64,000 nt of DNA. Source: Octopus vulgaris (Eukaryota). This document shows positions 1 through 64,000 of this stretch, piece after piece. The first letter of the stretch is position 1. Each line of letters opens with the position of its first letter. The translations under genes were made by a program, and so were the position numbers. The notes below the pieces were generated by a model. That model was not told where the DNA came from. It did no database searches and saw nothing but the letters and a program-made list of their open reading frames with translations. The stretch is taken from assembly GCA_951406725.2 (NCBI GenBank), contig OX597817.1, positions 115,568,001-115,632,000 on the forward strand. Reading direction: 5' to 3'.

Positions 1-333
1 TCAGTGGAATGCCTCCACGTTCCATATCTTCCTGGCTCCGTAACGTTTGTGGCGTCCCACTATTCAATAGTGTACCTCGTGTACGAAGTGCATTTACCAA
101 ACCTAAGATTGTGTTACGGATGAAAACAGCATGATTTTGGTGACTCGTTATTCTTCTTATAACTGTCGTAGGCAAACACACGATGCTCTATGGTCCAAAG
201 CGCAATGGTTTCACCTGAATAAAAAAAATGTTAAGACATCACGTACCAAATGGCAAATGTAGGACATATGTCACGCCCTCTAGGGCTGAGTTACAGCCAT
301 TTCAAAAACGTCCGTCTCCTCTGCCCCTCCCTG
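1..333 (-). mobile_element. Tc1/mariner-superfamily transposon 5' end with decayed N-terminal HTH (DUF4817-like) transposase, running off the window
   Basis: Minus strand starts TA|CAGGGAGGGG (TA target plus Tc1-like terminus at 333). Frameshifted translation reads LWTIEHRVFAYDSYKKNNES and NHAVFIRNTILGLVNALRTRGTLLNS, typical of these transposase N-termini. Confidence 0.65.
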
Positions 334-1206
334 TATATATATACACACACACATAACATAATATAATATATTATAATATAAAATAATATAATATAATACT
401 ACAATCAACAATTTACAGACAGTAACACAAAACAGCCAATTATGTTTTATGTTTTATTTGTACCTTTTCTTCGTGCGTCTACGTATGTGTGTGTATGTGT
501 GTGTGCGTGTGTGTGTGTGTGTCTGTGTGCATCTGTGTGTATGTATATATATGTATGATATGTGTTTATATGTTTGTGTCTGAAAGGTAGATACAGAGTG
601 GAAGAAAGAGACATAAAGAGGGAGAGAGAGAGAGAGAAAGAGAGTGAGAAGAGAGAAGAGTAGATGATGGAGCAGAGTGGAAGCTCCGGGAGTCGACTTG
701 AGGAAAGATGGAGATGGAAACTCAGGCAGGTGCTAATATCGTTTTGTATTCTTATATTGAGAAATCGAAATCCTGTGAAATAGCTGAAGCAAAGTCGCAC
801 TTACCCAAGGTCCCCGAAGGCAGAGTATCTGGTATAATATTCCTCTTCAAATTGTTTTGAAGTATTTTCCACCAGAACAATAAAGCTCACTGAGACCTGC
901 CAAGAAGTAGAGGTTTCAGCTTCACAGACACAAAAAAAAGCATTTGTAGACAATATCTAAATTGTTGCGACCTCACTCGCCAGTATACAGATTTTCCAAT
1001 CTACAGAAATCACGTCTTGTGTAAGTATATATATGTATTTACATATACATACGTACATACACACATACATATATATATACATACGCACATACAGTCATGT
1101 ATATATATATGTATATATAAATATATAAATGTATATAAAAATAAATATATATCTCTATCGATCTATCAATCTATATTTATATATATATCATACATTCCTT
1201 TTATAT

Positions 1207-2475
1207 ACATGGTGCGTCGAGTATTTGAAGACATTTCGTTTGTAGTTCATTAAACCTTCAAATTAATTAATGCATCATTTGTTTTTTTTTTTAAATAACC
1301 CTTTCAAGATATCATGTTAACTCGTGAAAGGAGAAGTCATGCAGTCATAATTGTTATACATGCAAACCACAGTGACTTAGAAATTGGCAACTTCCTAAAT
1401 GTTGCAAAATCATTTTTACACGAAGTTCAGTTGAAACTGGAAGCACTTGATGATAATAGTTCGCCTGTATAAAAGAAAAAAAAATCATTCACAACGCTCA
1501 GACACTAAAAGGACATCGGAATTTATACATGTTGAAAACTTTATCGATGAAAACCCCAGAAGACCAATGAGGTCAATCGCTATAAAACCTCAGGTGTCAA
1601 GAGTGGACTATCAGAACTGCGGTACATCGTGACATTCGATACAAGTTCTATGTAATGAGGAAATGCGAATTCTTGTCTGCAAAGACACAGGAAAACCGTC
1701 TCATCCGTTTAAAACGGTTACTTAACAAAGGGAAAAAACTCTCATGAACAAGTCATGCTTTGGTTTTTCTCGGACGAAAAAATCTTTGACCAGGATCAAA
1801 AGTCTAACAGAACAAATGACATGTGGTTATATGCAGATCCTAAAGGACTCAGAGTGATACATACGAAATTTCCCGCAACTGTAACGGTTTTAGGAATGGT
1901 GAGTAGCGAAGATCATGTGATGTCTCCCCACTTTTTTCCACAGGGTCTTAGAATTAATGCTGCAGGATACATTGAGGTACTAGAAAATGTTATCAAGTCA
2001 TGGATTGATGAAGTATGCAATGGAAGGCCATACATGTTTCAACAAGTTTCAGCACCTCACAAAGTCCTAGTCACCCATGAATGGTTCTCAGACAATATTT
2101 GCGATTATGTAACACCCGAAATGTGATCTCCAAACTTGCGAGATTTGAACGCCATGGACTACTACAGTGTGAAGCCCTGTTGAAAGGGAGACTAATTGTC
2201 ATCCTCATAATACCATAGCTTCACTGAAGGCCGCCATTGTCCAGGTGATGTCCGAAATGAATAGGAACCATATAGTGTCAGTATGTCAGCGGTTTCGGGC
2301 CCGGGGTGAAGCAGTCATTGAAGCCAAAGACGGTTTCATAGAATAGTTTGCTTAAAACAATCATTATCAAGACTAATTGCAAAAAATGTTTATTGAAATT
2401 CATATTTATTTATGCTGAAATATAGCTATTTTATTGTATACCAAAAACTTGCCTTAAATACCCTTCGCACTCGTT
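1207..2475 (+). mobile_element. Near full-length decayed Tc1/mariner (maT/DD37D-like) DNA transposon; transposase pseudogene about 1314-2346
   Basis: ATG at 1314 (MLTRERRSHAVII...LEIGNFLNVAKSF); ORF 1755-2126 with WFFSDEKIF and YMFQQVSAPHK; then *SPNLRDLNAMDYY and EAKDGFIE* ending at 2346. Degenerate TIRs near 1207-1240 and 2441-2475; several frameshifts and stops. Confidence 0.85.
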
Positions 2476-3943
2476 AGAATATAATTTTATTCAGGTTAGA
2501 TGTAGAATTTTCTGTTCTTTACCTACGCCATAAAAGTTACGCCGTGACATAGGTTTTCTAATATTTCGTGATTCAATAATGGTTTTACTATCAGTTTCCG
2601 AGCATTGGTGAGTATGGAATTGTCTTTTAGTGCAACGATAAATGCTATTACATCTAATTAAAATGCTCATAGATTTACTACAGGGAGTTTTGTTGTCACT
2701 TTAAGATGCTTAAGCTGAGGAAAGAAATGATAAAAATAGTGAAATAGTACGTCTTTTACATTCTCATTCATTTGTTATTTTGCCGGAATCTTATGATTAT
2801 TAGCAACTGAGTTGAAATACATATTCAGATGCTTTTAATTCTATCAATTCCTCTTCTTTTATTAATTAGAAAATTAATTATATTTAGAGTCATATAATTG
2901 CAAAATATACCGATATAGTATCTTCAATGCTTGCCCATCACTTTTGTTAGGCTTCTTAGAGAAGATAGTAAATAGAATGTATCTTCAGAAAGAAAATTTT
3001 AATGAATTTAATGTGAAATGAATCATCTATATTTAATTGAAATGAAGAGAAACTAATGACTCGGATAAACATTTTATAAATTCATTTAGAATATTTTGCA
3101 ATATATCATTTAATGAAGATTGAGTTGTTTATGTCAATATCGTATATTTATATAATAGTTTCCACACACTTGGATATGAATAGAAAATGTTCTATATTAT
3201 AGTTATTAAGTGAAATTAAACACCGTAAGCATTTACGATAAACATATTTGTCTGCACGTCAAGTGTAGATAGATAATAATGTCTATAGTAGAAGATTTAT
3301 AAATTAACTATAATACTAGTGACCCATCGGCTTTCCTCTAATTACCTTGCTACTGATGATAAACGCAAAAATTATTTTCCTTTCAGAACAATCTAAACAT
3401 CTCTGTCCCTACAGGACTGGTGCTTTATCGACTTTTGAACGATGAATATTTAAACGAATAATGACAAGGCGCAGAAGTCGGACACTAAAGCTATATCATC
3501 CAATTGTCTCTCGACTTACCACGTATATTGTTTCCTTAAATTATTTAACTGCTAACTTATAATTACATTAAATGATATGGAACATCTTGGATACATCATA
3601 TACAGAAATGAATACAATCCAGAGTGTTATGAATTGCCGTTTGCCAATAGGGAATTAATTATCAACTCCATCATTTTGAGGCATTGTTGAGGTGTTCAGA
3701 GATCTTAGCTGGAAAGTGATCTTAGATGGAAAGTGAATTTGTAAAAGGTGACTGCTGTAAAAGCTGTCGCTCGTGGTGAATAGAAGATATGTGTTGCAAT
3801 TATTAAAAACATTATGTATGTCTTTAGTGTGTGAGAGTATTCCGTTTCTGAATAGATTTTGAATAATTTTTTTTTGTTTCCGGTTGAATTCCAATATGTG
3901 GCTATAGTTCAATTCTCAAGCGTCCTAACTTTACGTTATTTAC

Positions 3944-4900
3944 AACCGATAGGTTCAATTTATTACTAAATCAAATAACCTGAAATGGGGTATGTGTGTA
4001 TCTGTGAGTGAGAGATAGATTGATAGATAGATAGAGATAGAGAAAGAGAGACAGACAGAGTGTATGTGAGCGTGTATAGAAATTTGGATTTGGATTTACT
4101 TAACGCGGTGAATAAGCGATTTATAGAACTTAGATGACTTAACATCGTTTTCGGTATATCAGAAAATGTGTGATTTAAACGGAAAAGATAGATCCTTGTC
4201 GTTAAAACTCATTATACAAGCATTTGTTTTGAGAAGGAATTGAAATCGGGTTGTGTCATCATTCATTTGGAATTCACAAAGTCTACGAAATATATATTTT
4301 AATAAATAAAAATAAATGTGTAAAGATAATGTAAACGCTAGATCGTAAAGTTGCAGTATGCTAGAGTCTGAAATATTTTCGCTTAAACGTTAAACGCTTA
4401 AAAGTTATAAGAGGATAGAAAGAAAGGCTTATTGTTTCATGCTTGAACTCAAAGACAACAATTTTACGATACTGCAATTTTACGATCTAGCGTTTACATT
4501 ATCTTTACACATTTATTTTTATTTATTAAAATATATATTTCGTAGACTTCGTGAATTCCAAATGAATGATGACACAAAACGATTTCAATTCCTTCTCAAA
4601 ACAAATGCTTGTATAATGAGTTTTATCGACAAGGATCTATCTTTTCCGTTTAAATCACACATTTTCTAATATACCGAAAATGATGTTAAGTCATCTAAGT
4701 TCTATAAATCGCTTATTCACCGCATTAAGTAAATCCAAATCCAAATTTCTATACACCCACATTCTGTCTGTCTGTCTGTCTGCCTGTCTATCTCTCTCTC
4801 TCTCTATCTCTCTCTATCTATCAATCTATCTCCCACTCACAGATACACAGATACCCCATTTCCGGTTATTTGATTTAGTAATAAATTGAACCTATCGGTT
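3944..4900. repeat. Long inverted repeat / foldback element: arms 3944-4359 and 4469-4900, 109-nt spacer
   Basis: AACCGATAGGTTCAATTTATTACTAAATCAAATAACC at the left matches GGTTATTTGATTTAGTAATAAATTGAACCTATCGGTT at the right as reverse complement; the arms align throughout with few differences. Confidence 0.95.
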
Positions 4901-7084
4901 CAAAACTAAGCATAGAAGCATTTTGTGAATACTGTTCAAATAGTGTTTATAATAGATATTAGCATTATCAATGTTGTGTAGTATAGTTTACATGAAACAT
5001 TACCTGATAGTTATATTTAAAAAAAATTATATTTTTCATAAAGCCGAAACAATGCAAGTTATAAGAAATAGAATGCTTCAGGATTAGGAACACTTCTTCA
5101 GGAAATGTTTGGAGAAAAGATGTTGTTAGTTAATTTCTCTGTTCTAGAAAGAAATATCGACGTACAAGTTAAAAGTAAAAGTCATCGACAGGCCTTATGT
5201 TTTTTTTAAATAGCATTGTTTTGACTTAACGATTCAAATAAACACTATTGCTATGTGTGTGTGCATGCATATGTATACGTTGGTAATATTTCTATGGAAA
5301 GAAACTACAAGAAAAAATATGAATCAATTTACGTTTAATTTTGGCATAAATAAAGTATTGTGTACGGATAACCGTTATTCTCGATAACTAAAATAATGTA
5401 CTTATAAAAGTAAATCCTTGTAGGAAAATCGAAATAAATTTATAAGGAGTTGTTGCTATATAACTTGCAATGGCTTAATCAGTAAATATTCATTAATATC
5501 GTAGTGTATAGAGACCACTGAAAGCATATAGAGATATTCAAACTAGATATATTTTGGAATTGTAACTGGGCCCGCAATTCATGATTTATTATAAGCATTT
5601 AATTTAAGTACACACACATACACATATGTATGTAGACAATATACAGTAAAGACAAAAGCGGTTGCAGTGCTGTAGCATTATTGGAAAGATTCTTAGCATT
5701 CATGTGTTGAGATGCATTTCTTCTATCAAAAAGTTTTAACTGTAACAGATTGGAGAATATATGTATTAGGAAGCTCCTCTAACCCTATGCAAACTCACCG
5801 ACACTGGCAAAAATTGTTTTTTCTTTTCCTGGAAAACTTTCTAATTCAACACTTGGTGTAAACACATAATTAGAGAGGAAATTTCAGAAGGCCTATCTAA
5901 TTAAAATCTACTGAACTACGATATGACACACTTCAACACTACACAACTTCATTTATTAATTATCTTTATTATGCAGACAGTTATAAAATACCAGATATGA
6001 AATGCCTGGTCACCTCCTGCTCAAATTATTTATGTTCACTGGGCATAGTGATTATTACGAGACCTGGCAGGATAGACGCAGGAAACGTGGCGAGAGTGGT
6101 TGAGATGTGAAAATCAAGACTACCTCATTTGCGTATCGTGAGTTGCGTATCCGAGGAGCAGAAACTTTTATAACACCGGTAGGAAAAACACACAGAATTG
6201 CGTGACAGTAATAATTTTATACAAATCTGTTGGGTTGACTCGTTGCTGAATGCAGTTCAGTTAGCATGTAGGTGTGTGTGTGAGAGAGACATAGCGTGTG
6301 TTTGTATGTGTGTATGTGTGTGTATGTGTGCAAATGTTGGCAGCATTTGCCTGGTCCCAGGTATAGCATCAGTGCTACATTGTGGACACATCTGAGCTGT
6401 GTATCAGTATTGTTGAAGGCTAATATTTTCCCACAAACTGATTGATTGAGAGAACTCTAGCTGAGTGCATCATGACTAGGATGAGCGGTCATATCATGTT
6501 GGTAAGAAAGCATGTGTGTTCTCTCGATGTCTAAAAAGACAGTATTTGTATGACTCTAGTGGGATTTCCTTCGAGTTTTCTGATCACAAATAGGGACGTG
6601 TTTGGCGTGTTGGAGCGGGATGACTTTCAATGGTGAATGCTTTGAGAATGTTTGAGAGATATGAAAGACAGTGTTACCTCGGGTCGTTTTTGGTCATGGC
6701 AATGAATATGATATTGATACATACATACGTACGTACATACCTACTTACACAAATACATATACAGAATATATGGTTGCTTCTTCCAAATTAATATAACTAC
6801 TATATGTATCGTGAGAGACTGATTACTATTGATAATCCTTTAAAAATGATTTTTTCTCCCCTCTATATCCCTGAAGAATGTATATGCATCTTTAATATGT
6901 TTATCATTATCAATTTGATTTAAATGGGATGCATAATTCATGAAATGATCGTAAGAATTTTAAATATCTTCATATTATCTACTGTACATTATTATTTAAT
7001 CATTAATATAGTTTTACAATTCTATATATTAATATATCTTTTATTGTGATTATTCCAAATATAAACTTTCCATTCTCTCTTATA

Positions 7085-7173
<89 letters not shown>

Positions 7174-8112
7174 GAGACAATGCAGGACTAAATGGAATCA
7201 GAAGGAGGCTTGAGGTTATAAGGTATGCAAAGATGACCGTCAACATAAACCGAAACAGTGCTATATTATAAGAAGCTACTGACTCCAGAGATGAGCGATT
7301 TCAAACATATCTCTTTCTATCAGTGATTTATCAACCGCCAACGTATTAAAGTTCTGTTAGAGATTTAGTGAAAAAAAGAGTTGTTACAAAGCAGTCATAC
7401 AAGATATTACTATGTACATGTGATACGTAATTTAATTTACAATTGTAGTTTTGATGTCAAATAAATTACAAAACAGCTTTGATATAATGTTATATAAATT
7501 GATATCTTCATCATTCTACTCGATTTGTGCAGGTTGTCTATTCTTTATTATGTTTATTATGTTTCTATCACTTAGAAAATGTCAAGCTAGTCAAGGAATG
7601 AGAATATTATTTGGTTATTTAGTTATTTTTTACTTTTATTTAAATATGATTAGCTGAAATTCATAGATGTCTGCCTGGAGAGAACAGAATATGTTGCTTG
7701 TAGTTATGTGAATTTAAGAAGTCAAATTTACGTTTTACTAGTTCGATAGATTGAATATATACCATTCCGATAGATTGAATATATATCATTTCGTTCATTT
7801 CCTGTTTATTGCTGTTGAATTCGCAATATGAAGTGGTGTAACAAAAATGGCATAACGAAAGAGTTATTTCTCTATATGCTCTACCTATTCACTTAGCCAA
7901 TTTTGAGTATGTGCTAACTGAAAGAATAAAATCATTTAAAGAATTTTATGCAGACGCAAATATTAGGATCTATTATGTAAGTTAATATTTACGTCGTTCT
8001 TTGTTAAGAGCGGCAGATAAAAAGAAATCGCTGAAGCGTCGGAGGAGATAGTAACCTGACGTTTTAGCTACATCTGTTTATTTTCTGAGTTCACTTCAAT
8101 CTAAATTGGTAT

Positions 8113-8382
8113 GCGGAGGCACATGGCCTAGTGGTTAGAGCAGCGAACTCGCAGTCGAGAGATCGCAGGTTAGAATCTCAGACCGGCTCCGGCAGAAGGT
8201 AATGGCGAACTTCTGCTGACTCTTTCGCCACAACATTCTCTCACACTTTCCTCCTGCATCTTGCAGCTCACCTGCGACGGACCGACGTCCTGTCCTGGTG
8301 GGGAACTTATACGCCAAGGAAACCGGAAGATCGACCCTTATGAGCCAGGCATGGCTCGAGAAGGAACAAACAAAACAACAAA
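8113..8382 (+). mobile_element. tRNA-derived SINE, family A (internally deleted copy)
   Basis: A box TGGCCTAGTGG, B-box-like GGTTAGAATC, tail GGAACAAACAAAACAAC; homologous to copies at 12367-12903 (-) and 52428-52727 (+). Confidence 0.9.
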
Positions 8383-11300
8383 TGTGTATCTCTCTATAAA
8401 ATATGAAATAAGTACCATCAACTGGAATCGAATGACTATATTGGGTACTTCCTAGCTTCTGATGCTATCTACCTGTATTGGAAATAATTATTTTAACGAC
8501 CTTAAAATCATCAGAATGCCAAAATTACGTGTGAGATATCTTACTTCTAATTATGTGTAGCCAAAATTTACTTTCACTCTTCTAAATTTATTTAAAGGGA
8601 AATCTGTTCTTTGTAATTCTGAAAAATATGAAATTTGTAGTTTCTTGTGTTTAAAAGAAACGAATATACTGATTTTTTAAAAATTATTATTTTGAAAATT
8701 TTGATAATTGTATTGAGGTTTGATCGAACCATACTTCAGATACTGATTGTTTTTAAATCTGACGCGTCTGTGAAATTAACGAAAATCATTGAAGATTGAT
8801 ATAATGGTGGGCTGGCAAATATGATATATTGTAATTAGTGATGGGTCTTTGTGCATTTGTTCTATTTCTCATTATGAAATCACACGAAACATGTTCCATA
8901 GGCTAATTCTATGCAAAGTTTCAATGAAAATTGGGATGAACATTACAACAATTCTCTATATGCATGAATATTTAAGATTGCCAATAAAGATATTCTGGAT
9001 GTAAACTCTGTCAAGATTGTCTTTTCCCTTATGCTCTCGAAGTCGATAACATAAGCCGAGGACTAGTGTCTAGGGTCAAAATATTTGGCTCATACCACCC
9101 TGTCTCAAACATCAGTAGAGTTGATCATCCAGAGGTGAATGCATTTCTATACGTCTTATGATAGAAGGGTCAACAAACTGGCTCTGTATGTGAGGATAAA
9201 TAAAGAGTAATCGCAAATTCATGTAGTGGACGTTATAATACATTGACGTAAGCCATCAGCATTCCTAGACACTAATGAAGTTTCAGTTCCAGTTTGAGGC
9301 ATTTTCCTTCATTTATATCACGAATGTTTGTGGGAAGGTCACGAGAGTCACAAGATTCCATTTCTTCTCCTTTCAACAACTTTAGCTTCTTGCCTACATT
9401 AAATGTAAGTTGCATAGTGTTTTATGTTATTCACAGCATGCTTTATACATATAAAACGCTTGCAGCGTTTTTTGCAGCTAGTACCACTTTAACTTGCTAA
9501 ACATTTATTGACATAAAAGTTTTTTCCAGATGTTGAGTATATAAATATTTATTGAAATACTTCATTGACGAAGTTAGATTTTGTTAAAAATGCTATTTCA
9601 TTGATTTCGTGATGGACATAATAAGCGTATACAATATTTTTAGAAGGTTACTGAACCATCAGAGTATCGATGTATTTTACAGCATTATACATTATATATT
9701 AGAAATCACATAATATATAATAAATTCGGCTATGCATTCGCATTTCTATGTATGTTCATTAGATATCTGAAAAATGAAGCTATTAAAAGAGAGAATTCAC
9801 TTCAAAGAGAGAGAAAGATACAGATAGGTAGAAAGAGAAAGACAGAAAGAGAGACAGGATTAAATGTGGTTCCTATTTCCTATGAATATAGAAGAAATGT
9901 ATTTTAGGTACTTTTTCATTTTTTTTAGGTCGGTTTTTTAAGAGATGTTTGACTGGTTGAGAGGTGATACCGCGATTCATTACGCGGTCGCGTGTATTAG
10001 CACGTTCAGGAAAATACTATTGTTTGTATGGTGGATTCTTTCAGGTGCACATGTGCGGTGCCGCCACTCGAATTCCAGTCGAGAATGGTGTAAAGGGCAA
10101 AGTAAAAACAGAGAATAAGGTGTTTGTCTCGATTAAACATGTGCTCAAAACACAAATAGGTAAGAGCCTGTATGACAGTCACTTTACTAGCATCATCCTA
10201 CCTGAGTTATTATAGGCGTGTCGAAAACTACTAAGGAAAAGAAAGAATAACTATTGGCTACTGTCAAGAGCGCTGTGTCAGATATATGAGAGGGGCATCA
10301 CTCGCTGTGAATAACTGAAAAGAAGTACTTTGTGAACGGTCTAGCCTGGGCTATATGATGCAGAATACGGAAGTTCTGCTAGGTTGTCTACGTCACAAGG
10401 CACACATGCAACAGCTGAACCCGTGCATTTATTGAATGGTATAGAAGTGAGCAGATCAGAAAAGACAAATTTGAAGACATATGAGACGATGGGAAGACGA
10501 GCTAGTAAAAAAAAGTCTGGTCTAAGCGGGAGAGATCAAGCAACTGGAAACCACAAGTACATTGTGACCTGAAATTCATGAGATTTATACAAATATCTGA
10601 TAGGCGACTCAATAAAGCGATACAGCGACAGAAATGTCATATACCTGTAACATATCAGTGCAGAATCCGAAGGAAGGAAACATCCAAATAAAACTATCAG
10701 CATAGTAACCATAATTCTCTATAAATGTAGATACATCTATAGCCTAATTTTGGATATGTGTGTATTATCGATTATATCGTATGTTTATACGCAATATGTA
10801 AGACAAATATATAAGAGATACTTCCGAATTTTATATATCTGAGAGTCGATCATCATTTTATCACCCGAAGCTTCAGGTGTAAGCTATTGTATCATAGAAT
10901 ATATTTGAAGAGGAATTTTTACTGGTTTGAAATTGATGAAAGTCTATTTAGTTCCAAATCCCCCTATGGCACAGCATTGAATACATTCAAGTTTTCCATT
11001 ACGCATTTGAGACCTAACTTTAAATCAGAAGGGAATCTATTAAGAAGATTATTGATAACGTAGTAATGATGGATAATAAAGTAGTTATGAGAAGAATGAG
11101 AATAAATACAATACTTAATTAAGTAGGCAGCACATCAGAGGACTCAACTGGAGTGTTTGGAATAGATTATTATTGACATGACCACTCTATCTACATTTCA
11201 TTGAGTGGGAAATGAATATTCTAAGCAGAATTTACGACTCGTAATATTCTAATTTTCATAAGTTTCTCACTATCAGGACAATGCAATGATAGTCCGTTGT

Positions 11301-12366
11301 AACGACATTTATTTCCACATGGTATAATGATTACACATTTTAATGAAGGCTTTGCAAGATGTAATGTTGAAAGGAAATGTCATCGAAAGTAATTCCCAAA
11401 CTCAGCTTAGCAATGAAATTACGAACGATGTTAGATCTAACAATGTTTTATTTGTGACTTCATGTATGAAGATGGAGAAGAAAACATTTATGGCTTGCAT
11501 TCTTTTCCAAAATATATTGGAGTGTAACATTGTAAATGGAGTGATATATCTTCAGCTTGGAATTGAAACTTAACAGATTTCAGCACTTATTGCGGCTAAT
11601 TCTGATGTGATAATTTTTAAAACAAGAAATGATCCATAATGAGATTTTAATGCAGAGTTCTTAACAAAGTGACAGTGTTGCATTTCTTTCCATCGTAATA
11701 CGGTAAAACGCAATCAAAGTACTTCACTGGTATTTATTGTATCGAAACTAGATACATCGAATTCGAACTTAGATTAAATGTAGATACGTTCAATATCAAA
11801 AACTATTTTCGCTATGTGCTACCCACTCTCACTGCTCTAGTAATCTCTCTAATACATATCGTGCAAATTAACACGTGTCCAATGAAAAGTTGGTAAAATT
11901 TATCAAATCTTTAAACACTAAGGTAAATGTAAATTGTATCAGTTTAAAGGATATATAGCAGATTTAGATTTGTACCAGAATTCTCGGAAATATGGAAATG
12001 TTTGCTGCTATATCTATTTAAACACACTGATCACATCTGAAAATTATTTTTATAATATTGTTTTCGTCGACGAATTAAAAGCTATTTGCATTCAATTGTT
12101 TAGCATCTCACTGTCACACTGGTTCACCCTCAATCACAGTCAACTCTGTTCAGTTGACGTCTATGTAAATAGGCAGCAAAAGTTTACAATGATCAAATCT
12201 AAAATGTATTTCACCTTACGTTAGCTCGATCAGGGCTGATATATTGTTAAAACACCAGACAAATAATCAATACTGTGTTGAATATTGTAGGAATATTTCA
12301 TTAAATTCCGGCGCTAAGTACAGAGGAAGATATTAGGAGTAACCACGTTCAAATCGATGTCGTCTC

Positions 12367-12903
12367 TTTTTTTGTTGTTTGTTCCTTCTCGAGCCAAGCC
12401 TGGCTCATAAGGGCCGGTTTCCCGGTTTCTTGGCGTATAAAAAAGGCGGCGAGCTGGCAGAAACGTTAGCACCTCGGGCCGTTACGTTGTGAGTTCAAAT
12501 TCCGCCGAGGTCGACTTTGCCTTTCATCCTATCGAGGTCGATAAATTAAGTACCAGTTACGCACTGGGTTCGATGTAATCGACTTAACACCTATGTCTGT
12601 CCTTGTTTGTCCCTTCTATGTTTAGCCCCTTGTGGGTAATAAAGAAATAGGTTTCTTGGCGTATATATTCCCTTCCTGGACGGGATGCCGGTCCGTCGCA
12701 GGTGAGCTGCAAGACGCAAGAGGAATGAGTGAGAGAAAGTTGTGGCGAAAGAGTCAGCAGAAGTTCGCCATTAACTTCTGCCGGAGCCGCGTGGAGCTTA
12801 GGTGTTTCGCTCATAAACACACACATCGCCCGGTCTGAGATTCGAACCCGCAATCTCTCAACCGCGAGTTCGCTGCTCTAACCACTAGGCCACGTGCCTC
12901 CAC
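12367..12903 (-). mobile_element. tRNA-derived SINE family A, interrupted by a family B SINE
   Basis: Reverse complement of the 8113/52428 element; flanking TSD TCGTCTCTT at 12360-12368 and 12904-12912. Confidence 0.9.
12445..12649 (+). mobile_element. tRNA-derived SINE family B nested in the family A SINE
   Basis: GGCGGCGAGCTGGCAGAAACGTTAGCA...GAGTTCAAATTCCGCCGAGGTCGACTTTGCCTTTCATCC; 16-bp TSD GGTTTCTTGGCGTATA at 12424-12439 and 12650-12665. Confidence 0.92.
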
Positions 12904-13393
12904 TCGTCTCTTAAGTGCGGAGACACGAATTGATTTAACAAATTGAGCAATCCATTCTACACATTCGGTATAAAGAAGCATTGGAAGCACACAAAATTAT
13001 ATGAGTTGTACTTGAAATACGTATGATATATGCATATAATATGTCCATAGATATGTACATTGAATATGTAGTTTGTTTCATGGCATTTCGTCTGATCCAT
13101 ACTTAACTTTTAATGTAGAGTTCTTAACAAAGTGACAGTGTTGCATATTTTTCCATCGTAATACTGTAAAATGCGATCAAAGTATTTAGGTGGTATTTAT
13201 TGTATCGAAACTAGATACATCGAATTTGAACTTAGATTAAATGTAGATAATTCAATATCTAAAATTATTTTTCTAATGTGCTACTCACTCTCACTGCTCT
13301 AGTAATTTCTCCAATACATATCGTGCAAATATGGTGAATTAGCATAAAACTAAGACCGTTGATCAATTACTTTGTAACATGTGTTTTGGCTTA

Positions 13394-13590
13394 AGGAGGT
13401 GAGCTATCACAATCATTAGCATACCAGGAGGAATGCTTAGCGGTGTTTTGTACGTCTTTAAGTTCTATGTTGAAATCCTTCGTCTTTACGGTGTTGATAA
13501 AATAAGTACATGTTGACCACTGGTCGATTTAATCGACTTAGCCCCTTCTCGAAATTGCTAGCCTTGTGCCAAAATTTGAAACGAGTATTT
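13394..13590 (+). mobile_element. Degenerate SINE family B copy
   Basis: GGAGGTGAGCT...ATGCTTAGCGGT...GATAAAATAAGTAC...AATCGACTTAGCCCC aligns to family B. Confidence 0.7.
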
Positions 13591-14678
13591 TTCTGGCTTT
13601 CTACTTTCTGAGTTTAAATCCTGACGGTGTTAACTTTACATCCCGGGATGATATAGTAGTTCTACAGACACTTACATATCTGCCGCTGCAAAACTTATTT
13701 GGAAGACGTTAAAACAATCCTATCGAGAGAAATGTAAATTTATTTAATAAACGTCTGCCTTTGAAGTATTTAAAATTCTTCTTTATCTTTTTATTTTACA
13801 GAGTGAGAATGAGCGAGAGAGGGCAGATGGGAGAGAGAGGATGAGGGAGACAGAGAGTAAAGAGAGAAGGACAGCATTTAATGTATATGACTATTCATTG
13901 AGCTACAGAGACTTGTGATTAGTTATTAAAGTCAGTATTGACTTAAACATATAAATGATATTTCTTCCTAATGGTAGTTTTCTGATATGGATTTATTATT
14001 ATAATTATAACATGAGAAAGTGTGTTATTATACATATGAATCAAAAGGGTGATTTATATTTATTAGCACCAAACAATTGACGGGCTAACATCAAATATAT
14101 TTTGAATTTTGATTGAAAGACATGTTTCATTTAATCAATAAGAGTACTTTGATTGGATTTTGATGTTAATAAATTTGTCTTTTAAATTATTGGAAATGTG
14201 AAAGGAAAGGGTTATTATAAAATGTGATAAACAGGATAGCCAACAATAATCAGATTACTTCCGAACCTGAAGGAGCTTCCATCGCAAGTTCAATGAAACG
14301 CAACGATAATGAAATGATTGTTATAATTGGTGTACTTTCAAAGGTTATAGGTAATTGCGTACTTGTTCATATTAATAAAACTGGGAGATTTCTTAATATA
14401 AAAGTTTTATATAAATATTGCCACAATTTTTGTCAGTATGCAGCTCTCGGTCTCTTCGTTCCTTAGATTTACATCGTCACATACTTAATTATTTCTCCCT
14501 TCTTTAGACTTTCTCTACATATGGTGCACTTGATTAATAAGTTATTTTATCTGAGATCGTGTGTTAGGATTAAAATTATTGTGTAACGATAGGTTCAATT
14601 TATCCATTTAAATGACATATTCATTTTGTTATAAATTTGTTTTAAATACTTTAGATACGACAGTAGGTAGTATGCCTG

Positions 14679-14910
14679 GAAGGCGGTGAGCTGGCACAAT
14701 CGTTAGCACGCCGGGCTAAATGCGTAGCCGTATTTCGACTGCCGTTACTTTCTGAGTTCAAATTCCGCCGAGGTCGACTTTGCCTTTCATCATTTCGGGG
14801 TCGATGAATTAAGTACCAGTTACGCACTGGGGTCAATATAATCGACTTAATCCCTTTGACAGGCCTTGTTTGTCCCCTCTGTGTTTAGCCCGTTGTGGGC
14901 AGAAAAGAAA
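14679..14910 (+). mobile_element. Full-length SINE family B
   Basis: Same head and body as 12445; 15-bp TSD TAGGTAGTATGCCTG at 14664-14678 and 14911-14925. Confidence 0.93.
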
Positions 14911-16703
14911 TAGGTAGTATGCCTGTAATCTGCTAAGTAATGATCTGCTGTTGTTAAAATAAATTGTTAGCTAGTTAAGCTAGTTATAGTATTGCAGGTC
15001 AGCTTTCATAGAGAAACCTTATTGCCAGTAGTTTATTGAATAGGCAGGTACATTCTATAGGCTCATTGATTCAATTATTTAGTACCTCTATCTGCGAGTG
15101 TACCACGCTACCCTTTCTGACATATAAGGTGTGTTATGAGATAATGACCGCTATACATTTTCCACTTTGCCCTCTTCGTCTATGTTACAGTTGGTAGATA
15201 CTTGTTGTGACCACAACTGATGCTGCCTGGCTGTAGTCCATATTTGTGTGTTTTCTGCAAGTCAGCATGCTAGTGCTCTTATCATTTTGTTCTAGTATTA
15301 TTCTTGAGTGTTACTGATGTTTAGCTACAGGATATCTGTAGTTGATTAAAGACATTCAATATTGATATCTTTTTGATATAATATACCGGACTGCAACAGC
15401 CAGAAAGAATTCCCTATGTTTTGGAGGGTGGACTTTGCCGGAAATGTGGCTGTTTCTGTTTCTATCAGTTCGAGGGTTCCCCTACAGAAACATTTGTTGG
15501 ATTGTGCTTTTGAGTGGTGTAAATTTGTATGCTTATTTGAGGCCGTTATTTTATGCGAATAGCAGAAATTTCTTGATTTTGAGCCTGTTGCAACAATAGA
15601 CAGTACCAATCATATATTGAAATAGCACAGCTCTTGAACTGTGTTTTGATCGCCGACTCCAGATGACAGTGATAGCCAGAAATACAACTCCGAACCACAT
15701 TTTCTTGTGAAGCAAAGGTGTCAGCAGAAAAAGAAACAATATTAGTAACAATATCTATGGCGACGGCTTAGGATTATTTTCCCATCGTATTGCTGTACTT
15801 GACTGTGAGTAAGTGTTTTACCCACTAACATTTCCAACTTCTCAGCTTCTGTTTCGGTTTATTCTAAATTCTATGAACGCCGAGAGACGTCAGTTCACCT
15901 TCTGCCTCTCAATTTGCAAGTTTTTTGTGGCAGGGAAACTTATATAATATTCTTAAAAACAGAGGTGTATCGAGTTCAATTTTACTTTAGCAAAATATTT
16001 TCGCGAAATATATGCCGTTAACACTTTCGAAAATATAACTTACATGGACACACCATAAGTGATTCTTTTGAATCACTCATAAATAAAGCTAAACGGGTTT
16101 TTGCAAAAATAGCTGTAAGAATCATTTTCAGCTCCAAATTTTAAAAAAGTCATTGTTGGAAATTGATTCGTGTCAATGGCATTCTGTTTTGTTTTGAGAA
16201 TTATTCATATATAATTAATGACAGTGTCACGTCCTGTATAGTTGCAACAGTCAATAATTGTCTTATACAGAAAGGCAGAATGGGTATACATTACAGGTGC
16301 ATAGTACAATTGGCTAATAGTCTTCCGGCCTCTTTCTTTTTGGCGCACAATCTTGAGACAGGTCTAAAAGTTTTTGTTTGCAAGTCATATTCCACATTCA
16401 TACATTTTTACGAGATGTCACCGCTTATGTCGGTGTTTCTACGCTAACTTGCCCCCTCAGTTGATGTATCTACTGACTCTGAAGTACCTCATTTGTGTTC
16501 CATATGTCATTTTCATCCTTCTCCCCCTCCTCATCATCTTCATCAACAACAACAACAATAATGATAAAAGCAAAAAAGAAGAATGTCATTGTCATTAAGT
16601 GAACGATATTTCGACATCTCGTGTGTCTTCCACAGGTTCAAAAAATAAACGTGTCAATCTACTTCATTTTGGTTAATATTTATAGGATCTGTTATATTTA
16701 TAG

Positions 16704-16757
<54 letters not shown>

Positions 16758-17246
16758 GCGTTATGTACATTGTGTTGGTATAAAATATGGGCTACAGCAA
16801 ATATTCTGCTTAATACCACAGATTTGCTTGTCACTTGTTTGACCTTAACCAGTTGACCATGTCCCTTAATGGCTGACGATATGTGCATCTCCGATCATGA
16901 GCAGAAGTAGTGGGGGAGTGTCCAAGCCGTGTATTGAAAGGAATTCTTGGAGGTTTGGATAATTCACCTTTGGAAACATGGGTGGTTCGTTCAACATCCT
17001 TAAACAATCCTTATCCAGGGACCTTTTGAGCGAGATGGACTACTCATCCAGAAGAAAATTCTAACTGAGCTCCACCTGCAAGATTATGCGCTGTTTATCT
17101 TCATATGGGATCACTATGTCGTGCACATATGGTTGTGATGCATGTACCTCGTGTACCCTTATCAGATGGGTAGTCATATGGGTACATTTGGCTTCGTATA
17201 TTTATACCCCAGTGTCACTTTGATGGCATGCACTGCTCTCTCACTC

Positions 17247-17304
<58 letters not shown>

Positions 17305-18099
17305 CGATCAAGAATCTCTCTCAACAGAACGAATTTAACCTAAGAAAAATTCCTTGGTGAAAAGGAACAACTTATCAATAAAGCAAATCAATTTAAAGAA
17401 ATTTCAAGTTTGTTGTTAGATAAAGCTAAGTTTCTTCTATGCATGCTTCAGAGTGACACGAGCGAAAAATCGAAATCAACATCAGGAAATTCGGGAAAAA
17501 GAGATAAAAAACCATTATATGTTCAGTAAGTAAGTAAAGTAATTACGTATACACCCAATAGATTATTCATATAAGTTAACATCTTAATATTTAAAAACTA
17601 CGTAAGCGGACAGAATGGTTAGCATGCGGGCAAAACGCTTAGTGGCATTTCATCCATCTGTTAGGAGACAGATCTATCTCCTAACGCCGACGTTGTTTTC
17701 ATAACAACAAGGTACAACTCAGCAATGCAGAATCTATACTGGATCGGTTATCGCCCTAGTAAACAAGGGCCACGTCACCCTAAGCAGAGCTTATCAGGAG
17801 AGCGAAAAGTTTATTATTGTTTGAAACCTCCCCCAAAATATAATCCGGAATTCTTTCATAACAGGAGAAGTGTTTTTCAAGGTCCTCCATGCCCATCATC
17901 TGCATGCACCCATCAAATCAAAAGACAAAAAGGGTCTTGGGGATATTATAATCAGATTATGGAGTCTTACGGCCATGTATTATGGCTGTGATGCATGTAC
18001 CTCCTGTACCCTTATCAGATGGGTAGTCATATGGGTACATTTGACTTCGTATATTTGTACCCCAGTGTCACGTTGATGGTATGTACTGCTCTCTCACTC

Positions 18100-18146
<47 letters not shown>

Positions 18147-18475
18147 AGTCGTCTCAAGCACTGAACAGGTATATAGAAGCTGGAGCAAAAAGACTATATG
18201 TGCATCACTGATCACGAGCAGAAGTATTGGGGGAGCATCATAGCCATGACTACTCGACCCGAAGAAAATTGTAATTGGCCTCACCTGCAAGCTCATGCGC
18301 TGTTTATCTTGATATACAATAATACCCCCACACATATGGTTGTGATGCGTGTGCTTCATGTACCCTTACGAGATGGGTAGTCATGATGGGTATTTGGACC
18401 TTGTATATTTGTACACCTGTGTTACTTTGATGGCAAGTGCTGCTCTCTCAGTCAACGATGACAACAACAACAATA
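16758..18475 (+). mobile_element. Cluster of three related non-coding retro-element copies, each ending in (AAT)n/(AAC)n (about 16758-17246, 17985-18099, 18197-18453)
   Basis: Shared 3' block GTGATGCATGTACC...CCCTTATCAGATGGGTAGTCAT...CTGCTCTCTCACTC followed directly by AAT repeats; copies 1 and 3 also share TATGTGCATC.C.GATCA.GAGCAGAAGTA.TGGGG. Confidence 0.8.
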
Positions 18476-19487
18476 ATGGCTTCACATTTTAGCACGAAGC
18501 CAGCAATTTCTGTGTGGGGGTTGTTAAGTCTATTACACCAACTCCAGTATTAGATGAGTGTAGATATACCTTTTTATATCGACTTCAGTGCTTGACGGTA
18601 TAATGAAAATCAAATTTTATATTGTTTGAACACTGAATACAAAATAGGAAATAGCCCATTCGTAGCTTTATTGATTATAATGTATCGATATATTCTGGTA
18701 CCCGACATCTACATACGAACGCATACACATATACTCTATAGCACATATCTTACTTTTCATTTTCTAGTATTGTTGTCTCCGAACATAACTTATAATCAGT
18801 TTTGTCTACGGAATAGACTCTTAAAGTACGTACATTATTTCCACAGGTTTGCTGCAACTATTTCGATTTTCTATATGTTGCTTGTAGGCATTAACAGGCT
18901 TGAGAAGTTAACATTTGATGGAAATCTTAAATGTTCCTATAATTTCAATTTTCTGAAAACTTCCAAATTTTCTGCCAATTTCATCGCAATCCTGCAGGAA
19001 AATATTTAAGTTGTGATTGAATTTCTTAACGGAATTGTTAAAGATTAGTAAAAAATATCTATAAAATAATACGTAACTTTCATTAAATATATCTGACAAA
19101 AATCTTAGTATTCATAAGAAAGTTTCTCGTTGAAGCACGTCTAAATATTTGTGATATCACTGCCCATAATTCTTTTAAGTGTTTTGAAGGAAGTAAAGTT
19201 AGAGTATATGAAGATATATTCGAACGTTTCAAAATTCGTAAACAAATCGAGTGAATTACAATTGCAGCATGACAACCACCTCCTCCATAATGTCTGCTTA
19301 AACTGTTATTACTAATATACTCGATAAATTTCCAAGAACTAGAGAACTAGTCATCAGTTGTTGCTCAAAATACACGCTAATCGTTTTAGATGCACAATAG
19401 CTAAAAAAAAAAAGACTTGGCAGTCATAAGTATAACAACTGTATATATGTTTTTAATAACCAGAGAGGAGATCGATGTAAACAATAG

Positions 19488-19592
19488 CTGCAGCGGCTGC
19501 CGCTGCTGCTGCTGCTGCTACTACTATTACTACTACTACTACCACTACTACTACTGCTGCTGCTGCTGCTACTACTACTACTACTACTACCC

Positions 19593-19648
<56 letters not shown>
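19488..19648. repeat. Compound (CTG)n/(CTA)n microsatellite
   Basis: Visible trinucleotide runs. Confidence 0.95.
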
Positions 19649-19649
<1 letters not shown>

Positions 19650-21639
19650 TTAAAGTCACAATAAAATCATTCGTAATGATTAATTTCTATTAATGTTATT
19701 TACTGTATCTAAATTACGAATTATTCAGCAGTAACAAATTACTGGTACTTTAAAACGTTTTACTTCACCGTAGAAGGGACAATAATTGAAACAAAAAAGC
19801 AAATCATCACCCATTCATCAGGGTTTTATTTATTGAACTACATGCGAAGTGGGCTTTATATTTGCCAAATTGTATATTGTTGTTACTTCAGAACTTAATA
19901 GGCTAGTATAAAGTTTTTCGATGGACAGTTAAAAAAAATACTCAGTAGATCAAGAACTAGATATCTGGATAATATCCATAGTCGTAGTTGGTTACGACAG
20001 ATAATCCAGCCCGAAAATCTAATGATGGTTGCCTCTGATTGGACCCTAATGAGAGAAGGAGATGGATGGATAGAAAACTGTCCAGCTGATAACTCTAATT
20101 TTGTCTCAGAAAAAAATATTTATCTGTGATGTTTACTGAATGTCTTATGAACTTTACTGGTTTATCAGTGTTGTAAATAAATACATTTTCGGTTTTGCTA
20201 TTTTCTTACTTTATAAATACCAAAAAGTTGAAAGTGGTACATTTATTTGAAAGAGTTAATATACAACTTCATGGCATTAGAGAATAAAGTACAAGGAATG
20301 CAATATCACGAACAACTATGTTCTTTAATGCTTTAGTTAAAAGATTATCTCTGAATTTATCTCTTTAAAAAACTTTACTTTGAAATATCTGTTCTCTACG
20401 ATCTATTTTACATGGACACCATCTGAAGAGATCTCTATCTACTACGCTATGTATCGCAAAAAGGTAAAAACATTCTTATTACACCGATAATGTCATAATT
20501 AATTATGCTCTAAGCGGTAGTCACGTACTATTATCGTATAATTTTATACAAGTATGATATTCATAAATATAGGCTAAGTATTCGTTGATGTATTTAAGAA
20601 AATGAAACATTAAAAAAAATTATCACAAAAATATTAAAAGACATTCATTTTCCCATCTCTCTAGTTGTTTATGCTTAGATCATATTTTTTTCATTTGGTA
20701 TAATATCTGAGAAAATTGATAATTTTGTCCAAATGTATATTTCATTACGTACATACTAAGGAAAATCAAGAACGACAATGGAAATTCCAGCTGACAAAAC
20801 CGCATCAAATATGAACAGAAAACACAGAAACAAACGAAGTAATGCTAACTCACTATGTGAAGCAAAAATAACGGTATACTTTGCATTATCTCTGTAAACA
20901 ACATCATTAGCGTGTTTAACCCAAGGCGGAATTGGCACCGTTTCACATCTTTCATCTAAAAAAAAGAAATTATCTCTCATTCTTCAAAACAATATACAAT
21001 TTCTCACAAGATGGTGCTATACTAAATAACTAAATGAATCGTTAGTACATTTGTCGATAGACACTGGGAGGTGGTGCATTACATAGATTCATTCTAAGCA
21101 TGTCGCAATGCAGTTTGTAATAGCTGTGTTTGTCGTTTCATCGTATTATCTATAATCTTAAGTTTCTGAGAAATGAAGACTGACCTGTCTTCGTGAATTT
21201 ATTTCCGCAAACAGAGACGAACTCACACTCCTATACAAAGGAATATTTCTAGTAAAGTGTCCTCAAAGTTTTGGACAATTATTTCTACAATCAAGGGAGT
21301 AGGAATTTTCATGTTATAGTTGAACCGTAAAGAAAACCAAACAGCAAAACACGATTTTTTCTCTTAGAACATAGCATTGGAAATTAAAAGAAATACCAGT
21401 CTTGGGATAAAAACGCCACAATCAAAGATAAATATGATCAGAATTTAGGATTGTGATGGCAAGGAACATTAATTCCATCACACAGCTAATATTTCTCTGC
21501 AGTTTATTCCTCTTAGGTGCATACATATCTCCCGAATAAATGTTTCTATGAATATGATATAATAATACACACACTCATTCAAGCTCATATATAAATTCAA
21601 ACATGTATATATATATATATATATATATATAGATTTAAA

Positions 21640-21815
21640 ATTTTAGTACAATGCTAGCTATTTCTGGAAAGGTGGTAAGTCGATTACATTGACCCCAGTG
21701 AACAATTGGTACGTATTTTATCTACCTCGAAATGCTGAAAGGTATAGTCGACTTCGATGAAATTTGAATTCACAATGTGGTGTGAAGATTCTAAGAACTC
21801 TACCAGCTTGCAGCT
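21640..21815 (-). mobile_element. Degenerate SINE family B copy
   Basis: AAGTCGATTACATTGACCCCAGTG...GAAAGGTATAGTCGACTTCGATGAAATTTGAATTC is the reverse complement of the family B body. Confidence 0.7.
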
Positions 21816-23079
21816 TTAATATCTGTATATAAAGTAACATACTAACACAAGCGTATCTCTCTCAGTACTCAGTGTAGAAAGGTGTGACTAACATGGAGCA
21901 ACAGATAAAAGGATACGTACAAACACCTGTATATGATAAATAACTGTTCATTGAGAACAATGGTGCTGGTTTAAGATTTATTGCTTAACAGTTAATTGTA
22001 AACTCTCTTCACCTCCAAACTCTTCCATCAGAAGTATTTATTATCACAATATATACATTATCAAATTTGAAAATTAGAGGTCACGCATTCAGAAGTACAT
22101 ATTTCATTATCTAAAAGAAAATGTACTTCGCTGTGTCCTAATCTTATCAGTCGGTCAAGGTGGGACTCTATTTCCTTAGAAGTGTGCCTACACTTTTGAC
22201 ATATTTACTGAAAATGCGTGTTAGGCTAACATTTGTGTCTACAATTAATTTCGTAGTATATTATTTGACACTGAAATAGAACACTAGGCGTTAGTGCCAT
22301 GTAAAAGTGAAAATATTTTATAAGTTGTAACGTTCAATATCTTGGCTCTAACTATTTACTTATCTATATAGACACGCGTTTTTATTCCATAGACATCCTA
22401 GGATGTGGTATACAGTAACCTCCTGTCCGTTCAGTTGCAATATGATTTCACCGAGGGTAAACGTATCCATGAAACTTTATTCAAGGTGTTACTATTACGA
22501 GCCTTTGAATTAAGTGAATATAAATACAAACAATAGCGACCCAACGATAAGTAGTAGTAGGGAATCAACTCGCCTTGCACAAAACGCTTTAGAATCAAAT
22601 TAGCGACTAGTGCATCGCATAATACTAATAATCTTGATCTCAAACAAAATAATAACACTTGTGCGATAGTAAGTAACAATAGAGTCGAGGTATCTAATCT
22701 TTCTGCCAGCAGTAGAGACAGCGTTAATCTCACGAAGAATCTTTGCAGGTGCCGGAACAAAATATGTCCTCTTGATGGACAATCTTTGAAACAAAACATG
22801 GTTCACAAGTGTACTGTTATGTGATATGGTATCTCATATTATTACATTGGCTCAGAAAAGCAACCTGTCAAGGCATCGGTTGCTCTTCGACAGGTCTATG
22901 GTCAAGCCTGTGGCAGGGGAGACCTCCGGAGTTCTTGGACCCGGACCATATCCCTGCTTATCACTATCATCTGTACGCAAGTGCGAGCCATGTGAGTCCC
23001 AGTAGCTGTTCCAGCGCATATCCCTCAATATCTTCCGGGGCAACCTATTTTCCATTTTGTCTGCTGGGACCATGAGATG

Positions 23080-23310
23080 ATCTGAACTACAAAAATTATA
23101 CGTTCCATTCCTTAATGCTATGCCCACGTGACATTGTATGGCTGTTATAATTTTATATTTCCTTTATCCAGTGTAAGTTGGTCGAATATGTTAACTATTC
23201 CCAGTTCCTTGATTTTTGAATTTCAACAAATCAATCAATAATATATTCTCCTTAGTTGTTCATCACTTCTTGCCAACGTTCCCGTATCCATTTCTATTAA
23301 AATCTTATCA
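23080..23310 (-). mobile_element. Mariner transposase 3'-end relic
   Basis: Minus-strand translation RWQEVMNN*GEYIID* matches the mariner C-terminal motif. Confidence 0.55.
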
Positions 23311-23399
23311 TGTTCTGCTAGCTTCAATGTAAGACTGTATAGCCACCTGTTTTCTTTCAAGGATAGGGACAAAATATATAGCACTAGCCGTTTTGGATG

Positions 23400-23700
23400 T
23401 ACGAGGTTCGATCAATAAGTATCCAGACTGTTGCCATAGTAACGAAGCTAAAGCATGCAGAGTAAAGTCGGTTAGCAACAACTGACATTTATCTCTGATG
23501 TGCATGTGCACTACGTTTTTACGTTCTAGCTCACTTTGCTGTTTACAGTAATACTTGGAAGGAAGGTGTGTAGCGTGTGATCGACGCATTGACCATGACA
23601 GAGAAATTTGTCATGGCGAAACCTGCTCAGAGGCCTACACAAAGTTGAAGAAAGTGTATGAAGAGGAGTGTATGAGCCACACATAAGTGTACGAATGGGC
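23400..23700 (+). mobile_element. Mariner 5' fragment (TIR plus HTH start)
   Basis: TACGAGGTTCGATCAATAAGTATCC terminus; translation TCSEAYTKLKKVYEEECMSHT*VYEW resembles the mariner HTH. Confidence 0.65.
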
Positions 23701-24377
23701 CACACACAAGAGTACGTATATATATATGGTCTTTAAAATATAAAAAGCACAGAAAGTGATACGAAATGGGAAATACTAGCTACGGCGTTATTGTATAAAA
23801 TTGGGAATAGAAAATGTAAGATGTTGTTGCAAGACATTTTCCATATCTTTACCTCTAGACACCGATTATTGAATAATACACGAGAATGAGCTCCCAAATG
23901 CTTCCACCATCCCAGGGAATTGTTCTAATATTTCTCAATAAAACTGATCAAGGTATCAGTTTCATAAGAGATGATTTGAATTTTCCCGGACTAAGTTGGT
24001 AGATGTATTGTTGTTATTCTTTAAAATAATCTAAAAGTAATTTCTAACACCCTCTACTTTTACTTGGCTATTTGTTCCTTGTCAGTTTATAACTCCATTA
24101 ATTCTCCATAATATCGATATTTATAATTAAAGTTCTTTCTATCGTCATTTTATTTTATATATAGTCTGTGGGCAATTGTGTCGCTGACAACAGTCTGGAC
24201 TTCTGTAGTGTTTAAATACTTCCTACATAAAATATTTGCGAAGCTATTTAATAAAAAATATGTAGTTGCTTGTTACTAACTCAGAAGCATTTATGCCCGA
24301 GTCAAATACACATACATACATACATACATATAGATATACACAGATACATATACACAGATACATACACACACACACAC

Positions 24378-24416
<39 letters not shown>

Positions 24417-24664
24417 CATACATGTGTGTGTGTATAAAGTGTTATATACCAATATCTTTGTATGTGACCTTGTATTTCTTTGGTTACATTTGGTAGCAAT
24501 CAGCATTAGTACAGCGGAGGTGACACTCATGCTAGTTAACACATGCCGACTCTATTTAGTCTACTTTCTTTTTCATAACTTTTCTTGAACTTTATTATCC
24601 GTTGCCTCATTATCATTTTTTCCCTTTAGTCACTTCAGAGGTGCATAATTTTCTATTTATCTTG

Positions 24665-24851
<187 letters not shown>

Positions 24852-26649
24852 GTGTTTGCGTGTGTGCGAGTGTGCGTGTGATTGTTTTTGTGTGTGATTG
24901 TATGTGTGTGTGTGTGTGTAAGATAAAGACCTATACATCATAGGGTGACAACTGCTTCCAATATTCATACAATCCATTACTGGCAGCTCATTTTCTAGTG
25001 GTTGTCGACTAAAACGGCTTCCTAATGATGACGATGTCATATTTATGACGATGTGTATGAAATAAGAATTAAGGCTAATAACTTGAGATAAAACTGCACG
25101 ATCTGTATAATTTCGTCGGTGAAACACACGCACACACATATAGCAACTTTTGAAACTATCATTACAAATTCTGAAGATTTCACTTAATGTGGCCAATAAG
25201 TTTGTGAAACTAATATGTGCTATATAAATATAAAGCTATTTCTTGTACGGTTACTATAGTATAAAGTCAGCAGAAGAATATCTGTCTTGGCATTGCTAAG
25301 TGTTTCCTGAAGTTTGCTTCAAATCATATTTCTGGAGACAATTTCATTTCCCATATTTCTTCTTGCACATAGTTATTTCCTCGTTTCATCGTATAAAATT
25401 CTTAGTACACGGAAATCAATTTGTCAGTAACTATTTATTTCTTCCGTGGAAATACTCGGCAGAATTTACTTTCTAGTTTCAAATAAGTAGCGTAGTACGA
25501 TCTAGTGTTAAATATAGAATTTTTGTTTCCAGTCCAATATTTGATTTTCCTACCGTATATTTTAGTTCAAGTTTTATTTTTCTTGTCATTCTAGCGTAAG
25601 AAAACGCTAATGGTTTTCTGAGATGTTTATTTCATAAAGCATTTTATTTACGCTACTGTACATAATGCTCTATATGATCACACAGTCTAATATTAGAACA
25701 TTTGATGCTCATTTATTTCCTTTTTCAGATTCATCTGCTGTTTGTTTCAATCATTGTTCTTAACTCATATCTTAAAGCAAATCCCTTTTATTTATTTTTT
25801 TGCCAGGGTAGACATATAAAAATGAAGGATAAAAAGTTTCAAATTTTACAGGACACTATAGATTACAAGTAGGTCAGAGGTTAGCTCTAATAGGGGATTA
25901 ACTACTTGAAAGGAGGTAGAATATCTGAGTATATATATTAAAGAATAATAAGATTCTTTCATGCTTTTCACTGTTCTGCTAAGAATGTTTTCCTATGTAC
26001 AACATTTCCTTCACAACAAAAAAAGTCTTCTTAAAGGTTGGTTAAAATTAGTTCTAAAAGTGATGTTTGGAAGAAATTATGAAATCGATTTCAGTATGTG
26101 TTTGATGCTATGAAAAACATGATATGACCCTGTTTATAAATGCCAACAACCGAAACTATATGTGGTTGATGAAAACTATTATGAAAAATAATTATAATCG
26201 TATAAAATACGTGATTTACAAAAAATACTGTGACTGAAAGATAGAGTATTTTAATCATTAACTTATGCTATTTTCAGATGGAATATGCTTTAAATTCTAG
26301 ATAACCTCAAAGAGAAGTTTAGATCTAAAATCTACGTAGCATTAAAAAAAATATAATAGGGAAATGCTAAAATTACTTCAATTTCAAAGTGAATCGTGTC
26401 TTTACTCTGAATAAAGCTAATACATTTAATAACAGAAATAGTTCAAAATTGCTATCATACCACATCTAGTTTTTTTCTAAAGAATAATCGATGACGAATT
26501 ATCTCCCGAAATGATATAGTCACCGAGAAACTGGTGATCATTGACACTCCTAACCTATATTATCTTTTAAAGTATCTACATTACGTAGCTAGACGCGATG
26601 AAAGTATTTGATAATTGATATTACAGAGAAACAATCTACATATATATAT

Positions 26650-26682
<33 letters not shown>

Positions 26683-26749
26683 GTTTGTTGTCTACACGAC
26701 CTGTCTTCGTCTTTTGTAGTTTTTTGCGAATTCTCCCCATATATATATA

Positions 26750-26794
<45 letters not shown>

Positions 26795-27290
26795 AAATAT
26801 ATATATATATAAATATATATATATTTATATATGTATATATTTATATATATATATATAGGAAAACATTTTTAGGAAGCAATATATAAACGTTGGGGATATG
26901 CTCAAAGGGAAACCAAATCAAATACTATCAATAAACACATCCCGTTTATTATAGAACATCAAATGTTATTACAATCGAGCTGATACGACCATCATAGTAG
27001 ACTACGTGAATATTTCAATATCCGGCTCTGCGTTTGCAAGGTAATCTTCTGAATATATAAGAATGGAACACATATGTAGGGAAGTGAAAATTATTTAATA
27101 TCTTAAATTGTATAAAATGCGTATGGAATATAGAGAAAATCAGAAAATAGATTCTAATGCCACATGCTAAGCTACAGACTGATAAAGAATTGTTAAGAAA
27201 TAGTAGCAGAAATTTTGAATTCTTCAATATTTAGTATACAGCTTGTGCAGGTAAATAATAAATATATATGTATATATATATATATATATA

Positions 27291-27772
27291 TATAAATAAT
27301 AATGAGGAGATAAATTAATATTAATTTTAATATCAATTTAAAACCAGTAGTCCACATACAAAAATCTGAGGAGTCAGAGAAATTCTAATATATGTGTATA
27401 TTGGCAGGGCTTACTGCTAGAGTCGGCCATATGCTAGAAATAGACCATCAACGGTCAAACTACAAGGAAATTCTCTAGAGGAAAAATACAGCGAACACCA
27501 GAACCAATTTTGGGGGCATGACAGATGAAAATTTATAAATTTTCATCTGTCATGCCAAAATTGGTTCTGTGTTCGTATTTTCCTCTAGAAATTTCCTTGT
27601 AGTTTGACCGTTGATGGTCTATTTCTAGCATATGGCCGACTCCCTAGCGTAAGCCTGCCAATATACACATATATTAGAATTTTCTCTGACTCCTCAGATT
27701 TTGTATGTGGACTACTGGTTTTAAATTGATATTAAAATTAATATTAATTTATCTCCCTCATTATTATTTATA
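27291..27772. repeat. Spacer-less palindrome of about 480 bp centred at 27535/27536, flanked by (TA)n
   Basis: Centre GAAAATTTATAAATTTTC is self-complementary; the arms match out to AATAATGAGG/CCTCATTATT. Confidence 0.95.
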
Positions 27773-29369
27773 TATATATATATATACGTATATATATGTG
27801 GGTGTGGGTGTATATATATATATATATATGTATACATATATATATCATATACATATATGTATGTATATACATATATATCAATATGCTTAGATGTATGTAC
27901 ACATACGTATATATATATGTACATATATATTATTAATATTATTATATGAATGAACGCCACGAAACTTCTTCCAAGTGACTTTAATCTTAATAATTCTGAT
28001 GCACGCCCTATACGATCTTTTTACTCTTTCGTTTTTCTCTCTTTCTATCTCTTATTCTTTTACCCTAATCCTCTCTCTCACTTCATAAATATTCAGAGAG
28101 GCATGTACAATATAAGAAGAGAGACAGAGAGAGAGAAAGAGAGAGAGTAAGAGAAAGAGAGTGAGAGAGAGACTGTGAGACAGACAGATAGATAGAAAGA
28201 GAGAAAGAGAAAGGAGGAGAGAGGTGTTTCTGCAATGTGTAGAGCGTGTCTATCTATGCACTCATTAATTTTAATTTAACAATGTAAAGTGAATATCGAC
28301 CTGATATTAGTAACGTTTCAAAATCAAATATAAGGACTCGCCAAATGTGCACGCAGTTCAGGATGAAACCTGAAGTAATTTATTCCAATACTATCTAATT
28401 CCTGATCAATTTATATGTTTTTAAAAATTTTTTAGTACTTCTAGCCATTAGACTATGACCAATCTATGCACCAATTTCAAGTGTTTTAGTCGAGGGTCTC
28501 AAAAGATTATTCCATCCGGTATTTATTTTATTGATATAAACTTAAGCGATCGCTAAATTATGCTTTCCTATAAAGGTACGCAGGCCTTTTCTACACTGGT
28601 GAACAAACGTGAATAGACAAAAACATAGGAGAATGCAGAAAGAGAAACAGATCCATGCACACACACACACACACACACATACACACACAAACACACACAC
28701 GCCACACAAACACATACACACATATATGCCTGTAAACGACATATAGTTAACTTATAGATATCATGTATTTCCAGGTAGGGTGCGATTTATGTGACTGAGA
28801 ATACACGAAGTATAAATGTTAAGTATATGAGGTTGATAATGTGTATCACACTAGTGCTGATTCAATTTCACACACAAACACACACGCACACACACACGCA
28901 CACACACACACGCACACGCATATTTATATATATACATTTATATTGCGGATCTTACTGCAGGTGTGTACGTGTATACCACATTCTGCTTACTTAGACATCG
29001 ACCGTATAAAAGCTTCAGTAAAAGAATGATCGCCCAAAGTACCACACAAAGTAAATGTAAACGCATAACCATGCTGATGCTTCCACGTAGCGATTTCGGC
29101 ATCGATAGCTTAATAGTTGCTAGGGGTTCATATAATTGTAGAGAAGACAATTATATCACTGAAATTTACAAGATAACCACCAATGCAGACACAACAATAT
29201 TAATTTTCATTGCTTCTTTTTTTTTAAACGGAAGAACGTTTGTAAATGTTGTCGAGATTTTATAAGTGATATTTTACATATCCCTTATCTCTCGATAAAC
29301 ATTAAGCAAAAGAGCTATATCCTATTTTCTTAATACGTCTCACACACATGCGTGCACATACATATACGC

Positions 29370-29411
<42 letters not shown>

Positions 29412-29491
29412 ATACACACACAAAAACATATATATATATATTTACATACATACATACAAACATACATGACACACACACACACACACACACT

Positions 29492-29529
<38 letters not shown>

Positions 29530-31153
29530 CATTCGTATATAACGTATGTATATGTGTATATGCGTGTGAGTAAAGTTTAAATAGCTTCGTTTCCTTCCGA
29601 TAAAATATACCATAAAAATTGAACCTACAATCTCATTTAACAGTAAAACGTGTGTGAACATAAGGCTTCTAACATTACTAAACTTAAGATAAATAGAATT
29701 TCTGAGATAAAGTGAAACCAATTTAGAAATTTTTATATCACTTACTTTCTTTAAAACAAACTTTCGGAAACATTACTTACTTTCTAGTCTACGGATATGT
29801 TCTATTTTATAATAGTCTAACTCAAGATTAAAGAGTAAAAATGGTTTATTAATGTTTATTGTGTCAAACACACTGAGTGATATATAGATAAATAGCAATG
29901 AGTTATTATTATTATATATATTTTCCTATGAACTACCTTGATACAGTTGAACGTTGCAAGTAAAACATTAGATTATATTTGACATGAAGTTTTCAATAAG
30001 CAGTATGAAAATTTCAAAATAAAACTAGCATGACAACTCTTTTTTGTATTTTTTCTTCTTTATATATGTATATATTTTTAGTTCGAAATATATTTCCTAC
30101 AATATATCAAAAATGTTCCACAAAACTTGTAAGCATTCATAGTTTAGAGAACAGCTAGATTTAAATATTTACATAATAACATGAACTCTTGTCTAAATGT
30201 CTAAAAAATGGTACTCGGTGAAAAATAAAAAAGAAAGAAATTGAGTATGAAAGTGGACTGTACGTTATGAATAACTGATAGAAATGATCAACCGTCTAAT
30301 TCAGTAAAGGAAAAACAACGGTTAAAAATATGAAAATTCTATAATAGGAAACAAGCACGACATAGAAAAGTTTACCTTATCAAGTTTTAGATGAAAGATA
30401 TCGGGAAAATGACAGCCGGCATATCAACATATGTTTTATATATTTTGTAAATTTGTAAATATAGAATAATGTGCATGGCTTCTCTGTCTTAAGACATGAA
30501 ACCTTTATAAGTTTAATAATTACTTGCCTAGATATGGATATTTCGAAACCTTTGACTCAGTGATCGCCCATCAAGATACAGTCTAAGGATGTTTTATATA
30601 AATTTGTATTTACATATACTTGTTTTGTGGTATGCAAAAAAAAAAGTTGTTATTTCCTTTTACTTAGAATGTTATGTACGCTTCTGATTTAGAAGAAAAA
30701 ATGGTTCTGCTTTTTCTTATGTAAATAACGGTGACGAAGTAAATATAATAAAACTCTAAAACTTGACTAATAATTTAAGATATGTATAAAGTTGTGTGAA
30801 AAGTCTGCGACTAAAAATATTTAAAAATAATGTTTGAAGCTGTACGCCGGAAGGGTTTTTATAAAACATGGCTGTCTATTCGTAAACTTTGTAAACAAGA
30901 TACATGCGTATGGCAACACGCACTCTCATATTTTTATAAACCTGAATATATATACGCAAGTTATAGGTGAAATTGTTCGGCTTAAAGAGTTTAAGAACAT
31001 ATTTTCAGTCGCAGGGCGTATGAATTTTTCTAATTTATACTAGTAAAATTAGCAAAGCCGTGAATATATGTGTGTGTCAGTGCGTGTGTGTGTATTTGTA
31101 TGCATATCTGTCTGTCTGTCTGCCTGCCTGTCTGTCTGTCTATTTGTCTGTCT

Positions 31154-31204
<51 letters not shown>

Positions 31205-31207
<3 letters not shown>

Positions 31208-31650
31208 TAAAGAGAATGCGATAAAAATCCAAGGCTGTGAAACATTTCATAACATTTATAAATATAATGTCTTACAGCTGTTTCCGGGATATTTTATATC
31301 TCTGCATATCTCACGTCTATTCCTCCACTTCACTCTCTATTTCATATCTTATCTAGAATAACTACCGTTTAACCATTTCTCACACCGTCTCCGATGAAGG
31401 GATATATGAAATATCCCGGAAACAGCTGTAAGACATTCTATTTATAAATGTTCTGAAATCTTTCACGGCCTTGGATTTTTATCTCATTCTGTAATTTTTT
31501 TCATATATACACATGCTCATATATGAACTACGTTGGAATCCTCATTCACATAATCACTGAACCTGGAGCTTAACTATAGTCTGTCCATAGCACTTCCTCA
31601 GCGTTACCTGACAATTTGGGTCTTATTGACACCATTACCTCTAATAACTA
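31205..31650 (+). mobile_element. Non-coding PLE/retrozyme-like unit, family H1 (inverted arm + HHR + conserved tail), in (TA)n
   Basis: About 31211-31294 is the reverse complement of about 31409-31490; contains an HHR; tail is homologous to 51955-52095. Confidence 0.8.
31387..31434 (+). ncRNA. Minimal type-I hammerhead ribozyme (U4C variant)
   Basis: Stem I GTCT/AGAC; core CCGATGA; stem II GGGATAT/ATATCCC; GAAAC-AGCT-GTA with palindromic stem III. Confidence 0.75.
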
Positions 31651-32740
31651 TATATATATGAGAAGAAAATAGGTATAATAACAAAGGGAACTCGTGGTTT
31701 TTCGGTGGTATGCCTTTAATTACATAACAAAGAAGGAAAAAGCAGAGATGAAGGTATTATTATGGAATGTGGAGGCGAGTGGGTTTGCGGGGTGACTATT
31801 TGTGTGTAAGTGTTTAAGGTGTTTCCCAGAAAAATTGAGAACAATATTTTTTGTTTTCACGTGGGCCCTTGTGTATTTTCAAAATACCGGTTGAATAGCC
31901 CCTCTTGTGTTCATGCAGGCCTCTATGCCTTTCATAATCCCAAACTAGAATAATCATCTCTATAAGTGTAATTAACCGGGAAACACCTTAAATACTTACA
32001 CACAAATAGTCACCACGCAAAACCACTCGCCCCCACATTCCGTAATAATACAATTTGCTTATACATAGGGCCCCTCCTAGCCATAATACATTTTTAAACC
32101 ACCCAAAATTTGGTATGAGTTAGCTCCATTTTCACCCTGTTAGAGTTACCCTCCCTCACCTGCACCGCCGGTGATAACTAATCGTCGAATTTTAAAAAAA
32201 TGAATACCCACGTGCGAAAAAAGTGTGCTAAATTAAATTAGGAACTCCGCACCTAAATAATATTCATCCCGCCCTAAATACCCAACGAAACTAACCAGTC
32301 TACCACAAGCAAACTCCTGCCCAGCGAATTTACCAGAGCAAGAATAAAATTTAATGTAAGAATTACTACCTCTGTTTTATATTACCATCACATGTGTATA
32401 AATTATTTTCGCATGCTAACCGATGCATCTATCAATATTCGCATTCTGAAGAGATTTACTTAAACTTTAAATTGAAACGATTGTAAATGCCACCTTCATC
32501 TCTGCTTCTTCCTTCTTTGTTATCTAATTAAAATAAAGATATACCAGCGAAAACCACGAGTTTCCCATTGTTATTATATCCATTTATTTCTCCTATATAA
32601 CCTAAACTTCAGTTTACCAACCGAACCACCTGCTACCGTACAACCTTACAAAAGTCTTTACCTACCCAGGTAATAACCAGGAGCGACTTTAGATTTAATT
32701 ATCCCTTACAGGTATGAAACCACTCTGATACCTACACTAT
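31650..32740 (+). mobile_element. Penelope-like element 3' relic with nested inverted segments and HHR
   Basis: 31655-31755 is inverted to 32492-32600, and 31755-31827 is inverted to 31978-32050; KLGTPHLN near 32255-32278 resembles a PLE GIY-YIG ORF end; flanked by TA runs. Confidence 0.65.
32441..32490 (+). ncRNA. Minimal type-I hammerhead ribozyme
   Basis: Stem I GCATT/AATGC; CTGAAGA; stem II GATTTA/TAAATT; GAAAC-GATT-GTA. Confidence 0.8.
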
Positions 32741-33129
32741 ATATATATATATATATGCATAAGTTAATATTTTGGTTTAGGTACTGTTCCTAGTAGTACG
32801 CCGATAAAGTACGTTCATGTCTATGGCTACCTGATGTCATCCATGGTAATTACGCAATTTTTTCTGGATCGACCTCGCAATTCCTTAGTGTGCGTTGGGT
32901 AGAAGACAAATCATAGAGACAGAGAATTGAATATAGGGGAAATTTTATTGCTCACAACGATATTTCAACACATTCCGTATCGATCCCACGTGGGTGGGAA
33001 ACTATACAACTAGTTTTGATGCCTCACTCGGTGACGAAGCGTCTCATCAGGTAATGTAATAAGAGGTATCTCATTCAATGAACTCTGTTTCGCTAGGATT
33101 TAATACAACATATTATTATTGGTAATATT

Positions 33130-34030
33130 ATTATTTCTAATTGGTAAGGTTAGAAGGAATGCTCTGTTCAGTTGCTTTAATATACTATCGAAACAACATC
33201 ACTGATGCCCTCATGTTCAGTGTCACAGAAACAGTTTTCTTTATCATTCAGATCTGAGTTAAACAGGGTTGCGTCATCGCCTCAACGTATTTTATCGTTT
33301 TCTACGTACCATCCTATACATTGATAAATTTCGTTTCTTCTAGGGCATGATATCAAATACAGAACAGATGCAAGATTAATCCTGTGCATAGTGTTGAGGC
33401 GAAAACAACAAATCGTCTTTGACCATTGTAATGACCTTCAGCACTCCGACCATAATAATGTAGAGCTTACTAGTAGAAGAGAGATTGGGCTTAATGTTGC
33501 TTTCGAGCAGATGCGGCTCACTTTGAGTTTATTTTACACCCTGTTACTACCACCCTCGATCGCCTGGCATGAGGCTGTAACGACAACTAGTCGAGATCAA
33601 CAATCCTTAGATATTAGGGCGTCAGCTATTTGCTAATACTGATTATGAATATCCAAAATCTTTTGAAATGGCCAAGAGCTACCCTATGATCCTTGTGAAC
33701 GAAGGATTTTTTTTTATAACCGAGACATCTGGACAGTTACAAAGTTATTCGTGGGTAAGGCTGTTGTAAATCTACCCGGATAATTTGCTGTCGAAATCTA
33801 ATCCATTTCCATCGCTTCTACTTGCATTGTCTTGTGTGCGTTTCTGCAACCATAACGGCATCATTCAAAAGGCAAAACAAGGCAGCATTAAAGTGAAATA
33901 ACCATTTATGGTGGGTGGGTCAGGTTATGGAATGGAAGATAACCACCATTCCATCAAGTTCTTTTCAAGAGACAACACAACTATTTGAGAGCAGAAGCGC
34001 TTGATGGAAGATGCTGATGATAGCCATAAG
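33130..34030 (+). mobile_element. Decayed RTE-like LINE reverse-transcriptase fragment
   Basis: VKQGCVIAST near 33258 (cf. GVKQGCVLAPTLF) and DLQHSD (degenerate ELQYADD); frameshifted. Confidence 0.55.
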
Positions 34031-34456
34031 CATCTCTAATCATTAATGATTAGTTTAACTTTTTGAAATAGAATATATTCGTAAATAGAATATATATGTA
34101 AGCGATTAATATTTCCCTCAATCAATTTACATATAATTTTCCTAATGCTAAATCTGTTTACCAAATAGTAGTAATTGGCATTGTATTGTGACAATCCTTT
34201 TCTATCTACCCAAATTTCTTTATATGGAACTTTGACATCTATTTCACCCCTATTTCTATAAATAGAAAATATTTCTTGTCTCCTTTCATTTGTCCATACT
34301 TCTCAGAACCTTCTAGCAGTTTATAGCAACTGAATATTATTCAGTCACTTGATAAACTCCACTACCTTAAATGTTCTTAAAATTTAAATCCACAGCTTTG
34401 TCTATATATCTACCTTCTCTATAATGCTATCATTTGATATGAAAATTATGTATTAA

Positions 34457-34540
34457 TGGCTGATGAGTGCTCAGCATTTTAAAACTGTTGTAATACTTAC
34501 AACATTTAATAAAATGATGTAGTGCGAAACGATCGTACCA
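34457..34540 (+). ncRNA. Type-I hammerhead ribozyme with extended stem II (family H3, copy 1; host unit about 34200-34575)
   Basis: TGG-CTGATGA-GTGCT...(59-nt stem II containing TGTTGTAA/TTACAACA)...AGTGC-GAAAC-GATC-GTA-CCA. Confidence 0.8.
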
Positions 34541-34573
34541 AATTACCGACGTTATTCTTGCTGCTTATTTTGG

Positions 34574-34605
<32 letters not shown>

Positions 34606-35406
34606 CAACCTGCCTTCTGGACATGAACACGAGTAAGACTGAAAAAAGAAGCCTCATTTATCCACTAATATAAACCAGTATTAAAAATGAAACCATATTA
34701 AAAATAAAGTACTTACCCCATCAAATGGAAGATGTAAGCCAGAATAATGCAGACAACATAAAAAAACAAAACAATAAAAATTACTGATTTACCTCAGCTT
34801 TACTGCAAAATAAATCTGTGAGCAATTATCTCCCCTGGCAATATGTATTTTTCCCCTAGCAATTTGTCTCTTTCAGTTTGATGAGCAATGCGAAACCGGT
34901 GCTTATTTCAATTATGTAGAAAGAACTTTATTTTGTACAAGATTGTATATGTTTATTATCATGGCTCTAATATACTCTTAAATCCTGTGAAACAAATCTG
35001 TCTTTCCATCTTATCTCTTTCTCTGTATATACATACATACATATATACATGCACACATACATACATATATACATGCATACTTGCATATATATATATATAT
35101 ATATATGTACGTATAAATGCATGCATGTATGAGATCTTATGCTGTAATGTTTATCGCGTGCTAGAATATTTTGATGCATTAGGAAATACATCGAATATAA
35201 CTTCGAAGTACGTTAGAGAGTTTCAACATCATTACCATGACGCTGTGTAGTTAAGAATTATGAGAATGAATATTAAGTTCTGTCTCCTGAAAAAGAAAGT
35301 CAGTCATTATCTTGTAAATTCCATTTATGTAATTGTCCTTATCTAAGAAAATATTAGTCTAGCAACTATTAGAATATAGATGAAGTTATCACCATGTGTA
35401 AACACA

Positions 35407-35560
35407 GCCATAGCTGTGTGGTTAGATAGTCTGCGCAAGAATGAAATGATTCCATGTTCGTTCATAGTAGGTGGCAGGTTGCATAAGTGGTTGCTACTGA
35501 AACCTTGAGGTGATCAATGTCTTATGTGTGAATTGCGATGGGCTCTGTGCAGAGGGGACA
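35407..35560 (+). mobile_element. Degenerate tRNA-derived SINE family C, 5' part
   Basis: TAGCTGTGTGGTTAGATAG...TTCCATGTTCGTTC...GCATAAGTG resembles the family C head. Confidence 0.55.
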
Positions 35561-35612
35561 TCGTATTATATATATACACATACATACACATATATCTCCC
35601 TTTCTCTCTCTC

Positions 35613-35696
<84 letters not shown>

Positions 35697-35736
35697 TTAT
35701 ATATACAAAATAAGCAACAAGAATGACTCCGGTAAT

Positions 35737-35819
35737 TTGGTGCAATCGTTTCGTACTATATCATTTTATTAAATGTAAGTATTACAACAGATTTAAGATG
35801 ATGAGTACTCATCAGCCAA
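35737..35819 (-). ncRNA. Hammerhead family H3 copy 2 (cleavage triplet mutated to GCA; host unit about 35703-36060)
   Basis: Minus strand: TTGG-CTGATGA-GTACT...AGTAC-GAAAC-GATT-GCA-CCAA; flanks align with 34200-34575 in inverted orientation. Confidence 0.75.
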
Positions 35820-36076
35820 TTGTAGAGATTTTCCATTAATACAAAAGTTTTCAAATCAAGTGGCAACATTATAGAGAAGGTAGATATGCAGACAAAGATG
35901 TAGATTTAAATTATAAGAACATATGAGGTAGTGAAGTCCTTCCGCTGACTGATCAAGATATGGCTGTTCCTAAACTGCTATAAGGTTAGAAGTAATAAAG
36001 ACTTTTTAATTGTAGAAATGGGGTAAAGAAGGTTTCAGAATACCATAAAAGGAATTCATGTTGAAGACAGCAGTTG

Positions 36077-36134
<58 letters not shown>

Positions 36135-36282
36135 ATCAGTCGAGTAGTTAAAACATTCTCTGGTTTTCAAGTTTTTTAATTATGGAAATTTAACATGAAA
36201 AAAAAATATTTTGAATCTTTATAAAGTTCAATTGGCAGATCGAACATTTGACTGATCGTACATTTTGATAACTATCGTTACT

Positions 36283-36600
36283 TGCATGGCATATTAGAGT
36301 CAGCGTCGGGCTCACAATCATGGGGAAGTGAGTTCGATTCCCAGGCCGGGCGTTTTTTTGTGTTCTTGAGCATGACACTATTTCGCGTTGCTCCAGTTCA
36401 CTCACCTGCAGAAATAAGTTGCAACGTCACTGGTGTGAAGCTGTATCAGCCCTTGCCTTTGCTTTTGAAAAAATCCATGACAAGGAGAGGGGAGATTGAT
36501 ATGCATGGGCGAATGCTGGTCTTCCATAAACAACCTTGCCACGGAGCGTAACTTTATAGTTGCAAACCCATGGCCACTCATGACCCTAGGGGGTCTTTAT
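36283..36600 (+). mobile_element. tRNA-derived SINE family D
   Basis: B box GAGTTCGATTCCC followed by TGTGTTCTTGAGCATGACACT; related copy at 61849-62110. Confidence 0.7.
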
Positions 36601-39007
36601 CCTATAGCAATTACGCACAATAACTAGGGATAACTAACAAGAATGATATTAAACAAGGAGGTCGTGGAAAGAAGTTAAAAGGAACTAGTTACAAAGACAT
36701 TATAATTATAATATCAATTATAATACCTTCGGCTCTTGCTACGTTATCTTTTCCCATTCACTTTAACTGTTTCTCTAATTCATATACGACTCCATATACG
36801 ACGATTATACCAAAACGTAAATGCGGGCATGCCTTCCTTTATTAATTGACACAGATCGCTCAACCTGCATGTATTGATAGAATAACCTTCTATACAAAAC
36901 AATTCTCCATATCGAATCCGTCTCTTGAATCCACCCTCATAAAATTCTAGTGTGCATAGTTGTATTTGCCATCTTACAGCCACTTTCAACTAATACGTCT
37001 CATAAAATCGTTGTCACCGAAGACTAAACTTCAGCAAGCCGATCACGGTTGAGTCAAAGTGCCAGAGGTAGTCTGTACGATGAATGGGAGCCAGTGAACA
37101 ATCGAATTTTCCGATTACGAAGATTCTCGCAAAATACGCGTCTGGACGAACATTGTAAAGACAAGTGTTGGTAATTTTCAAATGTTTGCTCCATCACTTA
37201 CACCTAATGTGATTTTAATTGTCTTAATGTACTATTCGCAATAAATTAGAGAATGATGCCTTTATTATCCCTCAAAGGGTCACCCTGGATTTCTGTGCGC
37301 AGGCTGCCTCTTGCACTTCTCAGGCGTTGGAGAAGTGGATTGACGTCATGGTATTGGCTGAGGCTTCGTTTCGGCTTCCGAAAAATATGCTCGTTTTTAA
37401 TCGTACCCCCACATAAAAATAAATACATAAACGAATAAACATATAAATAAACATGTCACCATTAGCTTCAAACATTTCCAATAGTAAATAGAGGAATCTT
37501 AAACTTCTTCCCTTTGATTTAGGTGTCAAAAATACCAAACATAGCCACTTCGCGCACACTTTCTAATATCCAAAAGCATCTATCATAATTTGTAATGCAT
37601 CGTGATGTGGCTTTTTTCTTTCTTTAAACGAATTCCTTCATTGAGTACATTACTCTTGCTAACGTAAATAACATGGAACAATAATTTGCCTACAATCAAG
37701 TAAAATTTGAACAACATGTGCTATTTCAATGACCTCTGTTAATTATTTAAAAAAATTGGCTAATTTTTGCAATAGTTTCTTGACAAATCTTGTATGTTTT
37801 AGACATTATTAAATGTTTTTATATGCCCTTCAGTAATTGCTTATCTCGGCTGTGCTCTTTCACATATACCTTTTTACATTAATTTGGTTGCAAGAACTTT
37901 CACCTGTTTTTCTCTCTGTGGAGGTGAACATACCAATGAAAACATGTCACTTGCTAAACTATTACCTTGAATACTTAATACAGTTACATTAAATGATTGC
38001 TAACAGTGTGTTTAATTGAAATTAACTTCGCAAGCGAATAACATTTAAAGCTTCGTTCTTTAATAAGTTTAGAATTTATGGTTTAAATGTCTCAACTAAA
38101 TACCACAAAGAATGATTTTTAAACATTATTTATTTCTAGAATTTTGAAATACAATTAGTAGTAATGTTTTATTCTTGGTGAAAAACCCCTTTCAGATGAG
38201 TCGTAGATTTTGGAGACATATTTTAAGTAGAATGTATTTCTACATTGTATTTGACTAACTCTTAATGATAAGTAAATTATTCGTATTATATATAAAAAAA
38301 GGCAAGGCTTAAATTTATAGATTGCTTATAATAACTTAACTTTTTTTCCGATGAAGTATTTTAAATGCATGATTATAGTCTCTTCGTATTACTTTTGTAA
38401 CATTAATCCGATTAGCACATTTAAAGAGAGATTAATGCGCACGTCTGTCTGCCGTGTTTTATATGAAGATATGTTCAGAAGTCAAAGATCAGTAATAGTG
38501 TATAAAAGCATTGCTGTTAGATATTCGTTTTAAGAGATGTATTCGGTTTTCCACACGCTAGGAAATTAAAACTAAAGGACAGTTTATCCAATATGTACGG
38601 CATCATGTAGGCCGAAATATGATTTCCGTTTACAAAAATGTTTGTTCACTGTATAATTCACAAATCTGAATCGTATTTCTTTTGTATTGTTATAGCTAAG
38701 TGCACGTAAATGAATGAAATAGCACAGAATGGTGTTTGGTTATTTAAATCGTATGGTGCACTTTCATAATCTGTTCACGAAAATAAACATTGAAGAAAGT
38801 TATAAATGCTTTATCATGTACCACTTCAGTTACTCGGGTTTATGAAATGGGTAACAGATAAATATCACACAGAGGTCTACATTTTTATGAGGAGTAATTG
38901 CAAATAAGGAAGATTGATTGGCATATATGTACTGTACCTTAGTCATGTATTCGTCATTCATAAAAAAAATTCTCTACAAATCTTAGAATTTGTCGTTTAG
39001 AAGACAC

Positions 39008-39207
<200 letters not shown>

Positions 39208-39273
39208 ACATCTTTATCTGTTTCAGTCATTAGACTGTGGCCATGCTGTGGAAGTGCCTATAAAACTAATGTT

Positions 39274-39353
39274 TGATCGCGATGGGATTTGAACCCACGC
39301 CTCCGAAGACTGGTGCCTAAAACCAGCGCCTTAGACCACTCGGCCACACACAC
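39274..39353 (-). pseudogene. tRNA-Leu(TAG) pseudogene; 5' acceptor strand replaced by (GT)n
   Basis: TGGCCGAGTGGTCTAAGGCG, anticodon arm CTGGT-TTTAGGC-ACCAG, long variable arm, GTGGG-TTCAAAT-CCCAT, 3' CGCGATCA; the 5' seven bases GTGTGTG pair poorly. Confidence 0.85.
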
Positions 39354-39482
39354 ATACATGTATCCATATATATACTTATCTATCATACATACATACACAA
39401 ATATGCGACCGCACACACTCAACCTCTCTCTCTCTCACACACACACACATTCACACACATGTACATACACACAGACACACTC

Positions 39483-39557
<75 letters not shown>

Positions 39558-42500
39558 AACATACTCCTTCACTTTGTATTTCGCATGTACCAAAGAAAAT
39601 TATATGAGTAATAATGGTCGCTTTATCTAAATATAAGCAAAACAAAAGTTGATATGCTTATAGTAATGAAATGATAAGATAATCAGTTTGAGACTCTCTA
39701 AATATTTACAAAGTCAATAAACCATTATTCACGTGAAACGATATAAGAGACATTTTAGAATAATGTCTTTCCATTGCATAAATAATTCCATCTTACAAGA
39801 AATTGTGCCCGCATTTAAAGTGTGGGAGACCAAAAGTGTGATTCACAATTAGCAAAGATAACCTTTTCAAATGATAACTTCTCCATAAATGTTGTTTTTG
39901 TTGTTGCAAGATTTGTAACGGCTGGGCTGTATATTTTAAGTGAAGGGAACACGTGGTACGAATGATATAATCAACTGTTACCCACATCTCTCAGGCCCCC
40001 GATTAATGAAAAGGAACTTCGCATTCATGATATGCCATTCCTCAAGAACGTAATAATCTTTGTTACTTTTTGCTTAGTACAAAATTTTGTTTCTTTTGAC
40101 AGATGAGGAAACATTTTAAACTTTATGTTATTTGGTATTATCAATGAGGTAAATAATAATAAATGCCTTCAAAAGTAGTTTGAAGATGTGTTGTGTATGC
40201 GTAGCTTCTGGAAATCTTAACTTTAGCTATACTTTGGTCGTCAATTTCTTTGCTGAATTATTTTAACAGTGGTAGATCAGGCTACTGAGATTTAGACGTG
40301 TAATTATCTTTATATTACATAACATCACTGATGTTATAACCAAACTGACATTGGCCTGCATGTGTTGGTAGGTAGAATCTCTGTCAGTTAATTATAATCT
40401 GAGCTTATTGTCTCTATGTTTGCATTACCGAAATATAAGTTTTCGATATATTCCAAAGCCAAAGAAATTGAGGCTGGATTGCAGGTATTATTCCTAAGGG
40501 AGGGACGTCATTGAAACGTCGTTCTGAAATTTAATAGCCTGGTTTTAAGCCACAGTATTAAGTTGAGGAATCTGACTGTGATATAACGACTCTATGAAAA
40601 TTTGATTCCACTTAAGGCATAAAGGAATGACGGAGTTGCATTTTATGCAAACCACAAAAAGTGTTATAAATAGTGATTTCACTTTAATTAGGCTTCAATA
40701 CGTCGGTAAACACGGGATAATTGGATATTATGACATTTATGGCAAATTTTCCTTAAGGGATGAATTCAAAATATTTCAACCGTGAGTTGAATATCTGTCA
40801 TGCTATAGTCTGGCAAATGTTTAACATTTAAGTTTGCATTAGATGTAGAAATATTCATATTGGCACAAATCCCAAATTATTTATGATATAGGTGCAGTCG
40901 ATTGAATCGGCCTCTGTTCATATATTTATTTGTGTTATCGACATCAGAGGAAAGAACATCGAAGTAAAACGTGATTTGATTTGAAGATAAAATGCGTGAA
41001 ATAATTCTGTGAATCATTCGATTTCTGTAAATTTCTCCATGTAGTGCTTTAATTACGTTATATACTTCATAAATGTTTCCTAAAAACATCATATGAATAA
41101 ATAATATTAGTTATATGTGTGAGTGTTTTAGAAATTTTCTATTTCCTAAAATTTTAATTTTTTTATTGTATTTTAATCAATGAAAAACAAAATCAACTAA
41201 TTATAATAAATTTGTTTGGTGTTGTAAAAATTACTCCCATAAAAAAGGATCACAATGTAAGATTAAAATCAATTTCTGATGGCATGACTTCATGATACAT
41301 TTACTATTCCAAGTTGAAAACATATTTTTCATTCGAAGTCGAAACCATATTCATAGCTCTTTCCAAATACCACATTAAATTTTAAAATATCTCTAACTAC
41401 AATACATCAGCATCGATGAATTATTACCATATCGGATTGACGCCAAAAATAGATTGATTTTTGTTGTATGGGCAAATCATGGGTCCATTCAATATTCGTA
41501 AAAACTGTTTTACATATTCCACCACCATAACGTCTACTTTTTCGGGAAATAGTATTTTAGACTGTATAAGAAAAAATTGTTTTAATTTGTGAATGAGGAT
41601 TGTATTAGGCATTTCTACTGACTCTTTCCTTGATATCATTTAGAGAATGAACGAAAAGGATAACGTGAACGTTTCTGCTAAACGTTCAGAAAATCGATTT
41701 TCCAGTTACTAGAACTGACACATGGAAAGGAACAATATATTATCTAAAAATATTTTAAAATGCAATAACTAAATTAGCTAAAATGAGATTGTGACAGTAG
41801 ATTTTCTACTGATTGTTAATGGAGTTATTCGCTTGCCCCTCTCATACAATTAATAGTCCACGCGTATTCAGATAATATAGCAATTATTTTCATTAATATG
41901 ACGCATTTAATGACTTAGTGATTATAGTTGATTAGTTTGTTAAGAGTTTTGAGCAATCCAGCTGTCAATGATAAAGAGGAAAAAATCTATTGTTGCAAAA
42001 CCCACGAGCACAAATAATTTTCTGTTTTAGATCGAAATTAATCTCAAGGTTGTAAATTATTTTCTAATATAATGCATTGTTGGTATGATTTATTGAGACT
42101 GCAGTTAATAATAACTCTATATTATGAGAGAAATATTTAAGTGTTAGTAATTCTTTGTAGGGAATTTACAAAAAACAATATTTGTTAAGTACAGAGGTGC
42201 AGCAAATATATTCCTGCTCTGCAAAAGCCTGAGGAGGGTTATTCAATTTTAGAGCTAAAGCTCGACACATTATAACATTCCGTGTTCATTACATATATTG
42301 ATAAATACAAATTTGGAATTGCATGTATGTATTATGAATATTTTGCTATCCACCTGGATAGAGATTTTAGTACGTTCCTTTTGATATAGTTTATAATTCG
42401 TTATGCATAGCAATGAAATTAGGTAGATATTTGAAAAGAAACAGATATTTTGAAGATAGTAGAAACATACGTATATCTATGTGTAAACATTCACATACAT

Positions 42501-42614
42501 ACATACATACATACATACATACATACATACATACATACATACATACATACATACATACACACACACATCAATCCATCCATCCATCCATACCTACATACAT
42601 ACTTACATACATAT

Positions 42615-43375
42615 GTATCAGAGATGATAGTAACATTGATCATCAAAGCAATCTATCATGGACCAACAATCAGGTTACTACTACCCACTTTGATGGATAT
42701 GCATTCCATGAACAGGAAGTGTTAACCTGATACGAAAAGGGACAGAGATGCAAGAAAAGCAGGAAAGTATGACAACCGATGAAGACTTTGTGGGGTTAAC
42801 ACCGAAGATATCATCAACATCATAAGCAGTTCTCCGAAAATGTCATCACAGTATTATCTACCGATGAGACATTTTGTTATAGCTAGGAATCTGTGCAACG
42901 TGATCCGTCGAATGGATAATCTCGAGGACAAAGAAATAAGAACTCACATTATGGTGGAAGCCATAGCCACTCATAATAAAAAGGAGTACTGGTGGAATGT
43001 CCCCGCGAAAACGTCAATAAAATGTTAAACAATAGACCTGATATAATGATTTGGGACAGAGAAAAGCTGTGAACAGTTGGGGAATTCAGCTGCCCCGAGG
43101 ATGTTAACATAAAGCTGAAGATCAGTGAAAAAAGAATACCTACGCTGAACTATTAAGAAATCTACATTTACTCTATCCATATTACAAGTTAAGTTCAGGT
43201 TCATTTATACCGGTAATTATTGGGGCACTGGGATATGTAGCACACTGCCTAAATACCAATCTTGAGGAATTAGGCTCCTCAAAATCAGAAAGGAGAACGC
43301 TGGTTCGAAGACTACAGGTCCAATCAATCACTGGGACTTTTACATTTGTAAAACGTTCGAGAAGATTATCAGTTA
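42615..43375 (+). mobile_element. R4/Dong-like (restriction-like endonuclease) LINE 3' fragment
   Basis: Translations YYLPMRH, EYWWNVP, NRPDIMIWD, EFSCPEDVNI, YAELLRNL and FIPVIIGALG form the RLE domain signature. Confidence 0.8.
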
Positions 43376-43640
43376 AGTATATATGAGCATGTCTAGATAT
43401 GCATGTATATGCACCAAAAGACATACATAAAACAAAGCATACAATTCTGCACGTATACATATATACATACAAAAATATCCTCTTGTTCATGTTGAAATTT
43501 CGATCAAGGATCTTTGGATCTAAGTAAAAAAGTGGCTCTTTCTCTATTGGTGAAAATATTGAAATAAAACTGGATAATGTCATGCATAGTACATGTATAC
43601 ATACATGCATACATATATAATACATAAATACATACGCAGA

Positions 43641-43930
43641 CGTTTTGGGAGTTTTCGGGAGGGATATTAATTTCAAAGCACTACAGAACTATAAGCTCAT
43701 TCAATGTAGGATTCTTTCACTTCAATGCACTCGTAGCCTCCCAGCCACTTCATGAAGTCCTGATGAAAGTGCTTCCAAGTGAAGGTGTGCACACCCATAG
43801 TAAAGGCCCCCTTCATCGTCTCCTTAACCTTGTGAAACTAGCAAAGGGGACAAGAAACAAGGTATAGATTGCAGAGATGGTGAGGAACAGATTTGATGCC
43901 CATTTCTGTAAAGTAGTTGGTTACTGAGTA
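43641..43930 (-). mobile_element. Mariner 3'-end relic
   Basis: Minus translation ends WLGGYECIEVKESYIE*, matching the mariner C-terminus, followed by a TIR-like end. Confidence 0.5.
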
Positions 43931-44099
43931 GGAATTAAGGACTAGCATGTTGTCCTTCTGTAAGTAACTGACCTTTTGCAATGAAAATTCTTCCTAAACT
44001 CCCCGAAAGCTGTTAAAGGTGAACGTGTCCTGATTAGTGTATTGGAGTGCATCGGCAGTGAAAGAAGAAACATGGCAGAGTATTTTGGTAAACAGTGAA

Positions 44100-44967
44100 C
44101 AAAACCTACTAAATATGCTACTAATGTAGAAGAATTTAATAACAATGGAGTTGAGGATGCTAATAAATTCCGCTAATGAATAGCCAATGAAAGAGAAGAA
44201 ACTCTACTCTGCATGGAAGAACATGGTCAGTTTCATCGTGAAACTAACAAAATAGATCAAGAAGCATCATGGAAGTGGCTGCTCAGCAGAGGTGACCTGA
44301 AAAAGAAGACTGAAAGTCTAAACATAGCTGTCCTGGACCAGGCATTGAATACCAACTTAGTGAAAAAGGATATATACCGTACAAGTGCAACGAACCTCAG
44401 CAGAATGTGTGAAAGGATGATCGAAAGCGTGACTTAAATTTTTAGTGCATGTGAAAGCCATGTGTAGAAAGAGCACGAGCGTATACATTATAAGGTATCT
44501 GAAAGCCTTCACTGGCTACTATCCCGGAAATATGGAGACGTGCTAACGGGTACCTTGTATCAATATAGATATATGTAGGACAAACAAGAGAGCCTAATAA
44601 ACAACGTAGCTCTGCCAGGAGAACAACATTTTATCATGAAAGAAAGAAAACATGTTGATAACTATGGAAACCTGAGAATTTAGATCGCCAAGATGTGGCA
44701 GCTACGAGAGTCAAACATAAAGGTTGTTCGTGTTGTATCGGAGCATTGGGTTCAAAGCTACCCAATTTAAAAAATCATCTGGAAGCTTTATAAATAGCTT
44801 GCAATCTTGGTGTATTGCAAAATTCGGATTTACTTGTAACTGCATGCATACTCTGTAAAGTAATGTCTGTCTTAGGTCCTTGTGACTTGGCAGACAACAC
44901 AACACCTCGGTACACTCAATATCTACAATCTACAGTATAACAACATTGGATACTGTGCGACGTCTTC
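44100..44967 (+). mobile_element. R4/Dong-like LINE 3' fragment ending in (AAT)n
   Basis: ORF 44213-44437 HGQFHRE...SWKWL..GDLKKKTESLNIAVLDQALNTN, decayed CCHC, LHWLLSRKYG and GALGS; ends directly in (AAT)n at 44968-45037. Confidence 0.8.
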
Positions 44968-45040
<73 letters not shown>

Positions 45041-45049
45041 GTAATAATA

Positions 45050-45480
45050 ATAGTGATGAGGAATACGCTCTGGGGTGATGTCAAACAGTAGATTGAACGT
45101 CTAAGAAATAGCAACATGATACCTAGAGAAAATATGACACACCCCAAAACATTTAAGAAACAAGATAGAACAACTGGAAAATTAAACTAATGGATGAGAA
45201 ATATCCCAGTGAAATGAAAGGGAAAAGCAAAACCAACAGATGGGGATGGCTAAGGAAATGTAATCTGAAAGGATGCATTGATCACTGATACACAACTGTC
45301 CAAATAGACAAGAATAGTGAATCAACACTTCATAGGGTACGTGGCAACAAAAGCGAAACCGTCTCACATATTGTGAGTGAGCGTAACAAATTAGCTCAGA
45401 AAGAATAGAAATGGAGACACGATAATATAATTAAGTATGTGCATTGAAGATTGTGTAAAAGGTACGGTCTTGAATACTGC
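45050..45480 (+). mobile_element. Second R4/Dong-like LINE fragment directly after the (AAT)n tract
   Basis: ETVSHIVSERNKLAQKE*KWRHDNIIKYVH*RLCKRYGL near 45355-45470. Confidence 0.75.
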
Positions 45481-46118
45481 ACCTGAAATGATTGATTATT
45501 TTTTTACAATTTCCTCATGCAAGTTTCAATTTTATAAAAATGTGCTACGAGTGTGAAATAGTTCGGAATCTAAGTATGAGACTGCCAAGTATCGTTACCT
45601 GGATACAAAATGCAAAACTTACGGTGTAATATCTATTCAACTACTTCAGCAATTCTCTTGTTAATCTGAAAAAATCTGCCATCATTCTATCTACTTTTAT
45701 CAGTAGGTTCATTAAGATGTAGATACTTTCTCTCTATTTTAGTTATCAGCCAAAATATTTAAGGAGTGCAAATTGTAATACGATTCATCATTACAAAATA
45801 ATAGGACTATTTATAGTCTTAACATTGACCTCTCAGCCTTTTTTTTTATCTTTCTATATATAAATAATCAGACATCATTTTCCCTTCAGTCTATATTTGT
45901 TTTGTTTTTCTCTCAGACCAAACAGATAGATTCGTGACGTTATTTTTATTTTCCTCATTAAAATAACATTCGCCCAAATTGAAAGTTACTATTCTTGTGG
46001 AAGTGGAAACGGCATTTAAATAAAATAGTATACCACAAGTTTAATGATAAGAGAAAAAGAAAGAAATCATCAAGAATTTTCCTTAAGTGTTAGTCTAAAA
46101 CCAAACGAGGGTCTCCAC

Positions 46119-46174
<56 letters not shown>

Positions 46175-46282
46175 TGCACACACATGCGCACGCAAGTACG
46201 CACACACACGCACAGATCTTAAAAATAATTTTCACGTAATTATATATATAAATATCTATATGTGTTCGTGTGTAAATTTGTA

Positions 46283-46670
46283 TTCTTTTATTCTCGAATT
46301 CATTTCAGTCATTTGACTGAGACCATGCTGGAGCACCGCCTTAAGGGGTTTTCGATCAAGAAATCAACTTCAGAACGTATTCTTTGTAAGCTTAGTACTT
46401 ATTCTATCGGTCATTATTGCCGAACCACTTAGTTACATGGACGTAAACAAACCAAGATCGATTATCAAGCAGTGGTGGGAGCGAAACACAAATAAATACA
46501 CACACATATATGTATGTGCGTGTGGGTGGGTGTGTATACTTACGACGAGAGCTTCATTCAGTTCCCGTCTATCAAACGCACTTACAAGGCTTTGGTCAGT
46601 TCGAAGCTATAGTAAAAGACAATTTACCATGTGGTCTGGAAGCAAACTTCTAACCACACAGACATGCCTA
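46283..46670 (-). mobile_element. tRNA-derived SINE family C
   Basis: TTTCAGTCATTTGACTG..CCATGCTGGAGCACCGCC...GCCGAACC...GGAAGCAAACTTCTAACCACACAG; homologous to 49398-49558 and 58095-58411. Confidence 0.8.
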
Positions 46671-47136
46671 CTCCGATATATATATATATGTTTTTGATTC
46701 GTTAAAAAATTGATGACGTTTTTCTTCCGTGGTCAAGCTTGTCGTTCTGCTTGGTTGGTTTCCTTACAGGATACAGTTATGGGTCTTTTCCTTGTATTCG
46801 TTGAAGTTTGGTTTTGATTGGTTTGGAATTATGTGACGTTAGTGAATGAACAGTGCCAGTGAACCCACCACTATTGCTGCTACGATCAACAGTCCTCTAC
46901 TACTGCTACAACCCCAACCACCACTAAGGTTGCCAAAATTACGACCAACAGTAACTGCTGCTAGGACAGCCACAGGTTACTACTACTACGACCAACAACC
47001 ACTACTGTTGCTACTATTGGAACACAAGGTAACAAAGAAGCGGTTCCTTTTGATACCATCAAGAAACAGTGATGAACTTCTTCACTACACTCAACTGTAA
47101 TATAGCAATTATACCAGCTTCCGACAAAACACCACC

Positions 47137-47319
47137 ACATGGATTCTACTGAGACCAGTAAGAAACGATTATGAACTTTTCTATTGCACTTTTTATAATA
47201 TTTTTGATAAGGTTCGTTTTTTCAAGAACATGGATTCTATTGAGACCAGTAAGAAACGATTATGAACTTTTCTATTGCACTTTTTATAATATTTTTGATA
47301 AGGTTCGTTTTTCAAGAAC
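47137..47319 (+). repeat. Tandem duplication, 91-bp unit x2
   Basis: ACATGGATTCTA.TGAGACCAGTAAGAAACGATT...TTCAAGA repeats at 47137 and 47228. Confidence 0.95.
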
Positions 47320-47459
47320 CGAAATGTGTAAAATTCATAAAAAAATTAAAATTTATCTAATATAGTGGCGTTTTCAAACTTCTTTTTTACAAATATATAT
47401 GGCATATTTACATCACGATGTGTTTCTGCTACTGTTGATAACTCACTCTGATATTTATC

Positions 47460-47502
<43 letters not shown>

Positions 47503-47525
47503 GAGCAGACATGTCTGTCTAGTAA

Positions 47526-47580
<55 letters not shown>

Positions 47581-47588
<8 letters not shown>

Positions 47589-48546
47589 ACAATTGAGGGT
47601 AAAATTAATTAGTTATTAATCAATTTCACCAAGTATTCAGTATGTAAAAGGACCATTTAAGGCGAATTCAAAATATTACATTATATAATTAGGGCTTAGT
47701 AAAATAAATTACTTTGCCACATACTGAACTTGATAGAAATAGCAGCCAAAAAAAGGTTTTTTAGCTATTTCTACTACTTAAAGAAAATTTCTCTCAGATA
47801 ATGTTTACTCAAAATAACCCACGAAGGTATGGAGGTAAAATCAGAAAGATATCACAAGTACAAAGATTATTTGAGAAAGTTACGTTTCTAGATTAGCCAA
47901 ATAAAATTCATCATTTCTTTCGTCAGCTCAACATTTCTTAATTTGGATTTGGAAACACTGCAAAGAAGGAACATACCCTTTGGCGACTTATCACCTCAGA
48001 CGACCCGTTCAAACTGCCAGTGCTAACAAATTCAAAATATGCAAGCGAAGAATTCCTGCTCTCCCCTTCCACCCACGTGGGTTAACTAGCAAACATTATA
48101 TTTTAGCGGTGAAAACCGAGGCAATATGACAGAGAGAAATGAATTATAATATCAACAATTGAGGGTAAAATTAATTAGTTATTAATCAATTTCACCAAGT
48201 ATTCAGTATGTAAAAGGACCATTTAAGGCGAATTCAAAATATTACATTATATAATTAGGGCTTAGTAAAATTAGGGCTTAGTAAAATAAATGTTGAGCTG
48301 ACGAAAGAAATACTGAATTTTATTTGGCTAATCTAGAAACGTAACGTTCTCAAATAATCTTTGTACTTGTGATATTTTTCTGTTTTTACCTCCATACCTT
48401 CGTGGGTTATTTTGAGTAAACATTATCTGAGAGAAATGTTCTTTAAGTAGTAGAAATAGCTAAAAAAACCTTTTTTTGGCTGCTATTTCTATCAAGTTCA
48501 GTATGTGGCAAAGTAATTTATTTTACTAAGCCCTAATTATATAATG

Positions 48547-48550
<4 letters not shown>
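47581..48550 (-). mobile_element. Penelope-type non-coding element with tandem and inverted pseudo-LTRs, in (TA)n
   Basis: 48147-48290 directly repeats 47583-47708; 48291-48550 is the inverted copy of about 47675-47933; each arm carries an HHR-like motif. Confidence 0.8.
48293..48353 (+). ncRNA. Hammerhead-like motif (family H4); mirror copy at 47871-47931 (-)
   Basis: TTGAG-CTGACGA-(31 nt, weak stem II)-GAAACG-TAA-CGTT-CTCAA; stem I of 5 bp; GUU triplet. Confidence 0.6.
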
Positions 48551-48591
<41 letters not shown>

Positions 48592-48615
48592 TTTTATTTT
48601 ATCTTATAGAAGGAG

Positions 48616-48662
48616 CTTCTACAGGACTAGAACTGTTTCATTCAGATGAAATCTTCAGGAAG
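48616..48662 (-). ncRNA. Type-I hammerhead ribozyme isolated between TA runs
   Basis: Minus strand: CTTC-CTGAAGA-TTTCATCTGAAT-GAAACAG-TTCTAGTC-CTGTA-GAAG. Confidence 0.7.
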
Positions 48663-49320
48663 ATATATATATATATATAGTGACGTATATTTGCCATTTG
48701 CCTAAGGGTGGATATCATTCTACTGTCTACTGGTATTTTGTTTTAAACAATTTTGCGCCGTTATTCCTGCTTCGAAGCTCTGGGTATTCCGATCATTCAA
48801 ACACTGAACTGCTTTTTACTTGTACGGGCATCCGGCTCTTAAGGAATACATAGCCTGAAATACTTTACAATAATTATAATTTGATTGATGACACACATAG
48901 CTATCACGACCCAAGATATTGCAGATGTATTCTACCAAGATATTGGTGGGCAGAGTGAAATTGAGGAACAAAAAATTTCATTAACGTGTTCTGTTTCGGC
49001 TAATAATACGCAGATCTGCATCCCTAAGTTATCTTTGATTGAGTGTGGTTTGAAGCATCTCAAGCATTGTTTGAGAATATTGTAATAACTTGACGAAAAC
49101 GAAGTTTCAATTATCTAGAATTTCATACATATAGTCGCAGGCGACAGGTCAATTTTTATTTTTAGATATAAATGATGTACTTAAATGTAGTTGTGTTTTT
49201 AGCTTCTGCTTTTTCCATGCTCACAAGAGAGTATTTTATTTATATCCCCTCGTATAAGTGGATAAATCAGTGTATTGACTTTAGAATAAACTTCTTTAGC
49301 CCTTAATTATAAGATATATA

Positions 49321-49396
<76 letters not shown>

Positions 49397-49397
49397 C

Positions 49398-49555
49398 ACG
49401 GCGGGCTTCTTTCAGTTTCTGTCTACCAAATCCACTCACAAGTTTTTTTTGTCGGCCAGAGGCTATAGAAGAAGTCGCTTGCCCAAGGTGCCACGCAGTG
49501 GGACTGAACCCGGAACCATGTGGTTTCTAATCAAGCTACTTACCACACAACCACT

Positions 49556-49558
<3 letters not shown>
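49398..49558 (-). mobile_element. SINE family C, 5' part
   Basis: CGGGCTTCTTTCAGTTTC...CCCAAGGTGCCACGCAGTGGGACTGAACCCGGAACC...TTACCACACA. Confidence 0.85.
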
Positions 49559-49603
<45 letters not shown>

Positions 49604-51603
49604 TGTGTGTGTGTGTATGTGTGTATCTTAGTTATTTGAATTATCTTACAATGTTTTATTAAAGACATTGGCTACTTTTTCTTTTGTAAATTGCATAAGC
49701 TCTATCACTTTGTCTGGACTTTTTGATATCTTTTATAATCATTATATGCCGTAGTGCAACTATCTATCATAGCCTCTGTATGAACAATTTAGCTGTCTCT
49801 GTATATAAACTTCTCTCCTTGAAGATTAAAATTTGCTATGAATAGGTCCGTGTTCTCTTATCCAAACAACATTTTAATTCACCAAATTCTTTGTAAGGGC
49901 TAGTGAATGTTCATGAATTGCTACAGACTCTGATAATGCTTTGCTTATTAAACGTGGAAGTCGAACTAATTCGGTTGCTCGGCTAGAAATAGTAGGTCAA
50001 TTGTAATCATGTCAAGTCCTGATATTTAAAACAAGAAAAACTTATTTCATAATTCCCTATATACTATATCTGATTATATTACAACTGGGACGCTTCTGCT
50101 TATAGCTCTGATCAATCAGGTCTGATCAAGATTAAACTAGCAAAACTGACGCTGATCAATTCCAGATTCTTCTAACAAAAGCAAATTTTCGGTAAAAAAA
50201 TCGTCTGAAAATTCTATTTTAAATTCTAAGCATCGTGTTTTATCTGATTAGATGCTATACTAATAATACAGATAAAAGACGGACGGTCATCAATGGGTTA
50301 ACTGATTTATCCCAATTGCCCATTGATTATGTTTAACAGAAAATATATCAATACAACTCGCTTGGACAAGGCAAAAAATTTGTATGAAAATGATATTGTA
50401 TCCGTCCCTGCTAAATATTTTACGTCGCAAAATAGATGAGATAAAGTCAACCCACACTACTTCCGAACTCACAGTCACATAATCTTGAACTATAAATGGA
50501 GCACTTTTTCACTATATCACCCTACTATAATATTAATAGTTCGCAACACAAAACCTTATTTGAAAAGAATAGACTATGTGAATGATTCCTGTTTCGCTAT
50601 GAAAATAATTTATTCTGTTCTATGTTTTCAGGTGGGAAACCAAATATAGTAATGAATAATTTATCCCTTGAGAAATATTCATATATACTACATAAAATTC
50701 GTTAGACATTATTTGCCTAGCCTCACTATATAACCTGTAAAGAAATTTAAAATAAAATCACTCCTTGTATATAGAAAATTAGCAAATTAAATTAACATTT
50801 TATTCAGAGAATGTTTTTGAGTTAATTTATTTATACTGAAACTGCAAGGAAATCTAGGATGTGTATTTCATTAAATGGAATGTATTTTCCATTATAAACT
50901 CCATCACATATCAGAACATTTAAACCTTTGTAATTAAACATACTAGGATTCTCGTGAGAAATATGCTCTTATATTTAATTTAACGAATCATTTAACTTAT
51001 TTAATTTAGCATTGAATTAATTCAGTGAATCACAAGAACATTTCTGTTTTGGGAGAAAAAGATCACGATAAGAATGATATTTTTTATTCATATTTTATTG
51101 TATACATTTGCTACTTTAAGAAAGCAGTTTACATATATTCAAATTTTATAGCAGAAATTTTGATTAATAAAATTAGCTATCTAGTGAATGAATGACACGA
51201 TGATTTACATTTAAGTTAATTTTGGATTCATTGAAATGCTAACAATCGTTGTTCTTTATCCTAAGGTCAGACCTCATTGAGTAGATCTCTGTTCAAAGGC
51301 GTTCCAGTCTTGACAATTATCTGCTGATCGAGGACCATGTTTACTAATGTGTGCTATTTTAAAAACGTTAGTGATTCAAAGAAAATTTGCTGAATGTAGA
51401 GCGACTGTATAGAGACATCTTTCTTTGACTTGAAATATCAACTGTTCTTCATCCTGATGGGTTATAGTTATTAGTGATCTTCCCGGTGGGACTGAAATAA
51501 CATGAAACCAACAAACGTTGATAAACCATATGAAAGTTAGATGTTGATGAATGCATTGAGAAAATATTTAAAAATAATAATAGATACATTGTAAACATTA
51601 GAC

Positions 51604-51700
51604 CAGTGGTTCCCAGGCTTTTCACAGAGGTTCCCAACAATGGCTCTCAACCCTGTTATTTAAATGCGTTTTCCTACGGATCCCTTTTCATATGCTTATC

Positions 51701-51735
<35 letters not shown>

Positions 51736-52178
51736 TGACAAAATGAGATAAAAAAATCCAAGGCTGTAACTAGTTTTCAGAACATTTATAAAGAAAAAGT
51801 CTTACAGATGTTTCCGGGATATTCTATATATCCGTCTCTGATGAAGGGCTATACAAAATGACTCGGAAACAGCTGTAAGACCTATTCGTTATAAATGTTC
51901 TGAAAACTGCTTACAGCCTTGGATTTTTTTTTATCTCGTTTCTGTCAATTTGTATATATGCATGCTAGTACATGACCGACGTTGGACTTTTCACTCGCAT
52001 TATTATCGAACCTGGAGCTTAACCACGGTCTATCCATAGCTCTTACTTAGCTTACCCGACAGCTTTTGGGTCTTCTTTGACACCAATGCCTCTCATATAT
52101 ATATGAAATTTTGAGTTTAGTTCATGGACCCCAGTACGAGTTTTGAAAACCACCAGGAACCCAGGTTGGGAACCATTG
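51604..52178. mobile_element. hAT-type MITE, interrupted by an H1 ribozyme unit
   Basis: TIRs CAGTGGTTCCCA / TGGGAACCATTG; 8-bp TSD CATTAGAC / TATTAGAC. Confidence 0.8.
51732..52100 (+). mobile_element. Family H1 unit copy 2 with hammerhead at 51834-51881
   Basis: GTCT-CTGATGA-stem II-GAAAC-AGCT-GTA-AGAC; upstream 51732-51816 is the inverted copy of 51864-51952; tail matches 31505-31643; flanked by TA runs. Confidence 0.82.
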
Positions 52179-52427
52179 TATTAGACTCTGAGTAATAGAC
52201 AATTAATAAACTTGAGTATGTAGGTGAATGTTTTTTGAGCCTTATATTACTAAAAATGTCCTTTTCTAGTGGTGATACTTGGATATATAAAATGGTGCAA
52301 TGTTCTCAATATTCTCGCAGATAATGAAACGTTCATCAAATTTCCTTTGTCACTGTTTTATAATATTGAATTATCTCCTTTGACCTCTACTGACAACTCA
52401 GGAATTAAGAATACTAAGTTTCATATT

Positions 52428-52727
52428 GTGGAGGCACATGGCCTAGTGGTTAGAGCAGCGGACTCGCGGTTAAGGGGTTGCGGTTTCGAATCTCAGACCG
52501 GGCAATGTGTGTGTTTATGAGCGAAACACAAGCTCCACGCGGCTCCGGCAGAAGGTAATGGCGAACTTCTGCTGACTCTTTCGCCACAACTTTCTCTCAC
52601 TCTTTCCTCCTGCATCTTGCAGCTCACCTACGACGGACCAGCGTCGCGTCCAGGTGGGGAACATATACGCCAAGGAAACCGGGAAACCGGCCCCATGAGC
52701 CAGGCATGGCTTGAGAAGGAACAAACA
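52428..52727 (+). mobile_element. Full-length tRNA-derived SINE family A
   Basis: A box TGGCCTAGTGG, B box GTTTCGAATC; TSD-like GTTTCATA on both sides. Confidence 0.9.
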
Positions 52728-55700
52728 TGTTTCATAATTAGACAGAATAATCATCACGCTGGGCAAAGTGTTTCGCGGCTTTTTATCTGTCGGCGGCAAG
52801 AATGACTTTGCCTTTTATCATCTTTTGGGGCCTATAAAATAAGCACCACTTGAGTGCTGGCTCGATTACTTAGACAAGCCCTCTCCGCACAAATTTCAGG
52901 TCTTGCGAAAGGGTATTAGGCAGGTAGTTTCTTGCAATATTGGAATGTGCAAAGGAGAGGCGACCATATTTATATGAGATTAGTTGTCCAGTGTTTCACA
53001 ACAGTTCTCTCTAACATTTTATTTTAAAAAAGCGAGAGAAACTTGAAGTGCTTTGCTCGTTTAACGGTTTTTGTCAAGGAGATTTAATCTCATAAACAGA
53101 AAAGTCTCTACATAGTGACTCATACTGCTGCAAATGTTCATATTACACCGATCAATTCTAAAAATGGGAGGTTTCCTTAACTGTCTTAGATACCATTGAA
53201 AAGTTAGGCTACTACGCCTGGAATACCTTTCAATATGATTCTACGTATTCACGAGTTGATCTAGGGAAACCATAATAACAGCGAATGTCGAATACCCGTC
53301 TAGTAAAATCGCGAAATATTCTTTCCCTATAAAGTGTTGAAGTAGACATTTGTCACATTTACGATATCTCAATGCCTATAATATTGAACTTTACTTTCCT
53401 GTGATACTGCATTATATACTTATAGATCAATAGCTAGCCTCTTGAGAGTTGTGCATCTTTGCAACAATCATATTGCAATCATAAAAGCCGGTAATCTCTT
53501 ATGCTGTCAACATAGCAATGAAAGTATTTAAGCGCAAAAACAATATTTTTTTATGAGGAAGTGAATGAGTATATAATATACATGCAGTTCGCAAGTGTAT
53601 TGGTTATATTAAGTAAAAGAAATCGCTTTAGCGAAAATCAGGTCTGTTGTGTCCCCTTAACGTTTTCGATCGATTAGTACAATCTAAATTACTTGACTCA
53701 TTTATAAAATCTTGTGTCACTAAATTTAATGAAATAATTAATCGAATTGGATTATACAAATTTTATTTTGCGCTGTAGTCAATAACCTGGATTAAGTCAA
53801 GTGCTAATAACAAACAAAATCTGACCTTCAACTGGATTGTTGGTTGCAGCTATTTTAGCAATTTCTACTATTTCGTTAATCAATTCGGGAAATTTATGAA
53901 CACAACTGCACATGTCAATCAGATGGGACTAACCACTATTTAATGGAATATTTTCATCACGGAACGTCAGACATCTGACATTATACTTGCAGTGGTGAAA
54001 CATTTTTTTTTCTTTGTATTTGTACTAATATGTTATTTAAAAGAAAGCAAAATTATTCGGAAGGGAAACGTAATAGGGAATTAAAATGATTCCACGATTC
54101 GATTTCTTCTGTATTGTGAAACGCATACCAGGAGGTCTTTTTCGCATTGTACAAGGTTTTATTTTAAACATACTTTTACGAAATGCGTAAAAGTATTTGT
54201 CACATTCATACCTCTCTATAATTATAGATGAATTAAAATATCATCTCCTTGAAATTGAAACCGGGCTGTATTGTCAGATAATTATATCTCTTCGCTGTGC
54301 TCTACAATTTTCGCTACTTAATTAAATTGTTTACTTTTATTTTGAAATGCGTTTGTATTTATGTATTCCAGTGGCCTGTCCGTGTAGATTTGTTTATAAT
54401 GTATACGTATCTCATTCAGCATTTTAGTGCTGTTTGGTACGTAGATCGTTGCAATAATATAGAACGTAGCAGACAAAGAAATGATAACTGAATTAACAAA
54501 TAATTATAAGAACTTCGTTTCTATAATTATTGCTTTAGTACTAAGAAAGAATGCAAAAGCTTTCAAACAAATACTTTTGTACAGTCATCGACTTACTTTC
54601 GGATTTTTGCACTGCCACCGCGATCTTAAACTACAGAAACATCAGCCACTAGCGATGTTTCAGGCGAGCGATAGAATCCATTCTTAGCAGAATCCGAGTA
54701 ACTGCAATACAGGACTAACTAGGTTGGATAGTACATCTCACTTTACCGGAGATACATAGAAGTTACTACCGAAACCGAAACGTAACTGCAAGAATCCTGG
54801 CTTCAAACGGTTCTCTCTGCATAAAATTCAAAATAGAACAACCAACAGTGTTTGCATCCCTCCTTAATTCATCTAGGCCAAATAATGTTTCAACGAAAAA
54901 GAATGTTTAAAGCCATACAGAACCGAGATAAATATGTGGCAGCGGACGATCAAATTTTAACTTAAACTAATCAAAATGGGTGCAGTTTCGTACATAGGGT
55001 ATCGTGCTTGACAAAAATAATACGTTAATTTAAACTAAAAGAAAGCCGGATGTCTGAAAGCTATTTTATTTGGAAATAGAATTCTAGTCTAAACGTTGGA
55101 GGATGGCTCGATACGTAGATCAACGTATTCAGTGTCACAGAAAAACTGTGCTATAAGATTCACGTGTCCAGCAGGGAACTCTAGAGAACATGCATCCCTT
55201 TGTCGAAGAATTCTAATCCAAACATACTCATAAATATACCTAATTCCAAGAATCAAGACAAGGCATCAGTTATTTGTTCGTCTGTCTGTTCTGTATCCAG
55301 CTATTTATATAGCGTCTTATCTGATATAGAACAACAATATCGAATACACATACAGAAGTTATGTGCTTTACTAGATAGTGGAGAGACTGCACACTTATAT
55401 ATATATTCTCTTCAATGTGTCGGTCGTTAAACCACCTGAAAGTTATTGACAAGTTAGACAACTCGCATTAGGTTCAAAAACGAAAAAAACATCGATGTTT
55501 ATTGCTCCGGAATGGAACCTGATGCGAATTAACTTGCTTTTCTACGACTTCTAGGTATCTCACCACCAGGCGCACGCAAAGAATATCTCTCTTACGCATA
55601 GAAGCACAGCCTACTCACGAACTACAAAACACAAAACTTGTGTATGTGTGTTCGATGTTGTACGCACACACACACACACTGACACACACACACACACACA

Positions 55701-55917
55701 TATATATATATGTATATATGAAATATATACATATTCATTTATTTTATATATATATATATGCATATGTATGCATGTATTTATACACATAATATATGTGTAT
55801 AAATATATACATATACATACATATTTTTATAAACAGAGCTATTAGAAATGATCAATCCGGCCAAAATATTTCACAAGATATCTGTTGGCACACCAGGATA
55901 ACAATATTGTTTATTAT

Positions 55918-57764
55918 TGCGGCGAGAGCATGACACCCTCTGACGATAATAGACGGTCCACTACATATAAATAGTAGCGGTCTCTGGTGGGCTTCGAAGT
56001 CCTGGTGCAGGTTACTCTCTTGGAAATATTGATTTACTCTCTTGGAAATATTGATTGTTGGTTGATAAAAGATTGTTGGTTCATTATGTGTTTGTTATGG
56101 CCGCTGTTTCTATTTTGTAATGTTATAACACTATGACAGTGTATTCTTTATCTATTGATGACAATATCAACCGTAGTACGATTTTGGAGGCGAAAGGAAA
56201 TACCATCTGGTGACGAAGATTTTTCGAAGCTCACGTAGGTTATTTGACACTTTGTGCGTCATGCAAATTGTTAAATTATGGAGAACCTATTAGCTGCAGT
56301 AATGCAGCTTCAAGAGAAGCAACAGGAACAACTACAGGAGTTGTAGAAGCAAAAATTACTACGACAACAACAATAACAAAAACTACAGTTAATTGAGTTA
56401 CAGTCAAGGGAGTCCGAAAATTCGTTTACGCCAAATGGCGTGGCGAACTAGATTTCTGAATTCACTTATAATCCAGAGGAGGGTATTACGTTTCCTGCGT
56501 ACTATAGAAGCTACAAGGAAATTTTTAACAAAGATTGCAAGTCATGGTCGGATGAGGAGAAAGTGAGGTTATTACTACGCAAGGTAGCTCCGGCCGAGTA
56601 CGAAAGCTATTGTAACTTTATTTTGCCGAAAACGTCGAGTGAAATCAGATTCCAAGAAAATATTGAATGACTATCAAAGATATTTTCTGAGAAACTTCGT
56701 TATTTAACACTGGAGTTGGAATTTAACAAAAAATTGACTGTGATAAGTTTATTATATACGCTGGAGTAGAACTGAATGTGTGAAAAGCTTAAACTTCAGG
56801 AACTCATTCAGGATATGTTTAAATCTCTTAGCTTCGTACAAGGCATTACGGCAACCGAAGATAGAGAGATTCGGACGAGGATTCTCACAAAAATGGAGTA
56901 AGGGAATCAAGACTTAAGCCTACAGACCATTGTAGGAGAATGTAAAAATATTGTAAACCTGAAGCACGACGGGACAAGAGATTTAGAGAAATATTCCGCA
57001 AAAGTACAGATGTATAGACCCGGAAGGTTCAACGAAAAAAGTGTTCCAGGCTCTAATCTATGTTACGATGTGGAGGCCTATACTTCAGAAAAGATTATCC
57101 GTTTAAAAACCGAAAATGCTATAGTTGTCAGATATTTGGGCACAAGACCTCACACTGCAGGACAAAAAGAAGGCTGGGAGGATGGCCTTGTAAGTAAAAC
57201 AAAAATTAGGAAGTATGATGTATCAAATTATAGGATCACGCTGGGAACATAGGAGATACATAAATCAACTAAAAATGAGACACACGAAAGAACGGAGTGA
57301 AATTCCTATAGTATTTTTTGATATATTCGATGTCCCAGCACCTAAAGAATTGGAGTCCCTGAGAACAAGCATCAGAAAACGGAAGCAGACCGAACACCTT
57401 GAGATAAGGACCAACCAAGATACTAAAAAAATAATAAATGAATAAAATTTCTTTATTCCTTCGGAACTCGAAATTTCAAAACGGTAGATATGGCGACTGT
57501 ACGACACCCTCTGGCGAGAATAGACAGGACTACTCTATATAAATAGTAGGGGTCTGACACAGTCGGCAATTCGTAGTTTGGTCTTTGAAGTCCAGGTGCA
57601 GTTTACACTTCGAGTTAGTGTGTTGGAAATATTGATAGTTGGTTCGTAAAAGATTGTTGGTCCATTGCGTGTTTGTTACTGCCACTGTTTCTATTTTGTA
57701 ATGTTATAACATTGTTACAGTGTATTCTTTATCTATCGTCGACAATGTCAACCGTACTACGATA
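55918..57764 (+). mobile_element. Gypsy/Ty3-type LTR retrotransposon, internally deleted (LTRs about 55918-56182 and 57489-57764; decayed gag about 56278-57160; integrase C-terminal tail about 57165-57280)
   Basis: Two homologous LTRs with TATAAATAG; gag motif EFTYNPEEGITFPAYYRSYKEIF...WSDEEKVRLLLRK...YCNFILPK; zinc knuckle CYSCQIFGHKTSHC; WEHRRYINQLKMR tail; purine-rich AAAACGGTAGA before the 3' LTR. Confidence 0.88.
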
Positions 57765-57975
57765 TTGGCGGTGTAAGGATGTAAGGATATAACATTTACA
57801 TTAGTAGAGAACTGCGCATATTCTTACGACAGGGTTCGAAGTTATAGTTCATCACCATTCTATATTGGGAATCTGTAGTTTCGCTCCAGTGAAGCTGGTT
57901 TATATGCAGAGTGAAATATAAGACAAGGTATAAGACAATAGTCATTACATATGTTTCCTTTATTTGAGTAAATTT

Positions 57976-58097
57976 AGCTTACAGCTGTTTCCAGTAGTCA
58001 TTATAGGTACATCACTGATAGGTTTCCTCAACTGGCCTATTGGTAAATTGATAAACATTGAACGACCTAAAAAGTTAATGCTAATATCGTCAGAGCC
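57976..58097 (-). ncRNA. Type-I hammerhead with about 95-nt structured stem II
   Basis: Minus strand: GGCT-CTGACGA-TATTAGCATTA...TAGGT...ATAGG..CCTAT...ACCTA-TAATGACTACTG-GAAAC-AGCT-GTA-AGCT. Confidence 0.65.
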
Positions 58098-58221
58098 GAA
58101 CCGCTAAGTGAACTGGATGTAAACACACCAACAGCTGTTGTCAAGCGTTGGTGGGGCACAAACATAGACACACACACTTACAGACAGACACACGCACACA
58201 CACACATATACACATACACAT

Positions 58222-58252
<31 letters not shown>

Positions 58253-58409
58253 CATATACGACGGGCTTCCTTCAGTTTCTATTCAATCTACTCACACGCC
58301 TTTGGTCGGCCCGAGGCTATAATAGGAAACACTTGCTCAAGGTGCCAAGCAGTGAAACTGAATTCAAAACGATGTAGCTGGAAGGAAACTTCTTACCACA
58401 CAGCCACAC

Positions 58410-58411
<2 letters not shown>
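58095..58411 (-). mobile_element. SINE family C copy
   Basis: GCCGAACCGCTAAGT...CGGGCTTCCTTCAGTTTC...CTTCTTACCACACAGCCAC. Confidence 0.8.
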
Positions 58412-58467
<56 letters not shown>

Positions 58468-58478
58468 ACATGTATGCT

Positions 58479-58516
<38 letters not shown>

Positions 58517-59405
58517 CTTGTATATATATATATATATATATAGTGGTAAAAGACGAAGAGAAGAAAGAGAACTTGATGCACGCCGCATATTTTTAAATGA
58601 TTAATACACTCCTTTGTTTTATATCTTATACATGTCAGATAAGATTTGATTTAACACACAGCAAAGGAAGTGTTAGAAAAAGAAAGACAGTGAAAAAGAG
58701 AAAGAGAGAGAGAGAGAACGCATTAAGAGAGAACTGTTGAGTGTTACTTTTCACTGCTAAAACAAACTGATAAAAAAGCACGAAAACGTATTAATTGTTT
58801 TATGAAATGCATCACCGATGAAAACATATTTCGTATTTATAACATTGCTTAATTTCCTTTGAAAAAAATGTCTACGTAGTATAAAAATCTAAATAGATAC
58901 AAATGTATGTAGTTGATAGCTTATTTGTTATTAATATCATTTTATATCACTTCAGATTTCTACTGACAGAATGAATTTGTGTTTCTTCATCTGGTGACTC
59001 TTTAGAGTATTTTATGCAAATATCATTTGTAACAAAAGAAAACAATAAGGAACAAAATGTTAAACAAAGTTCACTTCTAGCTTGTTTTCTTCATAAACAT
59101 CAGCAAAATGTCATAAAACATTTATACCTTCTTTTGTTTTCATGAATGTTTCGTGTAATTTGATTTATCTACAACGTTCAGGAAATCGAATTCTAAGTAA
59201 GACAGAAACAATAGGGAAATATATTTGTGATTTATTGTATGTTTGTATGGCAGTTTGTGTATTTATAAATAACTATAAAATGCCTGGACATATGTGGATA
59301 AGTGAATAAAACGAACCACTCGCATGCATGAAGTTGTATCTGTCTACCTATTAATCTATTTCTCCGTCTCTATGCGTATATATAAGTGTGTGCCAATCTG
59401 TATGC

Positions 59406-59451
<46 letters not shown>

Positions 59452-59453
59452 AG

Positions 59454-59507
<54 letters not shown>

Positions 59508-60092
59508 TAGCTGAAAGAGCAAGCGCATATCGCACAATTTTATTTATGCATTGAAGTGTAAATACCATTTAAACATACATTTAAGAAAGTATATTTATTT
59601 TTAAAATGTATACAATATACAAGAGTTGAATCATCGAGAGGTATGAAATAAATTATTTCTAACGCTGGAACTTGAAGTGATAAAGTTATAAATAATAACG
59701 TACAATATAGTAGGGTAAAAAACAAACACTTGAATGAAGGAAATTCGGAGGAATCCTTTAAACACAGCATTCCTTCACACCAACATTTCGAATTTTCTCT
59801 TTCCATTTTGGAGTCTTTGTTCTTACCAGCCAGAATTGTAAGATGCTTATAATTAAGTATTTAGAAACTTCGAGAAATATGAAATAAATTATCTCTGATG
59901 GCGGAACTCGTAGTGGATAAAGTTATAAATAATGGTGTGTACAATATCATGTTTCAAACACACCGCCGAATAACTAGCAGCAGTAATAATAATAGTCGTC
60001 GTCGTGAAGTTGTTCCCCCCTAGGGTTTTAATAGAAATCGGGTTCTTCGACCCCTTGTCTTTATTTCTTATTACACACAGCCGTGTAAACGT

Positions 60093-60123
<31 letters not shown>

Positions 60124-60219
60124 CAAACATATACACACATACACACATACACTCACATGCATGTATATGCACCAACGTACATATACACATATAAATATAC
60201 ACATACACACATACCCATG

Positions 60220-60308
<89 letters not shown>

Positions 60309-60383
60309 TAATACACACATACATATACACACATACACACATATGTATTCACATACATGCATATAAAAAAAGTCTCAGTGTTG

Positions 60384-61395
60384 CTAGTTTTGAGAATTTA
60401 GATTCAGTCGATATTTTCTTACGAAATGCATTTCCTTGCTAACGCTTTGATTTTGGCTAGTATTGTCTTTGAATTTGTATAGTGGAAACGTTGTGAATTT
60501 GGGAGGTTTTTGGGAAGCACATTCATCGATGAGCTGGCTGAGAGGTATTTTCCTGTATTCCGGAATTCTAATTTGAGATTTGTGCATCGCCATCCTCTGA
60601 CGTAGGCTGTTTTTGTATGTCCAATATATTGCCTTTTTCATCCCGTACATGTAATTAAGTAAATCAAGTTCTCCGATACACATGTAAAATTAGTTTTTGT
60701 AGTGAAATTATGGCCGTGTTCCAATCGGTGTTCTGATCTTTCTACTATGTTGAACTAAATCCCACAGTTGGGTCTCCCGCATTTTTTACTGTCGGTTTAG
60801 TGGTTATAGTGGAGTGTAATTTGATCTGGGTTAAAATCGTTTTCATTGATTTTGGTTGTCTCTTACTTTTCATGATTGTGTGCGTTTTGAGGATTTGATT
60901 CATCTTTGGGTATCCCATCAGTAGAGCTGCGCTATGGAGTATAGTATTGAAAGCCTCATTGTTATGTGGGTTGTGTGTGGAAATGTAAGGCTGGGTTTTC
61001 AATTTTTCTTCCTCCTTTCGTTTGGTTGTCTAAGGTCTTGTGTATTTAACTTAAGTACTCGTTGATCGCATTGTCGAATTAAGGGTTGTGGGTAATTCCT
61101 ATTGATGAGTGTGATTTCAAATTCCTGGAGTCGTATGTAACAAGTGTTTGCGTCAGATACTATTGTGTAAATTCTTTTGGCTAAACAAAATGAGATATTC
61201 ATCCTGGTGTGTCTTGTTTCAAGTCCGTGGGTTTGTAATAGATACCTGTCTCTATTTTGTTACTGACTTCCTTTATAAGGATATATAAAACAGTACTTCT
61301 TCCTGGTTGTACTTTATCGTAAATTGGAGGTTTTCATTAATTCCATTTAGAAGTATTTGGAATTCTTTAAGCTTTTCTACACTTTCATTCCAGAG
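60384..61395 (-). mobile_element. Penelope-like element ORF relic: RT C-terminus/thumb, linker and GIY-YIG endonuclease
   Basis: Frameshifted ORFs: LNGINENLQFT, IYYKPTD, NISFCLAKRIYTIVSD...LINRNYPQPLI, PYISTHNP...SKRQPKSMKTILT, SLRQRMAMHKSQI...KEMHFVRKYRLNLN; bounded by TA-rich microsatellites. Confidence 0.88.
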
Positions 61396-61463
61396 GTATA
61401 TATATATATATATATATATGATGTGTGTATGTATGTATACATACAATATATGTATAAATAATG

Positions 61464-61509
<46 letters not shown>

Positions 61510-61848
61510 TGTGTGCCTGTGCCTGTGCGTTTATGACTATCTTTCCACTGTGTGTGGCTGAGTGTTTGCTTGTATTTTTGGAGTGTGTGCGCATATATAT
61601 ACACATATATATTTTCTTCTTTCTCTTCGATTAAATATAATTGCCTTTTGGACATACACTTTTTTTTATATACACTGGTGATGAATTCCTCACTGGTGAT
61701 GCCTTCCTTGTATATTTCTCAAATGTATTTTTGTTTCTAAATACATTGCACTCCAGATTCCAGGCTCCGTCGATGCTATAGAATGCTATTCAGGCATTTA
61801 ACTACACGTCCATTTCATCTTATACTAGAAACACATATATATATATAG

Positions 61849-62110
61849 TGAAGGCGCGTGGCCTACTGATTAAGATGTTACACTCACCATCGCTAAATCG
61901 TGGATTCAATTCCCTGACTGAGCGGTGCATTATGCTCTTGAGCAAAACACTTCATTTTTAGGTTACTCAGATCCCCTTTCAATCAGAGGAGGGTGTTTGC
62001 CTGCTTATCTATCCAGCAGCGTCATTTGAACGTCGATATAGTACAAAACCGTATTGTGATCAGCGATGTGTAAGAACACCTGATGGCCTGGTCGGTCACG
62101 TGATCCCGTG
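61849..62110 (+). mobile_element. tRNA-derived SINE (family D-like)
   Basis: GAAGGCGCGTGGCCTACTG...GGATTCAATTCCC...CTTGAGCAAAACACTTCA. Confidence 0.65.
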
Positions 62111-62160
62111 ATTTATACATATATGTATTTATGTGTGTGTATGTGTGTATGTATATGTAA

Positions 62161-62387
62161 TTATTTATTGCCCACAAGAGGCTAAACAGAAAGTGGACAA
62201 ACAAGGTAAGACAAAGGGACTAAGTCGATTACATCGACCCCAGTGCGTAACTGGTACTTATTTAATCGATTCCGAAAGGATGAAAAGCAAAGTCGACCTA
62301 GGCGGAATATGAACTGAGATCGTAGCGGCAGACGAACTACCACTAAGCACTTCGTCCGGCGTGCTAACGATTCTGCCAGGTCGTCGC
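62161..62387 (-). mobile_element. SINE family B copy
   Basis: Reverse complement of the 14679 element (TAAGTCGATTACATCGACCCCAGTGCGTAACTGGTACTT...GTGCTAACGATTCTGCCAG). Confidence 0.9.
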
Positions 62388-62642
62388 ATGTGTGTATATG
62401 CATTAAATGATTGATGGGAAGACAGAAGGTACTGTAAGCTTTATTTAGCACGACGGACGTTTCGGTTTGCAGTTGCACTGCTCCCTAGTGGGTAGTCAAT
62501 TATATAATGGAATCGAATACAACCCACAGAGGAACAGACGAAACTTCTCCTGCACACTACTAGGAAATACCCCAAACAAGTTTTGGATAGTATATTATAA
62601 AGTCTCCTATCTAAACTTTAATTTCAAAGATAACCATGTATA

Positions 62643-62678
<36 letters not shown>

Positions 62679-62720
62679 TGTATGTATGTATGTATGTATG
62701 TATGTATGTATGTATGTATG

Positions 62721-62765
<45 letters not shown>

Positions 62766-62950
62766 GATTGATTGATTCTAGCTTCAGCTCACGAGCTGGG
62801 GCCATGCTGGGGCACTGCCATATATATATATATATACATATACAAAATTTAAAAATAAGATATAATCTTTATAAGAATTTATCAATTAGTTAGCGTGAAA
62901 AACCTTATAAGAGAAAAATCCACCAATTTTTCTCTTAAATATATTTATTT

Positions 62951-63218
62951 ATATTATATAGAGGGCGTTACTATACATAAATGCCACACGCTAGGAGGGA
63001 CTTTTAAAGTCAAAACTACCAAAACATATAAACACATCTTAGCGAAAGCGAGGGAATGCAATTCTCGAAGCTGCATTCTGAATTCTGTTTTTAGTGGCTA
63101 TCTTCGAGAGTTGCATTCCTTCGCTTTCGGTACATGTTTATTTATTTTGGTAGTTTTTACTTTAAGCGTCCCTCTTAGCGTCTGGCATTTATGTATAGTA
63201 ATGACCTCTATGTAATAT
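62951..63218. repeat. Hairpin element: about 118-bp imperfect inverted arms with about 31-nt spacer, TA-flanked
   Basis: TAGAGGGCGTTACTATACATAAATGCCA...GAATGCAATTCTCGAAG versus CTTCGAGAGTTGCATTC...TGGCATTTATGTATAGTAATGACCTCTA. Confidence 0.9.
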
Positions 63219-63244
63219 ATATATATATATATTCTAGAGACACG

Positions 63245-63305
<61 letters not shown>

Positions 63306-63798
63306 AAATATTCAATATAGATGCAGATGATTTTTAATTATTTACATTCTGTATTGCAATTATACAGGAATTCATCGAGTCGTTGACAAACATTTCGACT
63401 TGATACTTTACACATGTGTGATGGTTATTGCTTCGCGAAGAACTTTCAGAACTAAGATTACTGACGGCTATACTTACAAAGAAAAATCAAAGAACCAATA
63501 AAATCTGCCAAACCGAATTACTAATCATTCATTTCTCTGAAAAGGGTTTCTATTGATTATACACTGACGTTATTTTGCGTAAAACAATTTCTGCTAAACA
63601 GCAGTGTCCATCTTTAATGTTGAACAATCGGTACCTTAAGCTTAACTCCAGTACACTATCACTCGATTTTATGAATTAATATATATATGGTGTGTGTGTG
63701 TGTATGTGTATTTGTATGTGTGTGTATGTGTGTGTATGTTATATATACTTTTACGCGCACACATAGACACACATACACATACATACACATATACATAG

Positions 63799-63854
<56 letters not shown>

Positions 63855-63904
63855 TTATATGTATATATATACATATATATATGTGTGTATATATATATAT
63901 ATTC

Positions 63905-63935
<31 letters not shown>

Positions 63936-64000
63936 TACATATACATACATATATGTATATATATGTATATTGTTTGTATGTATATATGCATATATATCGA

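What the first reader, a model, noticed from the sequence alone, without database searches (positions are those of the whole stretch)
31205..31650. Family H1: fixed 370-450 bp unit whose own 5' arm is antisense to half of its ribozyme
Seen: two copies 20 kb apart (31205-31650 and 51732-52100) share one architecture: TA run, inverted arm ending GTCTTACAG.TGTTTCCGGGATATT, HHR, sense arm, then a tail of about 140 nt ending at the same point (GACACCA.T.CCTCT) before TA. In both, the inverted arm stops inside stem II, so it complements GAAAC-AGCT-GTA but not CUGAUGA. Inference: the recurring breakpoint reflects the integration mechanism or an amplified unit, and the transcript could alternate between an active HHR and a hairpin that sequesters it.
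Basis: partly seen in the sequence, partly recalled or inferred. Interest (0 to 1): 0.75.

Follow-up and report, generated by a model that had tools for sequence, protein, structure and literature searches.

The report
Two-armed Hydra-Penelope retrotransposon stubs
These two hairpin-shaped, hammerhead-bearing repeats are cut-short copies of a common Penelope-type jumping gene in a known layout, not a fixed unit and likely not an RNA switch; the one notable regularity is that the two arms almost always end at two different fixed points, likely because both cut DNA strands start copying the same RNA.

Summary
The two copies are real, but the 'fixed unit' is not. They are 5'-truncated, head-to-head insertions of the 3' end of an abundant Hydra-clade Penelope-like element (RT plus C-terminal GIY-YIG; 14 of 20 endonuclease loci carry this hammerhead repeat downstream). 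Inner breakpoints scatter over 500 nt: only 3 of 53 tail-less arms stop in stem II, and 42 of 53 cover the CUGAUGA box. The arm is predicted to lock the ribozyme off by 29-49 kcal/mol, so switching is unlikely, and the arms have drifted to about 90% identity. What is fixed are the two outer ends, +80 and about +220-225 from the cut site. In 53 of 54 classifiable inverted insertions one arm uses each end (0 long/long, 1 short/short). The tail-less arm often reaches further 5' than the tailed arm, which excludes simple fold-back. This suggests twin priming from two reverse-transcription start sites. The inverted repeat and one-sided tail are in print. The roughly 145-nt tail, lying in the 5' UTR, is longer than the 30-40 nt described. 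The scan found the same layout in this genome and the same two-end rule on other DNA before.

The parts
31170..31209 (.). (TA)n target microsatellite left of copy A
   Evidence: (TA)4 or more lies within 45 nt of 74 of 94 short ends and 49 of 62 long ends, against 8% background
31210..31307 (-). Copy A inverted arm: element 3' part from the short end (+80) back to stem II; no tail
   Evidence: profile hit -33..+81; 101 of 112 aligned letters identical to the sense arm
31296..31307 (.). Junction of A: 12-nt stretch that fits both the arm and the start of the sense part
31296..31648 (+). Copy A sense arm: element 3' part from about -134 to the long end
   Evidence: (profile hit -146..+226)
31387..31434 (+). 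Copy A type I minimal hammerhead-like motif: stem I GUCU/AGAC, core CCGAUGA, 7-bp stem II, palindromic stem III, predicted cut after 31430
   Evidence: activity untested
31505..31648 (+). Copy A tail (+80 to about +220): 5' UTR sequence of the full-length element
   Evidence: searches show this sequence running on into the ORF start in other copies
51704..51732 (.). (TA)n target left of copy B
51732..51833 (-). Copy B inverted arm, short end to one base before the 5' end of stem II; no tail
   Evidence: 94 of 107 aligned letters identical to the sense arm
51832..52095 (+). Copy B sense arm from -46 to the long end
   Evidence: profile hit -46..+218
51834..51881 (+). Copy B hammerhead-like motif, core CUGAUGA, stem II decayed, predicted cut after 51877
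51955..52095 (+). Copy B tail

Best explanation
Both repeats are 5'-truncated, head-to-head insertions of the hammerhead-bearing end of a Hydra-clade Penelope-like retrotransposon in TA microsatellites, likely made when both cut strands of the target each primed reverse transcription at a different fixed site of the element's RNA. Shown: family identity, link to the RT-endonuclease ORF, TA targets, two fixed outer ends (+80 and about +220-225 from the predicted cut), scattered inner junctions, and one short plus one long end in 53 of 54 inverted insertions. Inferred: the endonuclease nicks both strands of (TA)n; one 3' end primes at the short site and the other at the long site, most simply on one RNA molecule, which has one of each; both cDNAs stop early and are joined head to head. 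The arm's complementarity to the ribozyme is then a by-product of duplication; in a read-through transcript it is predicted to bury the ribozyme for good. Identity as a Penelope-like stub about 0.97; twin priming about 0.6.
For: Link to ORF: 14 of 20 endonuclease loci have the repeat in sense 1.1-2.8 kb downstream. Inverted arms abut truncated RT sequence (L206, L210, L214). The tail runs on into the ORF start, ATG about +265. Homologues carry RVT_1/HTH_animal. Ends: 69 inverted pairs among 167 family loci from two motif samples; of 54 with both ends classifiable, 53 long/short, 1 short/short, 0 long/long (binomial p 3e-15 against 0.5). The tail-less arm reaches more than 20 nt further 5' in 20 of 53, the tailed arm in 13, so neither arm is always a copy of the other. 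Inner ends are coupled (Spearman 0.39, p 0.004; 20 of 53 within 20 nt, reached by none of 50,000 permutations). Arms share rare variants (mean 1.31 vs 0.27 for non-partners; 20 of 55 pairs with two or more vs 4.4%). In vitro, a Penelope RT cuts and extends both strands and starts at two internal sites that bound the tail (PMC11167929).
Against: All inferred from old, decayed copies (median arm identity 89.7%); no intact element and no biochemistry here. 15 of 69 pairs have one eroded or intermediate end and were left out. One pair (L158) was counted long although its tail lies about 470 nt away; otherwise the count is 52/2/0. The partner arm was the single best match for both arms in only 1 of 55 pairs and fell below the median for one arm in 16 of 55, so one donor is shown on average, not per insertion. 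Junction microhomology is not enriched: 9 of 47 with 3 nt or more vs 47 of 252 in chimeric controls, and gaps or filler are common. Direct tandems with an upstream short and a downstream long end (L137, L142) and composites that jump into the ORF start (23 of 40) need extra template jumps. PMC11167929 saw no difference in start site between strands and does not propose this pairing in the parts read.
Confidence: 0.62

Rival explanations
1. The same element, but the palindrome is made first as a self-primed (fold-back) DNA intermediate, and the endonuclease then cuts one arm at the short site and the other at the long site before integration.
For: 20 of 53 pairs have near-symmetric inner ends and some fold exactly at stem II or another local palindrome (L123, L194, L143). 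Both ends are AT-rich. Self-priming and endonuclease resolution are the published suggestions (PMC3846280 passages; PMC8557442 passages).
Against: A fold-back of a target-primed long cDNA cannot give a tail-less arm that reaches further 5' than the tailed arm (20 of 53), and a short cDNA has no tail to copy. Only an extrachromosomal version survives, and it does not explain why each site is cut exactly once. The ends match RT start sites in vitro in PMC11167929.
Confidence: 0.22
2. Twin priming on two separate RNA molecules held by an asymmetric RT dimer, one subunit fixed to each start site.
For: Explains the strict pairing and either arm being longer; a dimer is predicted for the anole protein (PMC11167929). 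Avoids strand displacement on one RNA. In 16 of 55 pairs the partner ranks below the median for one arm.
Against: Coupled inner ends and shared rare variants fit one template more simply, although two transcripts of one locus would also share variants.
Confidence: 0.12
3. One reading: a fixed 370-450 bp unit amplified as such, whose arm toggles the ribozyme between active and sequestered folds.
For: Both window copies have their junction at stem II, and the arm is complementary to the GAAAC-stem III-cleavage region.
Against: Junctions scattered; 3 of 53 tail-less arms stop in stem II. Hairpin favoured by 29-49 kcal/mol. A and B arms 88.5% and 85.4% identical, no better than the family median of 89.7%. 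B's stem II is decayed. A and B differ by 83 nt at the junction.
Confidence: 0.03

Closest known systems
Hydra clade of C-terminal EN+ Penelope-like elements (Craig et al. 2021, PMC8557442; section 11 read whole, other passages, supplement rows)
   Same: RWK and DKT motifs, CxCX5C linker, CxxC and CxH beside the conserved E and N, no CCHH, hammerhead in the 3' repeat, (TA)n targets. RT motifs resemble Hydra-1_Amil and Hydra-1_Obim in the supplement by eye.
   Different: A different family from Hydra-1_Obim (other hammerhead; two probe motifs absent from the supplement text). Tail about 145 nt rather than 30-40 nt. Long Asn-rich linker between RT and EN.
Inverted 5'-truncated pLTR with one-sided tail of EN+ PLEs (PMC8557442 Fig. 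2 legend; PMC3846280 passages on Adineta Pen2a)
   Same: Inverted truncated copy at the 5' end, tail on one end only, palindromes at some junctions.
   Different: Here counted: one tailed and one tail-less end in 53 of 54, on either arm; those papers call the tail optional or often one-sided.
Poseidon_Ac (PAc) of the green anole (Frangieh et al. 2024, PMC11167929; parts 1-2 of 4 read)
   Same: Two internal ends downstream of the hammerhead bound the tail; AT-rich targets; no sign that ribozyme cleavage sets the 5' ends (1 of 96 within 3 nt of the cut).
   Different: In PAc the sites lie in the ORF and the tail is 30-40 nt; here both ends lie upstream of the ATG, about 145 nt apart. Different clade.
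[quoted passage not shown]
   Same: Long stem II, 4-bp stem I, palindromic stem III suited to a dimer. That paper already reports pairs 100-700 bp apart on opposite strands.
   Different: Extra unpaired base on both sides of stem II and U4 to C in two thirds of arms; activity untested.
Animal non-LTR retrozymes (10.64898/2026.07.22.740005, part 1 of 5 read; PMC7229834, search listing only)
   Same: Type I hammerhead, origin from PLE pLTRs; one head-to-tail ~620-nt unit of this family exists (L240).
   Different: The window copies are not tandem monomers of fixed length.

Membership tests
EN+ Penelope-like element | RT and GIY-YIG endonuclease linked to the repeat | tested here: met
   14 of 20 EN loci with the repeat downstream; RT, EN and repeat in one locus in L205, L206, L210, L213, L215; GIY-YIG E 0.0027, below the Pfam cut-off; homologues with RVT_1/HTH_animal. 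All copies seen are broken.
EN+ Penelope-like element | 5' truncation, inverted truncated copy, one-sided tail | tested here: met
   69 inverted pairs in 167 loci; ends tabulated
EN+ Penelope-like element | Hammerhead motif in the pLTR | tested here: met
   Motif conserved over 201 arms; dimer fold through stem III predicted at -34.1 kcal/mol for A
Hydra clade | RWK motif and DKT in place of DKG | tested here: met
   RMRWK and SDKT in L215 and L220 translations; definition
Hydra clade | CxCX5C linker, CxxC and CxH near E and N, no CCHH | tested here: met
   Translations
Hydra clade | Insertion into (TA)n | tested here: met
   74 of 94 short ends and 49 of 62 long ends against 911 of 10887 background windows; the short end itself contains TATA, so that count is partly built in
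Hydra clade | Placement in the Hydra branch of an RT tree | not tested
   Reference sequences could only be read as text in the supplement
Neptune clade (first guess, recalled) | CX2-5CxxC linker and CCHH motif | tested here: not met
   Linker is CxCX5C and CCHH is absent; Neptune rows of the supplement differ
Non-LTR retrozyme | Tandem monomers of fixed length, each with a hammerhead | tested here: not met
   Window copies are inverted and of unequal length; lengths scattered genome-wide
Active hammerhead ribozyme | Self-cleavage after GUA | not testable with these tools
   Monomer fold is not the predicted minimum even without the arm

The most novel reading that the evidence does not exclude
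Every two-armed Penelope insertion is written from a single RNA by two RT active sites that start at two fixed positions, one from each cut target strand. In this Hydra family both starts lie in the 5' UTR, possibly inside an intron that begins at the ribozyme's own cleavage triplet and ends just before the ATG. Only unspliced, uncleaved RNA could then be copied, which would explain the one-sided tail, the inverted arm and intron retention together. The pairing rule is measured; the intron part rests on splice-like motifs only and found no support.
Probability: 0.4. Interest if true: 0.62.

Novelty: new member of a known kind. Interest (0 to 1): 0.3.

Why it matters
As a locus it is ordinary: two dead stubs of a family with some thousands of copies. 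The family-wide count matters more. How Penelope-like elements make their inverted ends and tails is called unresolved in the papers read. A strict one-short-one-long rule, with either arm able to reach further, narrows the models to priming from both target strands at two sites. The 145-nt spacing makes this family an easy one in which to tell the two starts apart in vitro. It also warns against reading ribozyme-antisense arms in animal genomes as switches.

Tried and rejected
Rfam scan: no hammerhead at gathering score. Neptune label (recalled): rejected on motifs. Stem II hotspot: not found (5 of 96). Cut-site hotspot: not found in the general sample (1 of 96 within 3 nt). Six of 26 copies that run into the ORF begin at -9..+5, but at least three extend 5-8 nt upstream of the cut, so cleaved RNA does not explain them (tallied by hand). 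Junction microhomology: not above chimeric controls. A third fixed end in the ORF start: an artefact of query divergence. Intron from the cleavage triplet to just before the ATG: no such joint in contigs of four runs guessed to be RNA (cover of the ORF start was thin), and no spliced genomic copy; open. Expression: no RNA holder listed. Family sequence lies on contigs of runs guessed to be RNA, but most of A's unique right flank had no cover in them; no evidence either way. Pfam did not recognise the RT fragments. Not-in-print searches for the pairing rule or twin priming in PLEs; none of the listed papers read states it; subscription journals are largely outside the library, and bioRxiv supplements were not seen.

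Full report
Observation. The window lies in a 2.8-Gb animal genome (G000:C4:115568001-115632000); earlier scan notes call it an octopus, which I did not check. The two copies are there as described: TA run, inverted arm, hammerhead-like motif, sense arm and tail. The motif is a type I minimal hammerhead with stem I GUCU/AGAC, a 7-bp stem II and a palindromic stem III; the predicted cuts are after 31430 and 51877. A's core is CCGAUGA and B's stem II has decayed. The arms are 101 of 112 (A) and 94 of 107 (B) letters identical to their sense partners. They cover nearly all of stem II. B stops one base short of its 5' end. A ends within a 12-nt stretch that also matches the start of its sense part, which carries 83 nt more upstream element sequence than B. 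No other copy of the family was found in the window.

Family. Searches of the genome gave more than 3300 first-look candidates and 449 exact matches of a 24-nt core motif. Of 80 independently sampled arms covering that region, 14 match exactly, which suggests roughly 2,600 or more such arms (rough and biased low). The sense part extends upstream for very different lengths. In L052 it leads to a broken GIY-YIG endonuclease frame. Of 20 endonuclease loci (ranks 2-20 plus one chosen for its long frame), 14 have the hammerhead repeat in sense 1.1-2.8 kb downstream. Further upstream lies a reverse transcriptase, whose homologues carry RVT_1 or HTH_animal domains. My first, recalled label was Neptune. 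The motifs are in fact those that Craig et al. give for the Hydra clade: RWK, DKT, CxCX5C linker, CxxC and CxH, no CCHH, (TA)n targets (against 21, 28, 42). No tree was built. In near-full-length copies the tail continues past its usual end into the ORF start, with the ATG at about +265. The tail is therefore 5' UTR sequence, and both fixed ends lie upstream of the ORF.

Breakpoints. Coordinates are relative to the predicted cut and come from a profile of 11 natural copies. Sample 1 is 90 loci covering 92 of the first 100 listed matches of the 24-mer; one duplicate and three low-scoring loci were dropped, leaving 86. Sample 2 is 96 loci covering the first 100 of 313 matches of a 26-mer at +45..+70; 15 overlap sample 1. 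The inner junctions are scattered. The 96 sample-2 anchors begin from +25 to beyond -477, with 5 in stem II and 1 within 3 nt of the cut. Of 53 tail-less arms, 3 stop in stem II, 7 stop 3' of it and 42 cover the CUGAUGA box. Microhomology at junctions was not above control.

What is fixed. Arms end at +80 (an internal TATA stretch) or at about +220-225, mostly against TA repeats. Among 167 family loci, 69 are inverted pairs. In 54 both ends can be classed: 53 long/short, 1 short/short, 0 long/long; 15 have one eroded end. One pair was counted long although its tail is displaced by about 470 nt; otherwise the count is 52/2/0. A and B are further long/short cases. Either arm can be the tailed one. 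The tail-less arm reaches further 5' by more than 20 nt in 20 pairs and the tailed arm in 13; 20 are within 20 nt, more than in any of 50,000 permutations. Partner arms share rare variants about five times as often as non-partners, but the partner is seldom the best match of all, because the copies are old.

Mechanism. A cDNA primed at the short site has no tail to copy, and a cDNA primed at the long site cannot fold back into an arm that reaches further 5' than itself. So both arms were likely templated from RNA. One RNA has exactly one short and one long site, which gives the strict pairing without further assumptions and explains the coupled stops (inference). This agrees with the anole Poseidon protein, which cuts and extends both strands, starts at two internal sites that bound the tail, does not need ribozyme cleavage and is predicted to be a dimer (PMC11167929). 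Against it: no biochemistry for this family, extra template jumps needed for tandems (L137, L142) and for 23 of 40 ORF-start copies that are joined to a downstream arm, none of them long-ended, and the published self-priming and endonuclease-resolution ideas, which survive in an extrachromosomal form.

Switch. With the arm, the cleavage region pairs with probability near 1. The hammerhead fold lies 48.6 (A) and 29.1 (B) kcal/mol above the hairpin, and 25 and 23 kcal/mol above it even if the transcript stops 4 nt past the cut. Without the arm the monomer fold is still not the minimum. A dimer through stem III is predicted for A, as for other minimal PLE hammerheads, which cleave weakly in vitro (PMC4209133). 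Arm identity in A and B is no better than the family median. Transcription of these copies could not be settled.

Comparison and novelty. The inverted truncated copy, the one-sided tail, TA targeting and opposite-strand hammerhead pairs are all in print (PMC8557442, PMC3846280, PMC4209133). This is a new family of the Hydra clade with an unusually long tail. The counted pairing rule was not found in the papers read (searches). Earlier notes of this scan report the same layout many times in this genome and the same rule in other genomes. My reading was written down before those look-ups; the notes are not independent proof. Interest 0.3.

Noticed in passing
L282:1255-1660; L277, L263, L271 (about +220 to +267 from the cut): Just past the long end, copies carry a branch-point-like motif and a conserved CAG/GTAA 14 nt before the ATG, while the ribozyme's cleavage triplet reads like a splice donor. 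An intron there would contain both fixed ends. No spliced joint or spliced copy found.
   Followed up: partly
L240:1081-2027 (G000:C5:29333956-29337187): Head-to-tail repeat of a ~620-nt unit (-190 through ribozyme and tail to the ORF start), like a retrozyme derived from this element.
   Followed up: no
L229, L238, L243, L246, L250, L252, L277, L282 and others: 23 of 40 copies holding the ORF start break off 100-250 nt into the ORF and are joined to a downstream arm that is short-ended or eroded, never long-ended; may mark the 3' reach of the template RNA.
   Followed up: partly
L104:4967-6007, L205, L218: Long asparagine-rich, in-frame linker between RT and endonuclease, as described for Adineta Penelope elements.
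   Followed up: no
window 57950-58010, minus strand: A GAAAC-stem III-GUA stretch without a recognisable first core box; perhaps a decayed hammerhead of another family.
   Followed up: no
window 39274-39353, minus strand: tRNA match, 44.9 bits, with a TAG anticodon by eye, between TA repeats.
   Followed up: no
L002 inverted arm: Another short repeat has inserted into the palindromic stem III of the inverted arm, with the palindrome repeated on both sides.
   Followed up: no
window 47137-47319: Near-perfect 91-nt direct duplication.
   Followed up: no
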